Assembly: GCF_964194155.1 (NCBI RefSeq)
Contig: NC_135899.1
Span: 11,098,001-11,162,000 of the forward strand
Length of the DNA: 64,000 bases
DNA from: Cetorhinus maximus
Taxonomy: Eukaryota
Direction of reading: 5' to 3'
Shown here: one piece after another, positions 1 to 64,000 of the stretch
Layout: each line of letters starts with the position of its first letter
Position numbering within the stretch: position 1 is the first letter of the stretch
Translations under genes and position numbers: made by a program
Notes under the pieces: model-generated
What the model was told of the DNA's origin: nothing
Database searches by the model: none
The model's input: the letters and a program-made list of their open reading frames with translations, nothing else

Positions 1-171
1 GTCATGGGGAGTGGAGCATAGGACAAATGGAGACAAACTATGAGGAGGTGGAGTCTAAAAATTAGAGCTAAACCTTTCAGGAAACATTTCCACACACAAA
101 GAGTGGTAGAAGTTTGGAACTTCCTTCCGCAAACAACAAACACATCCAGGGATACCCCAAGGAATACTTAC

Positions 172-354
172 ACCCGGAGTCGCAGGTGGTTGTTGTCCCA
201 TTCCATCGGCCATTCTTCATACAGGTCCTGCTAACCGAGCCCTGGAGCTCATATCCATCGTAGCACTCGAACGTGACAGTTTCCCCAATGCTGTAGGAAA
301 TGTTCAGCGGACTGAACATCCCATCTTCCAGTACAGGAGGTGGGCATCGAAACA
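172..354 (-). CDS. CFB: Complement factor B/C2-family gene, exon 3 (CCP/sushi module 2); gene continues off the left edge
   Basis: AG acceptor at 356-355 and GTAAGT donor from 171; phase 1-1; encodes (V)FRCPPPVLEDGMFSPLNISYSIGETVTFECYDGYELQGSVSRTCMKNGRWNGTTTTCDSG, matching factor B/C2 CCP2 (CYDGY-L-GS--RTC--NGRW-G-T--CD-G). Factor B versus C2 is not resolved. Confidence 0.88.
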
Positions 355-956
355 CTAGTGAGATAGGAACAGCTTAGAAGGGCTGAGTGGCCTGGAATTG
401 GCTTCAGGGTTTGAAGGAGATAGGGGTGCAAACTTCAGGTACAAGCTAGCGTGACCCTGAGCCAAGGAGATCATAGAATCACATATGGTTACAGCACTGG
501 GTTCAAATCCCACCACGGCAACTGGAGGGATTTAAATTCAGTTAATTAAATAAATCTGGAATCGGAAAATCTCGGTGACCGTGAATCCACAAAAACCGAT
601 CTGGTTCACCAATGTCCTTCAGGGGAGGAAATCTGCCATCCTCACCCGGTCTGGCCTACATGTGACTCCAGGCCCACAGCAATGTGGTTGACTCCTAGCT
701 GCCCTCTGAGATCATGGGATCAGGGAATGGTTAGAGAGCAGCGCACAGAGGAAGTCATTCAGCCCATCGAGCCCGTGCTAGATTGCCTAGCAGATCACTC
801 ACTTGTACCCAATAATAGGATCTGTGATGGCAGCTGTGGTTCCAGGTGGGGTGCCACCACCTCAAGGGCAATTGAGGGGTGAGAGGGGTGGGTGGAACAA
901 ATGGCAGAGGAAGGAGACAGAGAGAGTGCGAAGGAAAGGAATTAACGGTGCCTCAC

Positions 957-1169
957 CTTTGCAAATGGGAGTGACACGTCTGTATACAGACCTGAACCAA
1001 TGTCCACTTTTCCAGCACCTTCCACTGGACACTGGGAACGGGTAATATGAATCAGGACACTCAAACCTCAAAACACTGTCCACAGCGTTACCATTCGATT
1101 TCTTCAACGTGCCACCAATAATGCGGACGTTGGGGTCACAGGTTATATGGTCTCCCTGTTCGTCATTTC
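957..1169 (-). CDS. CFB: Complement factor B/C2-family gene, exon 2 (CCP module 1)
   Basis: ttgcag acceptor and GTGAGG donor; phase 1-1; in frame with exons 1 and 3; (G)NDEQGDHITCDPNVRIIGG...FECPDSYYPFPVSSGRCWKSGHW...PICK has the 4-Cys/Trp CCP pattern. Confidence 0.85.
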
Positions 1170-1339
1170 CTGCAATGAGATTTATGAATGTAACTCCACA
1201 AAGGGGTGAGGGGTTAGGAAGGTGGGAAATGGGGTGAAAGAGGTTCTATCTTACAGCCCTACAGCACCTTGACCTCAAAATCACTCCGCAGAAGTAACTT
1301 CATTGGCTGATTGGTTCATGTCACTTCATGAAATGGTTA

Positions 1340-1890
1340 CAGCAAAGAAGACCATTTTCCCCTTGTGTCCATGCTGGCTCTCTGTAAGAGCAACTCACTG
1401 AGACCCACTCCCCTGCCTTTATCTCAGAGCCCTGCAAATATTTTCCCCTCAGGTTCCTATCTAATTCCTTTGTCAAAGGCTCAATTGACCCTGCTTCTTT
1501 GTACACTCTCCGGCAGTGCACACTGGATCCGAACTACTCACTGCGTTAAAAAGGTTTACCCTCATGTCCCCTCTGGTTCTTGGTCCTTCCACCAATGGGA
1601 ATAGTTCCTCCCTGTCTATTTTGCCCAGACCCATCATAATTTTTGACCACCTCTATGTCTTCTTGAACTTCTCTTCTCCAAGGAGTACAGCCCCAGCTTC
1701 TCCAATCTATCCACATAACTGAAGTTCCTCATCCCTGGAACCATTTTTGTGAATCTTTTCTGCACCCCCCCCCCCCCGCCCGCCCCCCGCGTAAGCTTTC
1801 AGATCCTTCCTAAAGTGTAGTGCACTGGGCACAATACTCTAGTTGAGACCGAACCAGTGTTTTATACGGGGGTTATCATAACTACCTGAA
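1340..1890 (-). mobile_element. CR1-like LINE 3' fragment
   Basis: Degenerate RT C-terminal region and 3' tail similar to the other CR1 copies in the window. Confidence 0.7.
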
Positions 1891-2369
1891 TTGAATATGT
1901 AAATTCATACCATCCAATGAAAACATCACAATATATAAATAAAATTATCTGATTGGTCCTTAATGATGAGAGAAATATCCCTCCCCACCCCCTCCCTCCC
2001 TACCTCTCCATTATAGGATGATAATATAGTCGTCAAGATACAGGCCATTCAGCCCATCAAATCCACAAGCCATCTAGTCTAATGGAGCCTCCAATGAGCC
2101 CTTAAATATTTATCTTCCTTGTGCTAGCTCTCCGTTTAAATTAACGCTGCTGTGTCAACAGTTATACTGAACCACTAGCACCTTGGGTAGCTCCCAAAAC
2201 ACACTGCATACAGCATGTAACATTAAAAGTTGCATTTATTTGTGCCGTACCACTAGGGGGAAGCGCTTCCTCCACATGCGCAGATGCGGTGTCAAGTGCT
2301 TGTGGCTGTTTAAAGTGAGGGGTGCAGCTCTGCATAGCTGAACTGCGTATGCATTTTTTGTTGCAAGCT

Positions 2370-3104
2370 GGTGTCTTATAACTGTCTCCTTTACAACAAA
2401 ATCATTTAATGGGGGAAAAATTGCAACTGCTCAGAGAGCCAATCATTTTAATAGTCAAGTTCTTGTAATGGCAAAAATGACTTTTTTTTTAAATGGTTTG
2501 TTTCAACTTTGCTTCACCTTGAAATTTTAGATTTTTAGACAATGTGAGTTTTGAATAAAAATAAGTGATTTACCATCACCCAATGTGGGACTCAAGACCA
2601 TGGGCCCCATTAACAACTAACTGAGAAGACTGTGAAGGAACTCCCTCCACAAAACGTGCAACCAGCTGGTTTTCTAAAGGAAAAGAAACTGAATGTGCCC
2701 TTTTATAATTTGTGCAAATTCTGCAAACGTGCTTTTCCCAGGGAAGGCAGATCAATTTGATTCAAATTGTCGCTTACTTTTCATCTCTCTGCCTTCCTTA
2801 GGTAAAGCTGAAATTTGGCCATTCACTTTGTTATCCGATATAATTGTCCTGCGGTTTAATATTATCCAGTCTCTGCAACAAAGTTTATTTTGCAGGAGCA
2901 CTTGGCGGCAGGAGTTACAATGAACTTTAAAGTACATCACTGTACGTGACAAACAGCAAAGATCCACAAACAATATTGAGTCAAACCATTTTTAAAAAGT
3001 CATTACTTTTGCCTATACAAGAACTTGACTATTAAAACGATTGCTCTCTGAATAGTTTTTCCCCCATTTACTGATTTTGCTGTAAAAGAGAGTTATAAGA
3101 CGCC
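2370..3104. repeat. ~125-bp diverged inverted repeat pair (MITE/DNA-transposon-like relic)
   Basis: 2370-2500 is the approximate reverse complement of 2982-3104 (e.g. ttttaatagtcaagttcttgta / tacaagaacttgactattaaaa). Confidence 0.65.
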
Positions 3105-3329
3105 CACAAACAGATGTTACGATGGTGTTCGTTGAGGTTGGAATGTTAAGGAAGACAAGAGTTTTCCTTTATATAGAACGACAACCTTATGTCCCAAGGT
3201 GCTTTGTAGCCAATAAAATATTGTTAAAGTGCTGTAAAGCAGCTGATTTGTACACAGCAAGCTCCCATTGACAGCTATGTGATGATGACTAGATTATTTG
3301 TTGACCGAGGGATAAATATTGACCAAGGG

Positions 3330-3665
3330 CATCAGGGAGAGGGAGATGGAGGGAAGAGACGGAAGGAGTAGGACAGAGTAGAGGAGAGCGAGAGGATAAA
3401 GAGGGACAAGAGAGGGAGAAAAGCGGGGGAGAGAGGGAGGGAGAAGAGAGCGAGGGGTGGCAAGAGAGAGGAGAGAGGGAATGGGAGAGGTAGGGAGGAA
3501 GAAATGAGACGGAGAGAGGGTTGGGAACAGGAGGGATGGTGAGAGAGGGAGTAGTAGACAGGAAGACAGAGTGGGAGAAGGTGGAGGGGACAGGGGGAGA
3601 GAGAGCAAGGGAGTATAGAGGGAAGGCAAAAGAGGATAGAAGGGTTAGCGGGGAGGGGAAAAGAA
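3330..3665 (+). repeat. GA-rich polypurine low-complexity tract
   Basis: Almost entirely G and A; gives rise to spurious Leu/Pro/Ser-rich ORFs on the minus strand. Confidence 0.85.
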
Positions 3666-3829
3666 CACATGTTCAAATGGCATCTCTTTTTCTGAGATCA
3701 ACGTAGGTGTTAACTAGTTCTTCGAAATAGCCCAGAAACTGGGCAAAAGAATGTCTTGACAGTTTTATCAAAAGATTTTTCTCAGCTCACCTAATATAGT
3801 GTCCCCTTAGTTCAATGTGCAGCACTAAC

Positions 3830-4220
3830 ACCTCAAAATCAAAAGGTTGCGAGTTCAAATCCCCCTACCAGAGACTTGAGCCCATAATCTGGACTGACAC
3901 TCCTACTGCAGTACCGAGGGAGTGCTGCACTGTTGGGGGTGCTGTCATTCAGCAAGGGTATTAAACCGCGGCCCCATCAATCCTGTCAGGTACACATAAA
4001 ATATCCCATGGCACTATTTCAAAGAACAGCAGGGGAGTTCTCCCCCAGTCTCCTGACCAACACTTATTTGTCAACAGATGACTTGGTCATTTACTTCATT
4101 TCGGTTTATGGGCGCTTGCTGTGCACATATTGACTACCTTACAACAGTGAGAACACTTCCAAAGTGGTTGTGAAGATCCGCCTAAGGTCACAAAAGGCAC
4201 TGGGTAATTGCAAAAATCTC
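3830..4220 (+). mobile_element. Deu-domain-type SINE (SacSINE1/AmnSINE1-like); other copies at ~37480-37860, 59570-59900 and 61020-61385
   Basis: tRNA-like B-box GTTCAAATCC followed by the gagggagtgctgcactgt...cccatggcactattt...ggtcatt...gctgtgc core recalled from DeuSINE consensus sequences. Confidence 0.7.
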
Positions 4221-4372
4221 TTTATTAACGGACAGCGATAGTTTAAGATTGAATAAGGCCTCAAACAATTAATTCCAAAGGTAAATGGTCACCCTCTGCT
4301 TCATGCATTGTAGAATCAGGAAAACCTTAAGTTGCCAATTGCAACCAGACTTCGCGCTAAAGCCTCACTTAC

Positions 4373-4427
4373 CTTTAGCACCTGCCAGGAAAGCAAGGCA
4401 GAGGACGAGGAAACTGAACGGCTTCAT
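4373..4427 (-). CDS. CFB: Complement factor B/C2-family gene, exon 1 (signal peptide)
   Basis: ATG at 4427 encodes MKPFSFLVLCLAFLAGAK(G), a hydrophobic leader, followed by a G|GTAAGT phase-1 donor that joins exon 2 in frame. Confidence 0.82.
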
Positions 4428-4429
4428 TC

Positions 4430-4700
4430 CCGAATTGCAGAGAGAAGAAAAATGCCAACCAGCTTCCATCAGTGCACCTGACATTGAATCCAGACCGCGA
4501 GGGCTGGGGCTATTGAACTTTTAGGCTGTTCATTAACTGCAGGGTAAATAAGGAATCAGAAACAAACCTGGAGATGTTGTGCCCTTTGTTGAGGATGTGT
4601 TTCAGAGCTAGAGTTCATGCATTATCCTTCCACATTATACCTCCTCCTGCAGAGGGTTTCTCTGCAGATTTCCCATTATCAGAGTTTGAGAACATTCACT
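4430..4700 (-). promoter_or_regulatory. Putative proximal promoter of the factor B/C2 gene
   Basis: Non-repeat DNA directly upstream of the ATG with short liver/acute-phase-type motif matches: GTTAATGAAC HNF1-like at ~4528, GTAAATA forkhead at ~4544, CAAAGGGCA HNF4-like at ~4580, GGGAAATC NF-kB-like at ~4667. Motif matches only. Confidence 0.3.
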
Positions 4701-5479
4701 ATTCTACATCCATCAAGTCATGAGGAAAATGTCCCCCAGTGCGTGGATCATTGCTTTGCCCCGATTTACCCTATGTACACAAGGCAAAAATAACAGGAGT
4801 TACCGGAAAGTGCATCATTTCCCAACCGCTGATTGCACAAGGCAAGCGATGGATGCCAATTGTTTTTTTAAATATTTGCAGGATGTGGGCATTGCTGGCA
4901 ATCATGGACTTATTCCCGGGCACCCTGAGAGAGTAGCAACTGATTGCCTTGTTTGACCATTTCAAAGGGGCAGTTAAGAGTCAACCCACACGTTGGTCTG
5001 GAGTCACGTGTAGGCCAGACTGAGCAAGGACGGCAGATTCCCTCTCTTGAAGGACATTAGTGAACAAAAAGGACTTTTACAACAAACTGGTAGTTTCATG
5101 ATCACCATTACTGAGACCAGTTTTTCATTCCAGATTAAGTTAACTAATCTCTTCAACTGCAGTGGTGGGATTTGAACTCAAAACTCCAACTTGTTACTGC
5201 AAACCGCTTGATTGCAAAATCAGTTCCATAACCACAATCTTATATCATCAAGCTTGCAATGCTTAACCTCCCTGTTACAACCTCTTTCTGCATTACAACA
5301 TTACGACCTCTTCCTCTATTACAAACTCGCCATGACAACCTATCCCCCTATGACAACCTCTTGAACACAACCTCTCCATTACAATCTCCCCATTACCGCT
5401 CCCTCTATTAGAACCTCTCCATTTCAACCTCTTCTGCTACCACTGCCTTTCTCATTCATTATCTCTCTCTCTATAAAGT

Positions 5480-7480
5480 GAATTGAGTATTTGAACAAAT
5501 ATGAAGTGGTCAGGGAGAGCCAGTGTTGTTAAGGTTAAGTCATGTTGAATTTGAACGATTAGTGATGAGGTAGATAAGGGATGAATGCCTATGGATGTTA
5601 CTTATATGGACTTGCAGAGGGCATTCAATAACGATCCACTCAGGGATCATCTGGGAAAATGATAGGACACAGAATTGAAGGTAGAGTGAGAATAAAGGGC
5701 AGATTGCCAGGATGTGGCAAATGGTGTTCCCAGAAATCTGTTCTGGGGCCCAAACTATTTGCCACATTACATAACTTGGATGAAAGAATTGGGAGTTGCA
5801 TCACAGAATGGTTACAGCACAGGAGGCCATTCAGCCCATCGTGTCTTTGCCAGCTCTCTGCAACAGCAACTCACCTAGTGCCATTCCTCTGCCATTTCCT
5901 GCAATTTTTTTTCCTGTTTAGACAATGATCCAATTCTCTTTTCAAAGCCCTGATTGTGGTGGAGACAGATTCACTCTCTGGTAGTGCATTCTAGACCCAA
6001 ACCACTCGCTGTGTGAAAAAATCTTTCCTAATTTTCCTCAAAAATGTCACTTGTTTGGACAATCACCTTAAATTGGTGCCCTCTGGTTCTCGATCCTTCC
6101 GGCAATGGGAAGTTTCCCCCTGTCGACTCTGTCCCGAGGCCTCACGATTATGAGCACCTCCATCAAATCACCTCTCCACATTCTCTTCTCCAAGGAAAAC
6201 AGCTTCTCTAGCTATGTAGCTGAAGTTCCTCATCTGGGGAACCATTCTCATGAATCTTTTCTACACCCTCTATAATGCCTTCAAATCTTTCCAAATATGT
6301 GATGAGCTAGATTTGGACACAATACTCCTGCTGCTGTATATCCAGGTTTGCAGATGCTAACAAGTTAGCAGGGGATGGTATATTGTGCACGTGGAGGCAG
6401 GAGGCCACTGGAGACATAGGTAGATCACGTGAGTGAGAGAAACTGTGTCCAGTCGAATTCAATAGGAGGTCACCCACTTCGAACCCAAGAAAGCTAAATC
6501 TATGTAGTATCTAACTGGTGAAAATAGAGAAGAAAAGCACATAGATCCAGGAGTTCGATAGACAGATCATTTAAAGCTACCAGACAGGTACAAAAAAAAA
6601 TCCAAAAACAAAAAAAATGCTAATGGATGGCTTGCATCTCCAGAGGGCTAGAATACAAAGAGGAGGAAATGATGCTTCAGTTTGTATAGAGCCTTGGTCA
6701 GATCTCCTTCTAGCGTATCTACCTTTAGTTTCCTGTTTTATTCATTCGTGGGATGTGGGCATCACTGGCAAGGCCAACATTTATTTCCCATCTCTAAATG
6801 GAGAAAAACAGCGGAGGTCCAAAGAAACTTGGAAACCCAGGGACATTGATCATTAAAATGTCATGAACTTGCACAGAAGATAATCAAAAATGCTGGCCTT
6901 TATATACAGAGAATTAGAATACAAGAGGGTAGAAGTCATGCTTCAGCTATACAAAGTCCTGGTTAGACCACACGAGGAGTTACTGTGAGCAGTTCTGGGC
7001 ACCACGCCTTAGAAAGGATATATTAACCTCGGAGGGAGAGCAGCATAGCTTTGCCAGAATGATATCTGGATTCCAAGGGTTAAATTACAAGGAGAGATCA
7101 TACAAACTTCGAATTTAGAAGGTTAAGGGTCATTTGATCCAAGTTTTCAAGATATTAAGGGAATCGGATGGAGTGGATGGAAAGAAATTCTTTCCGCTAG
7201 CTGCGGGGGGTCTAGGACAAGGGGACATAGTCCAAAAATTGGAGCCAGACCTTTTGGGAGCAAAATTAGGAAAGAATTCTGCACGCAAAGGATTGGTAGA
7301 AATTTGGAACTCTCTTCCTTAAATGGCAATTGATGCTGGGGCAATTGTTAATTTTAAATTGGAGATTGATAGATTTTTGTTGGCCAGAGGTATGAAGGGA
7401 TATGGGGCAAAGGCAGGTGTATGGAGTTGGGTCGCAGATCAGCCGTGATTTCACTGAATGTCGGGACGGGATCAAGGGGC
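5480..7480. mobile_element. Cluster of nested CR1-like LINE fragments (both strands)
   Basis: Decayed RT C-terminal peptides such as IQVFKILRESDGVDGKKFFPL, plus CR1 3' tails. Confidence 0.75.
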
Positions 7481-8643
7481 TGAAGTGTTAGCATCTAATA
7501 GGTTGTACTTAATGAATGTTAAATACTCAGTACTTGAAGGTAATAAGGTGATGGGTGTTGATTTTTTAATTATACTCAATTGTATACAAGAAAGAGTCAG
7601 GCAGCAATGGCGGTCTTTTTGACATTCTGTTTGCAGTGTCCCTTTAAGGGGCTGCATTTTATTTTGTCCCTCCGTTTTTTTCTTAATTCAGTTCAATTAG
7701 TTTCATCAAAAGATAAGCACTGGCTATCTTAAGGGGCTGCTTCTTGAATTGTGCCTTGATTTCCTAATTTAGTTTAATTGGTTTCTCACAGCGTTGGCTG
7801 TCTGCTGTCTTAGAGGGGAGAACTCAGCTCTGTAGTGGGCAACAAACATTCTCTACCTAAGCATCCTAATCTCTTATATCCTTCACATCCAGGAGCTGGA
7901 CAACATGAACGGCCTCTTTCTGTTCCAGCAGGGGTGGGCACTTGCATCTGATGGATGTGGCTGCACCCCATCTCCCAAAACCAAAAGGGCAGACAGTGGT
8001 TCTTTAACATCGATTACAGGCTAAGACGGAGATAATCTGATCATGACAGCCGCGAGGGAGTCAACAGGAAACCACTTTGGGTTCTCATGCAGATTCAGTG
8101 ACTCAGAAATCACGTGTGTGTGTGTGTTTGAGTGAGACTTTGAAGCAATTACCTACCCTGAGAACAGAAGGGACTATTTGAAAAGTCCTCGGTGAAATAA
8201 ACACCACTCCAAGGGGCAACAATCACCCAGCACTTAACAACCGCACAATGGGAAATTTTAAAAAGAAATAATTTTCGCTGCTTCTTTTTTTAAAATCACA
8301 AATTATTATTTTTTGGAATAAAAATATAGATTACATAAAAGAGGTGCTTCCTGTCACGCAGACATACAAAAAAAACTGGGCAATGGTGAGGAAACAGGCA
8401 GTCTGTTAAAAACTGAGACAGTCGAGACGGACAGAGGAGAACGTGGAGAGAAAGTGTTCAGGAAAGAGTCCGCTGATTGAAAAGATTGACTGGGACGTAA
8501 TCTCGTGGTGTTAGTTTGGTGGTTCTACTGCAAGGTTGTCTAAAAACAGAGCTTTATTTGTGGGGAGGTGGTTTGGGGCCCTGGGCAGGGGCAGGGTGTC
8601 GGGGCGGGGGGAGGGGCGGGGGTGGAGAAAGAAAAACCGACTG

Positions 8644-9975
8644 CTAAGGCACCACCAGGCTGATTTCAGCAGGCTTGTTCTCCATGTTGCGGGTGGTGGT
8701 CTTGCCGTGTTGGTCGCGCAGGTGGACCCGCAGGGTGCTGTAATGGGTGAAGCGCATGTCGCAGTAGCTGCAGCAGTGGGGCGAGTCGCCGTTGTGCACG
8801 TTCATGTGGTCCTTGAGCGAGCGCTTCTGCGTGAAGGTGCGGCCGCAGATGGCGCAGCAGTACGGCTTGAAGCCGGTGTGCACGTTGATGTGCTGGGCCA
8901 GCCGCGCGTTCTTCTTGAAGACCTTGCCGCACAGCAGGCACATGTAGAGCTTGTGGACCACCATGTGGGCTGCCAGGTGCTCGCGGTGCTCGAAGGGGGC
9001 GCCGCACTCGGAGCAGAGGCCTGGGCTCCGGGCCGCCTCGCCCTCCTTGGCACCCTGCCCTAAGCCAGAGAGGGGCGCGGGGGGCGGCGGGGGCTCCTCC
9101 CCCGGCCGGTAGAAGGTTCCAGTGAAGCCGCTGCTGCGGCAGTCCTCGCTGGCTGAGCTCTCGTAGTCCTCCTCCTGGAACTCATCCGAGATCATCACCT
9201 CTGACATGTCGTAGGGGGCGCTGCTGTCGGAGTAGCCACCCGCGCCACCCCCCACAGTCGAGTGGATGCCGGGGTCGGGATCCAGGCCGTTGGCGGGCTC
9301 CGCCCCGCCACCCGTCGGCCGCCCCTTGCCTGCCCGGCCTGGGCACCCCTCCATACAGTCGGCCAACGACTCCACCTTGTGGATGCAGATGTCCTCGGCG
9401 CCGCCAAAGTCCGCCCGCTGCTCCGACTCCAGCTTCACCACATCGTCCGCTGGCGTCCTCCTTGGGCCCTTCTCCTCTGCCATACCCGTCTCCCAAGACG
9501 CCAGCCTGTCGGCGTCAGGCGCGCGCTCCGAGGAGGTGGCGATCTGCGGCGTGCAGGGCCGCTCCTCGGCCCCCTCAGCCGGGGGCACACGGGGCCCGAT
9601 GCGCGGCGACAGCGACTGCCGGCACTTCTCCACCACATGCTCCATCTGGAGGCAGCTGGCCGCCGTCAGGTAGTCCAGGATGTCGTTGAAGGGGAACTCC
9701 AGCGTGCCGGTGTAGCAGGAGAGCAGGAGCCGCAGGACAATCTGGGCGCCCGTCATGGGGAAGACCTGCACCTCCTGCGAGGGGTTCATGTGGAACTGGT
9801 CGCGCAGGAAGGGCGAGCAGGCGGCCAGCACCACCCGGTGTCCCGGGAACCGCAGCTGATCTGCCACGATGGTCACATCACAGAAGCGCTCCTCCATCCT
9901 CAGCTGGTTCATCTTCTTCAGAATGGTCACCTCGTGGTTAGGGAACTGAAATCTCACCACATCGTCAGATGCCAT
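8644..9975 (-). CDS. ZBTB12: ZBTB12-like BTB/POZ plus 4 C2H2 zinc-finger protein, copy 1 (443 aa, single coding exon)
   Basis: [48 protein letters not shown] domain; four C2H2 fingers ending [13 protein letters not shown] as in ZBTB12; cttctccag acceptor at 9993-9992 just upstream of gccATGg; AATAAA at 8558-8553. Confidence 0.9.
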
Positions 9976-10109
9976 GGCTGGGAAGCATGAACTGGAGAAG
10001 GAAAAAAATAACACAGAATGGTGCGTTAGTCAACATCCTGCAAACTTATCAAGTATATTTACATTGTCCCTAACACACAGAGAGACCTGTAAGAATCTTC
10101 CAGCTATGT

Positions 10110-11240
10110 TTACATAAGATATAGGAGCAGGAGCAGGCCATTAGGTCCCTTGAGCCTGCACCGCCATTCGATAAGATCATGGCTGACCTGATTTTGGCCT
10201 TAGCTCCACTTTCCTGTCTGTCCCCCAAAAATCTGTCTAACTCAGCCTTGAACGTATGCAATTGCCCAGCCTCCACTGCTCTCTGAGGATGAGAATTCCA
10301 AACCCTTTGAGTGAAGAAATTCCTCCTCATCTCAGTCTTAGATGGGAGACCCCTTATTTTGAAACTGAGCCCCGTAGTTCTAGATTCCCCCACAAGGGGA
10401 AACATCCTCTCAGCATCCACCCTGTCGAGCCCCCTCAGAATCTTATATGTTTCAATAAGATCACCTCTTATTCTTCTAAACTCCAGTGAGTATAGCACCG
10501 ACCTGTTCAACCTTTCCTCATGAGACAAACCCCTTCATCCCAGGAATCAGCCCAGTGAACCTTCTTTTAATTGCTTCCAATGCAAGTATATCCCTCCTTT
10601 AGTAAGGAGAACAAAACTGCATGCAGCACCTCACACCCTTGGGAAGACAATGGTATAATGGTAACGTTACTGGACTAATCCAGAGGCCAAGTTAATGTTC
10701 TGGGGACATGGGTTCAAATCCCCCACTGCATCTGCAAGAATTGAAAGTTAGCCTCTGTAATGGTGACAAAAACCCAGCTGGTTCACTAATGCCCTTTAGG
10801 GAAGGAAACCTGCTGTCCTTACCTGGTCTGGCCTACATGCAAGTCCAGACCCACAGCAATGTGGTTGACTCTTAAACTACCCTGTGAAATGGCCCAGCAA
10901 GCCATGCAGTTCAAAGGGCAATTAGGCATCGGCAACAAATGCTGGCCTTGCCAGCGACACCTACATCCCATCAAATATTTTTTTTAAAAATCACCTCTCA
11001 TTCTTCAAAACTCCAATGAGTATTGGCCCAACCTGCTCAGCATTTCTTTATAACACAACCTGTTCATCATCAGAATCAACCTAGTGAACCAGCTCTGAAC
11101 TGCTTCCAATGCAAATAGGTCGCTCTTTGGGAAAGGTCACCAAAACTGTACACGGTACTCTAGGTGTGGTCTCGCCAACGTCCTGCACAGTTGTGGAAAG
11201 ACTTCCCTATTTTAATACTCCATCCTCCTTGCAAGAAGAG
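10110..11240 (-). mobile_element. CR1-like LINE 3' fragment interrupted by a tRNA-derived SINE (~10645-10975, plus strand)
   Basis: ORF LYSLEFRRIRGDLIETYKILRGLDRVDAERMFPL; the SINE has a GGTTCAAATCC B-box and an agggaaggaaacctgc...ccagacccacagcaatgtggttgactc core. Confidence 0.8.
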
Positions 11241-11929
11241 CAAATCTTTTAAATCTTTATAAAATACCAGTTCTGCTCCTATTGGATTATCACATTCAAT
11301 TTTGGGTGCCAGAATTTAGGAAGAACGTCAAGGTCTTAGGCAGCATGCAAATCTACTGGAATGTTACGGGGATCAGGGACTTCCGAGGTACTGGAGAAGC
11401 TGGGATTGTTCTCCTTATGGGAAAAAAAGGTCAAGAGGAGATTTAATAGAGGCATTCAAAATTCTGAAAGATTTTGACAGGACAGATGAGGAGAAACTGC
11501 TTCCATTGGCAGGAGGGTCGGTAACCAGCAGAACAGGTTTAAGATAAATGGCAGAAGAACCAGGGGGGAGGTGAGAATTTTTACACATTGAGTGGTAGTG
11601 GTCTGGAATGCCCTGCCTGAAAGGGCGGTGGAAGCAGATTCAATAGTAACATTGAAAAGGGAATTGGATTAACGTACAAACATACGAACTAGGAGCAGGA
11701 GTAGGCCACTCAGCCTCACCAACCTACTCCACCATTCAATAAGATCATGGCTGATATGATTGTGGTGTCAACTCTACTTTCCTGTCTCCCTCCTATATTC
11801 TTTGACTCCCTTGTTAATCAAGAGTCTATCTGACCTTGAAAACATTCAATAACCCTCACTGCTCTCTGGGGAAGAGTGTTCCACAGACTCCTGAACCTCA
11901 GAGAAAACAATTCTCTTCATTTTTGTCTT

Positions 11930-12600
11930 AAATAACATTCAAGTAACATTTGCCCCACACAAGTGCCAAGTAAAGACCATCTCCAACAAGAGAGAAGCTA
12001 ACCATCGCTCTTTGGCATTCAATGGCATTACTGTCACTGAATCCCCCACTATCAGCATCCTGGGGGGGTTGCCATTGACCAGAATCTGAACTGGACTAAC
12101 CATATAAACACTGTGACTACAACAGCAGGTCAGAGGCTAGGAATCATGCAGTGAGTAACTCATCTCCTGACTCCCCACTTGACACCATCCAGGACAAAGC
12201 ACCCCATCCACAAACGTTCACTCCCTCCACCACCAGTGCACAGTAGCAGCAGTGTGTACCATCTACAAGATGCACTGCAGGAACTCACCGACGTTCCTTA
12301 GACATCACCGTCTAAACCCACAACTTCTAACATCTAGAAGGACAAGGGCAGCAGATGCATGGGAAGTTCCCCTCCAAGCCACTCACCATCCTGACTTGGA
12401 AATATATCGCTGTTCCTTCAATGTCGCTGGGTCAAAATCCTGGAGCTCTCTCCCTAACAGCACTGTAGGTGTACCTACACCACATGGACTGCAAAAGTTC
12501 AAGAAGGCAGCTCACCACCACCTTCTCAAGGGTAATTAGGGATGGGCAATAAATGCTGGCTTAGCCAGCGGCCCCCACATCCCATGAATGAGTAAAAAAA
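11930..12600 (+). mobile_element. 3' part of a second LINE family (CR1 superclade, L2/Crack-like); other copies at 34090-34690 (-), 44550-45200, 49120-49790 and an RT part at 55590-56600
   Basis: Shared ...gttcaagaaggcagctcaccaccaccttctcaagggcaattagggatgggcaataaatgctggc tail; the 55.6-56.5 kb copy has decayed RT motifs (AQFGLRQGHS, ALDIKAA). Confidence 0.7.
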
Positions 12601-12914
12601 TGGGACACCCCTTTTTTTTTTAAACTGTGTCCCTATTTCTTGTCTCTCCCACAAGGGGAAACATCCTCTCAGCATCCATCCTGTCAAGTCTCCTCAGGAT
12701 CTTATATGTTTCAATAAGATCACCTTTCAATCTTCTAAACTCCAATGGATACAGGCCCAACCTGCCAACTTTTCCCCATAAAATACCCCCCCACCCACCC
12801 CATCCCATCCCAGGAATCAGTCGCATGAACTCAAAAACTTGAATAGGATAAATGACAGATCCTTGTGGAAAGAGTAGGTAAGACTAATTGGATTGCTCCT
12901 CCACAGGGAGTTGC

Positions 12915-13150
12915 AGGCCTTGTGGCACAGCGGGTAGCGTCCCTGCCCCTGAGCCAGAAGTTCCAGGTTCAAGTTCCACTCCAGGACTTGATGGCTAAGG
13001 GAAGGTGTGCTAATATCAACTTGCAAATCATTCCAACGTACATCAATGGCAGGCATGGAAGAGCGGGAGAGATTCCTGGCCAGCCATGTGGTGGAAAGAA
13101 AGTTGGAGCCTCTACCATCACTAGCTATAGCTCAGGACTACAACATGCAT
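12915..13150 (+). mobile_element. tRNA-derived SINE, second family (another copy at ~40370-40610)
   Basis: A-box TGGCACAGCGGG and B-box GGTTCAAGT, with a body shared with the 40.4 kb copy. Confidence 0.6.
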
Positions 13151-14914
13151 TTGGCCACAGGAACTCAGACTGCCTGAGTGAACTGTAACACACTACAGCC
13201 AAAGCGCCAACACCAGAACAATGGGATGAATGGCCTCTTCCTGTGCTGTTGGATTCTGTATATAGCCCCCGTGATGAGATAATAATCAAAAGAACTGGAA
13301 TATTGAGTTTAACAAACTTCTCATAAAACTGCACATGAAATACAGGTCTCTCTCTCTTTTTATATCCATGCACACAACTGGAGAATCACTTCCAGTCCTA
13401 CCCGATATCCGTATTGCAAGCTTCAGTTTCCGTACTGTCTCTATCTGCACCATTCTTCCCAGATTTGCTACGTTCCCTTCTCCCGTATCCCGGCTCCTTC
13501 CCCCATTCTCTGTGCTGGCATGGGCCCAATTCAAGCCAGTCTCATACCATCTGTGCGGCTCCCCAACACACCCACTGTCCCTAGTTGCCCTTGAGAAGGT
13601 AGTGGTGAGCTGCCTTCTTGAACCACTGCAGTCCATGTGGTGTGGGTACACCCACAGTATTAATTAGGGAGGGAGTTCCTGGATTTTGACCCAGCGGCAG
13701 TGAAGGAACAGCGATATGGTTCCAAGGCAGGATGGTGAGTGGCTTGGAGGGGGAACTTGCATTTAATTTATTTTTATTCGTTCATGGGGCGTGGGCATTG
13801 CTGGCCAGGCCAGCATTTAATGCCCATCCCAAATTGCCCTTGAGGTAGTGGTAGTGAGCTGCCACCTTGAACAGCTGCAGTCCCTGTGCTGTAGGTACAC
13901 CCACAGTGCCGTTAGGAAATGAGTTCCTGGATTTTGGCCCAGCGATAATGAAGGAACGGCAATATCGTTCCAAGTCAGGATTTTGAGTGCCTAAGCTCGC
14001 TAACCCGCACCTACCCCCCCCCCCAACCCCCCCACCCCACATACTCTATTAGTTCCAATGTATTTTCACAGCATTGCTGATCAATTTACCAAAAGCTTTA
14101 TCAAAGAGGTGGATTTTAAGTGTCTTCAAAGAGGAGAGTGAGATAGAGAAGCAGAGAGTCGAAGGGAAGGAATTCCAGAGCTCAGCACCTGGGGAAACTG
14201 TGTGGATGTACCTACACCACATGGACTGCCGCAGTTTAAGGAGGCAGCTTGCCACCACCTTCTCAAAGGATGGGCAACAAATGCTGGGTTTGCCAGCAAC
14301 ATCCATATGCCATGAAAGAACGAAAAGGCAGCTGAGGGCACAGCCACCAATGGTGGAGCAAATGTAAATCGGAGATGCACAAGAGGCCACAATTAGAGGA
14401 GTGCAGATATCTTGGAGGGTTTGGAGGAGATTAGAGAGAGAGGGAGGGTGAGACCAAGGAGCGGTTTGAAAACACGAATGAGAATTTTTACAATCAACAC
14501 ATTTCTTGACCGGGAACCAGGGCTGGCCAGTGAGCACAGGGTGATGGGGGAACGGGACTTGCTACGAGTTCGGACACGGGCTGCATTCGAAGATTTGAGG
14601 TGACCGGTCAGCAGAAGCCGAGAGGTGGGTCCCCTTCCCTTCCCTTGCCCTGGGCAACAGAGTGGCTCTACCAACATAGGGTCAGGCAACCCGATCACTT
14701 GCCCAATAACACAAAGGGTCAAACCGCAAGCTCACTCCGGACAGGGAGAATCTCACCCGTGGGTGTAACCTCAACATCCTCCATCACCCCATCTCCCACC
14801 CAGAGGAAGGGGGTGCAAGTGTACATGGCAGCTCAATGGGCCCACCCAGAGCTCATGAAGGGGGCGAGACGGTATGAAATATTTTGGAGGTTAAGTTTTT
14901 TGAGGGGTTTACGG

Positions 14915-16010
14915 TTGAGGATTGGGGGCTTGGGGTTGAGGATTGGGGGGGGGGGGTTTGGGGTTGAGGATTTGGGGGGGGGTTTGGGGTTGAGGATTGG
15001 GGGGTTTGGGGTTGAGGATTGTGGGGTTTGGGGTTGAGGATTGGGGGGGTTTGGGGTTGAGGATTGGGGGGTTTGGGGTGGAGGATTGGGGGGGTTGGGG
15101 TTGAGGATTGGGGGGTTTGGGGTTGAGGATTGGGGGGTTTGGGGTTGAGGATTGGGGGGGTTTGGGGTTGAGGATTGGGGGGGTTTGGGGTTGAGGATTG
15201 GGGGGGTTTGGGGTTGAGGATTGGGGGGGTTTGGGGTTGAGAATTGGGGGGTTTGGGGTTGAGGATTGGGGGGTTTGGGGTTGAGGATTGGGGGGGTTTG
15301 GGGTTGAGGATTGGGGGGGTTTGGGGTTGAGGATTGGGGGGGTTTGGGGTTGAGGATTGGGGGGGTTTGGGGTTGAGGATTGGGGGGGTTTGGGGTTGAG
15401 GATTGGGGGGGTTTGGGGTTGAGAATTGGGGGGTTTGGGGTTGAGGATTGGGGGGGTTTGGGGTTGAGGATTGGGGGGGTTTGGGGTTGAGGATTGGGGG
15501 GGTTTGGGGTTGAGGATTGGGGGGGGTTTGGGGTTGAGGATTGGGGGGGGGTTTGGGGTTGAGGATTGGGGGGGTTGGGGTTGAGGATTGGGGGGGTAGG
15601 GGTTGAGGATTGGGGGGGGTTTGGGGTTGAAGATTGGGGGGTTTGGGGTTGAGGATTGGGGGGGGTTTGGGGTTGAGGATTGGGGAGTTTGGGGTTGAGG
15701 ATTGGGGGGGTTTGGGGTGAGGATTGGGGGGGTTTGGGGTGAGGATTGGGGGGGTTTGGGGTGAGGATTGGGGGGGTTTGGGGTGAGGATTGGGGGGGTT
15801 TGGGGTTGAGGATTGGGGAGTTTGGGGTTGAGGATTGGGGGGGTTTGGGGTGAGGATTGGGGAGTTTGGGGTTGAGGATTGGGGGGGTTTGGGGTGAGGA
15901 TTGGGGGGGTTTGGGGTGAGGATTGGGGGGGTTTGGGGTGAGGATTGGGGGTGTTTTGGGGTGAGGATTGGGGGGGTTTGGGGTGAGGATTGGGGGGGTT
16001 GGGATGGGGT
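14915..16010 (+). repeat. G-rich minisatellite, ~22-23 bp unit (GGGGGGGTTTGGGGTTGAGGATT), roughly 45-50 copies
   Basis: Directly visible tandem array in the predicted intron 1 of ZBTB copy 1, followed by a 12-bp GCTGGGTGTCTG repeat at ~16120-16220. Confidence 0.95.
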
Positions 16011-16439
16011 TTTTGGGGCAGTTTGAAGGGTTAATTTAGGGTTGGGGGTTAGGGTTTTTCTTGAGGGGGTTTGGGGCTCAGGATTTTGGGGGTTAGGATG
16101 AGGGTCGGGGATTTGGGGAGTGTCTGGCTGGGTGGGTGTCTGGGTAGGTGTCTGTCTGGCTGGGTGTCTGGCTGGGTGTCTGGGTAGGTGTCTGGCTGGC
16201 TGGGTGTCTGGTCGGTCTGGTCTCTCCCCTCCCGGATCCGTAGCGGCCCCTCCGGCCTCTTCCCCGTCCGCCGGGGCGAACCTCCGACTCGAGCTCCGGG
16301 GCTGCGGCCTAGGCTGGTGCGGGCGGCGGGGTTTCCCGGCCGCAGAGTGGGGGGCGGGGGGGATGGTGTTGGGTGAAGGAGGTGAAGCCCCGGGTCTCCC
16401 TCCCGGTCTTTTCCCCAGCCCCTCACCCCCGGGACTCAC

Positions 16440-16560
16440 CCGGCTCCCGGGCTCCGAGTTGCCGCAGTTCTCGGCGGGTGGCCGACCGAAACCCCGGGCC
16501 CCCAAACTCCCGGCGACAGAGGGGGAGGGCCGACCAGCCGCAGCCCCGGAGTTTCCACCG
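16440..16560 (-). other. ZBTB12: Putative non-coding first exon and CpG island of ZBTB12-like copy 1
   Basis: CpG-rich; G|GTGAGT donor at 16439; sequence is paralogous to 27740-27875. Confidence 0.65.
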
Positions 16561-17039
16561 ACTGGCACTGGATCTTTCTGTCACTGACTGGAGCATTCGA
16601 TCTTTTGTCACTGGATCTCACTGTCACTTGATCTCCATGTCACTAGAATCCTCTGGCAGTCGATCTACTGTCGCTGGCACTCGATCTCTCTAGCACTCTT
16701 TCTCCAGCTCTCTCTGCCACATTCTCTCTACATGGGTAGCTCTGGCATTCGGCCACAGGATCTCTTTGTCACTGCATCTCTGTCACTGGAACCCTTTGGC
16801 ATTCAATCTGCTGGCAGTGAAGATCTCTGTCACTTGATCTGTCACTCAGTCTCTCTGGCACTGGATCACTTGCTACTTCTCTCTGCTACTTTATCACTGG
16901 GTGGCCATGGAATTTGGCGACAGTGGCACTGGATCTCTCTGGCACTCCATCTCTCTAACATTCAATCCCTTTATGTTGCATTGGCACTGGATGTATCCAT
17001 CAGTGGATGTCTTTATCATTTTACAACTAGGTGACTCTG

Positions 17040-20030
17040 GCAGATAGAAACTAGGAGCAGGAGTAGGCTATTCGGCCCTCCAAGCCTGCTCCGCCATTCA
17101 ATATGACCATGGCTGATCCTCTATCTCAATGTCATATTCCCGCTTTCTCTCCATATGCATTGATACCCCTAATATCCAAACATTTATCAATACTTGGTGA
17201 CCCGGCCTCCACAGCCTTCTGTGGTAGAGAATTTCACAGGTTGACCACCCTCTGAGTGAAGAAACTCCCCCCATCCCATGTGCTTTAATTTTGCCAATTA
17301 GCCTCTTATGTGGGACCTTATCAAAAGTCTTCTTGAAATCCAAATACACCACATCCACTGGTTCTGCCTTATCTATTCGACTAGTTACATCCTCTAAAAA
17401 CTCCAGGAGATTAGTTAAGCATGATTTCCCTTTCATAAACCCATGCTGACTTTGTCTAATCCCGTTAATGCTTTCCAAGTGTTCTGTCAGCACGTCTTTA
17501 TAATGAACTCTAGCATTTTCCCCACTACTGGTGTTAGGCCAACTGGTCTGTAATTCTCTGTTTTTTCTCTCCCTCCTTTTTTAAATAGTGGGGTTACATT
17601 TGCCACCCTCCAATCTGTAGGAACTGTTCCAGAGTCTATAGAATTTTGGAAGATGACCACCAATGCATCCAATATTTCCAGGGCCACTTCCTTTAGTGTT
17701 CTGGGGTGGAGATTATCAAATCCTGGGGATTTTTCAGCCTTTAACCCCATTAATTTCTCTAGCACCATTTTTTTTACTAATACTGATTTTCTTCAATTTC
17801 TCCCTCTCACTAGACCCTTGATTCCCTAACATTTCTGGAAAATTATTTGTGTCCTCTTTTGTGAAGACAGAACCAAAATGTGTGTTCAATTCTCCTGACA
17901 TTTCTTTATTCCTCATTATAATTTTTCCCATTTCTGACTGTAAGGGACCTATGTTTGTCTTTGCTAATCTTTTACTCTTCACATATTTATAGAAGGTTTT
18001 ACAGTCAGTTTTTATGTTCCTTGCAAGTTACTCTCATACTCCATTTTCTCCTTCTTGATCAATCTTTTTGTCCATTTTTGCTGAATTCTAAACTGCTCCC
18101 AATCCTCAGGCTTTCTGCTTTTTCTGGCAATTTTATATGTCTCCTCTTTGGATGTAATACTTTCCCTAATTTCTTTTGTAAGTCATGGTTGGGCCACTTT
18201 TCCTGTTTTATTTTTGTGCCAGGCAGGAATGAATAATTGTTGTAATTCATGCATATGTTCCTTAAATATTAGCCAGTGTCTATCCACTGTCAACCCTTTT
18301 AGTAGGGTTCCCCAATCCACCATTAGCAACTCACGCCTCATACCCTCGTAATTCCCTTTATTTAGATTCAGGACCCTAGTTACAGACTCAACTTCTTCGC
18401 TCTCCATCCTAATGAACAATTCTATCATTTAATGCAAAAACAAAAATAGCTGGAAAAGCTCAGCAGGTCTGACAGCATCTGTGGAGAGGAAGACAGAGTT
18501 AATGTTTCGAGTCTGTATAGCTCTGTCTTCCTCTCCGCAGATGCTGTCAGACCTGCTGAGCTTTTCCAGCTATTTTTGTTTTTGTTTCAGATTTCCAGCA
18601 TCCGCAGTATTTTGCTTTTATCTATCATTTTATGGCTGCTCTTCCCCAAGGGACCCTGCACAACAAGATTGTGAATTAATCCTTTCTCATTGCACAATAC
18701 CCAGTCTAGGATAGCCTGCTGTCTAGCTGGTTCCTCAACTTATTGGTCTAAAAAACCATTATGTGCACACTCCAGGAAATCCTCCTCCACAGTGTTATTG
18801 CTAGTTTGGTTTGTCCAATCTATATGTAGATTAAAGTCGCCATGATTAAAGTTGTACCCTTATTGCGTGTGTCTCTAATTTTCTGCTTAATGCCTTCCCT
18901 TACATCTCCATTCCTGTTTGGGGGCCTATAGCCAACCCCCACCAACGTTTTCCACTCAAATAGATTCCACATCATGATTTTCCAAGCTAATATACTTCCT
19001 CACTATTGCATTGATTTCCTCCTTTACTAGCAATGCTCCCCCACCTCCTTTCCCTATCTGTCTTTCCTTCCTAAGTATTGGATACCCCTGGGTGTTCGGT
19101 TCCCATTCTTGGTCACCCTGCAGCCATGTCTCCGTAATTGCAACTATATCATAACCGTTTACATCTAAATGCACTTAGTTCATCTACCTTATTGCGAATG
19201 CTCCACGCATTCAGATACAATGCCTTTAGACTTGTCTCTTGAACCTTGTTAGTCATCTTAGCTTTATTTTGCACCATGACCCAATTTGTTTTACGCCCTT
19301 GTTTTTTCTGCCTTCCATTTTTGCTTCTTATTTTTGTCTTTTATTTCTATCCTTGTTTCCCCCTCCTCTGTCGCCCTGCTCAGGTTCCCAACCCCCTGCC
19401 ATTCTAGTTTAAACCCTCCCCGACTGCACCAACAAACAGCCCCCCCACCGAGGACATTGGTCCTGGTCCTGCCCAGGTGCAACCCGTCCTGTTTGTACTG
19501 GTCCCACCTACCCCAGAACCGGTCCCAATGTCCCAGGAATCTGAATCCCTCCAAAGTGCCATTTCTTCAGCCACGTATTCATCTGATATATCCTTTTGTT
19601 TCTACTCTCGCTAGTACATGGCACTGGTAGTAATCCTGAGATTACTACCTTTGAGGTCCTACTTTTCAGTTTACATCCTAACTCCCTATATTCAGCTTGT
19701 AGGACCTCATCCCATTTTTTCGTTGGTGCCAATATGTACAACGACCACTGCCTGTCATCCTCCCCCTTCAGAATGCTCTGCAGCCTCTCCGAGACATCTT
19801 TGACCTTGGCACCAGGGAGGTAACATACCATCCTGGAGTCTATTTTGCAGCCGCAGAAATGTTTGTCTGTTCCCCTTAGTATTGAATCCCCTATCACTAT
19901 AGCCCTGCTACTCTTTTTCCTCATCTCTTGTCCAGCAGAGCCACCCGTGGTGCCATGGACTTGGCTGCCGCTGCTTTCCCCTGGGAAGCCATCTCCCCCA
20001 ACAGTATTCAAAATGGTATATCTGTTAGAG
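17040..20030 (-). mobile_element. Long, internally deleted CR1 LINE (ORF1 SGNH esterase, ORF2 endonuclease/RT remnants)
   Basis: RAIVIGDSILRGTD...DGLHL (ORF1), YDIVAITETWL (APE endonuclease), QHGFMKGKSCLTNLLEF..VYLDFKKTFDKVPH (RT); frameshifted. It splits a low-complexity tcactggatctc-type tract (16560-17040 and 20030-20250). Confidence 0.9.
18431..18620. mobile_element. Short hairpin element (probably Penelope pLTR-derived) with a 10-bp TSD; related copies at 28522-28775 and 47864-47960
   Basis: ~64-bp near-perfect inverted arms at 18435-18498 and 18521-18584; TCTATCATTT duplicated at 18421-18430 and 18621-18630. Confidence 0.7.
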
Positions 20031-20564
20031 GATCCTGTTCCCACACTGACACCAGGTGGCTCCAGCACTCAATCCCTCTGGTTCTGAATCACTCTGGCAC
20101 TTGATCCCTCTGTCACACTGGAACTGGATAGATCTAGCACTTGAGCTTTCCAACACTCCTGCACTGGGTGGTTCCAGTGCTTGGCACATGATCCGTTTAG
20201 TGCAGAGCCATTTCAAATTGGATATGTCTGGTACTTGACACTGCATTCTACTGGCAACATTTCAACCCACACAATTCAGCAAAGATTTAGCCAACAAACC
20301 CACCTGTTGATTGTATTTTCATCCAACCCCTGACCAATTATCAAATTGGTAAATTTATGTTTCAGTAATTATTGTTAGATTAAAAGTTCTTTTAGTTGTT
20401 AAAATGGCAAGATGTGTTATTGGACTCCATGAATGAACTCTATCAGTAGTAGTCACAGCATCAGTCTTGGCTCAATTGCTGACAGACTTCACTCCAAGTT
20501 GCTGACTCATGGGTTTGAACCACAATTCCAGGAATTTAACACATCACAGAGGGAGGCACTGTAT

Positions 20565-23295
20565 TGGTAACAATCCTGTTCTCACCATGTATGAGGTTAG
20601 TAACAATCCTGTTCTCACCATGTTTGAGGTTAGTAACAATCCTGTTCTCACCATGTTTGAGATCAGTAACAATCCTGTTCAGTTTCTGATAGTAGTAAGA
20701 ATCCTTTTCTCACCGTGTTTGAAATGAGTAACAATCCAGTTCTCAACGTGTTTGAGATTAGTAACAATCCTGTTCTCACCATGTTTCAGGTTAGTAACAA
20801 TCCTGTTCCGTGTCTGAGATCAGTAACAATCCTGTCCTCACCGTGTTTGAGATTAGTAACAATCCTGTTCTCACTGAGTTTGAGGTCAGTAACAATCCTA
20901 TTCCATGTCTGAGATTAGTAACAATCGTGTTCTCACTGTGTTTGAGATTACAGAATCACAGAGTGCAGAAGAGGCCCTTTGGCCCATCGAGTCTGCACCG
21001 ACACATGAGAAACACCTGACCTACCTACCTAATCCCATTTACCAGCACTTGGCCCATAGCCTTGAATGTTATGACGTGCCAAGTGCTCATCCAGGTATTT
21101 TTTAAAGGATGTGAGGCAACCCGCCTCCACCACCCTCCCAGGCAACGTATTCCAGACTGTCACCACCCTCTGGGTAAAAAAGTTTTTCCTCACATCCCCC
21201 CTAAACCTCCTGCCCCTCACCTTGAACTTATGTCTCCTCGTGACTGACCCTTCAACTAGGAAGAAGAGCTGCTCCCTATCCACCCTGTCCATGCCCCTCA
21301 TAATCTTGTACACCTCGATCAGGTCGCCCCTCAGTCTTCTCTGCTCCAACAAAAACAACCCAAGTCTATCCAACCTCTCTTCATAACTTTTCATCCCAGG
21401 CAACATACTGGTGAATCTCCTCTGCACCCCCTCCAGTGCAATCACATCCTTCCTATAATGTGGCAACCAGAACTGCACACAGTACTCCAGCTGTGGCCTC
21501 ACCAAGGTTCTATACAACTCCAACATGACCTCCTTACTTTTGTAATCTATGCCTCGATTGATAAAGGCAAGTGTTCCATATGCCTTTTTCACCACTCCAC
21601 TAACATGCCCCTTCACCTTCAGAGATCTATGGACACACACGCCAAGGTCCCTTTGTTCCTCAGAACTTCCTAGTGTCATGCCGTTCATTGAATACTTCCT
21701 TGTCAAATTACTCCTTCCAAAGTGTATCATCTCACACTTTTCAGGGTTAAATTCCATCGGCCACTTATCTGCCCATTTGACCATCCCGTCTAGATCTTCC
21801 TGTAGCCCAAGACATTCAACCTCACTGTTAGCCACCTGGCCAATCTTTGTGTCATCAGCAAACTTACTAATCCTACCCCTCACATAGTCATCTATGTCGT
21901 TTCTATAAATGACGAATAATAAGGGACCCAGCATAGATCCCTGTGGTACACCACTGGACACTGGCTTCCAGTCACTAAAGCAGCCTTCTGTCATCACCCT
22001 CTGTCTCCTACAACTAAGCCAATTTTGAATCCACCTTCTCAAATTACCCTGTACCCCATGTGCATTTGCCTTCTTTATAAGTCTCCCATGTGGGACCTTG
22101 TCAAAGGCTTTGCTGAAATCCATATAAACTACATCAACTGCACAATCCTGTTGCGTGTCTGATATTAGTAACAATCCTGTTCTCACCATGTTTGAGATTA
22201 ATAACAATCCTGTTCCCGCCATGTCCGAGATTAATAACAATCCTATCTGCGTCTGAGATGAGGGAGAATCCACTTTACATGTTTGAGATTTGTCACAATC
22301 TTTGAGAATAGTAACAATCCTGTTCCCATTGTGTTTGAGATTAGTTGTGTCTGAGATTAGTAACAATCCTATTTCCTTATCTGAGATTATTAAAAATCCT
22401 GTTCTCACCATGTTTGAGATTAGTAACAATCCTGTCCCCCCACAACCTTTCTGAGATTAGTAACAATCCTGTTCTTTTTTCTGAGATTAGTAACAGTCCT
22501 GTTCCCATCGTGTTTGAGATTAGTAACAATCCTTTTTCTGTGTTTGAAATTAGTAACAATCCTGTTCCATGTTTGAGATTAGTAACAATCCTGTTCCCAT
22601 CGTGTTTTAGATTAGAAACAATCCTGTTCTCACCATGTCTGAGATTAGTAACAATCCTGTTCTGTGTCTGAAATCAGTAACAATCCCCTTCCCACCGTGT
22701 TTGAGATTAGTAACAATCCTGTTCCATGTCTGAGATTAGTAGCAATCCTGTTCCCACCGTGTTTGAGATCAGTAACAATCCTGTTGTCACCGTGTTTGAG
22801 ATTAGTAACAATCCTATTCCGCCTTTGAAATTAATAACAATCTTGTTCTCACCGTGTCTGAGATCAGTAACAATCCTGTTCCCACCATGTTCGAAATCAG
22901 CAACAATCCTGTTCCCAAGTCTGAGATTAGTAATGATCCTGTTCTATGTCTGAGGTTAGTAACAATCCTGCTCCGTGTCTGAGATTAGTAGCAATCCTGT
23001 TGCCACAGTATTTTAGATTAATAACAACCCTGTCCCCTCTCCGTCTGAGATTAGTAACAATCCTGCTTCCCCTGCATCTGAGATTAGTAACAATCCTGTT
23101 TCCCACCGCCATGTTTGAGATTAGTAACAATCCTGTTCCCACAGTATTTGAGATTAGTTATGATCCTGTTCCCACAGTATTTGAGATTAGTAACAATCCT
23201 GTCCCCCCTCTATCTAAGATTAGTTATGATCCTGTTCCCACAGTATTTGAGATTAGTAACAATCCTGTTCTTCCCCCCATGTCTGAGGTTAGTAA
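20565..23295 (+). repeat. Minisatellite GAGATTAGTAACAATCCTGTTC(+variable), ~28-33 bp, split by a CR1 insertion
   Basis: Directly visible tandem array. Confidence 0.93.
20950..22141 (-). mobile_element. Young 5'-truncated CR1 LINE (open RT C-terminal ORF plus 3' UTR)
   Basis: Stop-free DVVYMDFSKAFDKVPH...GVPQGSMLGPLLF..FADD...to the terminal stop at 21029; a near-identical 3' copy is at 58585-58920 (+). Confidence 0.92.
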
Positions 23296-23589
23296 ACATG
23301 CGTGATGACAAAGTTATCAGGCAATAAGAGGGATTATGAAATTTGATTTTATTCGATAAACTGTCAAAGATCGTGCCCAATATTATCATCAGAGCTGAAA
23401 TGAATAACCACCACAAAATTGCCTAAAAACTACACATTTAATCTTTTAAATGTAAAAAGAGTTATTGAGAGCTCAACATGCAAAACACAAGTTCACTAGA
23501 TGGATTTGCAGTGTTACTGGGAGCACACAGTTCATTCTCAGCAAGGAGGGCAGCAGAACAGACCTGGTCCGATACTGACCAGGGTCAGT

Positions 23590-24410
23590 TACCTGCTCAA
23601 CTCTCATTGGAAACTGATTTAGCCACAGGAAAGCAGGGGAGTTACGCTCAGCCTGTATTAAATGCAGGTTGGGCCCCAGCTGGGGGATTGTGCCCAGCTC
23701 TGAGCCCTGCACTCTGGGAAGGATATCAAGGCCTTGGGGAGGTTGCGGAGGAGATTTACGAGAATCCCAGGGATGAGGAGCTTCAGTTGCGTGGAGAAGC
23801 TGGGGCTGTTCACCTCGAAGCAGAGAAGGTTAAGCGGAGATTGAATAGAGGCGTGCAAAATCGCGAATGGTTCTGTTTCAGAGTAACCGAGAAACTGTTT
23901 TCAGTGGCAGGAGCGTCGGTAGCTGGTGGAGACAGGTTTGAGGTAATTGGCAGAAGAGCCAGAGGTGACATGAGGAAATGTTACTTCAGGCAGCGAGTTG
24001 TTGTGACCTGGAATGCACGGCCCAAGTGGGTGGTGGAAGGAGATTCAATAATTTAGAAAAGAGAATTTGATTCTATAACATTTAAAAAGTATTTGGATCT
24101 GCACGTGGTGCTGTAACCCACGTGGCTACAGAGCAAGAGCTGGGAAGTGGGGTTTGGCTGGATGGCTAGGAGCCCACATCACAGAATTTTAACAGCACAG
24201 GAGGCCATTCGGCCCATCGTGTCTGCACATGATGGACTGAATGCCAACCTTCCATGCTGTAAATGTCTATGCTTTCTGTGAATAAGGAAAAACAGAAGAA
24301 TGACGGGGAAAGAGCAGGGGAGCGGGATTAATTGGGTAGTTCTACCGAAGGAGAACTAGCAGAGCCACGATGGACCAAATGGCCTCCCGTTCTGTCTGAT
24401 TCTACCGGCT
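23590..24410 (+). mobile_element. Degenerate CR1-like 3' fragments
   Basis: KLFSVAG...RGDMRKCYFRQRVVVTWNA peptide and CR1 tails. Confidence 0.7.
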
Positions 24411-24789
24411 GTGGTGTGGCTCTGGATTCGATTGATCAGCGCGTCACAAAGCCTCAGTGGCTGTGGGAGACCTCCAGGAGAGTCCATTGATTGTAACGGG
24501 CTGGAGGTTCTCATCCTCAGAGCCCTGGGGAGCAAATCGCAGTGGCAACTTCAGGGGTGTGGGAGGGGACCGGGCAGCAAGTGACCTCTGCCCATCACCT
24601 GTGCCCAAATCAATAGGGCAGTTGAAGAGGGAAAAGGGCGAAGGTGGCAGAGAGAGAGAGGGAGAGGGTGCTTGTGTTTAGTGGGGTGGGGAATTTACAG
24701 TTGGCGTTTGTGGGGCATGTCTGTTGTCAGCGAGTCAAGGATGCCCCTCCTCCTCTCTCTCGCCCGCGCCCCCCACCCCCTCACACAGG

Positions 24790-26031
24790 CTAGGGCACCA
24801 CCACATTGATCTCGGCCAGCTTGCTCTCGGTGGAGTTCTTGCCGGTGGTCTTGCCGTGCTGGTCGCGCAGGTGGACCCGCAGGGTGTTGTAGTGGGTGAA
24901 GCGCATGTCGCAGTAGTTGCAGCAGTGGGGCGAGTCTCCGCTGTGCACGTTCATGTGGTCCTTGAGTGAGCGGTTCTGGGTGAAGGTCTTGCCGCAGATG
25001 GCGCAGCAGTACGGCTTGAAGCCGGTGTGCACGTTGATGTGCTGGGCCAGCCGCGCGTTCTTCTTGAAGACCTTGCCGCACAGCAGGCACATGTAGAGCT
25101 TGTGGACCACCATGTGGGCTGCCAGGTGCTCGCGGTGCTCGAAGGGGGCGCCGCACTCGGAGCAGCGCACCGGCTCCGGGCGCCCAGGCACCTCCCCCCT
25201 GGCGCCCGCGGGCGGCGGCGGCGGCTCTTCCCCCGGCCGGTAGAAGCCACCATAGAAGCCGCCGCTGCGGCACTCCTCGCTGGCCGAGCTCTCGTAGTCC
25301 TCCTCCTCCTGCAGCTCCTCCTGCACCACCACAAAGCCCTCGTCCTCCATCCCCTCGGCTTTGGCACGCTCCGGGTAGCCCGAGGCGCCTGGCCCCTCGC
25401 AGCCCCGGCTGCCCTCTACCGTGGAGTGGATGCGGCAGTCAGTCTCCAGGTAGGCAGCCGCGCCTTCCTGCTCGCCGGGGAGAGCTGGGTGGGCTGGATC
25501 GGACTCCACCTTCACCGGCTCGCCTCCGGCCACCACGCCCTTGCCGGCTGGCCAGCCGGGCAGGCTCTCGGGCTCGGGCCGCTCCGAGGAGCTGGCGATC
25601 TGCGGGGTGCCTGGACGCCCCTCCCCTTCCCCCTCCTCGGTGATCAGCGAGGCCACACAGGGCGACAGCGACTGCCGGCACTTCTCCACCACGTGCTCCA
25701 TCTGGAGGCAGCTGGCGGCAGTCAGGTAGTCCACGATGTCACGGAAGGGGAACTCCAGCCTCCCAGTGTAGCACGAGAGCAGCAGCTGCAGGACCACCTC
25801 CGAGGCGGCCATGGGGAAGACCTGCACCTCCTGCGAGGGGTTCATGTGGAAGCGGTCCCTCAGGAAGGGCGAGCAGGCCGCCAGCACCACCCGGTGTCCC
25901 GGGAACCGCAGCCCCCCCACCAGGATGGTCACGTCGCAGAACCACTCCTCCAAACGCAGCTCGTTCATCTTCTTCATCGTTACCCCATCGTGCTCAGGGA
26001 ATTGGAACTGCAGCAGCTTCCCAGTCGCCAT
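24790..26031 (-). CDS. ZBTB12: ZBTB12-like BTB plus 4 C2H2 protein, copy 2 (413 aa)
   Basis: [37 protein letters not shown] domain; four fingers; C-terminus LAEINVVVP; ccctttcag acceptor at 26044-26043 just upstream of the ATG. Confidence 0.9.
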
Positions 26032-26164
26032 TGCTCTCCCGGCTGAAAGGGAAAAGATAGATCGAAGCTTTAGGATGTCCTTATGTTGTACTGTTGCTGC
26101 ACAAATCCAACTGACTGGATAAAAATACTGCTGCAACGCTGAGGTGTGAGTTGATGCACAGTGA

Positions 26165-26890
26165 GAGGACAGTGTAGAGGGAGCTTTATTCTGTATCTAA
26201 CCCCGTGCTGCACCTGCCCTGGGAGTGTTTGATGGGGACAATGTAGAGGGAGCTTTACTCTGTATCTAACCCGTGCTGCACCTGCCCTGGGAGTGTTTGA
26301 TGGGGACAGTGTAGAAGGAGCTTTACTCTGTATCTAACCCGTGCTGCACCTGCCCTGGGAGTGTTTGATGGGGACAGTGTAGAGGGAGCTTTACTCTGTA
26401 TCTAACCCGTGCTGTACCTGTCCTGGGAGTGTTGGATAGGGACAGTGTAGAGGGAGCTTTACTCTGTATCTAACCCCGTGCTGTACCGTCCTGGGAGTGT
26501 TTGATAGGACAGTGTAGAAGGAGCTTTACTCTGTATCTAACCCGTGCTGCACCTGCCCTGGGAGTGTTTGATGGGGACAGTGTAGAAGGAGCTTTACTCT
26601 GTATCTAACCTGTGCTGCACCTGTCCTGGGAGTGTTGGATGGGGACAGTGTAGAAGGAGCTTTACTCTGTATCTAACCTGTGCTGCACCTGCCCTGGGAG
26701 TGTTTGATGGGAACAGTGTAGAAGGAGCTTTACCCTGTATCTAACCCGTGCTGCACCTGCCCTGGGAGTGTTTGATGGGGACAATGTAGAAGGAGCTTTA
26801 CTCTGTATCTAACCCGTGCTGCACCTGCCCTGGGAGTGTTTGATGGGGACAATGTAGAAGGAGCTTTACCCTGTATCTAACTCCATGCTG
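26165..26890 (+). repeat. ~68-bp minisatellite (GGGACAGTGTAGAAGGAGCTTTACTCTGTATCTAACCCGTGCTGCACCTGCCCTGGGAGTGTTTGATG), ~10.5 copies
   Basis: Directly visible tandem array in the predicted intron 1 of copy 2. Confidence 0.95.
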
Positions 26891-27739
26891 TACCTATGTT
26901 CAGGGAACAGTTGAGACAGAGGTCTGTATCGAATCCCTGAGGTCTGATAGCATGGACACAAGTGTAGCTGTTGTAATGCAGGCAAACACAGAAGCCAATG
27001 CACAGTAAGATCCCACAAACAGCAAATGAGATCATGGTTTTTTTTTTTCTTTTCATCAGCCAGCTCCCTTGCTGGTTTTTTAATAGTGCGCGTGCGATCA
27101 ATAACATTTCACCTGAGAGGGCAGGTGGGGCAAAGATTTTAACTTCGGGGTTCCGCCTGACACAGGGTGAAGGAAAACTGAAGTAAACAACCCGAGGCGG
27201 GGGAAGGGCCAATCCAGCAAACGAGGGTCGCCAAAAATCCACTCAACGCGTTTTGATCAATGCCGCCTCCCCATGCCGAGCAGCCTTCAGAGCCATTTCT
27301 TCCATCGAGCCGCCTCACCCGGGAAATCCACGCCAGGTAATTAAAGAAAACACTCAGAGAGAAGCGGCGAGCAACCGAGCTGAACCCTCAGCAAATGAAT
27401 TCCCTACCCCCTTGCACCACACAGGTGGCAGTGCCCCTTTAATTAAAGGGACCAGCAATAGCAGCTCCTTCATCCCAATCTTCCTGCACCTCAGCTAAAG
27501 GGTGGCGCTGCCCCTTTAAGAAACCAACATTTAAAGGGACCAGCAACCGACTTCCCAACCGTCCCCCAATAAACCGCCTGCCGATTGGGGAGGTGTTCGG
27601 TCCCTTTAAGAAAGGGTGGATTAAAGGAATGGGCGCCTCCCGAAGGCTGGGAGGGAGAAGCTGAAGTGTCCGTGCCCGGGTCTCCCCTCCACCTCCCCTT
27701 CCACCCGCTCCCCCCTCCCCGGTCTCCCCCCGGACTCAC

Positions 27740-27875
27740 CGGGCGGAGCGGCAGCGGTTCCGACGTTGCTGCAGTCTCCGACGGGTGGCCGACCGAAACA
27801 CCGCGGACGCACCCCCAACCCCCCCAAGCTTCCAGCGGCCTGGCGGGCCGACCAGCCGCAGCTCCGGAGTTTCCA
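27740..27875 (-). other. ZBTB12: Putative non-coding first exon and CpG island of ZBTB12-like copy 2
   Basis: G|GTGAGT donor at 27739; shares gggtggccgaccgaaac, gggccgaccagccgcagc and ccggagtttcca blocks with 16440-16560. Confidence 0.65.
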
Positions 27876-29479
27876 ACCAGAAGGACAAAAAAACCCAGTC
27901 AAACTTGGGGAATGGCTGATATTGGGTCCGAACTGGAGTTCCATATTTAGAAGGTATACAAGACCAGTTCGGACCAGTACCTGTCATTTCCCAAGTTTTA
28001 CTGGCTTTCCCTTCCTCTCCCCTCCTCTTTCCCCCGACTCCAGACCCCACCTGCACACCAAATAGGACATATCGGCGGAGGGGATGCCCAAACCTGAAAA
28101 AAAATGGCCAAATCAACCCCCCACACCAATCACCGCAACCTGTTGTGATCAATTTTTCAATTGCTTGCTGGCACAGAACTTGAACCAGGACGCCGTTTAA
28201 AAATTAAGGGTCTCCCGTTTAAGACTGAGATGAGGAGGGTTGTTAGTCTGTGCAATTCTCTTCCCCAGAGCTAAAGCAATAGATGCTGGGTCATTGAATG
28301 TTTTTAAGGTTAAGTTAGTTAGATTCTTGTCTAACAAGGGAGTGAGTCAAAGGTTATCGGGCGTAGACAGGAAAGTAGAGTTAAGGCCACAATGAGATCA
28401 GCCATGATCTTATATGGCCGAGCAGGCTCAAGGGGCCGAATGGCCTACTCCTGCTCCTAATTCATATGTATGTGTGAATGTTCCTGTGAGTTGACTTGCC
28501 AACCAGTCAGCACCCCTTTTCTAATAAAAACAGAAAGTGCCGGAATAACTTTGCAGGTCTGGCAGCATCTGTGGAGAGAGATAAACAGGGTTAACATTTC
28601 GAGTGCAATATGACTTCTTCGGAACTGGCTTGTAGTTCCGATGAACAGTCATATTGGTCTCAGAAGGTTAACTCTGTTTTTCTCTCTCCACAGATGCTGC
28701 CAGGCCTGCAGAGTTCTTCCAGCACTTTCTGTTTTTATTTCAGACCTCAAGCATTCGCAGTATTTTGCTTTTATTTTGGCACCCCTTTCCTCCTGTAATA
28801 TAAATAGCTGTGATCCTTTGAAATTTGGCATTCTTGCATCTGTCCAGATGAGTGCAAGATGAAAACCTTTGGTCGAGTCTCTCTCTTTTAAGAAATTATT
28901 TGCATTTCTCCAATGGTCAGTATTTGATTGTGTCTGTCTGTTGCCTGATTCTGTCTTTAACTCCTCTCAGGTAACACAGTCACGTGTGAAATTAATGTTG
29001 TAAGGGGCTTAACTATAGCTGACACTGTCTGCGGCAGTAGTAGTGTGGCTAAGCGTGTCAGCTCTTCGGCTGGGTGAATCTGCGAGGTCCTTTAGCTTGA
29101 AGTTGGACTGATGAAGATGAACTAACTGACCATCTGGAGATGTGTAGAGATCGGTGAGCAGATGCTGACGTGGTTAACAATATAGTCAGCGCTTTGTGAT
29201 CGGTTTGGAACTTCACATATAGTCAAAAATTGAACAATTGAACACTACACCACTCAACCACCCGCCCTACCATAACCTGCACCTAATGAGAACCCTGTCG
29301 TTTTGGTTAAAAATTTGGATCCCTTTGGATCATTGCCGTTCACATCGATCCCAAGTCCCAAATCGGTGTTCAGATGAACTCTCAACCCATGATCCCAGTG
29401 TGGACCACACACAAGGTTGCTCACTGATATCACATGGCAAGACATCGGGAGCCTGCACATCTCATTGTAACAAAGGCAT

Positions 29480-30425
29480 CTTCGACAGTGCGACGTTCTC
29501 TCAGTACTGGAAATCCGACACTGCAGCACTCCCTCAGGGATGAACCTGCAACAGTGTGGTGCTGCCTCAGTACTGACACTCCAACAGTGCACCATTCCCT
29601 CAGTATTGACCCTCCGACAGTGCGGCACTCCCTCAATACTGGACCTCGGACAGCACAGCACTCCCTCAGTACTGACCCTCTGACAATGCACCATTCCCTC
29701 AGCATTGACCCTCCGACAGTGCAACACTTCCTCAGTACTGACTGGCTGATGGTGCAGCACTCCCTCAGTACTGGCCCTCGGATAGTGCAGCACTCCCTGA
29801 GTGCTGACACTCCGACATTGCAGTGCTTCCTCAGTACTGACTCTCCAACAGTGCAGTACTCACTCATTAAACACCCACCAAACGTGCAGCACTCCATCAG
29901 TACTGACCCTTGGACAGTGCACTCGCTCAGTACTGACCATCTGACAATGGAACTCTCGGTCAGTGCTGACCCTGCAACAGGGTAGCACTCCCTCAGTACT
30001 GACCCGCCAACATTGCAGTGGTCCCCCAGTTCTGACCCTCAAATGTGCAGCACTTCAAAAGTACTGATCCTTTGACAGTGCAGCACTCCCTCAGTCCTGA
30101 TCTCCAACAGTGCAGCACTCCCTCAGTACTGACCCTCTGACAGTGCAGCACTCCCTCAGTCCTGATCTCCAACAGTGCAGCACTCCCTCAGTACTGACCC
30201 TCTTACAGTGCAGCACTCCGTCAGTACTGATCCTCCGACAGTGCAGCACACCCTCAGTACTGATCCTTCGACAGTGCAGCACTCCTTCAGTACTGAACCT
30301 CCGACAGTGCAGCACTCCTTCAATAGTGAGCCTCCGACAGTGCAGCACTCCCTCAGTACTGACCCTCTGACAGTACAACACTCCCTCAGTGCTGACCCCC
30401 CAACAATTCAGCAGTCCCTCAGTAC
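29480..30425 (-). repeat. 33-bp satellite array (CAGTGCAGCACTCCCTCAGTACTGACCCTCCGA), ~28 diverged copies, embedded in a minus-strand Deu-SINE (~29440-30510)
   Basis: Tandem array whose flanks continue into SINE sequence on both sides. Confidence 0.9.
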
Positions 30426-30833
30426 TACAGGTCTCAGCCTGGATTGTGTGTTCAAGTCTCTTTAACCAGAATTGAACTCACGTCTTTTTGACTGAGAACG
30501 GAGAGCACTACTCCTTACATATTGATGGGTAAGTGTAGGAACAAAGGATGGAGGATCAGGAAGAGAAGCCAACAGATGTTGAGGGTATGTCGGAGTGTTA
30601 GCAGGTTGTTATGGAACTGGAGCTGCAGAGAATGGAGAAAAGAATTGTGGAGAGTATCAGCTCCTCCTGGGAAGTTGAGGAGCCTTGGAGGTCCCATATT
30701 TACCTCATCCATGAGCAACCTCATTCCTTGCCTCTTTACCTATTTCCATGCCAACGCTTCCGTAGGCTGCGTACCTCCAAATATTCCTCTGCCAAACTGG
30801 AACAACTCTGTGGAATTGTTCTGTACTTCGGAG

Positions 30834-32630
30834 AATACTGAAGGATTGCTGCACTGTCGGAGGGTCAGTATTGAAGGAGTGCTGCACTGTCGGAGAATCA
30901 GTACTGAGGGAGTGCTGCAGTGTCAGAGGATCCGTACTGAAGGAGTGCTGCACTGTCGGAGGGTCAGTACTGAGGGTGTGCATCACTGTCGGAGGGTCAG
31001 TACTGAAGGAGTGCTGCACTGTCGGAGGATCAGTACTGAAGGAGTGCTGCACTGTCAGAGGATCAGTACTGAGGGAGTTCTGCAATGTCAGAGGATCAGT
31101 ATTGAGGGAGTGCTGCACTGTCGGAGGGTCAGTATTGAAGGAGTGCTGCACTGTCGGAGGATCAGTACTGAAGGAGTGCTGCACTGTTAGAGGGTCAGTA
31201 CTGAGGGAGTGCTGCACTGTCGGAGGATCAGTACTGAAGGAGTGCTGCAATGTCGGAGGATCAGTACTGAGGGAGTGCTGCACTGTCAGGGGGTCAGTAC
31301 TGAAGGAGTGCTGCACTATTAGAGGGTCAGTACTGAGGGAGTGCTGCACTGTCAGAGGATCAGTACTGAAGGAGTGCTGCACTGTCGGAAGATCAGTACT
31401 GAGGGAGTGCTGCACTGTTGGCAGATCAGTACTGAAGGAGTGCTGCACTGTTGGTGGATCAGTACTGAAGGAGTGCTGCACTGTCGGAGGGTCAGTACTG
31501 AGGGAGTGCTGCACTGTCGGAGGATCAGTACTGAAGGAGTGCTGCACTTTCGGAAGGTCAGTACTGAAGGAGTGCTGCATTGTCGGAGGGTCAGTACTGA
31601 AGGAGTGCTGCCCTGTCGGAGGGTCAGTACTGAGGGAGCGTTGCGCTGTCGGAGGGTCAGTACTGTAGGAGTGCTGCACTGTCGGCGGATCAGTACTGAA
31701 GGAGTGCTGCACTGTCGGAGGGTCAGTACTGAAGGAGTGCTGCACTGTCAGAGGGTCAGTACTGAAGGAGTGCTGCACTGTCGGAAGGTCAGTACTGAAG
31801 GAGTGCTGCACTGTTGGAGGGTCAGTACTGAAGGAGTGCTGCACTGTCGGAGGGTCAGTACTGAAGGAGTGCTGCACTGTCGGAGGGTCAATAGTGAAGG
31901 AGTGCTGCACTGTCGGAGGGTCAGTACTGAGGGAGTGCTGCACTGTCGGAGTGTCAGTACTGAAGCAGTGCTGCACTGTCGGAGGGTCAGTACTGAAGAA
32001 GTGCAGCACTGTCGGAGGGTCAGTACTGAGGGAGTGCTGCACTGTCAGAGGCAGTACTGAAGGAGTGCTGCACTGTCGGAGGATCAGTACTGAGGGAGTG
32101 CTGCACTGTTGAAGGGTCAGTCCTGAAGGCGTGCTGCACTGTCGGAGGATCAGTACTGAAGGAGTGCAGCACTGTCGGAGGGTCAGTAGTGAAACAGTGC
32201 TGCACTGTTGGAGGGTCAGTACTGAGGGAGTGCTGCACTGTCGGAGGGTCAGTAGTGAAGCAGTGCTGCACTGTCGGAGGGTCAGTACTGAGGGAGTGCT
32301 GCACTGTCGGAGGGTCAGTACTGAGGGAGTGCTGCACTGTTGGAGGGTCAGTCCTGAAGGCGTGCTGCACTGTCGGAGGATCAGTACTGAGGGAGTGCTG
32401 CACTGTCGGAGGGTCAGTAGTGAAGCAGTGCTGCACTGTTGGAGGGTCAGTACTGAGGGAGTGCTGCACAGTCGGAGGGTCAGTACTGAGGGAGTGCTGC
32501 ACTGTCGGAGGGTCAGTACTGAGCGAGTGCTGCACTGTCGGAGGGTCAGTACTGAGCGAGTGCTGCACTGTCGGAGGGTCAGTACTGAGGGAGTGCTGCT
32601 CTGTCGAGGATCAGTACTGAAGGAGTGCTG
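30834..32630 (+). repeat. Same 33-bp satellite in the opposite orientation (AGTACTGAGGGAGTGCTGCACTGTCGGAGGGTC), ~54 copies
   Basis: Directly visible; reverse complement of the 29480-30425 array. Confidence 0.95.
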
Positions 32631-34989
32631 CATGTTTGGGTGATGGCATTTTGCAGTCAGCAGGTGATGGGTCCGAGGCCCTGGTTCCTGCAGTTCCGAG
32701 CTCGTAACCCACATTGGCACTTCAGGGCACCGGAAGATTTTTGAATGTTCAGGAATTCAGGAGGTGATGTGAGGACTTTGGCGGGTTCACAGGGATGAAT
32801 AAAATTCATGGTATGAACCATGGAGGTTAATAGCAGAGGAGGAGGCCATTCAGTCATCACTACCCTTGCTGCCTCGGTCCAAAACCAATCCCACTGCCCC
32901 TTAACCCTATATCAATCCCAGACTAATCCCACTGTCTCCTTTTACCTGCACACACCCACAAATAACTCTGTAACTTTCTCTATTGCAAATATTTACCTAG
33001 TTTTGTCTGAATTGTTGGAATGATCAATGCTGTGACCACTCACTCTGCTGTTCCAGTTCCAACAATCCTTTACAAATTTCTGTGAGTCTCCCAACATTCT
33101 CTGAGTGAGCATTTCAAATTGTCATCATCGGTCTGTCCCTCAATTCGAGGGTGACTTCTACCCTAGGTCTGGAGTCAGGTATTTATTAATCAGTTTGAAA
33201 TTAAATTCCAGCAGCTCCTCTGCCCAGAGTATTGGTTTGAGCCTCTGGATTACTCGTCCAGTGATATCACCACTACCCCACCATTTCCCCACAACACTCC
33301 TACACGGCATTGCAAAAGGACTTCATTAAGCACTTTGAGGCATTGTTGAAAGGTGCTTACAGAAATGCAAATCTTTCTTTTGTCAAACATGCAATAATCC
33401 CAGTACAATTCTTCTTCACTAAGCTGCATTATTCTCCCATTTATTGCTCAGTGATTACTTCCTCATTCTCGAAGCTTTTGACTCCTTGCTGGGGGCTGAG
33501 GACTGGAGTCCAAGTCAATGCTCGTCAGTTGCCCTGTGGAGAGGGGCAGTTTCCCTCGGGGTTGTAGTCTCACCAGTGTTCAGTGAGTGTCCGCTGTCAT
33601 AGCTCCTGGGAGCGGAGTCTTTTCATAGTGGGCCTTCCCAACACAACACCCAATACTGGTGGCAAGGAGGAGGAAAGGAACAATATAACTGTTGTATATG
33701 TTATATCTTGGCTCTATGTAGAGATGACACACCAGCTTATGTGTGTAGGAACTTTAATTTACAGTGCTTTAAAATGTCTCCTCCATGCTTCAGCTCTGGC
33801 TTCCAGCTCTTTCTACAGTTTGTTTATTTTTCTGAGTCCACAGCCAGGCCTAAACAATCAAGCACAGTGAGCACCAATAGTAAACAGATTCACATAATCA
33901 AACATGAAAAAATTGAACACTGCCACGACGGAGACTAATACCCGCACCCCTCCAACAGGGATTGCCAGGAAACCTGACCATGAGGGAGGGGTTGGGAAAG
34001 AACTGATTCTAATTCCTGAATGGCCTATCCAAGATCAAACACATCTGGCCTGACTGGAGAGTGGAAGTCTGTAGGTCAGTTTTAAAAAAAAAATGTATTC
34101 TTGGGAGCGCCACTGATTGGCCAGCATTTATTGTCCATCCCCAATTGCCCTTGAGAAGGTGGTGGTGAGCCGGCTTCTTCAACAGCTGCAGTCCATGTGG
34201 TGAGTTTGGGGAGGGAGTCCTAGCGACGATGAAGGAACAGTGGTGTAGATCCAAGTCAGGGTGGTGTATGGCTTGGAGGAGAAATTGCAGGTGGTGGTGT
34301 TCCCATGCGCCTGCTGCCCTTGTCCTTCTAGGTGGTAGAATTTCAGGTTTGGAAGGTGCTGTCGAAGGAGCCTTGGTGCATCGTTGTAGTGCATCTTGTA
34401 TATAGCTACTAGCATGCGTCGGTGGTGGAAGGACTAAATGTTGAAGGTGGTGGATGGTGTGCTGGTCAAGTGGGCTGCTTTGTCCTGGATAGTGTCAAGC
34501 TTCTGGAGTGTTGTTAGAACTGCACTCATCCTGGCAAGTGAATAGTACTCCATCACACTCCTGACTTGTGCCTTATAGGTGGTGGACAGGCTTTGGAGAG
34601 TGAGGAAGTGAGTTACTTGTTGCAGAATTGCCAACCTCTGACCTGCCCTTGTAGCCACAGTACTTATATGGCTGGCCCAGTTCAGTTTCTGGTACTTGAT
34701 AGGGTAGACGTAGAGAAGATGTTTCCACTGTGGATGAGAGCAGAACTAGAGGCCATCAGTATATGACAGTCACTAATAAATCCATTTGGGAATTCAGGAG
34801 AATCTTCTTTACTCTCAGAGTGATGAGAATGTGAAACTTGCTCCCACAGGGAGTGGTTGAGGTGAACAGGATGGATGATTGCTTTCCTGGGCTTGAAATT
34901 ACTACTTTGTTAATTAATACTTAATTAATTTGTGAGTAAGCGGATCAGTTGGTTTAGGCTATTCACAATGAGGTAAAATACAATCTTTC

Positions 34990-36735
34990 ACATCCCTGTG
35001 CGCAGTTTTGGTTGTTATATTAAAGGAAGGATATACTTGCAGTGGAGGCGGTACAGTGAAGTTTCACTGAATTGGTCCCTGGGATGAGGGGTTGTCCTAT
35101 GGTGAGAGGCTGAGTAAACTGGGTCTATATTCTCTGGAGTTTAGAAGAATGAGAGGTGATCTCATTGAAACCTACGAAATTCTGGAGGGAGTTGACAGGG
35201 TGGACACTGAGATTGTTTCCCCTGGTCAGAGAATCTAAAACACGGGGGCACAATCTCAGGATAAAGGGCCGATCATTTAGGACTGAGATGAGGAGAAATT
35301 ACTTTACTCAAAGGATTGTGAATCTTTGGACTTCTCTACCCCAGAGGGTTGTGGATGCTGCATCATTGAATATACTTAGGGCTGGGATAGACAGATTGTT
35401 GGTCTCTCGAGGAATTAAGGGATATGGGAGCGGGTGGGAAAGTGGAGTTGAAGCCCAAGTTAAGGCATGTTAATAACGAATAGCGGAACAGCCTTGACGG
35501 GCCGAATGGTCTACTCCAGCTCCTATCTTGTGTGTTCTGGTGTACCTTCAAAGATATTTTGGCAGCCCAGTGAGAGACGACATTCTGGACAAATTTGCCA
35601 GTGTTTGCCTTTCCGGCGCACGATTCTGCGAGGATAGAGAATGCCAGAAATATTTTCATTACGGATTTCTATAACTTCATTCTTGGGATGTGGGGTGGCA
35701 CCTGCAAGGACGGCATTTGATGCCCATCCGCCTGAGTTGCCCCGAGAGGTGGGTCGTCTTTCTGATAGCGGATTGGCACAGAGGGCAGTCAAAGGGTCGA
35801 CCTCCTCATTGTGGGCCTGGAGTCACATATAAACCCAGACCTGGGTAAGGACGGCAGATCTCAAAATTTGTGGCTGATACAAAACTTGGAAGCATTGTGA
35901 ACTGTGAGGAGGATAGTGATAAACTTAAAAAGGACACAGGCAGGTTGGCGGAATGGGCAGTCAAGGGGCAGATGAAATTTCATGACAAGAAGTGTGAAGT
36001 GATTCATATGGGTAGGAAGAACGCAAGAGAGACTAGATAAAATAAAGGGTACAATTATAAAGAGGGTGCAGGAGCAGGGGGACCTGGGTGTGTATGTGCA
36101 TCATTGAAGGTGGCAGCACAGGTTAAGAGTACGGTTTAAGAAGCATACAGAATGCTAAGTTTTATTAACAGGGGCATAGAGTATAAAAGCAAGGAAGTTA
36201 TGTTAAACCTGTATAAAACACTGGTTCAGCCTTAACTGGAGTATTGCACGCAGTTCTGGACACCGCACTTTAGGAAATATGTGAAGGCATTAGAGAATGC
36301 GATTCACGAGAATGCTTCCAGGGATGAGGACCTTCAGTTACATAGATTGAAGAAACTGGGACTGTTTTCTTTGGATAAGTGAAGGATGGGAGGAGATTTG
36401 ATAGAGGTATTCAAAATCATGAGGGGTCTGGACAGAGTAGATAGGGAGAAACTGTTCCCATTGGTGGAAAGGTCAAGTGCCAGAAGGCACAGACCTAGGA
36501 TGATTGGCAAAAGAAACAAAGGCGACATGAGGAAAAACCTTTTCGCGCAGCGAGTGGGTGGGGTCTTGCGTGCACTACCCGAGAGTGTGGTGGAGGCAGG
36601 GTCGATTGAGGCTTTCAAAAGGCACCATCGCTGTATCAATTTGCAAGGCTGCAGGTAAAAGGCAGGGGAGTGGCAGTAGGTGACCAGCTCCTTTAGAGGG
36701 CCAGTACAGACAGGACAGGCTGAATGGATTCCTTC
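34990..36735 (+). mobile_element. CR1-like LINE 3' fragments (two copies)
   Basis: GDLIEVFKIMRGLDRVDREKLFPL and FRTEMRRNYFTQR peptides. Confidence 0.8.
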
Positions 36736-37086
36736 CCTGAGGGGACATTGGTGAACCAGTGGGTTTTTAATGACAGATTAACATTCATTTTTAATGATGA
36801 CTTTGTTATTTAATCATTTAATTAATTTTTTTAATCGATTGAATTTAAGTTGAATCCTCGAACTGCCACACTGGGATTGGAACTCACACTCCCTGGATGA
36901 TTAGTCCAGTAACAAAACTGGAAAAACCTATGGTCACAACGGAGAGAATCGCTGTTCAGCCTATGGAACTGCACCACAAAAAAGCCTGAAATTGGAAGAC
37001 TCAAATACTCATCAAGGATTACAACAATTAATTCAATGTAATTTGACACAAAATACCGATTTAACATTCCATCATTGATGAATGTG

Positions 37087-37390
37087 GGGAGGCGATGGCG
37101 TAGTGGTATTGTCACTGGGCTAGTAATCCAGAGACCCAGGGTAATGCTTTGGGGACCAGGGTTCAAATCCCCCCACAGCAGGTGGTGGAACTTGAATTCA
37201 ATAAAAATCTGGAATTAAAAGTCTAATGAAACCATTGACAATTGTTGTAAAAACCCATCTAGTTCACTAATGCCCTTTAGGGAAGGAAATTCTGCTACAT
37301 GTGACTTCAGACCCACAGCAATGCGGTTGACTCTTAAATACCCTCTGAACAAGGCCAATTAGGGATGGGCAATAAATGCTGGCCTAGCAT
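37087..37390 (+). mobile_element. tRNA-derived SINE family A (also ~498-709, 4880-5180 (-), 10645-10975, 47495-47830, 49928-50280)
   Basis: A-box TGGCGTAGTGG, B-box GGTTCAAATCC, and a 3' tail gcaattagggatgggcaataaatgctggcc shared with the L2/Crack-like LINE. Confidence 0.75.
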
Positions 37391-37959
37391 GTGCACATAG
37401 ATTAATTCGCACCCACTGTAACAAGCACCTTCAGGAGAGCTTCTAAAGTATTCTCCCCTACTTTTAAGGGCAAAACTCATAGCACTGTTGCCCTGAGTCT
37501 GCAGGTTGAGTACCACACAAATCTAGGCTGACACGTCCGCGGCAGCACTGAGGGAGCGCCAAACAGTCAGAGGCATCGTCTCTCGGATCAGATGTTAAAC
37601 TGAAGCACCCCCTCCCCCACCCCCACCCCGTCTGCTTTCCCAGTTGGACTGTTTGGAAGAAGAGCAGGGGAGTTCTCCCCAGTGTCCAGAACTAAACATA
37701 TAACTGTCAGTCAACATTGCTAAAAATCAGCAGATAATCCAGACGTTGTCACGCTGCTTTTCTTGCATTGTTTTTTTAAGAATTATTTCATTGGCTGTAA
37801 AGCTCTTTGGGATGTTCTGAGGTTGTGAAGGGAGAGGTAGAAATGAAAGCCTTTCTCCATCTTTCCACTTCCTCCGCATAAGAAACACACGGCCCTTTCT
37901 GGAAGAGGAACTAGCTTGAGAAAAGGCCGCAGACCGAGGAGGACTCCGACCCTGGTCCA

Positions 37960-38250
37960 CAGGGTGAGGGAGACCCCAGCACCAGTCCGCAGAGTCAGAG
38001 AGACCACGACGCCAGTCTGCAGAGCGAGGGAGACCCCAACAGCAGTCCTCAGAGCGAGGGAGACCCCAATACCAATCCATAGAGCAAGGGAGACCAGTCC
38101 GCAGAGCATGGGAGACCCCAACACCAGTCCGCGGAGCGAGCGCGACCCCAATACCAATCCAGAGTGAGGGAGGCCAGTCCACAGAGCGAGGAAGACCAGT
38201 CTGCAGCGCGAGGCAGACCCTGGTGGCAATCCACAGAGCAAGGGACTCCT
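37960..38250. repeat. Degenerate ~20-30 bp tandem repeat immediately 3' of the ZBTB copy 3 stop codon
   Basis: Repeated gcagagcgagggagaccccaacaccagtcc-like units. Confidence 0.75.
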
Positions 38251-39390
38251 CTACAATAGCCCAGTGTCCGCAGCAGCCATGGTTAGCTGGGCTAACTTAC
38301 AGTTGTCGGCTGTGGTCTTGCCATGTTGCTCTTTGAGGTGCCTGCGGAGGGCAGGTTTGTGGGCGAAGCTCATGTTGCAGTAGTGGCAGTGGTGAGGCCT
38401 GGCGCCGCTGTGAAGGTTCATGTGATCCTTCAGCGAGCGGTTCTGGGTGAACGTCTTGCCGCAGACGGTGCAGAGGTAAGGCTTGATGCCTGTATGCACG
38501 TGGACGTGCCTGGCCAGGTTGACCCGCTGGCTAAACACCTTGCCACACCTGGGGCACATGAAGAGCTTATGGGCCTTCATGTGGGCCACCAGATGCTCCG
38601 GGTGCTGGAAGGCCTCTGCACACTCGCTGCAGTGAATGGGCTGGGGGCAGGGGGCAGCTGGGGTTCCCTGAGGGCTGGGGAGAGCCCGGGGCCTGACGGA
38701 GCAGGCGGCCCCGCACTCCTCACTGGCCGAGCTGTCCTCGTCCTCGGGGAAGCCGCCGCCGATCAGAACGCAGCCCTCCTCATCATCGGTCGCCTCGGAG
38801 AAATCGGGGCAGGCCGGTTGCCGGGACACGCTTGGCCGGCTTCCAGAAGGTTCTGCCACCGGGCTGTCCGCATCGATGATTACATAAAGGTCATCGGCCT
38901 CTTCGTTCTCCTCAGACTCCGACTTGATCTCGGCCTCCTCCTGGGCCTGGGACTCAATTTGGGCCTGCGCCTCCGGACCGCAGCCATCATCCTTGATCTT
39001 GATGCGGGGGTCGATATACCTGGACAGTGCCCGCCTGCACTCCTCCACCACGTGGTCCATCTGCAGGTAGCTGGCCGTCGTCAGGTAGTTCACCACCTCC
39101 TTGAAGGGGAAGTCCAGTGCCCCGGTGTAGCACGAGAGCAGCAGGCGGGAGAGCATCTCCGCCCCCTCGCTCAGCGCCACCCGTACCTCCTTGGACGGGT
39201 TGAGGAGGAACTGGTCGCGCAGGAAGGGGGAGCAGGCTGCCAGCACCACCCGGTGCCCGGGGAACCTCAGCTGCTCCGTCACGATGGTCACGTCGCAGAA
39301 ACGCTTCTCCAGGCGCAGCTGGTTCATCTTCTTCAAGGTCGTTGACTCATGATGAAGAAACTGGAACTGAAGAACCTCTCCTGACGCCAT
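38251..39390 (-). CDS. ZBTB12: ZBTB12-like BTB plus 4 C2H2 protein, copy 3 (379 aa)
   Basis: MASGEVLQFQF..FLRDQFLLNPS..SCYTGAL; fingers with FMCPRCGK, NLHSGARP and FAHKPALRRHLKEQHGKTTA.N closely match human ZBTB12; tttaaacag acceptor at 39403-39402. Confidence 0.92.
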   Translation of the reverse strand: MASGEVLQFQFLHHESTTLKKMNQLRLEKRFCDVTIVTEQLRFPGHRVVLAACSPFLRDQFLLNPSKEVRVALSEGAEMLSRLLLSCYTGALDFPFKEVVNYLTTASYLQMDHVVEECRRALSRYIDPRIKIKDDGCGPEAQAQIESQAQEEAEIKSESEENEEADDLYVIIDADSPVAEPSGSRPSVSRQPACPDFSEATDDEEGCVLIGGGFPEDEDSSASEECGAACSVRPRALPSPQGTPAAPCPQPIHCSECAEAFQHPEHLVAHMKAHKLFMCPRCGKVFSQRVNLARHVHVHTGIKPYLCTVCGKTFTQNRSLKDHMNLHSGARPHHCHYCNMSFAHKPALRRHLKEQHGKTTADNCKLAQLTMAAADTGLL

Positions 39391-39449
39391 TGCTTTTCAA
39401 ACTGTTTAAAATAAAGAAACCAAAAGTCTGTAAAACTACTGCTGATAAT

Positions 39450-41860
39450 TACATGACACAGAAACAGGCCATTCAGCCCAACCAGTCCATGCTGGTGTTT
39501 ATGCTTCACTCGAGCCTCTTCCTTCTTTCCTCATTTAAATCTATCATTGTAACCCTCTATCCCCTTCCCCCTCATCTACTTGTCTAGCTTCCCGTTAAAT
39601 ATATCCATACTATTCACTTCAACCACTCCCTGTGGTAGCAAGTTCCACATTCTAGCCACTCTTTGGGTCAAGAAATTTGGTCCGAATTCCCGATTGGATT
39701 TATTAGTGACTATCTTCTATTGACGACCTCTAGTTATGTTCTTCCCCATATAAAGGAACATTCTCTCTGTATTCACTCTATCAAAACCTTTCATAATTTT
39801 AAATTAGGTCACCCCTCAGCCTTTGTTCTTTCAAGAGGAAAGAGATTATGCCTGTCAATCCTTTCCGGGTATGTATCCTTGTAAATTTCCTCTGCAACCC
39901 CGCCAATGCCTCTATATCCTTCTTAAAATACGGCGACCAGAACTGCAGGCACTACTTTCAGTGTGGCTTAACCAAGGTTCACTACAGATTCAGCATAATT
40001 TCCCAACTTTTTAATTCTATCCCTCTGGAAATAAAGCCTAGTGCTGAGTTTACTTTTTTTATGGCCTTGCTAACTTGTGGTACAATTTTTAGTGATTGGC
40101 GTATTTGTATTTGGAGATCCCTTTGTTCCTCTACCCCACTTAAGACTTGCACCTTCCACGCAATGAGTGACCTCCCAATTCTTCTTACCAAAAGGTACGA
40201 CCTCACATTTATCTGTGTTGAACTTCATTTGCCAATTATTTCCCTATTCTGCAAGTTTATTAATGTCCTCCTGTAATTTGTTCCAGTCCTCTTCAGTATT
40301 GACTACCATCTCAATTTGGTGTCATCTGCAAGTTTAGAAATTGTGTTTTTGATAATGATACCACAGGGAGCCTTGTGGCGCAGCGGGTAGAGTCCCTGCC
40401 TCTGAGCCAGAAGTTCCGGGTTCAAGTCCCACTCCAGGATTCGATAACTACTGAAGGTGTGTTCGTCACGTGGCCAAACACAACTGTCAACCTGCAAATC
40501 TTTTGGGATGGCAGGCGTGTAAGAGCGGGAGAGATTCCTGGTCAGCCACATGATGGAAAGAACATTGGGGCCACAGCAACTCGGGCTTCCCGTGTGGATT
40601 GTAACACACCATCACCACAGGGAATGGTTGAGGCAAATAATATTGATGCGTTTAAATGGGAACTAGATAAGCAAAAAGGAGAAAGGAATAGAAAGACATA
40701 CTGATAGGGTGGGAGGAAGCTAGTATGGAGAATAAACACCAGCGGGGGCTGAATGGCCTGATTCTGTGCTATAAATACTTATGTAACAGAGACATACATG
40801 GCGGGAGTTGGGGTAGGGGAATCTAATTCTGTGACTGTACAGCTTCACATGGAAGCCACAGGTCAATGACATTTCAGCCTCAATATGCCCAGGCCAAGGG
40901 GGAGAAAAGAAAAATACAAGAATCTCAGCCAGGATCTCACAGCGCTGAAAGAGGCGATTCGGCCCATTGTATCTGTGCTAGCTCTTTGGTCAAGCTATCC
41001 GATCAGTTCCTCTCCCATTCTCTTTCCCCATAACCCAGCGCATTTTTTTTCCTTTTCAAGTATTTATCCAACATTTCGTTACATCTTAAAAGTTATTATT
41101 GAACTGGCTTCATGGAGAGACAATATAAAATAAAGGATACAACTCTAAAGGGGGTGCAGAAGCAGTGGGACAGGGGTAAATGTGCACAAGTCATTGAAGG
41201 TGGCAGGACAGGCTGAGAGACCAATTAATAAAGCATACAGTACCCTGGGTTTACTAATAGAGGCATAGAGTACAAGAGCAAGGAGGCTATGTTGAACTTG
41301 TATAAGACACTATTTTGGCCTCAACTGGAGGACTACGTCTAGTTCTGGGGACTGTACTTTGTAAAGACACCGGAGAGAGTGCCGGAAAAATTGATGAGAA
41401 TGGTTCCAGAGATGAGAAACTTCAGTGATGAAGATAGATTGGAGAAGTTGGGTCTGTTTTCCCTTTTGAAGAGAAGTCTGAGAAGAGATTTGATAGACGG
41501 GATCCAGGAGCATGAGGGGTCTGGACAGAATCGAAAGGGAGAAACCGTTCCCACTTGTGAAAGGATCGAGGACGAGATGGTAGGGGTTTAAGGTAAGTGG
41601 CAAAGGAAGCAAAAGCGACACAAGTAAAAACCTTTTTCACGCAGTGAGTGGTTAAGATCTGGAATGCGCTGCCTGAGAGTGTGGTGGCGGCAGGTTCAAT
41701 CGAGGCACTTGAAATGGAATTAGACTGTTATCTGAAAAGGAAGATGTGCAGGGTTATGGGGAGAATGTGGGGGAATAGCACTAATGAGTTTTCATTCGAG
41801 AGCCGGTGCAGACATGCTGGGCCAAATGGCCTCCTTCTGCACTGTAACAATTGTGTGATT
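39450..41860. mobile_element. CR1-like fragments (39450-40345 minus; 41110-41860 plus)
   Basis: Decayed RT C-terminal peptides (EQRDL..IRQSLK, DRLEKLGLFSL). Confidence 0.75.
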
Positions 41861-42254
41861 TCACCGCCCATTCAGGTAGCACATTCCAGATCACAACAAT
41901 TTGCTGAGTAAAAATATTTCTCTTTATCTTCCTCTTTTTTTTTGTCAATTATCTCAACTCTGTGACCTCATGCCAATCTTTATCAAGGCCCCACATAATT
42001 TTGAACACCTCGACTGAATCCCCCCACCTGAGCCTTCTCTGTTCTAAGGAGAACAATCTCGGTTTCTTCAGTATCTCCACATGACTGAAGGAAGCCACTC
42101 ATTCAAGTAATATTTCCTCTGCACTTTCTCCAAGTCCTGGGCAAGTTGTGAAATCAAATTGATCAGCCCCTTGCCAGCAACATCTGGACACATGGTGCAG
42201 GGCTTGAACATATTCCTTTTGGTCACTTGGTAGTACAGAATTTGAGTATGGCTG

Positions 42255-43100
42255 AAAAAAAAGACATGCTATCAAAGCTTTTTGTCTTGCACTCAGCAAG
42301 ATAGCTAACAAGAAATTACCAACAGTAAAGGGAACAACAATTTATACTGTATGAGAAGAGAGTGTCGATTGGTTGCCAAGTGGATTCTGATTGGTGGAGG
42401 TGTTGCCATGGACAATGCAGCATGGAACAGTTGACTGCTCAGCTTTGTTCAAATTCAAACCAGGCAGGTTGATTCTGATTGGTCAACGCATTGCCCTGGG
42501 GAATGAACCAGGGAATGACTGTTCCCCAAGCTTTTGTTTAGTCAAAAAAGGTGCAATGTGTGGACATGTTCCTTCTGTCTGCAAAGGACAGGGCTCTGTA
42601 TGTGAACATATGTGGCTTCTAGCATGCATAAGTGAGGCACACTGTGAGCCCAACTGATAATCTTAAATTGGTTTTCAGTGTAATTGGGATTTAGCAGGTG
42701 TTGTCCAATTGCGGAATCAAGTCTAATGTTGGACACTGTTTTTGAGTTTTGCAAGCATGGGCTGGTTGGTTATGGTCAGTACTTTGCCTGTTGTGAACAG
42801 TCAAAGGGACGTGCTGTTTGATATTCCTTTTATTCTTTTTGTTTGCAGAGAACAGGTCTCTGCGCCTTTTCCTGAATTACCTGGGAGCTTGGGGAGCCTA
42901 TAGTTCCCCATTGCTTTCCCCATGGCAACGCCTCAGCAAATCAGAGTCAACTTGCCAACCAATCTGCATGCCTTTTCTCCTGTGGTGTAAATTATTGTGG
43001 TATAAATTGTTATTTGAAATTTGGCATTCTTGCATTTGTCCTGATGAGTGCAAGACGAAAAGCTTTGACAAAATAACTTGCTTTTCAGCAGTATTCAAGT
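42255..43100 (-). mobile_element. Penelope-like element remnant: GIY-YIG C-terminal fragment with inverted pseudo-LTRs
   Basis: ORF 42542-42754 DSAIGQHLL..QFKIIS.AHSVPHLCMLEATYVH..PVLCRQKE resembles the PLE endonuclease C-terminus; 42265-42410 is the inverted counterpart of 42920-43075. Confidence 0.75.
43035..43072 (+). ncRNA. Minimal type I hammerhead ribozyme motif in the Penelope pLTR
   Basis: Stem I TTTGTC/GACAAA, core CTGATGA, stem II GT-GCAAG-AC, GAAA, palindromic AGCT stem III, UUU cleavage triplet. Confidence 0.7.
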
Positions 43101-43119
43101 TCTGTTCGAGATTGGAAGA

Positions 43120-46100
43120 GCAATAGAGATAGGTGATTCCATAGTTAGGGGAATAGACAGGGATTTCTGCAGCCACAGACATAAATCCAGGATGGTGTTT
43201 GTTGCCTCTCTGGTGCCAGGGTCAAAGATGTCACTGGGTGGCTGCAGAGCACCCTGAGGAGGAAGGTTGAACAACTAGCAGTTGTGTTCCACATTAGGAC
43301 CAATGGCATAGGCAGAAAGAGGGATGTGGTCCTGTAGTCAGAACTTAGGGAGCTAGGTAGGAAATTAGCAAGCAGGACCTCAAAAGTATTCATCTCTGGA
43401 TTACTCCTAGTAACGTCCACGAGTGAGTACAGAAACAGGAGGATAAGACAGATGAATGAGTGGCTGGAGAGATGGTGCAGGAGGGAGGGATTTAGATTCT
43501 TGGGACACTGGGACTGGCTCTGGGGGAGATGGGACCTGTACAGGCTGGATGGGTTGCACCTAAAGAGATTCCAGGACTGAGTTCCTTGTGGGGCAATTTA
43601 CTAATGCTATTGGGGAGGGTTTAAACTAACTTGGCAGGTGTGTGGGAGCCAGGAGATAATATCAGAAAGGAATATCAAGGTGCATAGCACATTGGGAGAG
43701 ATAGAAAATGGTAAGCTATTAGATGGGTTCAGAGTAAGGGAAACAGTAATAAATTCTAAATCAGGTCTACTCAACATCGTATGTATGTATGTAAAGGTCA
43801 ATAAGATTGGTGAGTTACAGGTGCACATTGCCATGTGGAATATATGATGTTGTGCCTATAACAGAGACCTGGCTCAAAGAAGGGCAGGACTAGGTGTAAA
43901 ATATTCCTGGATACAAGGTATTCAGGAAAGATAGGAAAGGAAGAAAAGGGGGAGGGGTGTCAATATTGATTAAGAATAGCATTGAGGTGCTGGAGAGAGA
44001 CAGATGTCCCAGAGGAGTCAAAGACAGAATCTATTTGGCTAGAGCTAAAGAATGAAAAAGATTCAATTACATTGCTTTAGTGATGGCCTATAGACTTATA
44101 GACTAGGACTTTTTAGTCACCTCAGGGCCCACAACTCTAGAGTGAAAGAAAGTCATTGTGGGTCTCTAGGGACTGCATTGGAAGAGGCCACCAACCTGTG
44201 GGAAAGATGGAGAGGAACAAACTTGCAAGGAAATTATAGAGAAGTACAAGTATTATAGAGTAGTTAGAATGGGGGAATTTAGTTATCCAAATATAGATTG
44301 GGATAGCAGTAGTGTAAAGGGCAAAGAGGGGCAAGAGGCCCTACAGTGTGTTCAGGAAAATTTTCTACAGCACTGTTTCCAGTCCAATTAGAAAAGAGGC
44401 ACTGCTAGACCAGGTTCTTGGAAATGAGTCGGCCAAGGTGATCAAACGTCAACGGGGGAACAATGAGGGGACAGTGATCATTGTGTCATAAGGTTTTGTT
44501 TGGATATGGAGATGGACAAAGAACATTTCAGAGTAAGAATAATTAACTATCAACATCCTGGAGGTTACCATTGACCAGAAACTGAACTGGGCTAACTATA
44601 TAAATATTGTGGCTACAAGAGCAGGTCAGAGGCTATGAGTCCTGCGATGAGTAACTCATCTCCTGACTCCCCAAAGCCTGTCCACCATCTACAAGGCACA
44701 AGTGAGGAGTGTGATGGAATACTCTCCACTTGCCTGGATGAGTGCAGCTCCCACAACACTCAAGAACCTTGACACCATCCAGGACAAAGCAGTCTGCTTG
44801 ATTGGCACCACATTCACTCCCTCCACCACCAACACACAATAGCAGCAGCGTGTACCATCTACAAGATGCACTGCAGGAATTTACCAAGGTTCCTACGACA
44901 GCACCTTCCAAAACCACAACTGCTACCATCTAGAAGAATGAGGGCAGCAGATAGATGGGAACACCATCAGATGGGAGTTCCCCTCCAAGTCACTCACCAT
45001 CTTGACTTGGAAATATATTGCACTTCCTTCACTGTCGCTGGAATCCTGGAACTCCCTCCCTAACAGCACTGTGGCTGTACCTTCACCACATGGACTGCAG
45101 TGGTTCAAGAAGGCAGCTCACTACCACCATCTCAAGGGCAACTAGGGATGGGCAATAAATGCTGGCCCAGCCAGCGAAGCCCACATCCAATAAATGAATG
45201 AATTAAAAAAAACTGGGGGAAATCCAACTTCAATGGGGTAAAAATGGACCTGACCCAGATAAATTGTAATCAAAGGTTGGCAGGAAAAATGGTAGCTGAA
45301 CAATGGGATACCTTTAAAGAAGAGATAGTTTGGGATGAAGGGGAAAGGTAGGGCAAACAAAACCAGAGCTCCCTGGATGATAAAAGAGATTAAGACGAAG
45401 CAGAAAAAGTATGCTTATGACTGATGTCAGGTAGATAGTACAACGGAGAACCAGGCTGAATATAGAAGATTCAAGGGGGAAGTGAAAATGAAAATAAGAG
45501 AAGTAAAGAGAGAGTATGAGAAGAGACTGGCAGCGAATATAAAATGGCATCCCAAAGTCTTTTATAGGCATATAAATAGTATAATTGTGGTAAAAGGAAG
45601 AGTGAGACCAATTAAGGGCCAAAAAGTGATATATACATGGCAGCAGAGGGCATAGCTGAGGTATTAAATTTAATACTCTGCATCTGTCTTTACCAAAAAA
45701 GAAGATTCTACCCAGGTCATGGTGAAAGAGGAGGGTGTTCAGAAACTTGGAAGGTTTAAAATTGATAAGGAAGAGGTATTGGATAGACTGTCTGTACTTA
45801 AAGTTGATATGGCAGCAGGACTGGATGAGATACATCCAAGGATACTGAAGAAAGTGAGAATAGAAATTGCAGAGGCACTGGCCATTATTTTTCAGTTTTT
45901 CTTAGACTCAGAGGTGGTGTCAGCAGGCTGAAGAATTGCAAATGTCACACCCTTGTTCAAAAAGTGGTGTAAAGCTAAGCCCTTGCAACTACAGGCCAAT
46001 CAGTTTAACTTCAGTGGTGGGGAAAATATCTAGAACCAATAATTCTGGACAAAATTAATAGTTACATGGACAAATGTGGGTTAATTAAGGAAAGCCAGCA

Positions 46101-47320
46101 TGGATTTCGGAAGGGAAAATTATGCTTAACTAACTTGCTGGAGTTTTTTGAAAAGGTAACAGAGAGGGCCGATGAGGGCGATACTATCGAGACATTTGAT
46201 GCAGTGCCATGCAACAGACTTTTGAGAAATGTATAGCTCATGGAATAAAAGGGACAGTAGCAACAGGGATACAAAATTGGTTGAGTGACAGGAGATAAAG
46301 AATAATGGTTAATGGATGTTTTTTGGGGCGGAGGAAGCTTTGTAGTGGAGTTCTGCAGAGGCCGGTATTGGGACCCTTGCTTTTCCTGATACCGACTAAT
46401 GGCCTGGAGTGCAGGGCACAATTTCAAAATTTGCACATGATTCAAAACTTGGAAGTATTGTGAACTGTGAAGACCATGGTGTAGAACTTCAAAAAGCCAT
46501 AGACAATGGAATGGGTGGACAAGTGGCAGATGAAGTTCGATGCAGGGAAATGTGAAGTGATTCATTTCGGTCAGCAGAACACAGAAAGACAATATAAAAT
46601 AAAGGGTACAATTGTAAAGAGACTGCAGGAAAAGAGGGGCCTGGGTGTATACGTGCATAAGTCATTGAAGGTGGCAGGATAGGTTGGGAGAGCACTTAAT
46701 AAAGCATACATATCCTAGGCTTTATTAACAGGGGCATAAAACATAACAGCCAGGAGGTTATGTTAAACTTGTACAAAAACACCACTTCAGCCTCAACTGG
46801 AGTATTGTGTCCAGTTCTGGACGCCATACCTTAGGAAGGATGTGATGTAGAGAGTGCAGAAAAGACGCATGAGAATGGTTCCAGGGATGGGGAACTTCAG
46901 TTATGTAGATACGTTGTTTTCCTTGGAGAAGAGAAGGTTCAGAGGAGATTTGATAGTGGTATTCAAAATCATGGGGAGTCTGGATAGGGACAAACTGTTC
47001 CCACCTGTGAATGCATCAGGAACGAGAAAGCGCAGATTTAAGCTAATTGGCAAATGAAGCAACGGGGACACGAGGAGAAACTTTTTCATGCAGAAAGTGG
47101 TTAGGATCTGGAATACACTTGTCTGCGAGTGTGATGGAGGCAGGTTCAATTGAAGCATTCAACAGAGAATTGAACTGTTATCTGAAAAGGAATAATGTGC
47201 AGGATTACGGGGAGAAGGCAGGGCAGTAACACTAGATGAGTTGCTCATTTTGGAGAGCTGACGCAGAAGTGATGGGCCGAATAGCCTCCTTCCATGCTGT
47301 ACCTGTTTTGCAATTCTGTT
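43120..47320 (+). mobile_element. Near-full-length degenerate CR1 LINE interrupted by a second LINE (44550-45200)
   Basis: ORF1 IGDSIVRG esterase motif at ~43130, endonuclease ETWL at ~43865, RT QHGFRKGKLCLTNLLEFF at ~46095, 3' tail at ~47300. Confidence 0.85.
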
Positions 47321-47959
47321 AAAATGAAAATTGTTTACATTGAATTTGGAAGGGAAAAATGTTTCATTGTTTTAAATTTGGTGCACATTAAATTTCTTTG
47401 GGGGGGTTTAAAAGGAAATAAATTATTGTGCAAATGGGCACAAGGTTCATAAAGTTGGTGGTGGTGGGGCTGCAATGAGGCGGTTCATTTGCGGAGATGG
47501 TGTTATGGTGGTAATGTCATTGGACTATTAATCCAGAGGCCCAGGCTACTGCTCTGGGGACACTGGTTCAAATCCCAGCATGATAGCTGGTGGAGTTTAA
47601 ATTCAATTAATAAAATCTGGAACTATAAAGCTGGTCTCAGTAATGGTGACCATGAAGCTATCACCGACTGTGTTTAAAAACGCATCTGGTCCACTAATGT
47701 CCTCTGGGGAACGGAAGCCGCTGACCTTACCTGGTCTGGCCTACATGTGACTCCAGGCCCACAGCAATGTGATTAACTGTTAGCTACCCTTTTCAACTGA
47801 GTAAGCCACTCAGTTTAAGGGCAATCAGCAATGAAAGCATAAAGAGAGATTCGGGGGACGCTGAAACAAAAACAGAAAATACTGGAAAAACTCAGCAGGC
47901 CTGACAGCATCTGTGGAGCAAGAAAAACAAAGTTAACGTTTCGAGTCGGTATGACCCTT

Positions 47960-48071
47960 CTCCTTTAAGAGCGCAGGCCCTTTAAGGGAAGGCCGCGCCC
48001 ACTCCTCTGTCCCCGCCCCCTCCCGCTGGTTAGGCCTCGCCCCTGCGCCATGACGTCACGGGCCGGGAGCC
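47960..48071 (+). promoter_or_regulatory. EHMT2: CpG-island promoter of EHMT2
   Basis: GC box CCCCGCCCC at ~48011, perfect CRE palindrome TGACGTCA at 48051-48058, Kozak gccATGg at 48072. Confidence 0.7.
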
Positions 48072-48092
48072 ATGGCTTCCCTGGATGCTGAG
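48072..48092 (+). CDS. EHMT2: EHMT2/G9a exon 1 (MASLDAE)
   Basis: ATG plus 21 coding nt then GAG|GTGAGA; resembles the N-termini of EHMT1 (MAAADAE) and EHMT2 (MAAA..AAE); phase 0. Confidence 0.78.
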
Positions 48093-48318
48093 GTGAGAGA
48101 GTCGCTGAGCGGAGGGAATTCCTCTTTCCGATTAAAAACCGCCGCCCCTTCTCTTCTCACCCGGGCCGCTCGGACTCCTCTTTCCCCCATCCCCATCCAA
48201 TCCTATTCCGGCTTACATCTAAAACCGAGGCCTTTTCCCCTCCCTCGCTCCTCCGTTGGCTCCGAGTCCACGGCGGCCATGGGTCTGGGGCGCTTTGTGA
48301 GGCGGAGAGGTGTTTGGT

Positions 48319-48349
<31 letters not shown>

Positions 48350-50709
48350 GTGGAGGTGGGTGATTGATTGACAGATGGAACCCCAGACCCTGTGTAGCGC
48401 AGTAGCTCCACCCGTTGGCTTGCGGGAGGCATGCGTTAGGCAGGGTTAGGGGTTAGGCGGCGATGCTTGACTGTTACCACGCAACATGTGTAACGCATCG
48501 GTTCCATCCCATTGGATTGCGAGGGGCATGCGTTATGCAAGGTTCAGGGCGGGGGGCGGCCTGCGGGGTGGTGGACGATCGACTTTCAAACCCCATAAAC
48601 TGTGTAACGCGTAAACTTCCTCTTGCCGGTGGCGTGCGGTTATGCGTTATACAGGGTTCATGGTGGGGGGGGTGTTGGGGAAGGGGAGAAAGGGAGAGGC
48701 ATATAGTGTGATTGAGCACCGATCCCTGTAACCTGTATAGTATATTAGTTCCCTCACGTTAGCTTGCGCGATGTGCGTTATTCAGGGTTTGGGGTGCGAG
48801 GCCGGCCAGCCCCAACGATAGACATGCTGCCTTGTTGCTGTTTCCCCCTCCCCCCGCGCATACATTTGACAAACTTGCAAGCTTGGGATTCCGAATAGTT
48901 ACTTTCTTCCCAGCTCAGAATAAAACTCCCATTTTATGTACTACTTCTAAACAGTACATTTTTAAAACTGCACTTTCTTCACAGAATTTTAAAATGCAAT
49001 CACACACACGAAAACTTGCAGTGTCCATTGCTCCACTAGTTCAGTTCCCATTCTGTTTACCAACCTTGCAGATCCTTCGCATAGGACTTGCAGCAGGAGC
49101 AGTCATTTCCCCTTGACATACAGTGGCATTACCATTGATGAATACCCCACTATCAACATCCTGGGGGTTACCATTGACCAGAAACTGAATTGGACCAGCA
49201 TGTAAATACTGTTACAAATGCAGGGCAGAGGCCTGTGGAGAGTCACTCACCGCCTGACTCCCCAAATGTTCAGCATCTACAAGGCACAAGTCAGGACTGT
49301 GATGGAATGCTCCACTTGCCTGAATGAGTGCAGTTGCAACAACACTTAAGAACCTTGACACCATCCAGGACAAAGCAGTCCGCTTCATTGGCATCCCATC
49401 CAGCACCTTAAATATTCACTTCCTCCACACTGACGCACAGTGGCAGCAGTGTGTACCACCTGGCAGATGCACTGCAGGAAGCAAGGCTCCTTCAACAGCA
49501 CCTTCCAAACCTGCAATTTCTACCACATAGAAGGACAAGAGCAGCAGATATATGGGAACGCCACAACCTGGAAGTTCCCCTCCAAGCCACACACTATCCT
49601 GACTTGGAGATATATCACTGTTACTGGGTCAAAACCCTGGAACTCCCTCCCTAATAGCACTGTGAGTGTACCTACACCTTATGGACTGCAGCAGTTCAAG
49701 AAGGCAGCTCACCGTCACCTTCTCAAGGGCAATTAGTGAAAGTTCAGTAAATGCTGGCCTAGCCAGTGACGTTCCCGATCCTGAAAGAATAAAAAAATCC
49801 CTCCTAGTATCCACCCTGTCATGACTCCTCAGGATCTTATATGTTTTAATAAGATCACCTCTCATTCTTCTAAACTCCCATGAGTAAAGGCCCAAGCTGT
49901 TTGACCTTTCCTGAAAGGTGAAAAATGGGGAGGCGGTGCCATAGTGGTTTTGACACTGGACTAGTATTCCAGGGACCCAGGGTAATGTTCTGGGGACCTG
50001 AGTTTGAACCCCACCATGGCTGATGTGAAATTTGAATTCAATAAAAGCCTGGAATTAAAAGTCTGATGATGACCACAAAACCATTGCTGATTGTCATAAA
50101 AATCCATCTGGTTCACTAGTGTCCTTTAGGGAAGCAAATCTGCCATCTTTGCCTGGTCTGCCCTACATGTGACTCCAGACCCTTGTGGTTGACTCTTAAA
50201 TGCCCTCTCAACAAGGGCAATTGGGAATGGGCAATAAATGTTGGCCTAGCCAAAGACCCCGCATTCCATGAGCGAATAAATATCTTGCATTTTAGCCTGT
50301 CTCTTAGAGACGTATTAGGTCAAATGCAATACTTTGTGAGGCAGTTGACTGTTGCCATGTAGGTAAATGGTCTTTTATCAACTCCTGAGATGTGAAGGTG
50401 GTGGTGCGGTTGGGTAGTAATCAGCCAGGCTTCCTGATGTTGGTCATCTTCGATGACTCCAGCACCACCAGTAAAGCTGGAGGGGTGTGATGTTAGGTGA
50501 GGACAGAATGGCAACTCAGCTGTGATGCAGATCCACGTCAAATAGCCTGACTGTGGTCACATTTGAGACTCCAGCTCATGTAGTTTGGACACATGAGCCC
50601 AATGAGGAATGGACACTTTTGATAGGTAATGAATGTCACGTTGTCAGAGTGTCAAACTAGTGGGTTCAAGGAGATTCTATTTAGGAAAACGTAGGGCATA
50701 GAAGGCGGT

Positions 50710-53060
50710 GTTTTTAAAATGCTACGACTGTTTCTGTCTCTACCACTCTTTCAGGCAGAGAGCTCCAGATCCCACACTCTGGGTGAACGATTTCTCCTCC
50801 GCTTCCCTCTAATCCATCTACCAACCACTTTAAGTCCGCACTTTTGATCTCTCTGTTAAAGGAAATATCCTATCCACTCTGTCTAGGCCCTCATCGTTTT
50901 ATATACAAATGATCACTCAGCCCCCTTTGTTCCAAAGAAAACAACCCCAGTTTATCCAATCTTTCCTTACTGCTAAAATTCTCCAGTCCCGGCAACATCC
51001 TCTTTGTATCCTCTCTAGCGCAAGCACATCCTTCCTGTGATGCAATGGCGAGAACTGCACACAGTATTCTAGCTGTGGTCTAACTAGTGTTTCATACAGT
51101 TCAACCATAACCTCCCTGCTCATTTTACATAGGATATACAGCACAGAAACAGGCCATTCGGCCCAGCCAGTCTATACCGGTCTTTATGCTCCACTTGAGC
51201 CTCCTCCCATCTTTTCTCATTTGAATCTACCATCGTAACCCTCTATTCCCTTCTCCCTCATATGGTTAACCAGCTTCCCCTTAAGCACATCTATACTATT
51301 CACTACATTCATTCCGTTTCTTTTGAATTCCCCATTGGATTTCTTGGTGACTATTTTATATTGATAGCCTCTAGTTATCCTCTTCTCCACAAATGGAAAC
51401 ATTCTCTCTGCATCCACTCTAAGGAAAACCTTTCATAATTTTAAAGGCCTCTATTAGGTCACCCCATGGCCCTTTTTCAAGAGAGAAGAGACAGACCCAG
51501 CCTATCAATTCTTTCCTGATATGTATACCCACGCACTTTTTGGTATCACCCTTGTAAATCTCTGCAACCTCTCCAGTGCCTTTTTATATCATACCTTTTT
51601 ATCATATGGTGACTAGAACTGCACGCGGTATTCCAAATGTGGTCTAACCAAGGTTTGATACAGGTTTAGCATAAATTCCTTACTTCTCAATTCTGTCGCT
51701 CTAGCAGTTTAACCTAGTGCTTGGTTTGCTTTTTTTTTAATGGCCTTGCTAACCTGAGGCCTCACTTTTAGTGATCGGTGTATTTGTGCTCTGAGATCCC
51801 CTTGTTCCTCTACCCCACCTAGACTTGCATCTTCCAAGTATTAGGTGATCCCCCTATTCTTCCTACCAAAATGTACGACCTTGTGTTTATCTGTGTTGAG
51901 CTTAATTTGCTGGACATTTGCTCATTCTGTAATTTTATCAACGTCCTCCTGCAATTTGTTGCAGACATCCTCAGTATTGACTATTCCCCCACACACCCCC
52001 CCCCCCAAAAAAAATTGATGTCATCTGCAAATTTAGAAATTCTGTTTTGGATTCCAAATTGTTAATGTAAATTGTGAACAGCAGTGGTCCCGGCACTGAT
52101 CCTTGTGGAACATCACTTCCCACCTTCTGCCACTCTGAATAACCATCCTTTACTCCCAGCTTCTGCTTTCTGTCTTGAAGCCAGCCAGCAATCCATTCTG
52201 CCGCTTGTCCCCTTATTCCACATTCTCTGACTTATTCATTAGTCTGTTATAGGGCACCCCATCGAAGGTCTTTTAGATAAATTACATCTGCTGCATTACC
52301 ATTCTAGATTCTCTGTTACCCCTCGAAAATTCAGTAAGGTTGGTCAATCAAGATTTTTCCCTTTTGATATTCATGCTGACTATTCTTACTATATTTCTCA
52401 TTTCTAGATGTTCTTCAAGTCTTCCCTTAGCAGGGACATCATTATTTTTCCTCCCACCGATGTTAAGCTGCCTGGTCTCCTGAACCTGTTCTATCCCCCT
52501 TCTTAAATCTAGGAATTGCATTAGCCGTTTGCCAGCATCCTTGCTGGGTTGACACAACATTTAATCGTTTCAAAGACCTCCATCTGATCGCCCTTGGCCA
52601 CCATTTTTCAAGAGGAAAGAGACCCAGCCTGTCAGTCCTTTCCTGATTTGTATACCCACACATTTCTGCTATCATCCTTGTAAATCTTCTCTGCACCCTC
52701 TCCAGTGCCTCTATATCCTTTTTATAATATGCCAACCAGACCTGTATGCAGTACTCTTAAGGGTGGTTTAAACAAGATTTAATGCAGGTTTAGCATTATT
52801 TTTTCAATTCAGATTCTATGGGCCATAAATATAGGACAGTCACTAAAAACAATCCAATAAAGACTTTAGGAGAAACCTCTTTACCCAGAGAGTAGTGAGA
52901 ATGAGGAACTCGTTACCCCAGGGAGCGATTGAGAAAAGTAGCAACGTTACATTTAAGGGGAAGCTAGAGGGAGAAAGTAACGGAAGGATATGTTGATAGG
53001 GATGATGAAGACGCTGGCGAGGAGCATAAACTAGATGGGCTGAATGGCCTGTTTCTGTGC
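50710..53060. mobile_element. Nested CR1-like fragments in EHMT2 intron 1
   Basis: LYETLVRPQLEYCVQF and KDIEALERVQRRFTRMI peptides. Confidence 0.75.
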
Positions 53061-53289
53061 TGTAAATACTATCTTTGTAATTGGGATTATTACAGTCAAA
53101 CCAAAAGTGAGGTTTTTTCAATTGAAGCTTGGTTGTCAAGCAGCTGCCTGTTTCTTGCCTTGTCTCAGAGACTTTGCTCCCTGCGGCCTGCAGTGTAGCA
53201 TGGGCCTTTGTTCAAAGTAGATGACAGTCTCCCCTTGACACTGCCATGGGTCAGATTAACCCCTTCGGTCACTTCCCACTCTGCATGGC

Positions 53290-53700
53290 TCACCCCCTCC
53301 TCAGATCTCCCCCACCCCTCCTCAGATCTCCCCCCACCCCTCCTCAGATCTCCCCCCACCCCTCCTCAGATCTCCCCTCACCCCCTCCTCAGACCCCCCC
53401 TCACCCCCTCCTCAGACCCCCTCCTCAGACCCCCCTCACCCCCTCCTCAGACCCCCCTCACCCCCTCCTCAGATCTCCCCGACACCTCCTCAGATCTCCC
53501 CCCACGCCTCCTCAGACCTCTCCCCCCCCACCTCCTCAGACCTGCCACCTCACCCCTCCACCTCAGATCTCTCCCTCACCCCCTCCTTCAATCACTGCTT
53601 GGCCCCCTGCTCAGACTCCCCATCACCCCCTCCGTCGATCTCCCCTCACTCCCCTCATCAGACCGACCCCACCTCAGACCTTTCCCCTCACCCACTCCTT
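53290..53700 (+). repeat. C-rich minisatellite (CCCCTCCTCAGATCTCCCC-type)
   Basis: Directly visible tandem array upstream of exon 2. Confidence 0.9.
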
Positions 53701-53825
53701 TTCAATGGGCCCTTCCTGCCCAGCTCCAGCCCAGGTTGATGGAAATGATCAGGAGAGTTCATCAAATGGAACAAGTTTGCTTTTCTGTCAGAACAACTTG
53801 AGGTATTTTGCTTGTCTTTATCTAG

Positions 53826-53910
53826 GGGGAGGCTAACAGCACGGTGCAGGCCACAGCAGAACCAGAACTCCTGGTGCTGGATAGGAGCCCCAGCAGTGAA
53901 GTAAATCAAG
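53826..53910 (+). CDS. EHMT2: EHMT2 exon 2
   Basis: tttatctag acceptor and G|GTAAGA donor; phase 0-1; GEANSTVQATAEPELLVLDRSPSSEVNQ resembles human GEAPAEMGALLLEKE; joins exons 1 and 3 in frame. Confidence 0.75.
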
Positions 53911-54309
53911 GTAAGATAAGATTACCCATTCAAAATGGCTGTTGTTCTGTTAGCAAACTGGCAGCCATTTTGTATACAGCACGGTCCCTCAAACGGCAGT
54001 GAGAGGAAAGGCACGGTGATCTGCTTTGTCGGTGGAGGGTGGGTTGTTGGCCAGTACAGCAAGGGCAGAGCTCTCTGAACAGTGCCCTGGGAACTTCTGT
54101 CAGATACTGAGCCAGGTCAAAAGGCAGACAGGTGGCAGGTGAGGTTCAACATGGGTAAGTGCAAATCCAGTGAGTTTGGACAGGAGAGGTGAGAATCTGC
54201 ATGAAGTGGCCATGTGCCTGATGTAAGGATAGAGAGCTGGGGATGGTTCAAAATGCTGGTGTGGTTTTGGCAGGCAGTGGCTGTGCCTTTTAAGCCGAAG
54301 GATTAAGTG

Positions 54310-54672
54310 AAGAGGGAGGCCGAAGGAGGGGATGAGGAGGGTCTAAGGAGGGCGGAGGTCTGATGAGGGGGAACTTTTGAGGAAGGGATGAGGGGGGAGG
54401 TCTGAGGAGGGGGAAGGTTTGAGGAGTGGGGTGGTCTGAGGAGGGAGTGAGAGGGTGAGGGGGGAAGATCTGAAGAGGAGGGGAGCGGTGAGGTTTGAGG
54501 AGCGCGTGAGTGGGGAGGTCGAAGGAGTGGGTGAGGGGGAGGTTTGAGGAGGGGTGGTGGTCTGAGGGGAAAGTGAGAAGGATGTCAGAGGAGGGAGTGG
54601 GTGACGGGAGAAGCCTGAGGAGGAGGGGAGGGGTGAGGTTTAAGGTGGGGGTGAGGAGGGAAGTCTGAGGGA
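54310..54672 (-). repeat. G-rich degenerate array (GGTCTGAGGAGGGG), reverse complement of 53290-53700
   Basis: ggtctgaggag is the reverse complement of ctcctcagacc. Confidence 0.8.
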
Positions 54673-54769
54673 ACACCATTAAAGTTCGACTTAGCTTTGG
54701 TGAGGCCAGGTCTGGAATTGTTCAGTTTTGACCTCAGTGCTGAAGAGCGATGTAGAATTATTGGAGGGA

Positions 54770-55370
54770 GTATAGGAGTTGGGATGTTATGGTGAGGTTG
54801 TATAAGACATTGGTGAGGCCAACTTTGGAGTATTGTGTGCAGTTCTGGTCACCTAACTACAGGAAGGATATCAGTAAGATTGAAAGAGTGCAGAGAAGAT
54901 TTACTAGGATGTTGCCGGGTTTTAAGGAGTTGAGTTACAGGGAAAGATTAAACAGGTTAGGACTTTATTCCTTGGAGCGTATAAGGATGAGGGGAGATTT
55001 GATAGAAGTTTACAAAATTACGAGGGGTATAGACAGAGTAAATGCGAGTAAGCTCTTTCCACTTAGATTAGGAGAGATAAACATGAGAGGACATGGCTTT
55101 AGGGTGAAAGGGGAAAGGTTTAGGGGAACATTAGGGGGAACTTCTTCACTCAGAGATTGGTGGGAGTGTGGAACGAGCTGCCATCTGACATGGTAAATGC
55201 GGGCTCACTCTTAAGTTTTAAGAATAAATTAGATAGATACATGGATGGGAGAGGTCTGGAGGGTTATGGACTGGGTGCAGGTCAATGGGATTAGCGGAAT
55301 AATATTTCGGCACAGACTATAAGGGCCGAATGGCCTGTTTTCTCTGCTGTAGTGTTCTATGGTTCTATGG
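54770..55370 (+). mobile_element. CR1-like LINE 3' fragment with (GTTCTATG)n tail
   Basis: LYKTLVRPTLEYCVQFWSP...RMRGDLIEVYK peptide. Confidence 0.85.
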
Positions 55371-57705
55371 AGTTCAGGGGCCTGGGAAGCTGAGTCTAGG
55401 AGAGTGAGTTATGAGGAAGGTAGTCTCTCTCTGGGGAAGAGGAGGATGAGGGTAGGGGGAAATGGTGGGGGTGGGAGAGTGGATAGAGACTGCAGAGGTA
55501 CATAGGTGTTGGATGCAGATGAGTTCTTGTCCTGGACAGGTATTGGGGATTGTGAACCACAGTTTAAAGTTCTAAGCTCTGCAGTCCTGCCACATCTAGT
55601 CGTGGATGGTGGTGGACAATTAAACAATTCACTGGAGGAGGAGGCTCCACAAATATCCCCATCCTCAAAGATGGAGGAGTCCAGTACATCAGTGCAAAAG
55701 ATAAGGCTGAAGCATTTGGAAAAATCTTCAGCTAGAATTGCTGAGCAGATGATCCATCTCTGCCTCCTCCTGACATTCCCAGCATCACAGATGCGGGTCT
55801 TCAGCCAATTTGATTCATTCCACGTGATATCAAGAAACAGCTGAAGGCACCGTACACTGCAAAGGCTGTGGGCCCTGACAATATTCTGGCAGTAGTACGG
55901 AAGACTTGTGCATCAGAACTAGCCACGTCCCTAGCCAAGCTGTTCCAGTACAGCTACAACACTGGCATCTACCCGGCAATATGGTAAGTTGCCCAGGTAT
56001 GTCCCATCCACAAAAAGCAGGACAAATCCAATCTGACCAATTATCACCTCTTCAGTCTACTCTCAATCAGCAGCAAAGTGATGCAAGGGGTCGTCGACAG
56101 TGCTATCAAGTAGCACTTACTGAACAATAGCCTGCTCACTGACGCTCAGTTTGGGCTCCGCCAGGGTCACTCTGCCCCTGACCTCATTACAGCCTTGGTT
56201 CAAATGTGGACAAAAGAGCTGAACTCGTGAGGTGAGAGTGACTGCCCTTGATATCAAGGCAGCAAGTGACCACGTGTGGCATCAAGGAGCCCTAGCAAAA
56301 CTGAAGTCAATGGGAATTCGGGGGAAACTCTCCACTGGTTGGTGTCATATCTAGCACAAAGGAAGATGGTTGTGGTGTTGGAGGTCAGTCACCTCAGTTC
56401 CAGGACATCACTGCAGGAGTTCATCAGGATAGTGTCCTCAGCTCAACCATCTTCAGCTGCTTCATCAATGATGATCGCATAGTATTCAGCAGCATTTGTG
56501 ACTCCTCAGATACTGAAGCAGTCCGGGTCTGTATGCAAGACCTGGAAAAGAGCTAGGAAGTGACCATATCCAACAAGAGAGAACCTAACCACCTCCCCTT
56601 AGTGTTCAGTGTTCTTACTGTTTCACTTTGCTATTGTGCAGTGGTTGCGTAAGTGGTATTTTCCGCTAACAGGATGCTTTCAGGAACCCTATTTTTGTAA
56701 TCTCCTCCAGTTCTATAATCCATCAAGATCTTGGCACTCCTTCAGACCTGGTGCCTTGAGTAACCCCGATTATAATTGCTGCACCAGTGGTGATCAGCTG
56801 CCCGGGCCCTAAATTCTGGAATGTCCTCACGAGACCGCTCTGTCTCACTTTCACCCTTACATTCCTTTAACCTGACCAAACCTTTGGTTATCTGACCTAG
56901 TATCTCCTTATGTGGCTCGGTGTCATATCTTGCTTTATAAGCTCCTTTGGGCATTTCACTGCTTTAAAGCTGCCATATAAATGCAAGTTGTTGTTATAAA
57001 GCTGTCAAGCTGGGCTCTCCCCCTTCTGTCATGGAGAGAGAGAGAGAGTAAAAGGGAAATAGAGAGCGTGAATAAACAGAGGGGTCGTACTGCTGAGGGG
57101 TTATAACGATTGGGATGGATTGAACAGGGTTGGGACCTTTTTCTTTAGAAAAGAGAGAAGACTGAGGGATGACCTGATAGAGGTCTTTAAAATCATGAAA
57201 GGATTCAATAGAGTAGACATAGGTGAGATGTTTTACTTGTCGGGGAAGACCGGAACACGGGGCCACGAATATAAGATAGTCTCTAATAAATCCAATCGGG
57301 AATTCAGGAGAAATCTCCTTACCCAGAGAGTGGCGAGAACATGGGGCTCGCTACCACAGGAAGTGGTTGAAGCGAACACAATAGATACATTTAAAGGGAA
57401 GCTGGATAAACACATGAGGGAGAAAGGAATAGAAGGATATGTTGATGGGAGGAGATGAAGTAGGGGTGGGAGGTGGCTTGTGTGGAGTTTAAATGGCAGC
57501 ATGGACCAGTTGGGTTGAATGGCTTTTTCTGAGCTGTGAATACGTTTGTAATGGAGGGTGTGTTTATTTGCTCATCTCTGCCTTCGTGCATCGGGACGTA
57601 GATCCTGCTGCTCAACAGCTCTTTATACCTTGCTCGAATGTGTGGTGAGAGAATGACAGTGCAATGCATCCCGGGAATTGAACGCGGTATGGCTTTATTT
57701 TGCAG

Positions 57706-57933
57706 AGCTCGGCGAAGAGGCAGAACCGCCCCCCAAGAAACTGGGGCAGTTGTCGAACCCCACGGCGGGCACCGGAAGTGCGATGGGAAACATCGCTTCG
57801 CAGAATAACAAGGAGGCGCCGTGCTCCGGGGCCGGCCAAGAGATCGCGGCGAAGGCCCCCGACCCCGAAACCACAGCGGCTACGGGCACCCGAGGGGAAG
57901 AGCCGGCAAGCAGCGAGGCGCAGTGTAAACCTG
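57706..57933 (+). CDS. EHMT2: EHMT2 exon 3
   Basis: ttttgcag acceptor and G|GTGAGC donor; phase 1-1; CpG-rich open frame ELGEEAEPPPKK...AQCKP joins the flanking exons in frame. Confidence 0.75.
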
Positions 57934-59038
57934 GTGAGCCCTACCTGGGCTTGGAGTGCCCGTCCTCTGACACTGTGGCTGTCAGTCGGCCGGGGTCTCA
58001 ACCCGGAGCTCTCCCTGCCAAGGGCTTGTCAGGTAACTATTCCCTGGAGTTTACATCTACCTCAGCTGCAAGCATGTTGTCCGACGGATGTTTTGGGAGG
58101 GCGAGTGGGAGGGGTCTTGGCGGAGTAAATAGGGACCAACTAGTGGGATGATGGGCAGCTGGAGACTGCCGATTCAATTGGCAGAGGAACTGGACAGGAG
58201 GTGAGGGGCCATGTTCTTTCATGCAGCAGGATGATGTGGTTTGGAACAGCCTGCACCCTCCATTTCTGCCCTCTTGTGCATCCCCGATTTTATTTGTTCC
58301 ACCAGTGGTGGCCACGCTTTCAGCAACCTGGCCCTTCAAGCTCGGGAATTGCTCCCCTAAACCTCTCCTCCTATTTCTATCCTATTTTGAGATTCTTCCC
58401 CTTTGACCAAACTATTATCTCCTTGTGTGGCTCAGTGTCAGACTTTAATGCATTGGACGTTGTAATGCATTGAAGGCGCTATACAAATGCAAGTTGTTGT
58501 TGTTAGGCTAGTGGAAGTAGATTCAATAGTAGCTTTGAAAAGAGGATTGGATGAACACTGGGCAAGGCAAAATAAAATTGTTGGGTGGACAGGCAGCAGC
58601 TGTCCCCCTTAGCTGAAGGGTCAGTCACGAGGGGACATAAGTTCAAGGTGAGGGGCAGGAGGTTTAGGGGGGATGTGAGGAAAAATGTTTTTGCCCAGAG
58701 GGTGGTGACGGTCTGGAATATCCTGCCTGGGAGGGTGGTGGAGGCTGGTTGCCTCACATCCTTTAAAAAATACCTGGATGAGCGCTTGGCACGTCATAAC
58801 ATTCAAGGCGATGGGCCAAGTGTTGGTAAATGGGATTAGGTAGGTAGGTCAGGTGTTTCTCACGTGCCCGTGCAGACTCGATGGGCTGTAGGGCCTCTTC
58901 CGCACCGTGTGATTCTGTGATAACGGGAAAGAGTAGGAGAGAGAGGGACAAATGGGGTAGCTCTCTCAAAGAACCAGCACAGTATGAAAGGCCGCCTCCT
59001 GCCCTCTTCTAATTTGCTTTGATGTTTTTCTTCCTTAG

Positions 59039-59298
59039 GCCATGCTGCCAAAACATTCCCTGCCTCCCCCACCAAGGCCCCAGGGGCCAACAGGGCTAAG
59101 ATGACACTAACCGGGCTCAACAAGTCTCCGAACTCCATTCAGAGCCTAGCCATGAAACTGCTGAGTGTGCCGACCGGACGGGCAGGGAACGAGGTGGCAG
59201 CAGTCCCAGTGGAGGCGCAGAGACTGATCCCAGTTCAGGATGAGAAGCCCAAGATCCACAAAGCACGGAAGTCGATATCCAGATCCAGCGCCAGTCAG
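59039..59298 (+). CDS. EHMT2: EHMT2 exon 4, containing histone-mimic copy 1 (IHKARKS)
   Basis: GHAAKTFPASPTKAPGANRAKMTLTGLNKSPNSIQSLAMKLLSVP...KPKIHKARKSISRSSASQ aligns to human GHATKSFPSSPSK..RAKMSMTGAGKSPPSVQSLAMRLLSMP...QPKVHRARKTMSKPGNGQ; canonical AG/GT; phase 1-0. Confidence 0.92.
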
Positions 59299-60115
59299 GT
59301 ACCAAAGGGGGTGGCCCCGCTTGCGCGTTGCGCTTGCACGGAGGGCATGCTTTCCCGCCGCCTGATGGCCGGGCGTGCACTTACATCACGACTGCGACTG
59401 CTCTGTCTTGGCTGGGCTGTGAGGAGGAGGGATAGCGGGCTGAGGAGACGTCGCCTGCCTTGCAGCGTGGATCAAGCTCTAGAGTCGGACTTAAACCTTA
59501 TGCCTCAGAGGCGAGAGTGCTAGCCACTGAGCCACAGCTGACACTGAGCGTGAGATTTAGACTGACTTTCGCAGTGTAGTACTGAGGAGGTGCTGCACTG
59601 TCGGAGGTGCTGTCTGTCAGATGAGACGTTAAATTGAGGCCCCATCTCTCCGCTCGGGTCCATGTAAAAAAATTCTATGACACTATTTTGAGGAAGAGCA
59701 GGGGAGCTCTCTCCAGTTTCCTGGCTAACATTTATCCCTCAATCAACATCACAAAAACATTATCTGGTCATTATCACAAGGTTATTTGTGGGAGCTTGCT
59801 GTGAATATTTTAGCTGCTGCATTTCGTCCGTTACAACAGTGACATAGTATTCAAAAAGTATTGGTTGTAAATGACTTGCTGAGGTGGTAAAAGATCCCCC
59901 ATAACAGCCTGGACGATGCCAGGGAAACACGGGATCTGTATGACGAGGGGAGGATGTGGATGGGAAAATGTGAACTGATTTTTCTCCCACTAAATTTTTG
60001 TGTTTTTAATTCGGCAGACATTCGGTTAAAGTCCGCCTTGCTTTAAAAGTATTGCATTTCCCAGACACTCCCCCCCCACCCTAAAAAAATCCTGCTGTTT
60101 GTAACTTTTACACAG

Positions 60116-60268
60116 AGATTGCCTACAGAACTGGGGACCTTGCCCACCGAACGGACAAGCCAGACCCCTGGGGCGACAGCAGAGGCTGAGCACGCAGTCC
60201 CGGGTCAGGACGAGAATCAGGAGGTGCACAGAGCGAGGAAGTCGATACTGAAAGGCAGCTTCAGTCAG
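60116..60268 (+). CDS. EHMT2: EHMT2 repeat exon, mimic copy 2 (51 aa)
   Basis: acacag|...CAG|GTACGG; phase 0-0; RLPTELGTLPTERTSQTPGATAEAEHAVPGQDENQEVHRARKSILKGSFSQ. Confidence 0.85.
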
Positions 60269-61755
60269 GTACGGTGAACAGTACCCCCGCCCCCTCAGAC
60301 TGGCCAGTGAGCCACAGTAAATAAGGGGAAGCTGACTGCGTACTGTCTGTTGGTTAAAAAAATGTACCTCCCACCCAAAAACCTGTTCTGAATTCCCGCC
60401 CCAGCTGTTGCCTGTCAGCTGCCCCGCGCTTCAGGTGAGTTTTTACATTGCTCTGGGTTTGGACGCAGGACAAGTAATCCTGCTGTCACCGTCCCATCAG
60501 TACACTCTTGCTCCCTCCCTCCTCTCCCCGCCACCTCCCAGGCATTCCTTCGCGTCAGGCACCGATCAGATGCAGAGTGTGTGAGATGCATGGCCTACGA
60601 GGGGTTAAGACTCCAGTCCTACCTTTAGGAGGCGATTCAGCCCCATTTTTATATTGACTGTGTGGCATTTGTTTGGGGACGGAGAGACAGAGGTGCGGGA
60701 TTAGAGGAGCAGGGAACAACTTCCAGGTCACCCTGAGCACGTCAGTGGCAAGTTAGGGGTGAGCAAACATGCCAGGTGCTCATCGAGCACCTTTCCCTGT
60801 GTTTGTTGCTGCCATTTGTGGGTAACATGGAGAGGAGTATAGGTCCCCGAGCTGCCAGGATGGATGAGCAGCAGTCCTGCGGTGGGGCTAGCTTGTCCCC
60901 TTCTTAAAAACTCACTTTCAATCCAGGTGTAAGTGCAGGTTATCTTGGCAGATTACTTCATTATATGGTTGTTCACAGCTCCAACCATGACCCAGTGGAT
61001 AGCTCACTCTCCATGTGTGTCACAAGTCCCACTTCCCAGTGCAAAGGGAATGCTGCACTGTCAGAGATGCCGCCTGTCAGATGAAACGTCAAACCGAGGG
61101 CCCCGTCTGCCCTCTCAGGTGGCCATGAAAGGTCCACTATTTGAAAAAAGAGCAAGGGAATTTTCCCTGCTGTCCTGGGCCAATATTTATCCCTTAACCA
61201 ACATCACTAAAGCAGATGACCTGGTCATTATCTCATTACTGTTTGTGGGAGTTTGCTGTGCGCAAATTGGCTGCCACGTTTCCTACATTACAACAGTCAC
61301 TACATTTCAAAAAGTACTTCATTGGCTGTAAAGCCATTTGGGACCCCCTGAGGCTGTGAAAGGCACTATGTAAATGCAAATTCTTTTATATAAATATAAT
61401 ACCAACTGTCTTTTCACTAACAATGCTCTTTTTAACTTCGGCCAGGTGCTTGAATAAAACTGTACATTTGACTAATAAATCTGCTTCTTATTTTTTAGAA
61501 AGCTGGGTTTTGTTATAGCTGGTGTGATTACAACACTTAACAGCTTTTTGTGAGTCGGTGAGGTTACATTTCATAGCTGTACTTTTTGGGTGGCTTAGTG
61601 CGGTGAGACGGGGGCATGTATAATATTTTGCACAGGCACAAACAATCCCGTGAGTGGCGAGTCTACCGTTGCTTGCATCAAAGTATTCCACCTCCCTGCA
61701 TCCGATTGTGTGTTTTTTATCTCGTTTGTGACTAATTATGCCTAACTTCACACAG

Positions 61756-61911
61756 AGCTTGGCAGAGAAGTTGGCAAGCTTGCCCATTGGACGGGCAGTT
61801 GGTGAACCTCCTGGGGGAATGACAGAGCCAGAGCACGCAGTCCAGGCTCAGGACGAGAACCAGGATATTCATCGAGCCAGAAAGTCAATCCTCAAAGGCA
61901 GCTTCAGCCAG
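61756..61911 (+). CDS. EHMT2: EHMT2 repeat exon, mimic copy 3 (52 aa)
   Basis: acacag|...CAG|GTGAAG; phase 0-0; SLAEKLASLPIGRAVGEPPGGMTEPEHAVQAQDENQDIHRARKSILKGSFSQ. Confidence 0.85.
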
Positions 61912-61979
61912 GTGAAGAGAGAAGACCGGATTTTGCAGACTGGTGGACGAGTCAGAGAAATGTTAAAACCTAGGGAACC

Positions 61980-62740
61980 TCGCTCTGCCCCGCCCCCTCC
62001 TCGCTCTGCCCCGCCCCTCCTCGCTCTGCCCCCCCTCCTCGCTCTGCCCCCCCCCTCGCGATGCGCTTTCCCCCTCCTCGCTCTGCCCCGCCCCCTCCTC
62101 GCTCTGCCCCGCCCCCTCCTCGCTCTGCCCCGCCCCCTCCTCGCTCTGCCCCGCCCCCTCCTCGCTCTGCCCCGCCCCCTCCTCGCTCTGCCCCGCCCCC
62201 TCCTCGCTCTGCCCCGCCCCCTCCTCGCTCTGCCCCGCCCCCTCCTCGCTCTGCCCGCCCCCTCCTCGCTCTGCCCCGCCCCCTCCTCGCTCTGCCCCGC
62301 CCCCTCCTCGCTCTGCCCGCCCCCTCCTCGCTCTGCCCGCGCCCTCCTCGCTCTGCCCTCCCCCTCCTCGCTCTGCCCTCCCCCTCCTCACTCTGCCCTC
62401 CCCCTCCTCGCTCTGCCCCGCCCCCTCCTCGCTCTGCCCCGCCCCCTCCTCGCTCTGCCCCGCCCCCTCCTCGCTCTGCCCCGCCCCCTCCTCCCTCTGC
62501 CCCGCCCCCTCCTCCCTCTGCCCCGCCCCCTCCTCGCTCTGCCCCGCCCCCTCCTCGCTCTGCCCTCCCCGTCCTCGCTCTGCCCGCCCCCTCCTCGCTC
62601 TGCCCGCCCCCTCCTCGCTCTGCCCCACCCCTCCTCGCTCTGCCCCGCCCCTCCTCGCTCTGCCCCGCCCCTCCTCGCTCTGCCCGCTCCCTCCTCGCTC
62701 TGCCCGCCCCCTCCTCGCTCTGCCCGCCCCCCCCTCGCTC
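61980..62740 (+). repeat. 21-bp C-rich minisatellite (CCCCCTCCTCGCTCTGCCCCG), ~36 copies
   Basis: Directly visible; fills most of the intron between mimic copies 3 and 4. Confidence 0.95.
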
Positions 62741-62850
62741 ACCCCCATGCTTTTATCGTCTTCCTCCTCCTTTTCCACCCTCCCCTTAGCCATTGTCATC
62801 CTCACACCCATTACCCCCTTGACCTTCTGTTCTGATTGGCTTCCACACAG

Positions 62851-62997
62851 GGTACGGCAAAGAGGATGGCAAGCATGCCGACTGCTCGGGCAGTCGCTGA
62901 GGTTGCCGCGGAGACGGAGGTTATGGTCCCAGACCTGGACGAGTACCCAGAGATCCACAGAGCGAGAAAATCCTTTCTCTCAACAAGCATTAGCCAG
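62851..62997 (+). CDS. EHMT2: EHMT2 repeat exon, mimic copy 4 (49 aa)
   Basis: acacag|...CAG|GTATGC; phase 0-0; GTAKRMASMPTARAVAEVAAETEVMVPDLDEYPEIHRARKSFLSTSISQ. Confidence 0.85.
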
Positions 62998-63301
62998 GTA
63001 TGCCGGGTGGTGGTGTCTGTTTATTGTGCAGTGATGTGAAAACAGCCTGGCTTCAAAAAGTCAATTAGGAGTTTTTATTTTATAGGAGTTTGGGTAAATT
63101 GCATGGCATTCCTTGAAGCACAAGCACCTGGCAGCACCTCATTTCAGAATGAACATTGGGGCAGGAATGAACACTTTGAGTGCTCCTTTAAGTTTTTTTT
63201 TTAACACAAGTCTAATACTTAAGAAAAGTTAATAGCAAAAGGTGTTAATTCATTCCTCACAACTGTCCCTTTTTATTCTCCACGATGTGCAATGAATTCA
63301 G

Positions 63302-63457
63302 AGTTTGACCAGGAGCCTTCCAAGCGAGATCGTTGGCCAGGGCGGGAGCGAGGTGTCGATGATGACAGCAGAGAGACAGGATGCTCCCCAGGACCAGGTG
63401 GAGAAAGTGAAAGTCCACAGAGCCAGGAAGTCCATGTTTAAACCCAGCCCTGCTCAG
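63302..63457 (+). CDS. EHMT2: EHMT2 repeat exon, mimic copy 5 (52 aa); gene continues off the right edge
   Basis: attcag|...CAG|GTACGT; phase 0-0; SLTRSLPSEIVGQGGSEVSMMTAERQDAPQDQVEKVKVHRARKSMFKPSPAQ. Confidence 0.85.
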
Positions 63458-64000
63458 GTACGTCGTAGTGTGTGCACCCACTGCAGCTCAGCTCAGCTCT
63501 GGACTGGGGGGAGCGTTGCTGAAACACCAGACTCCATAGGTTGGAAACTGCAACACTTGTTGATGTGATCAAAACACGCTTGGGCTTGACACTAGGTTAA
63601 GCACTTGATGTGCGAAAGCGTCGCGAGCACCTAAATGTCACTACACCGCAGGGAGCGATGAATGTGCCTTATCCCACAGTCTTGTGTTCTTTTGGGTTCT
63701 GTATGTAACATGCATGCTGTACAGCTCTCCACACAATAGGACTCAAACAGACAAACCAAACCTGGAATCAGGGCAACATTTAGGCAGTTTTCATATCTCC
63801 ACACAATCAGTTATATAATTTACTAGGTTTTTGAAATTCTGAGCCCCCCCCCAGGGGTCCATCCAGTGAACACATGGGAAATTTCCCAACCCCGCACATC
63901 ATCTGCATTCAGAGAGAATGTTGCAGCCTTGCTTCTCCAACCTCCGCCCTCCCTTCAGAGTGTTGGCTATGGAATGGAAGGGCGGTGATTGGGGGGGGGG

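Follow-up and report, generated by a model that had tools for sequence, protein, structure and literature searches.

A five-fold array of H3K9-mimic (ARKS) modules encoded by EHMT2 (G9a) in Cetorhinus maximus and other elasmobranchs

Among chromatin writers that mark themselves to recruit readers, G9a with its histone mimic is the textbook example, and to our knowledge that mimic consists of one site only in all studied species. Is this so in sharks? A first-pass annotation of a stretch of Cetorhinus maximus DNA, made from the letters alone, had proposed a G9a gene with at least five tandem copies of an H3K9-like module, a situation it did not know to have been described. The window referred to below is the whole of that stretch, 64 kb in length, and the questions that it raises are which gene carries the copies, whether they are spliced into its message, how old they are and what they may do.

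The window holds eight 5' coding exons of shark EHMT2 (G9a), within which lie five homologous units (U1 to U5); residue numbers are those of the RefSeq protein XP_078422690.1.

48072..48092, + strand: probable first coding exon of EHMT2; ATG at 48072, giving MASLDAE (residues 1-7); donor gtgag
53826..53910, + strand: coding exon 2; residues 8-35 and the first base of codon 36; tblastn 100% over 28 aa
57706..58032, + strand: coding exon 3; exact match to residues 36-144 and the first base of codon 145; AG at 57704-57705, GT at 58033
59039..59298, + strand: coding exon 4; conserved G9a N-terminal segment (GHAAKTFP...) followed by U1; 59041-59298 exactly matches residues 146-231
59143-59298, + strand: U1 (IHKARKSI), the 3' portion of the larger exon 4
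60116..60268, + strand: U2 (VHRARKSI), a separate exon of 153 nt, phase 0; exactly residues 232-282; joined in RNA-like contigs
61756..61911, + strand: U3 (IHRARKSI), a separate exon of 156 nt, phase 0; exactly residues 283-334; joined in RNA-like contigs
62851..62997, + strand: U4 (IHRARKSF), a separate exon of 147 nt, phase 0; exactly residues 335-383; AG/GT borders; ortholog in 19/19 species
63302..63457, + strand: U5 (VHRARKSM), a separate exon of 156 nt, phase 0; exactly residues 384-435; AG/GT borders; ortholog in 19/19 species

Translation at these coordinates and a check of the borders bear out the original description of five homologous units of 147-156 nt (156, 153, 156, 147 and 156 nt for U1 to U5), stop-free throughout and with canonical splice sites, CAG standing upstream and GT downstream of each. 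All five share the C-terminal pattern [IV]H[KR]ARKS-hydrophobic...Q, with the lysine of ARKS exactly 9 residues ahead of the terminal glutamine as had been claimed, and their alignment has invariant columns at E24, E34, H39, A41, R42, K43, S44, S49 and Q52. The units are otherwise diverged, U2 to U5 being 39-49% identical to U1 in pairwise comparison, and the tail of U5 (KSMFKPSPAQ) is the closest of the five to the single bony-vertebrate copy. The codons of H-x-A-R-K-S vary among units (H CAC/CAT; A GCA/GCG/GCC; R CGG/AGG/AGA; K AAG/AAA; S TCG/TCA/TCC), and paralog dN/dS between whole units is only moderately low at 0.17-0.63. A six-frame scan for ARK[ST] elsewhere in the 64-kb window found only four more sites, none of which falls within a homologous unit. 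The intron between U3 and U4 contains a 21-bp minisatellite.

The lysines of the five ARKS motifs are K222, K273, K325, K374 and K426, spaced 51, 52, 49 and 52 residues apart. The positions first predicted (K189, K240, K292, K341 and K393) have this same spacing, but the numbering depends on the isoform; likewise the count of five holds, but the protein models give exactly five and the words "at least" can be dropped. The N-terminal tail that carries the units is predicted to be disordered (mean pLDDT 43), with a single helix at residues 180-188.

The gene that carries the units is EHMT2/G9a. All five unit exon translations are found exact and contiguous within residues 146-435 of XP_078422690.1, named Cetorhinus maximus EHMT2-like X2, a RefSeq protein model and hence an automatic prediction. 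The model has the Pfam domains EHMT1-2_CRR (1e-33), Ank_2 (2.7e-45), Pre-SET (2.5e-16) and SET (6.6e-29); the ankyrin and SET domains that the first-pass annotation had expected downstream are thus present, read from the protein model and not from the window, as the exons encoding them lie beyond base 64000. The top non-elasmobranch matches are named EHMT2 (Geotrypetes, Latimeria and Microcaecilia, 69-72% identity over 96-100% of the query region), whereas shark EHMT1, a separate protein in the same species, scores lower and covers only 54-75% of the region. Exon 4 is homologous to Latimeria EHMT2, which its region matches at 3e-18, and to mouse-like G9a fragments, which a profile of the five units matches at the HRARKT segment (E about 4e-4). 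Next to EHMT2 lie a BTB zinc-finger gene similar to ZBTB12 and exons for Sushi domains, as in the neighbourhood of human EHMT2. The names of some of the N-terminal fragments in the database point to annotation problems: "uncharacterized protein" is used for two, and "nucleolar and coiled-body phosphoprotein 1-like" for one.

That four of the five modules occupy their own exons, as first proposed, also holds: U2 to U5 are separate exons, all multiples of 3 nt in length and in phase 0, and U1 is part of exon 4. Exon 2 is bordered by AG upstream and GT at 53911, as read from the sequence context. Splice joints for U1 to U3 were read from the positions of contig pieces in two runs, X1 and X2, whose RNA origin is a guess and whose source is a close relative, not C. 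maximus. Record 1 of X1 maps to 59037-59295, 60113-60265 and 61753-61912 at consecutive record positions, so that exon 4 runs straight into U2 and U2 into U3, with no intervening letters and exactly at the splice sites predicted; a second joint between U2 and U3 is seen in record 10 of X2, and exon 4 is covered by record 1 of X1 and record 7 of X2. Of the junctions whose check had been suggested at the outset, the contigs cover those of U1 to U3; U4 and U5 are predicted to be exons from the RefSeq models, AG/GT borders and orthologs. Depth in X1 and X2 is 28-135 in exon bins and 0-9 in unique intron bins, with zero gaps within exons, and in a DNA-like run (X7) 30/30 bins are covered. The relative's transcripts differ from the window at 15 listed substitutions, 8 of which are synonymous and none of which alters the motif.

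Across 19 species, 78 of the 79 EHMT2 proteins of elasmobranchs have five H[KR]ARKS motifs, the sole exception being a whale-shark isoform model with four. Exactly one HRARKT, the copy number attributed at the outset to mammalian G9a, was found in 105/109 bony-vertebrate EHMT2 and EHMT1 proteins, a set in which shark EHMT1 is included; the remaining four are truncated and HRARKT is absent from them. The five-fold expansion is specific to the EHMT2 paralog, since all examined EHMT1 proteins that keep their N-terminus, those of sharks and rays included, have a single copy of the motif. Among the proteins examined the five-fold architecture is therefore shown to be limited to elasmobranch EHMT2.

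Within elasmobranchs the motifs of the orthologous units are intact, with 95/95 retained when one representative is taken from each of the 19 species. Sharks and rays share an identity of 0.88 over the motif windows of 8 residues against 0.49 over the remaining parts, in agreement with the claim that the N-terminal parts of the units have diverged whilst the motif was kept. In 19/19 species ARKS is followed by I in U1, U2 and U3 and by M in U5; U4 has F, I or L there in 12/19 species and H or G in 7/19, all seven being rays. The residue directly after the lysine is serine in all five copies of the elasmobranch EHMT2 examined and threonine in bony-vertebrate EHMT2 and every EHMT1. In a tree the units cluster by position and not by species, U1 grouping with the single bony-vertebrate unit, and the five copies are therefore older than the split between sharks and rays, which lies above 250 million years ago.

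The best explanation of these observations, which on balance we consider probable, is that duplicated EHMT2 exons gave rise to a tail of five putative switchable reader-docking sites. The part of the exon that encodes the G9a automethylation site, a short helix-prone SLAxKLxSxP stretch followed by an acidic linker and H-R-A-R-K-[S/T]-hydrophobic, would have been duplicated four times in a species ancestral to sharks and rays to yield four extra symmetrical exons of 147-156 nt, and these would therefore provide a disordered N-terminal tail with five ARKS sites some 50 residues apart. Each ARKS lysine may be a methylation substrate of the G9a/GLP SET domain, like K185 of human G9a, and the methyl-lysines may dock chromodomains of HP1, CDYL or MPP8 type, or the ankyrin repeats of G9a/GLP, the reader being released once the neighbouring serine is phosphorylated. 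There would then be up to five switchable reader-docking sites per enzyme in place of one, with a valency perhaps tunable by the skipping of in-frame unit exons.

Such a multivalent mimic of H3K9, putatively automethylated and with a methyl/phospho switch in every copy, would fit the published substrate rules of G9a, for which the sections consulted of PMC8541646 give a preference for hydrophobic-R-K-hydrophilic-hydrophobic (section 3.1); A-R-K-S stands in 95/95 units, the next residue varying in U4, and a serine, the predicted phospho-acceptor, follows each lysine in all units. U4 of the seven ray species may be a poorer substrate, because its non-hydrophobic H or G after ARKS goes against this preference. 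Methylation kinetics are similar for the H3 ARKS peptide and G9a ARKT peptides in the portion available of PMC2175347. A further and more tentative picture, possible but in its entirety doubtful, is of elasmobranch G9a as a writer with its own five-site "mini-chromatin", in which several lysines might be methylated at once and be bound by several HP1 dimers, by CDYL/MPP8 or by ANK domains of G9a/GLP molecules nearby; this could form a mitotically switchable multivalent scaffold, possibly a condensate-forming one, fixed at five before the split and trimmable by exon skipping.

Other explanations can be weighed against reader docking. The units may be real and conserved yet act in cis, as pseudo-substrates that sit in the SET active site or buffer it, or as ligands of the G9a/GLP ankyrin repeats, which would lead to self-association or autoinhibition and not mainly to chromodomain docking. 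Both G9a and GLP have ANK repeats that bind mono- and dimethyl-lysine (K9me1/2) in H3K9 context (PMC8541646, in part), autoregulatory automethylation is known for the H3K9 methyltransferase Clr4 (PMC7700585, in part), and the predicted disordered tail could reach the C-terminal domains; we nevertheless think such a role unlikely, as in the text seen of PMC2175347 the catalysis of mouse G9a is neither impaired nor activated by automethylation in vitro. It is also conceivable that only one methyl switch works, as in mammals, in U1 or U5 with ancestral flanks kept, and that the other units are tolerated filler in a disordered linker. The grouping of U1 with the bony-vertebrate unit, the mammal-like tail of U5, the 49% identity of the non-motif parts between sharks and rays and the whale-shark model that is short of one unit would all suit this. 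It is disfavoured because filler would not have held on to H-x-A-R-K-S in all copies from before sharks and rays parted, and with the 95/95 intact motifs, the retention of each unit position as an ortholog group and the 88% identity of the motif windows it appears improbable.

Two readings have still less in their favour. The basic motif could mainly be a site, in repeated form, for a kinase or phospho-reader, or else a basic targeting signal, with lysine methylation secondary: serine in place of threonine in all elasmobranch EHMT2 copies suggests selection on the phospho-acceptor, and R-K-S-[I/F/M] is of the kind that Aurora-type kinases prefer, with position -2 basic and position +1 hydrophobic. 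Against this, a kinase site needs neither the invariant Ala-Arg-Lys nor the His four positions ahead of the lysine, which are features of the G9a substrate and chromodomain ligand, so that such a site is an insufficient explanation by itself and the reading is very improbable. That U2 to U5 lie outside the mature mRNA, as pseudo-exons or as artefacts of annotation or assembly, would accord with the predicted nature of the RefSeq models and with contigs examined for U1 to U3. It is contradicted for U2 and U3 by their joints to exon 4 in the contigs of two RNA-like runs with zero exon gaps, and given open frames with AG/GT borders and five units in models from 19 independently assembled species it would be extraordinary were it true.

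No paper describing a five-fold H3K9-mimic array in shark G9a was found in the paper library searched, which upholds that part of the claim of novelty, but the five-unit proteins themselves are already public as automatic RefSeq models. There is a natural series of valency, from one (EHMT1 and bony-vertebrate G9a) through four (one isoform model) to five (elasmobranch G9a), that makes testable the effect of multivalent self-marking on reader stoichiometry, chromatin residence and phase behaviour, as well as the link of the Thr-to-Ser change to kinase control. If the "mini-chromatin" picture is true, elasmobranchs are a natural experiment in which the tuning of heterochromatin spreading can be related to the valency of a histone mimic.

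The closest known system is the mammalian G9a site (human K185/T186, mouse K239; HRARKT), which lies in the same gene and the same exon: two mouse-like fragments, P0005 and P0006, diverge from one another precisely ahead of GHATK and past NGQ, positions that coincide with the borders of shark exon 4. The H-R-A-R-K core and its location in a disordered N-terminal tail are common to both. Automethylation at K185, binding of the methylated form by HP1 and CDYL and phosphorylation of T186 by Aurora B, which antagonises docking, had been put forward as established in the first-pass annotation and are found in the parts consulted of PMC8541646 and PMC2175347. The two differ in copy number, one against five with four as separate in-frame exons, and in the residue after the lysine, threonine in mammals and serine in all five elasmobranch copies, which makes the elasmobranch core identical to H3 residues 7-10. 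The ARKT site of GLP/EHMT1, on the paralogous enzyme, has the same HRARKT motif but in single copy, and that of EHMT1 ("EuHMT") is methylated by G9a in vitro according to the excerpt of PMC2175347.

SETDB1 is alike in being an H3K9 methyltransferase with more than one H3K9-like motif; in the portion seen of 10.1101/2025.10.22.683908 it is automethylated on two, which is needed for binding SUV39H1, CDYL and HP1gamma. Its two lysines are only a few residues apart within the catalytic domain, whereas shark G9a has five modules some 50 residues apart in a predicted disordered tail, and the sequences are unrelated. With the histone H3 tail itself (A7-R8-K9-S10) the ARKS core is identical, and by analogy an adjacent methyl/phospho pair would be expected in shark G9a; the ARKS of H3 lies near the N-terminus preceded by Q-T, whilst those of shark G9a are internal, preceded by H-R in most copies (H-K in U1), and are carried on the writer enzyme.

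The five stretches that the first-pass annotation had singled out as H3K9-mimic modules of a G9a gene are borne out, as all five translate without a stop, and what had been put at "at least five" units can be given as exactly five. Two details of that account need adjustment: the first unit, U1, is not an exon by itself but the 3' end of a longer one (exon 4), and the lysine numbers K189, K240, K292, K341 and K393 depend on the isoform. The exons are listed here with the residues they match, contiguously, in the Cetorhinus maximus EHMT2-like isoform X2 (XP_078422690.1, hereafter P0024):

59039-59298, plus strand, exon 4 including U1 (59143-59298), residues 146-231
60116-60268, plus strand, U2, residues 232-282
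61756-61911, plus strand, U3, residues 283-334
62851-62997, plus strand, U4, residues 335-383
63302-63457, plus strand, U5, residues 384-435

The units are 156, 153, 156, 147 and 156 nt long, and every one has CAG immediately before it and GT immediately after it; from these lengths and borders U2 to U5 are therefore symmetrical phase-0 exons. Their alignment spans 52 columns with an identity to U1 of 39-49%, and nine columns are invariant (E24, E34, H39, A41, R42, K43, S44, S49 and Q52), whilst the synonymous codons used for the H-x-A-R-K-S core vary among the five copies. A six-frame scan of the whole 64-kb window found four further ARK[ST] sites, none of them within a homologous unit. One of these, an HRARKT at 38186 on the plus strand, was considered as a sixth motif and rejected as a chance occurrence, as it lies in a simple tandem repeat, follows a stop by seven codons and is not homologous to the units. 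The repeat in question (~33 nt, about 37950-38260, plus strand) encodes HRARKT in one frame, and is directly adjoined by a C2H2 zinc-finger-like open frame on the minus strand (about 38300-38600). No Pfam domain was found in the single exons, which is expected of a segment predicted to be disordered.

The identity of the gene rests on a profile search, which the units entered as five separate alignment rows, and on single comparisons of each exon with P0024. Among 1.84 billion representatives six proteins matched the unit profile: four, all shark and ray RefSeq proteins mostly named EHMT2 or EHMT2-like, show five or six matched stretches, and the remaining two, which are mouse-like G9a N-terminal fragments, show one. 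Every window exon translation matches P0024 exactly, including three upstream exons of the same gene:

48072-48092, plus strand, upstream exon, probably the first coding one
53826-53910, plus strand, upstream exon
57706-58032, plus strand, upstream exon

P0024 carries the EHMT Cys-rich region, ankyrin repeats, Pre-SET and SET, so that the ankyrin and SET domains on which the first-pass identification had been made to depend are both present, encoded by exons beyond the window. For the region after the units the best non-elasmobranch relatives among the matches listed are all named EHMT2, and shark EHMT1 is represented there by proteins distinct from shark EHMT2. Some five-unit proteins carry other names: two neighbouring loci on one contig of Rhinoraja longicauda (P0003/P0008, LOC144602501/LOC144602500), named "uncharacterized protein", both code for a truncated EHMT2 N-terminus that holds five units, and a five-unit N-terminal fragment from the sevengill shark Heptranchias perlo (P0001) goes under the name "nucleolar and coiled-body phosphoprotein 1-like". 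The naming and truncation of these three are likely to be annotation or assembly problems.

Transcription was approached through reads of organism A, a close relative of the window's species, mapped to 59000-61975, which covers exon 4, U2 and U3. Two small runs, X1 and X2, are guessed to be RNA, and their exon joints were read from the positions of contig pieces. Consecutive positions of X1 record 1 map to 59037-59295, 60113-60265 and 61753-61912 with the intron letters absent, the 3-nt offsets arising because exons and introns alike end in CAG; record 10 of X2 connects the last two pieces (60113-60265 and 61753-61912) and then runs 3754 nt further. Across exons X1 and X2 have a depth of 28-135, compared with 0-9 in unique intron bins, and a DNA-like run from organism A has coverage in each of the 30 bins and aligns collinearly with the introns. 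Between organism A and the window there are no gaps in the exons and 5-6 substitutions per exon; of the 17 differences 15 could be classified, 8 as synonymous and 7 as non-synonymous, with none in the motif.

The elasmobranch proteins examined were 79 EHMT2 isoforms from 12 shark and 7 ray or skate species, 19 in all. Five H[KR]ARKS motifs are present in 78 of them, the last being a whale-shark isoform model with four, in which one of the U2/U3 pair is missing. The comparison set consisted of 109 proteins among the matches listed, namely EHMT2 of coelacanth, lungfish, bichir, sturgeon, bowfin, amphibians, reptiles, birds and mammals, together with EHMT1 of birds, crocodilians, sharks and rays; exactly one HRARKT is found in 105 of these, the other four, in which the N-terminus is truncated, lack it, and ARKS occurs in none of the 109. 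Thus, among the proteins examined, both the expansion and the change from threonine to serine are specific to elasmobranch EHMT2. Multi-stretch profile matches are likewise confined to elasmobranchs, at the level of representatives whose 50% clustering could mask a chimaera protein. No holocephalan EHMT2 of 852-2712 aa was among the matches listed in the protein searches, nor any teleost protein among the 120 relatives listed for the post-unit region.

The history of the copies was read from a tree that combines 85 units (17 species) with 13 single units and was built on 52 columns, many of its forks being open; Stegostoma and Leucoraja, each of which has five motifs, lack the string used as anchor and were left out of alignment and tree. 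A single branch sets off each of U1, U2, U4 and U5 from the remaining units (SH-aLRT 82-95), and U3 is paraphyletic to U2; U2 to U5 group together (SH-aLRT 90), and U1 is placed with the one unit of bony vertebrates. Each of the five positions is therefore orthologous between sharks and rays, without homogenisation. Shark and ray sequences have an identity of 0.88 across the 8-residue motif windows, 0.49 across the remainder of the units and 0.78 across the part of the exon that precedes U1, and successive motif lysines are 38-52 residues apart. Since the mouse-like G9a fragments P0005 and P0006 diverge from one another exactly before GHATK and after NGQ, comparison of their sequences suggests that the ancestral exon had the same borders as shark exon 4 and that every unit inherited its Q/GT end. 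ATTCAG/AG is common to U1 and U5, and the acceptors of the new units might tentatively be traced to an ancestral coding ATT-CAG before SLAM.

Intron homology between the units has decayed, identity between unit flanks being random beyond the ~12 nt acceptor consensus. The sole intron-intron match (introns 4 and 5, 72% over 292 nt) was rejected as a trace of duplication, being a SINE-like repeat with thousands-fold depth. Such copies occupy intronic sequence downstream of exon 4 (about 59500-59850) and of U2 (about 61000-61400), and across all four runs their depth ranges from thousands to hundreds of thousands. Most of the U3-U4 intron is filled by a 21-bp minisatellite (61978-62740, ~37 copies, 93% matches, unit CCTCGCTCTGCCCCGCCCCCT), and the plus frame is open from U3 across it to 62832.

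Elsewhere the window contains the following on the minus strand:

8647-9975, minus strand, intact single-exon BTB/POZ and C2H2 zinc-finger gene, 443 aa, with its exact product in the protein collection
80-373, minus strand, open frame with a Sushi/CCP domain (Pfam 1.3e-12)
865-1245, minus strand, open frame with a Sushi/CCP domain

In other sharks the proteins that cluster with the BTB zinc-finger product go by the names ZBTB12-like or ZBTB26-like, and the contig of this product equals that of P0024 in length. The two Sushi frames probably belong to a complement C2/factor B-like gene, an assignment that would be consistent with an MHC class III-like neighbourhood. On the minus strand, 14836-16580 is taken up by a long proline-rich repeat without stops (PPNPQPQTPPILNPK...), in a strongly GC-skewed region (0.61 in 14001-16000).

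As to function, published work reports that mammalian G9a methylates the lysine of its own ARKT (PMC2175347, PMC8541646), with kinetics similar for H3 ARKS and G9a ARKT peptides (PMC2175347), that the methylated site is bound by HP1 and CDYL, that Aurora B phosphorylates the residue next to the lysine and antagonises reader binding, that the ankyrin repeats of G9a read K9me1/2, and that its substrate preference is hydrophobic-R-K-hydrophilic-hydrophobic (PMC8541646). This rule fits all five shark units, the exception being U4 of rays, with H or G at +2 (7 of the 19 species); this ray U4 is expected to be methylated least well. An AlphaFold2 model of P0001 from 24 aligned sequences has a mean pLDDT of 43 and one helix, and the unit-bearing tail is predicted to be disordered.

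Because of the fit to the substrate rule, the predicted disorder and the mammalian G9a facts, we consider it most likely, with somewhat better than even confidence, that by analogy the tail would present five ARKS sites which are automethylated, dock readers and can each be switched individually. The units might instead act in cis as a pseudo-substrate or as a ligand of the ankyrin repeats, which we regard as unlikely but deserving of some weight. It seems improbable that only one site works and the other units are filler, and a kinase-centred role for the units is a little more doubtful again; that they are an artefact is very hard to credit.

No published treatment of shark G9a/EHMT2, or of a multi-copy G9a mimic, was found in the library searched, where the single paper to mention EHMT2 together with elasmobranchs concerns ricefish and the single one to mention G9a together with sharks is a LINE-1 review. 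The five-unit proteins can already be found in public databases as automatic models, some under wrong names. The closest precedent found for a writer with more than one H3K9-like automethylation motif is SETDB1, in which two such lysines lie inside the catalytic domain (bioRxiv 10.1101/2025.10.22.683908).
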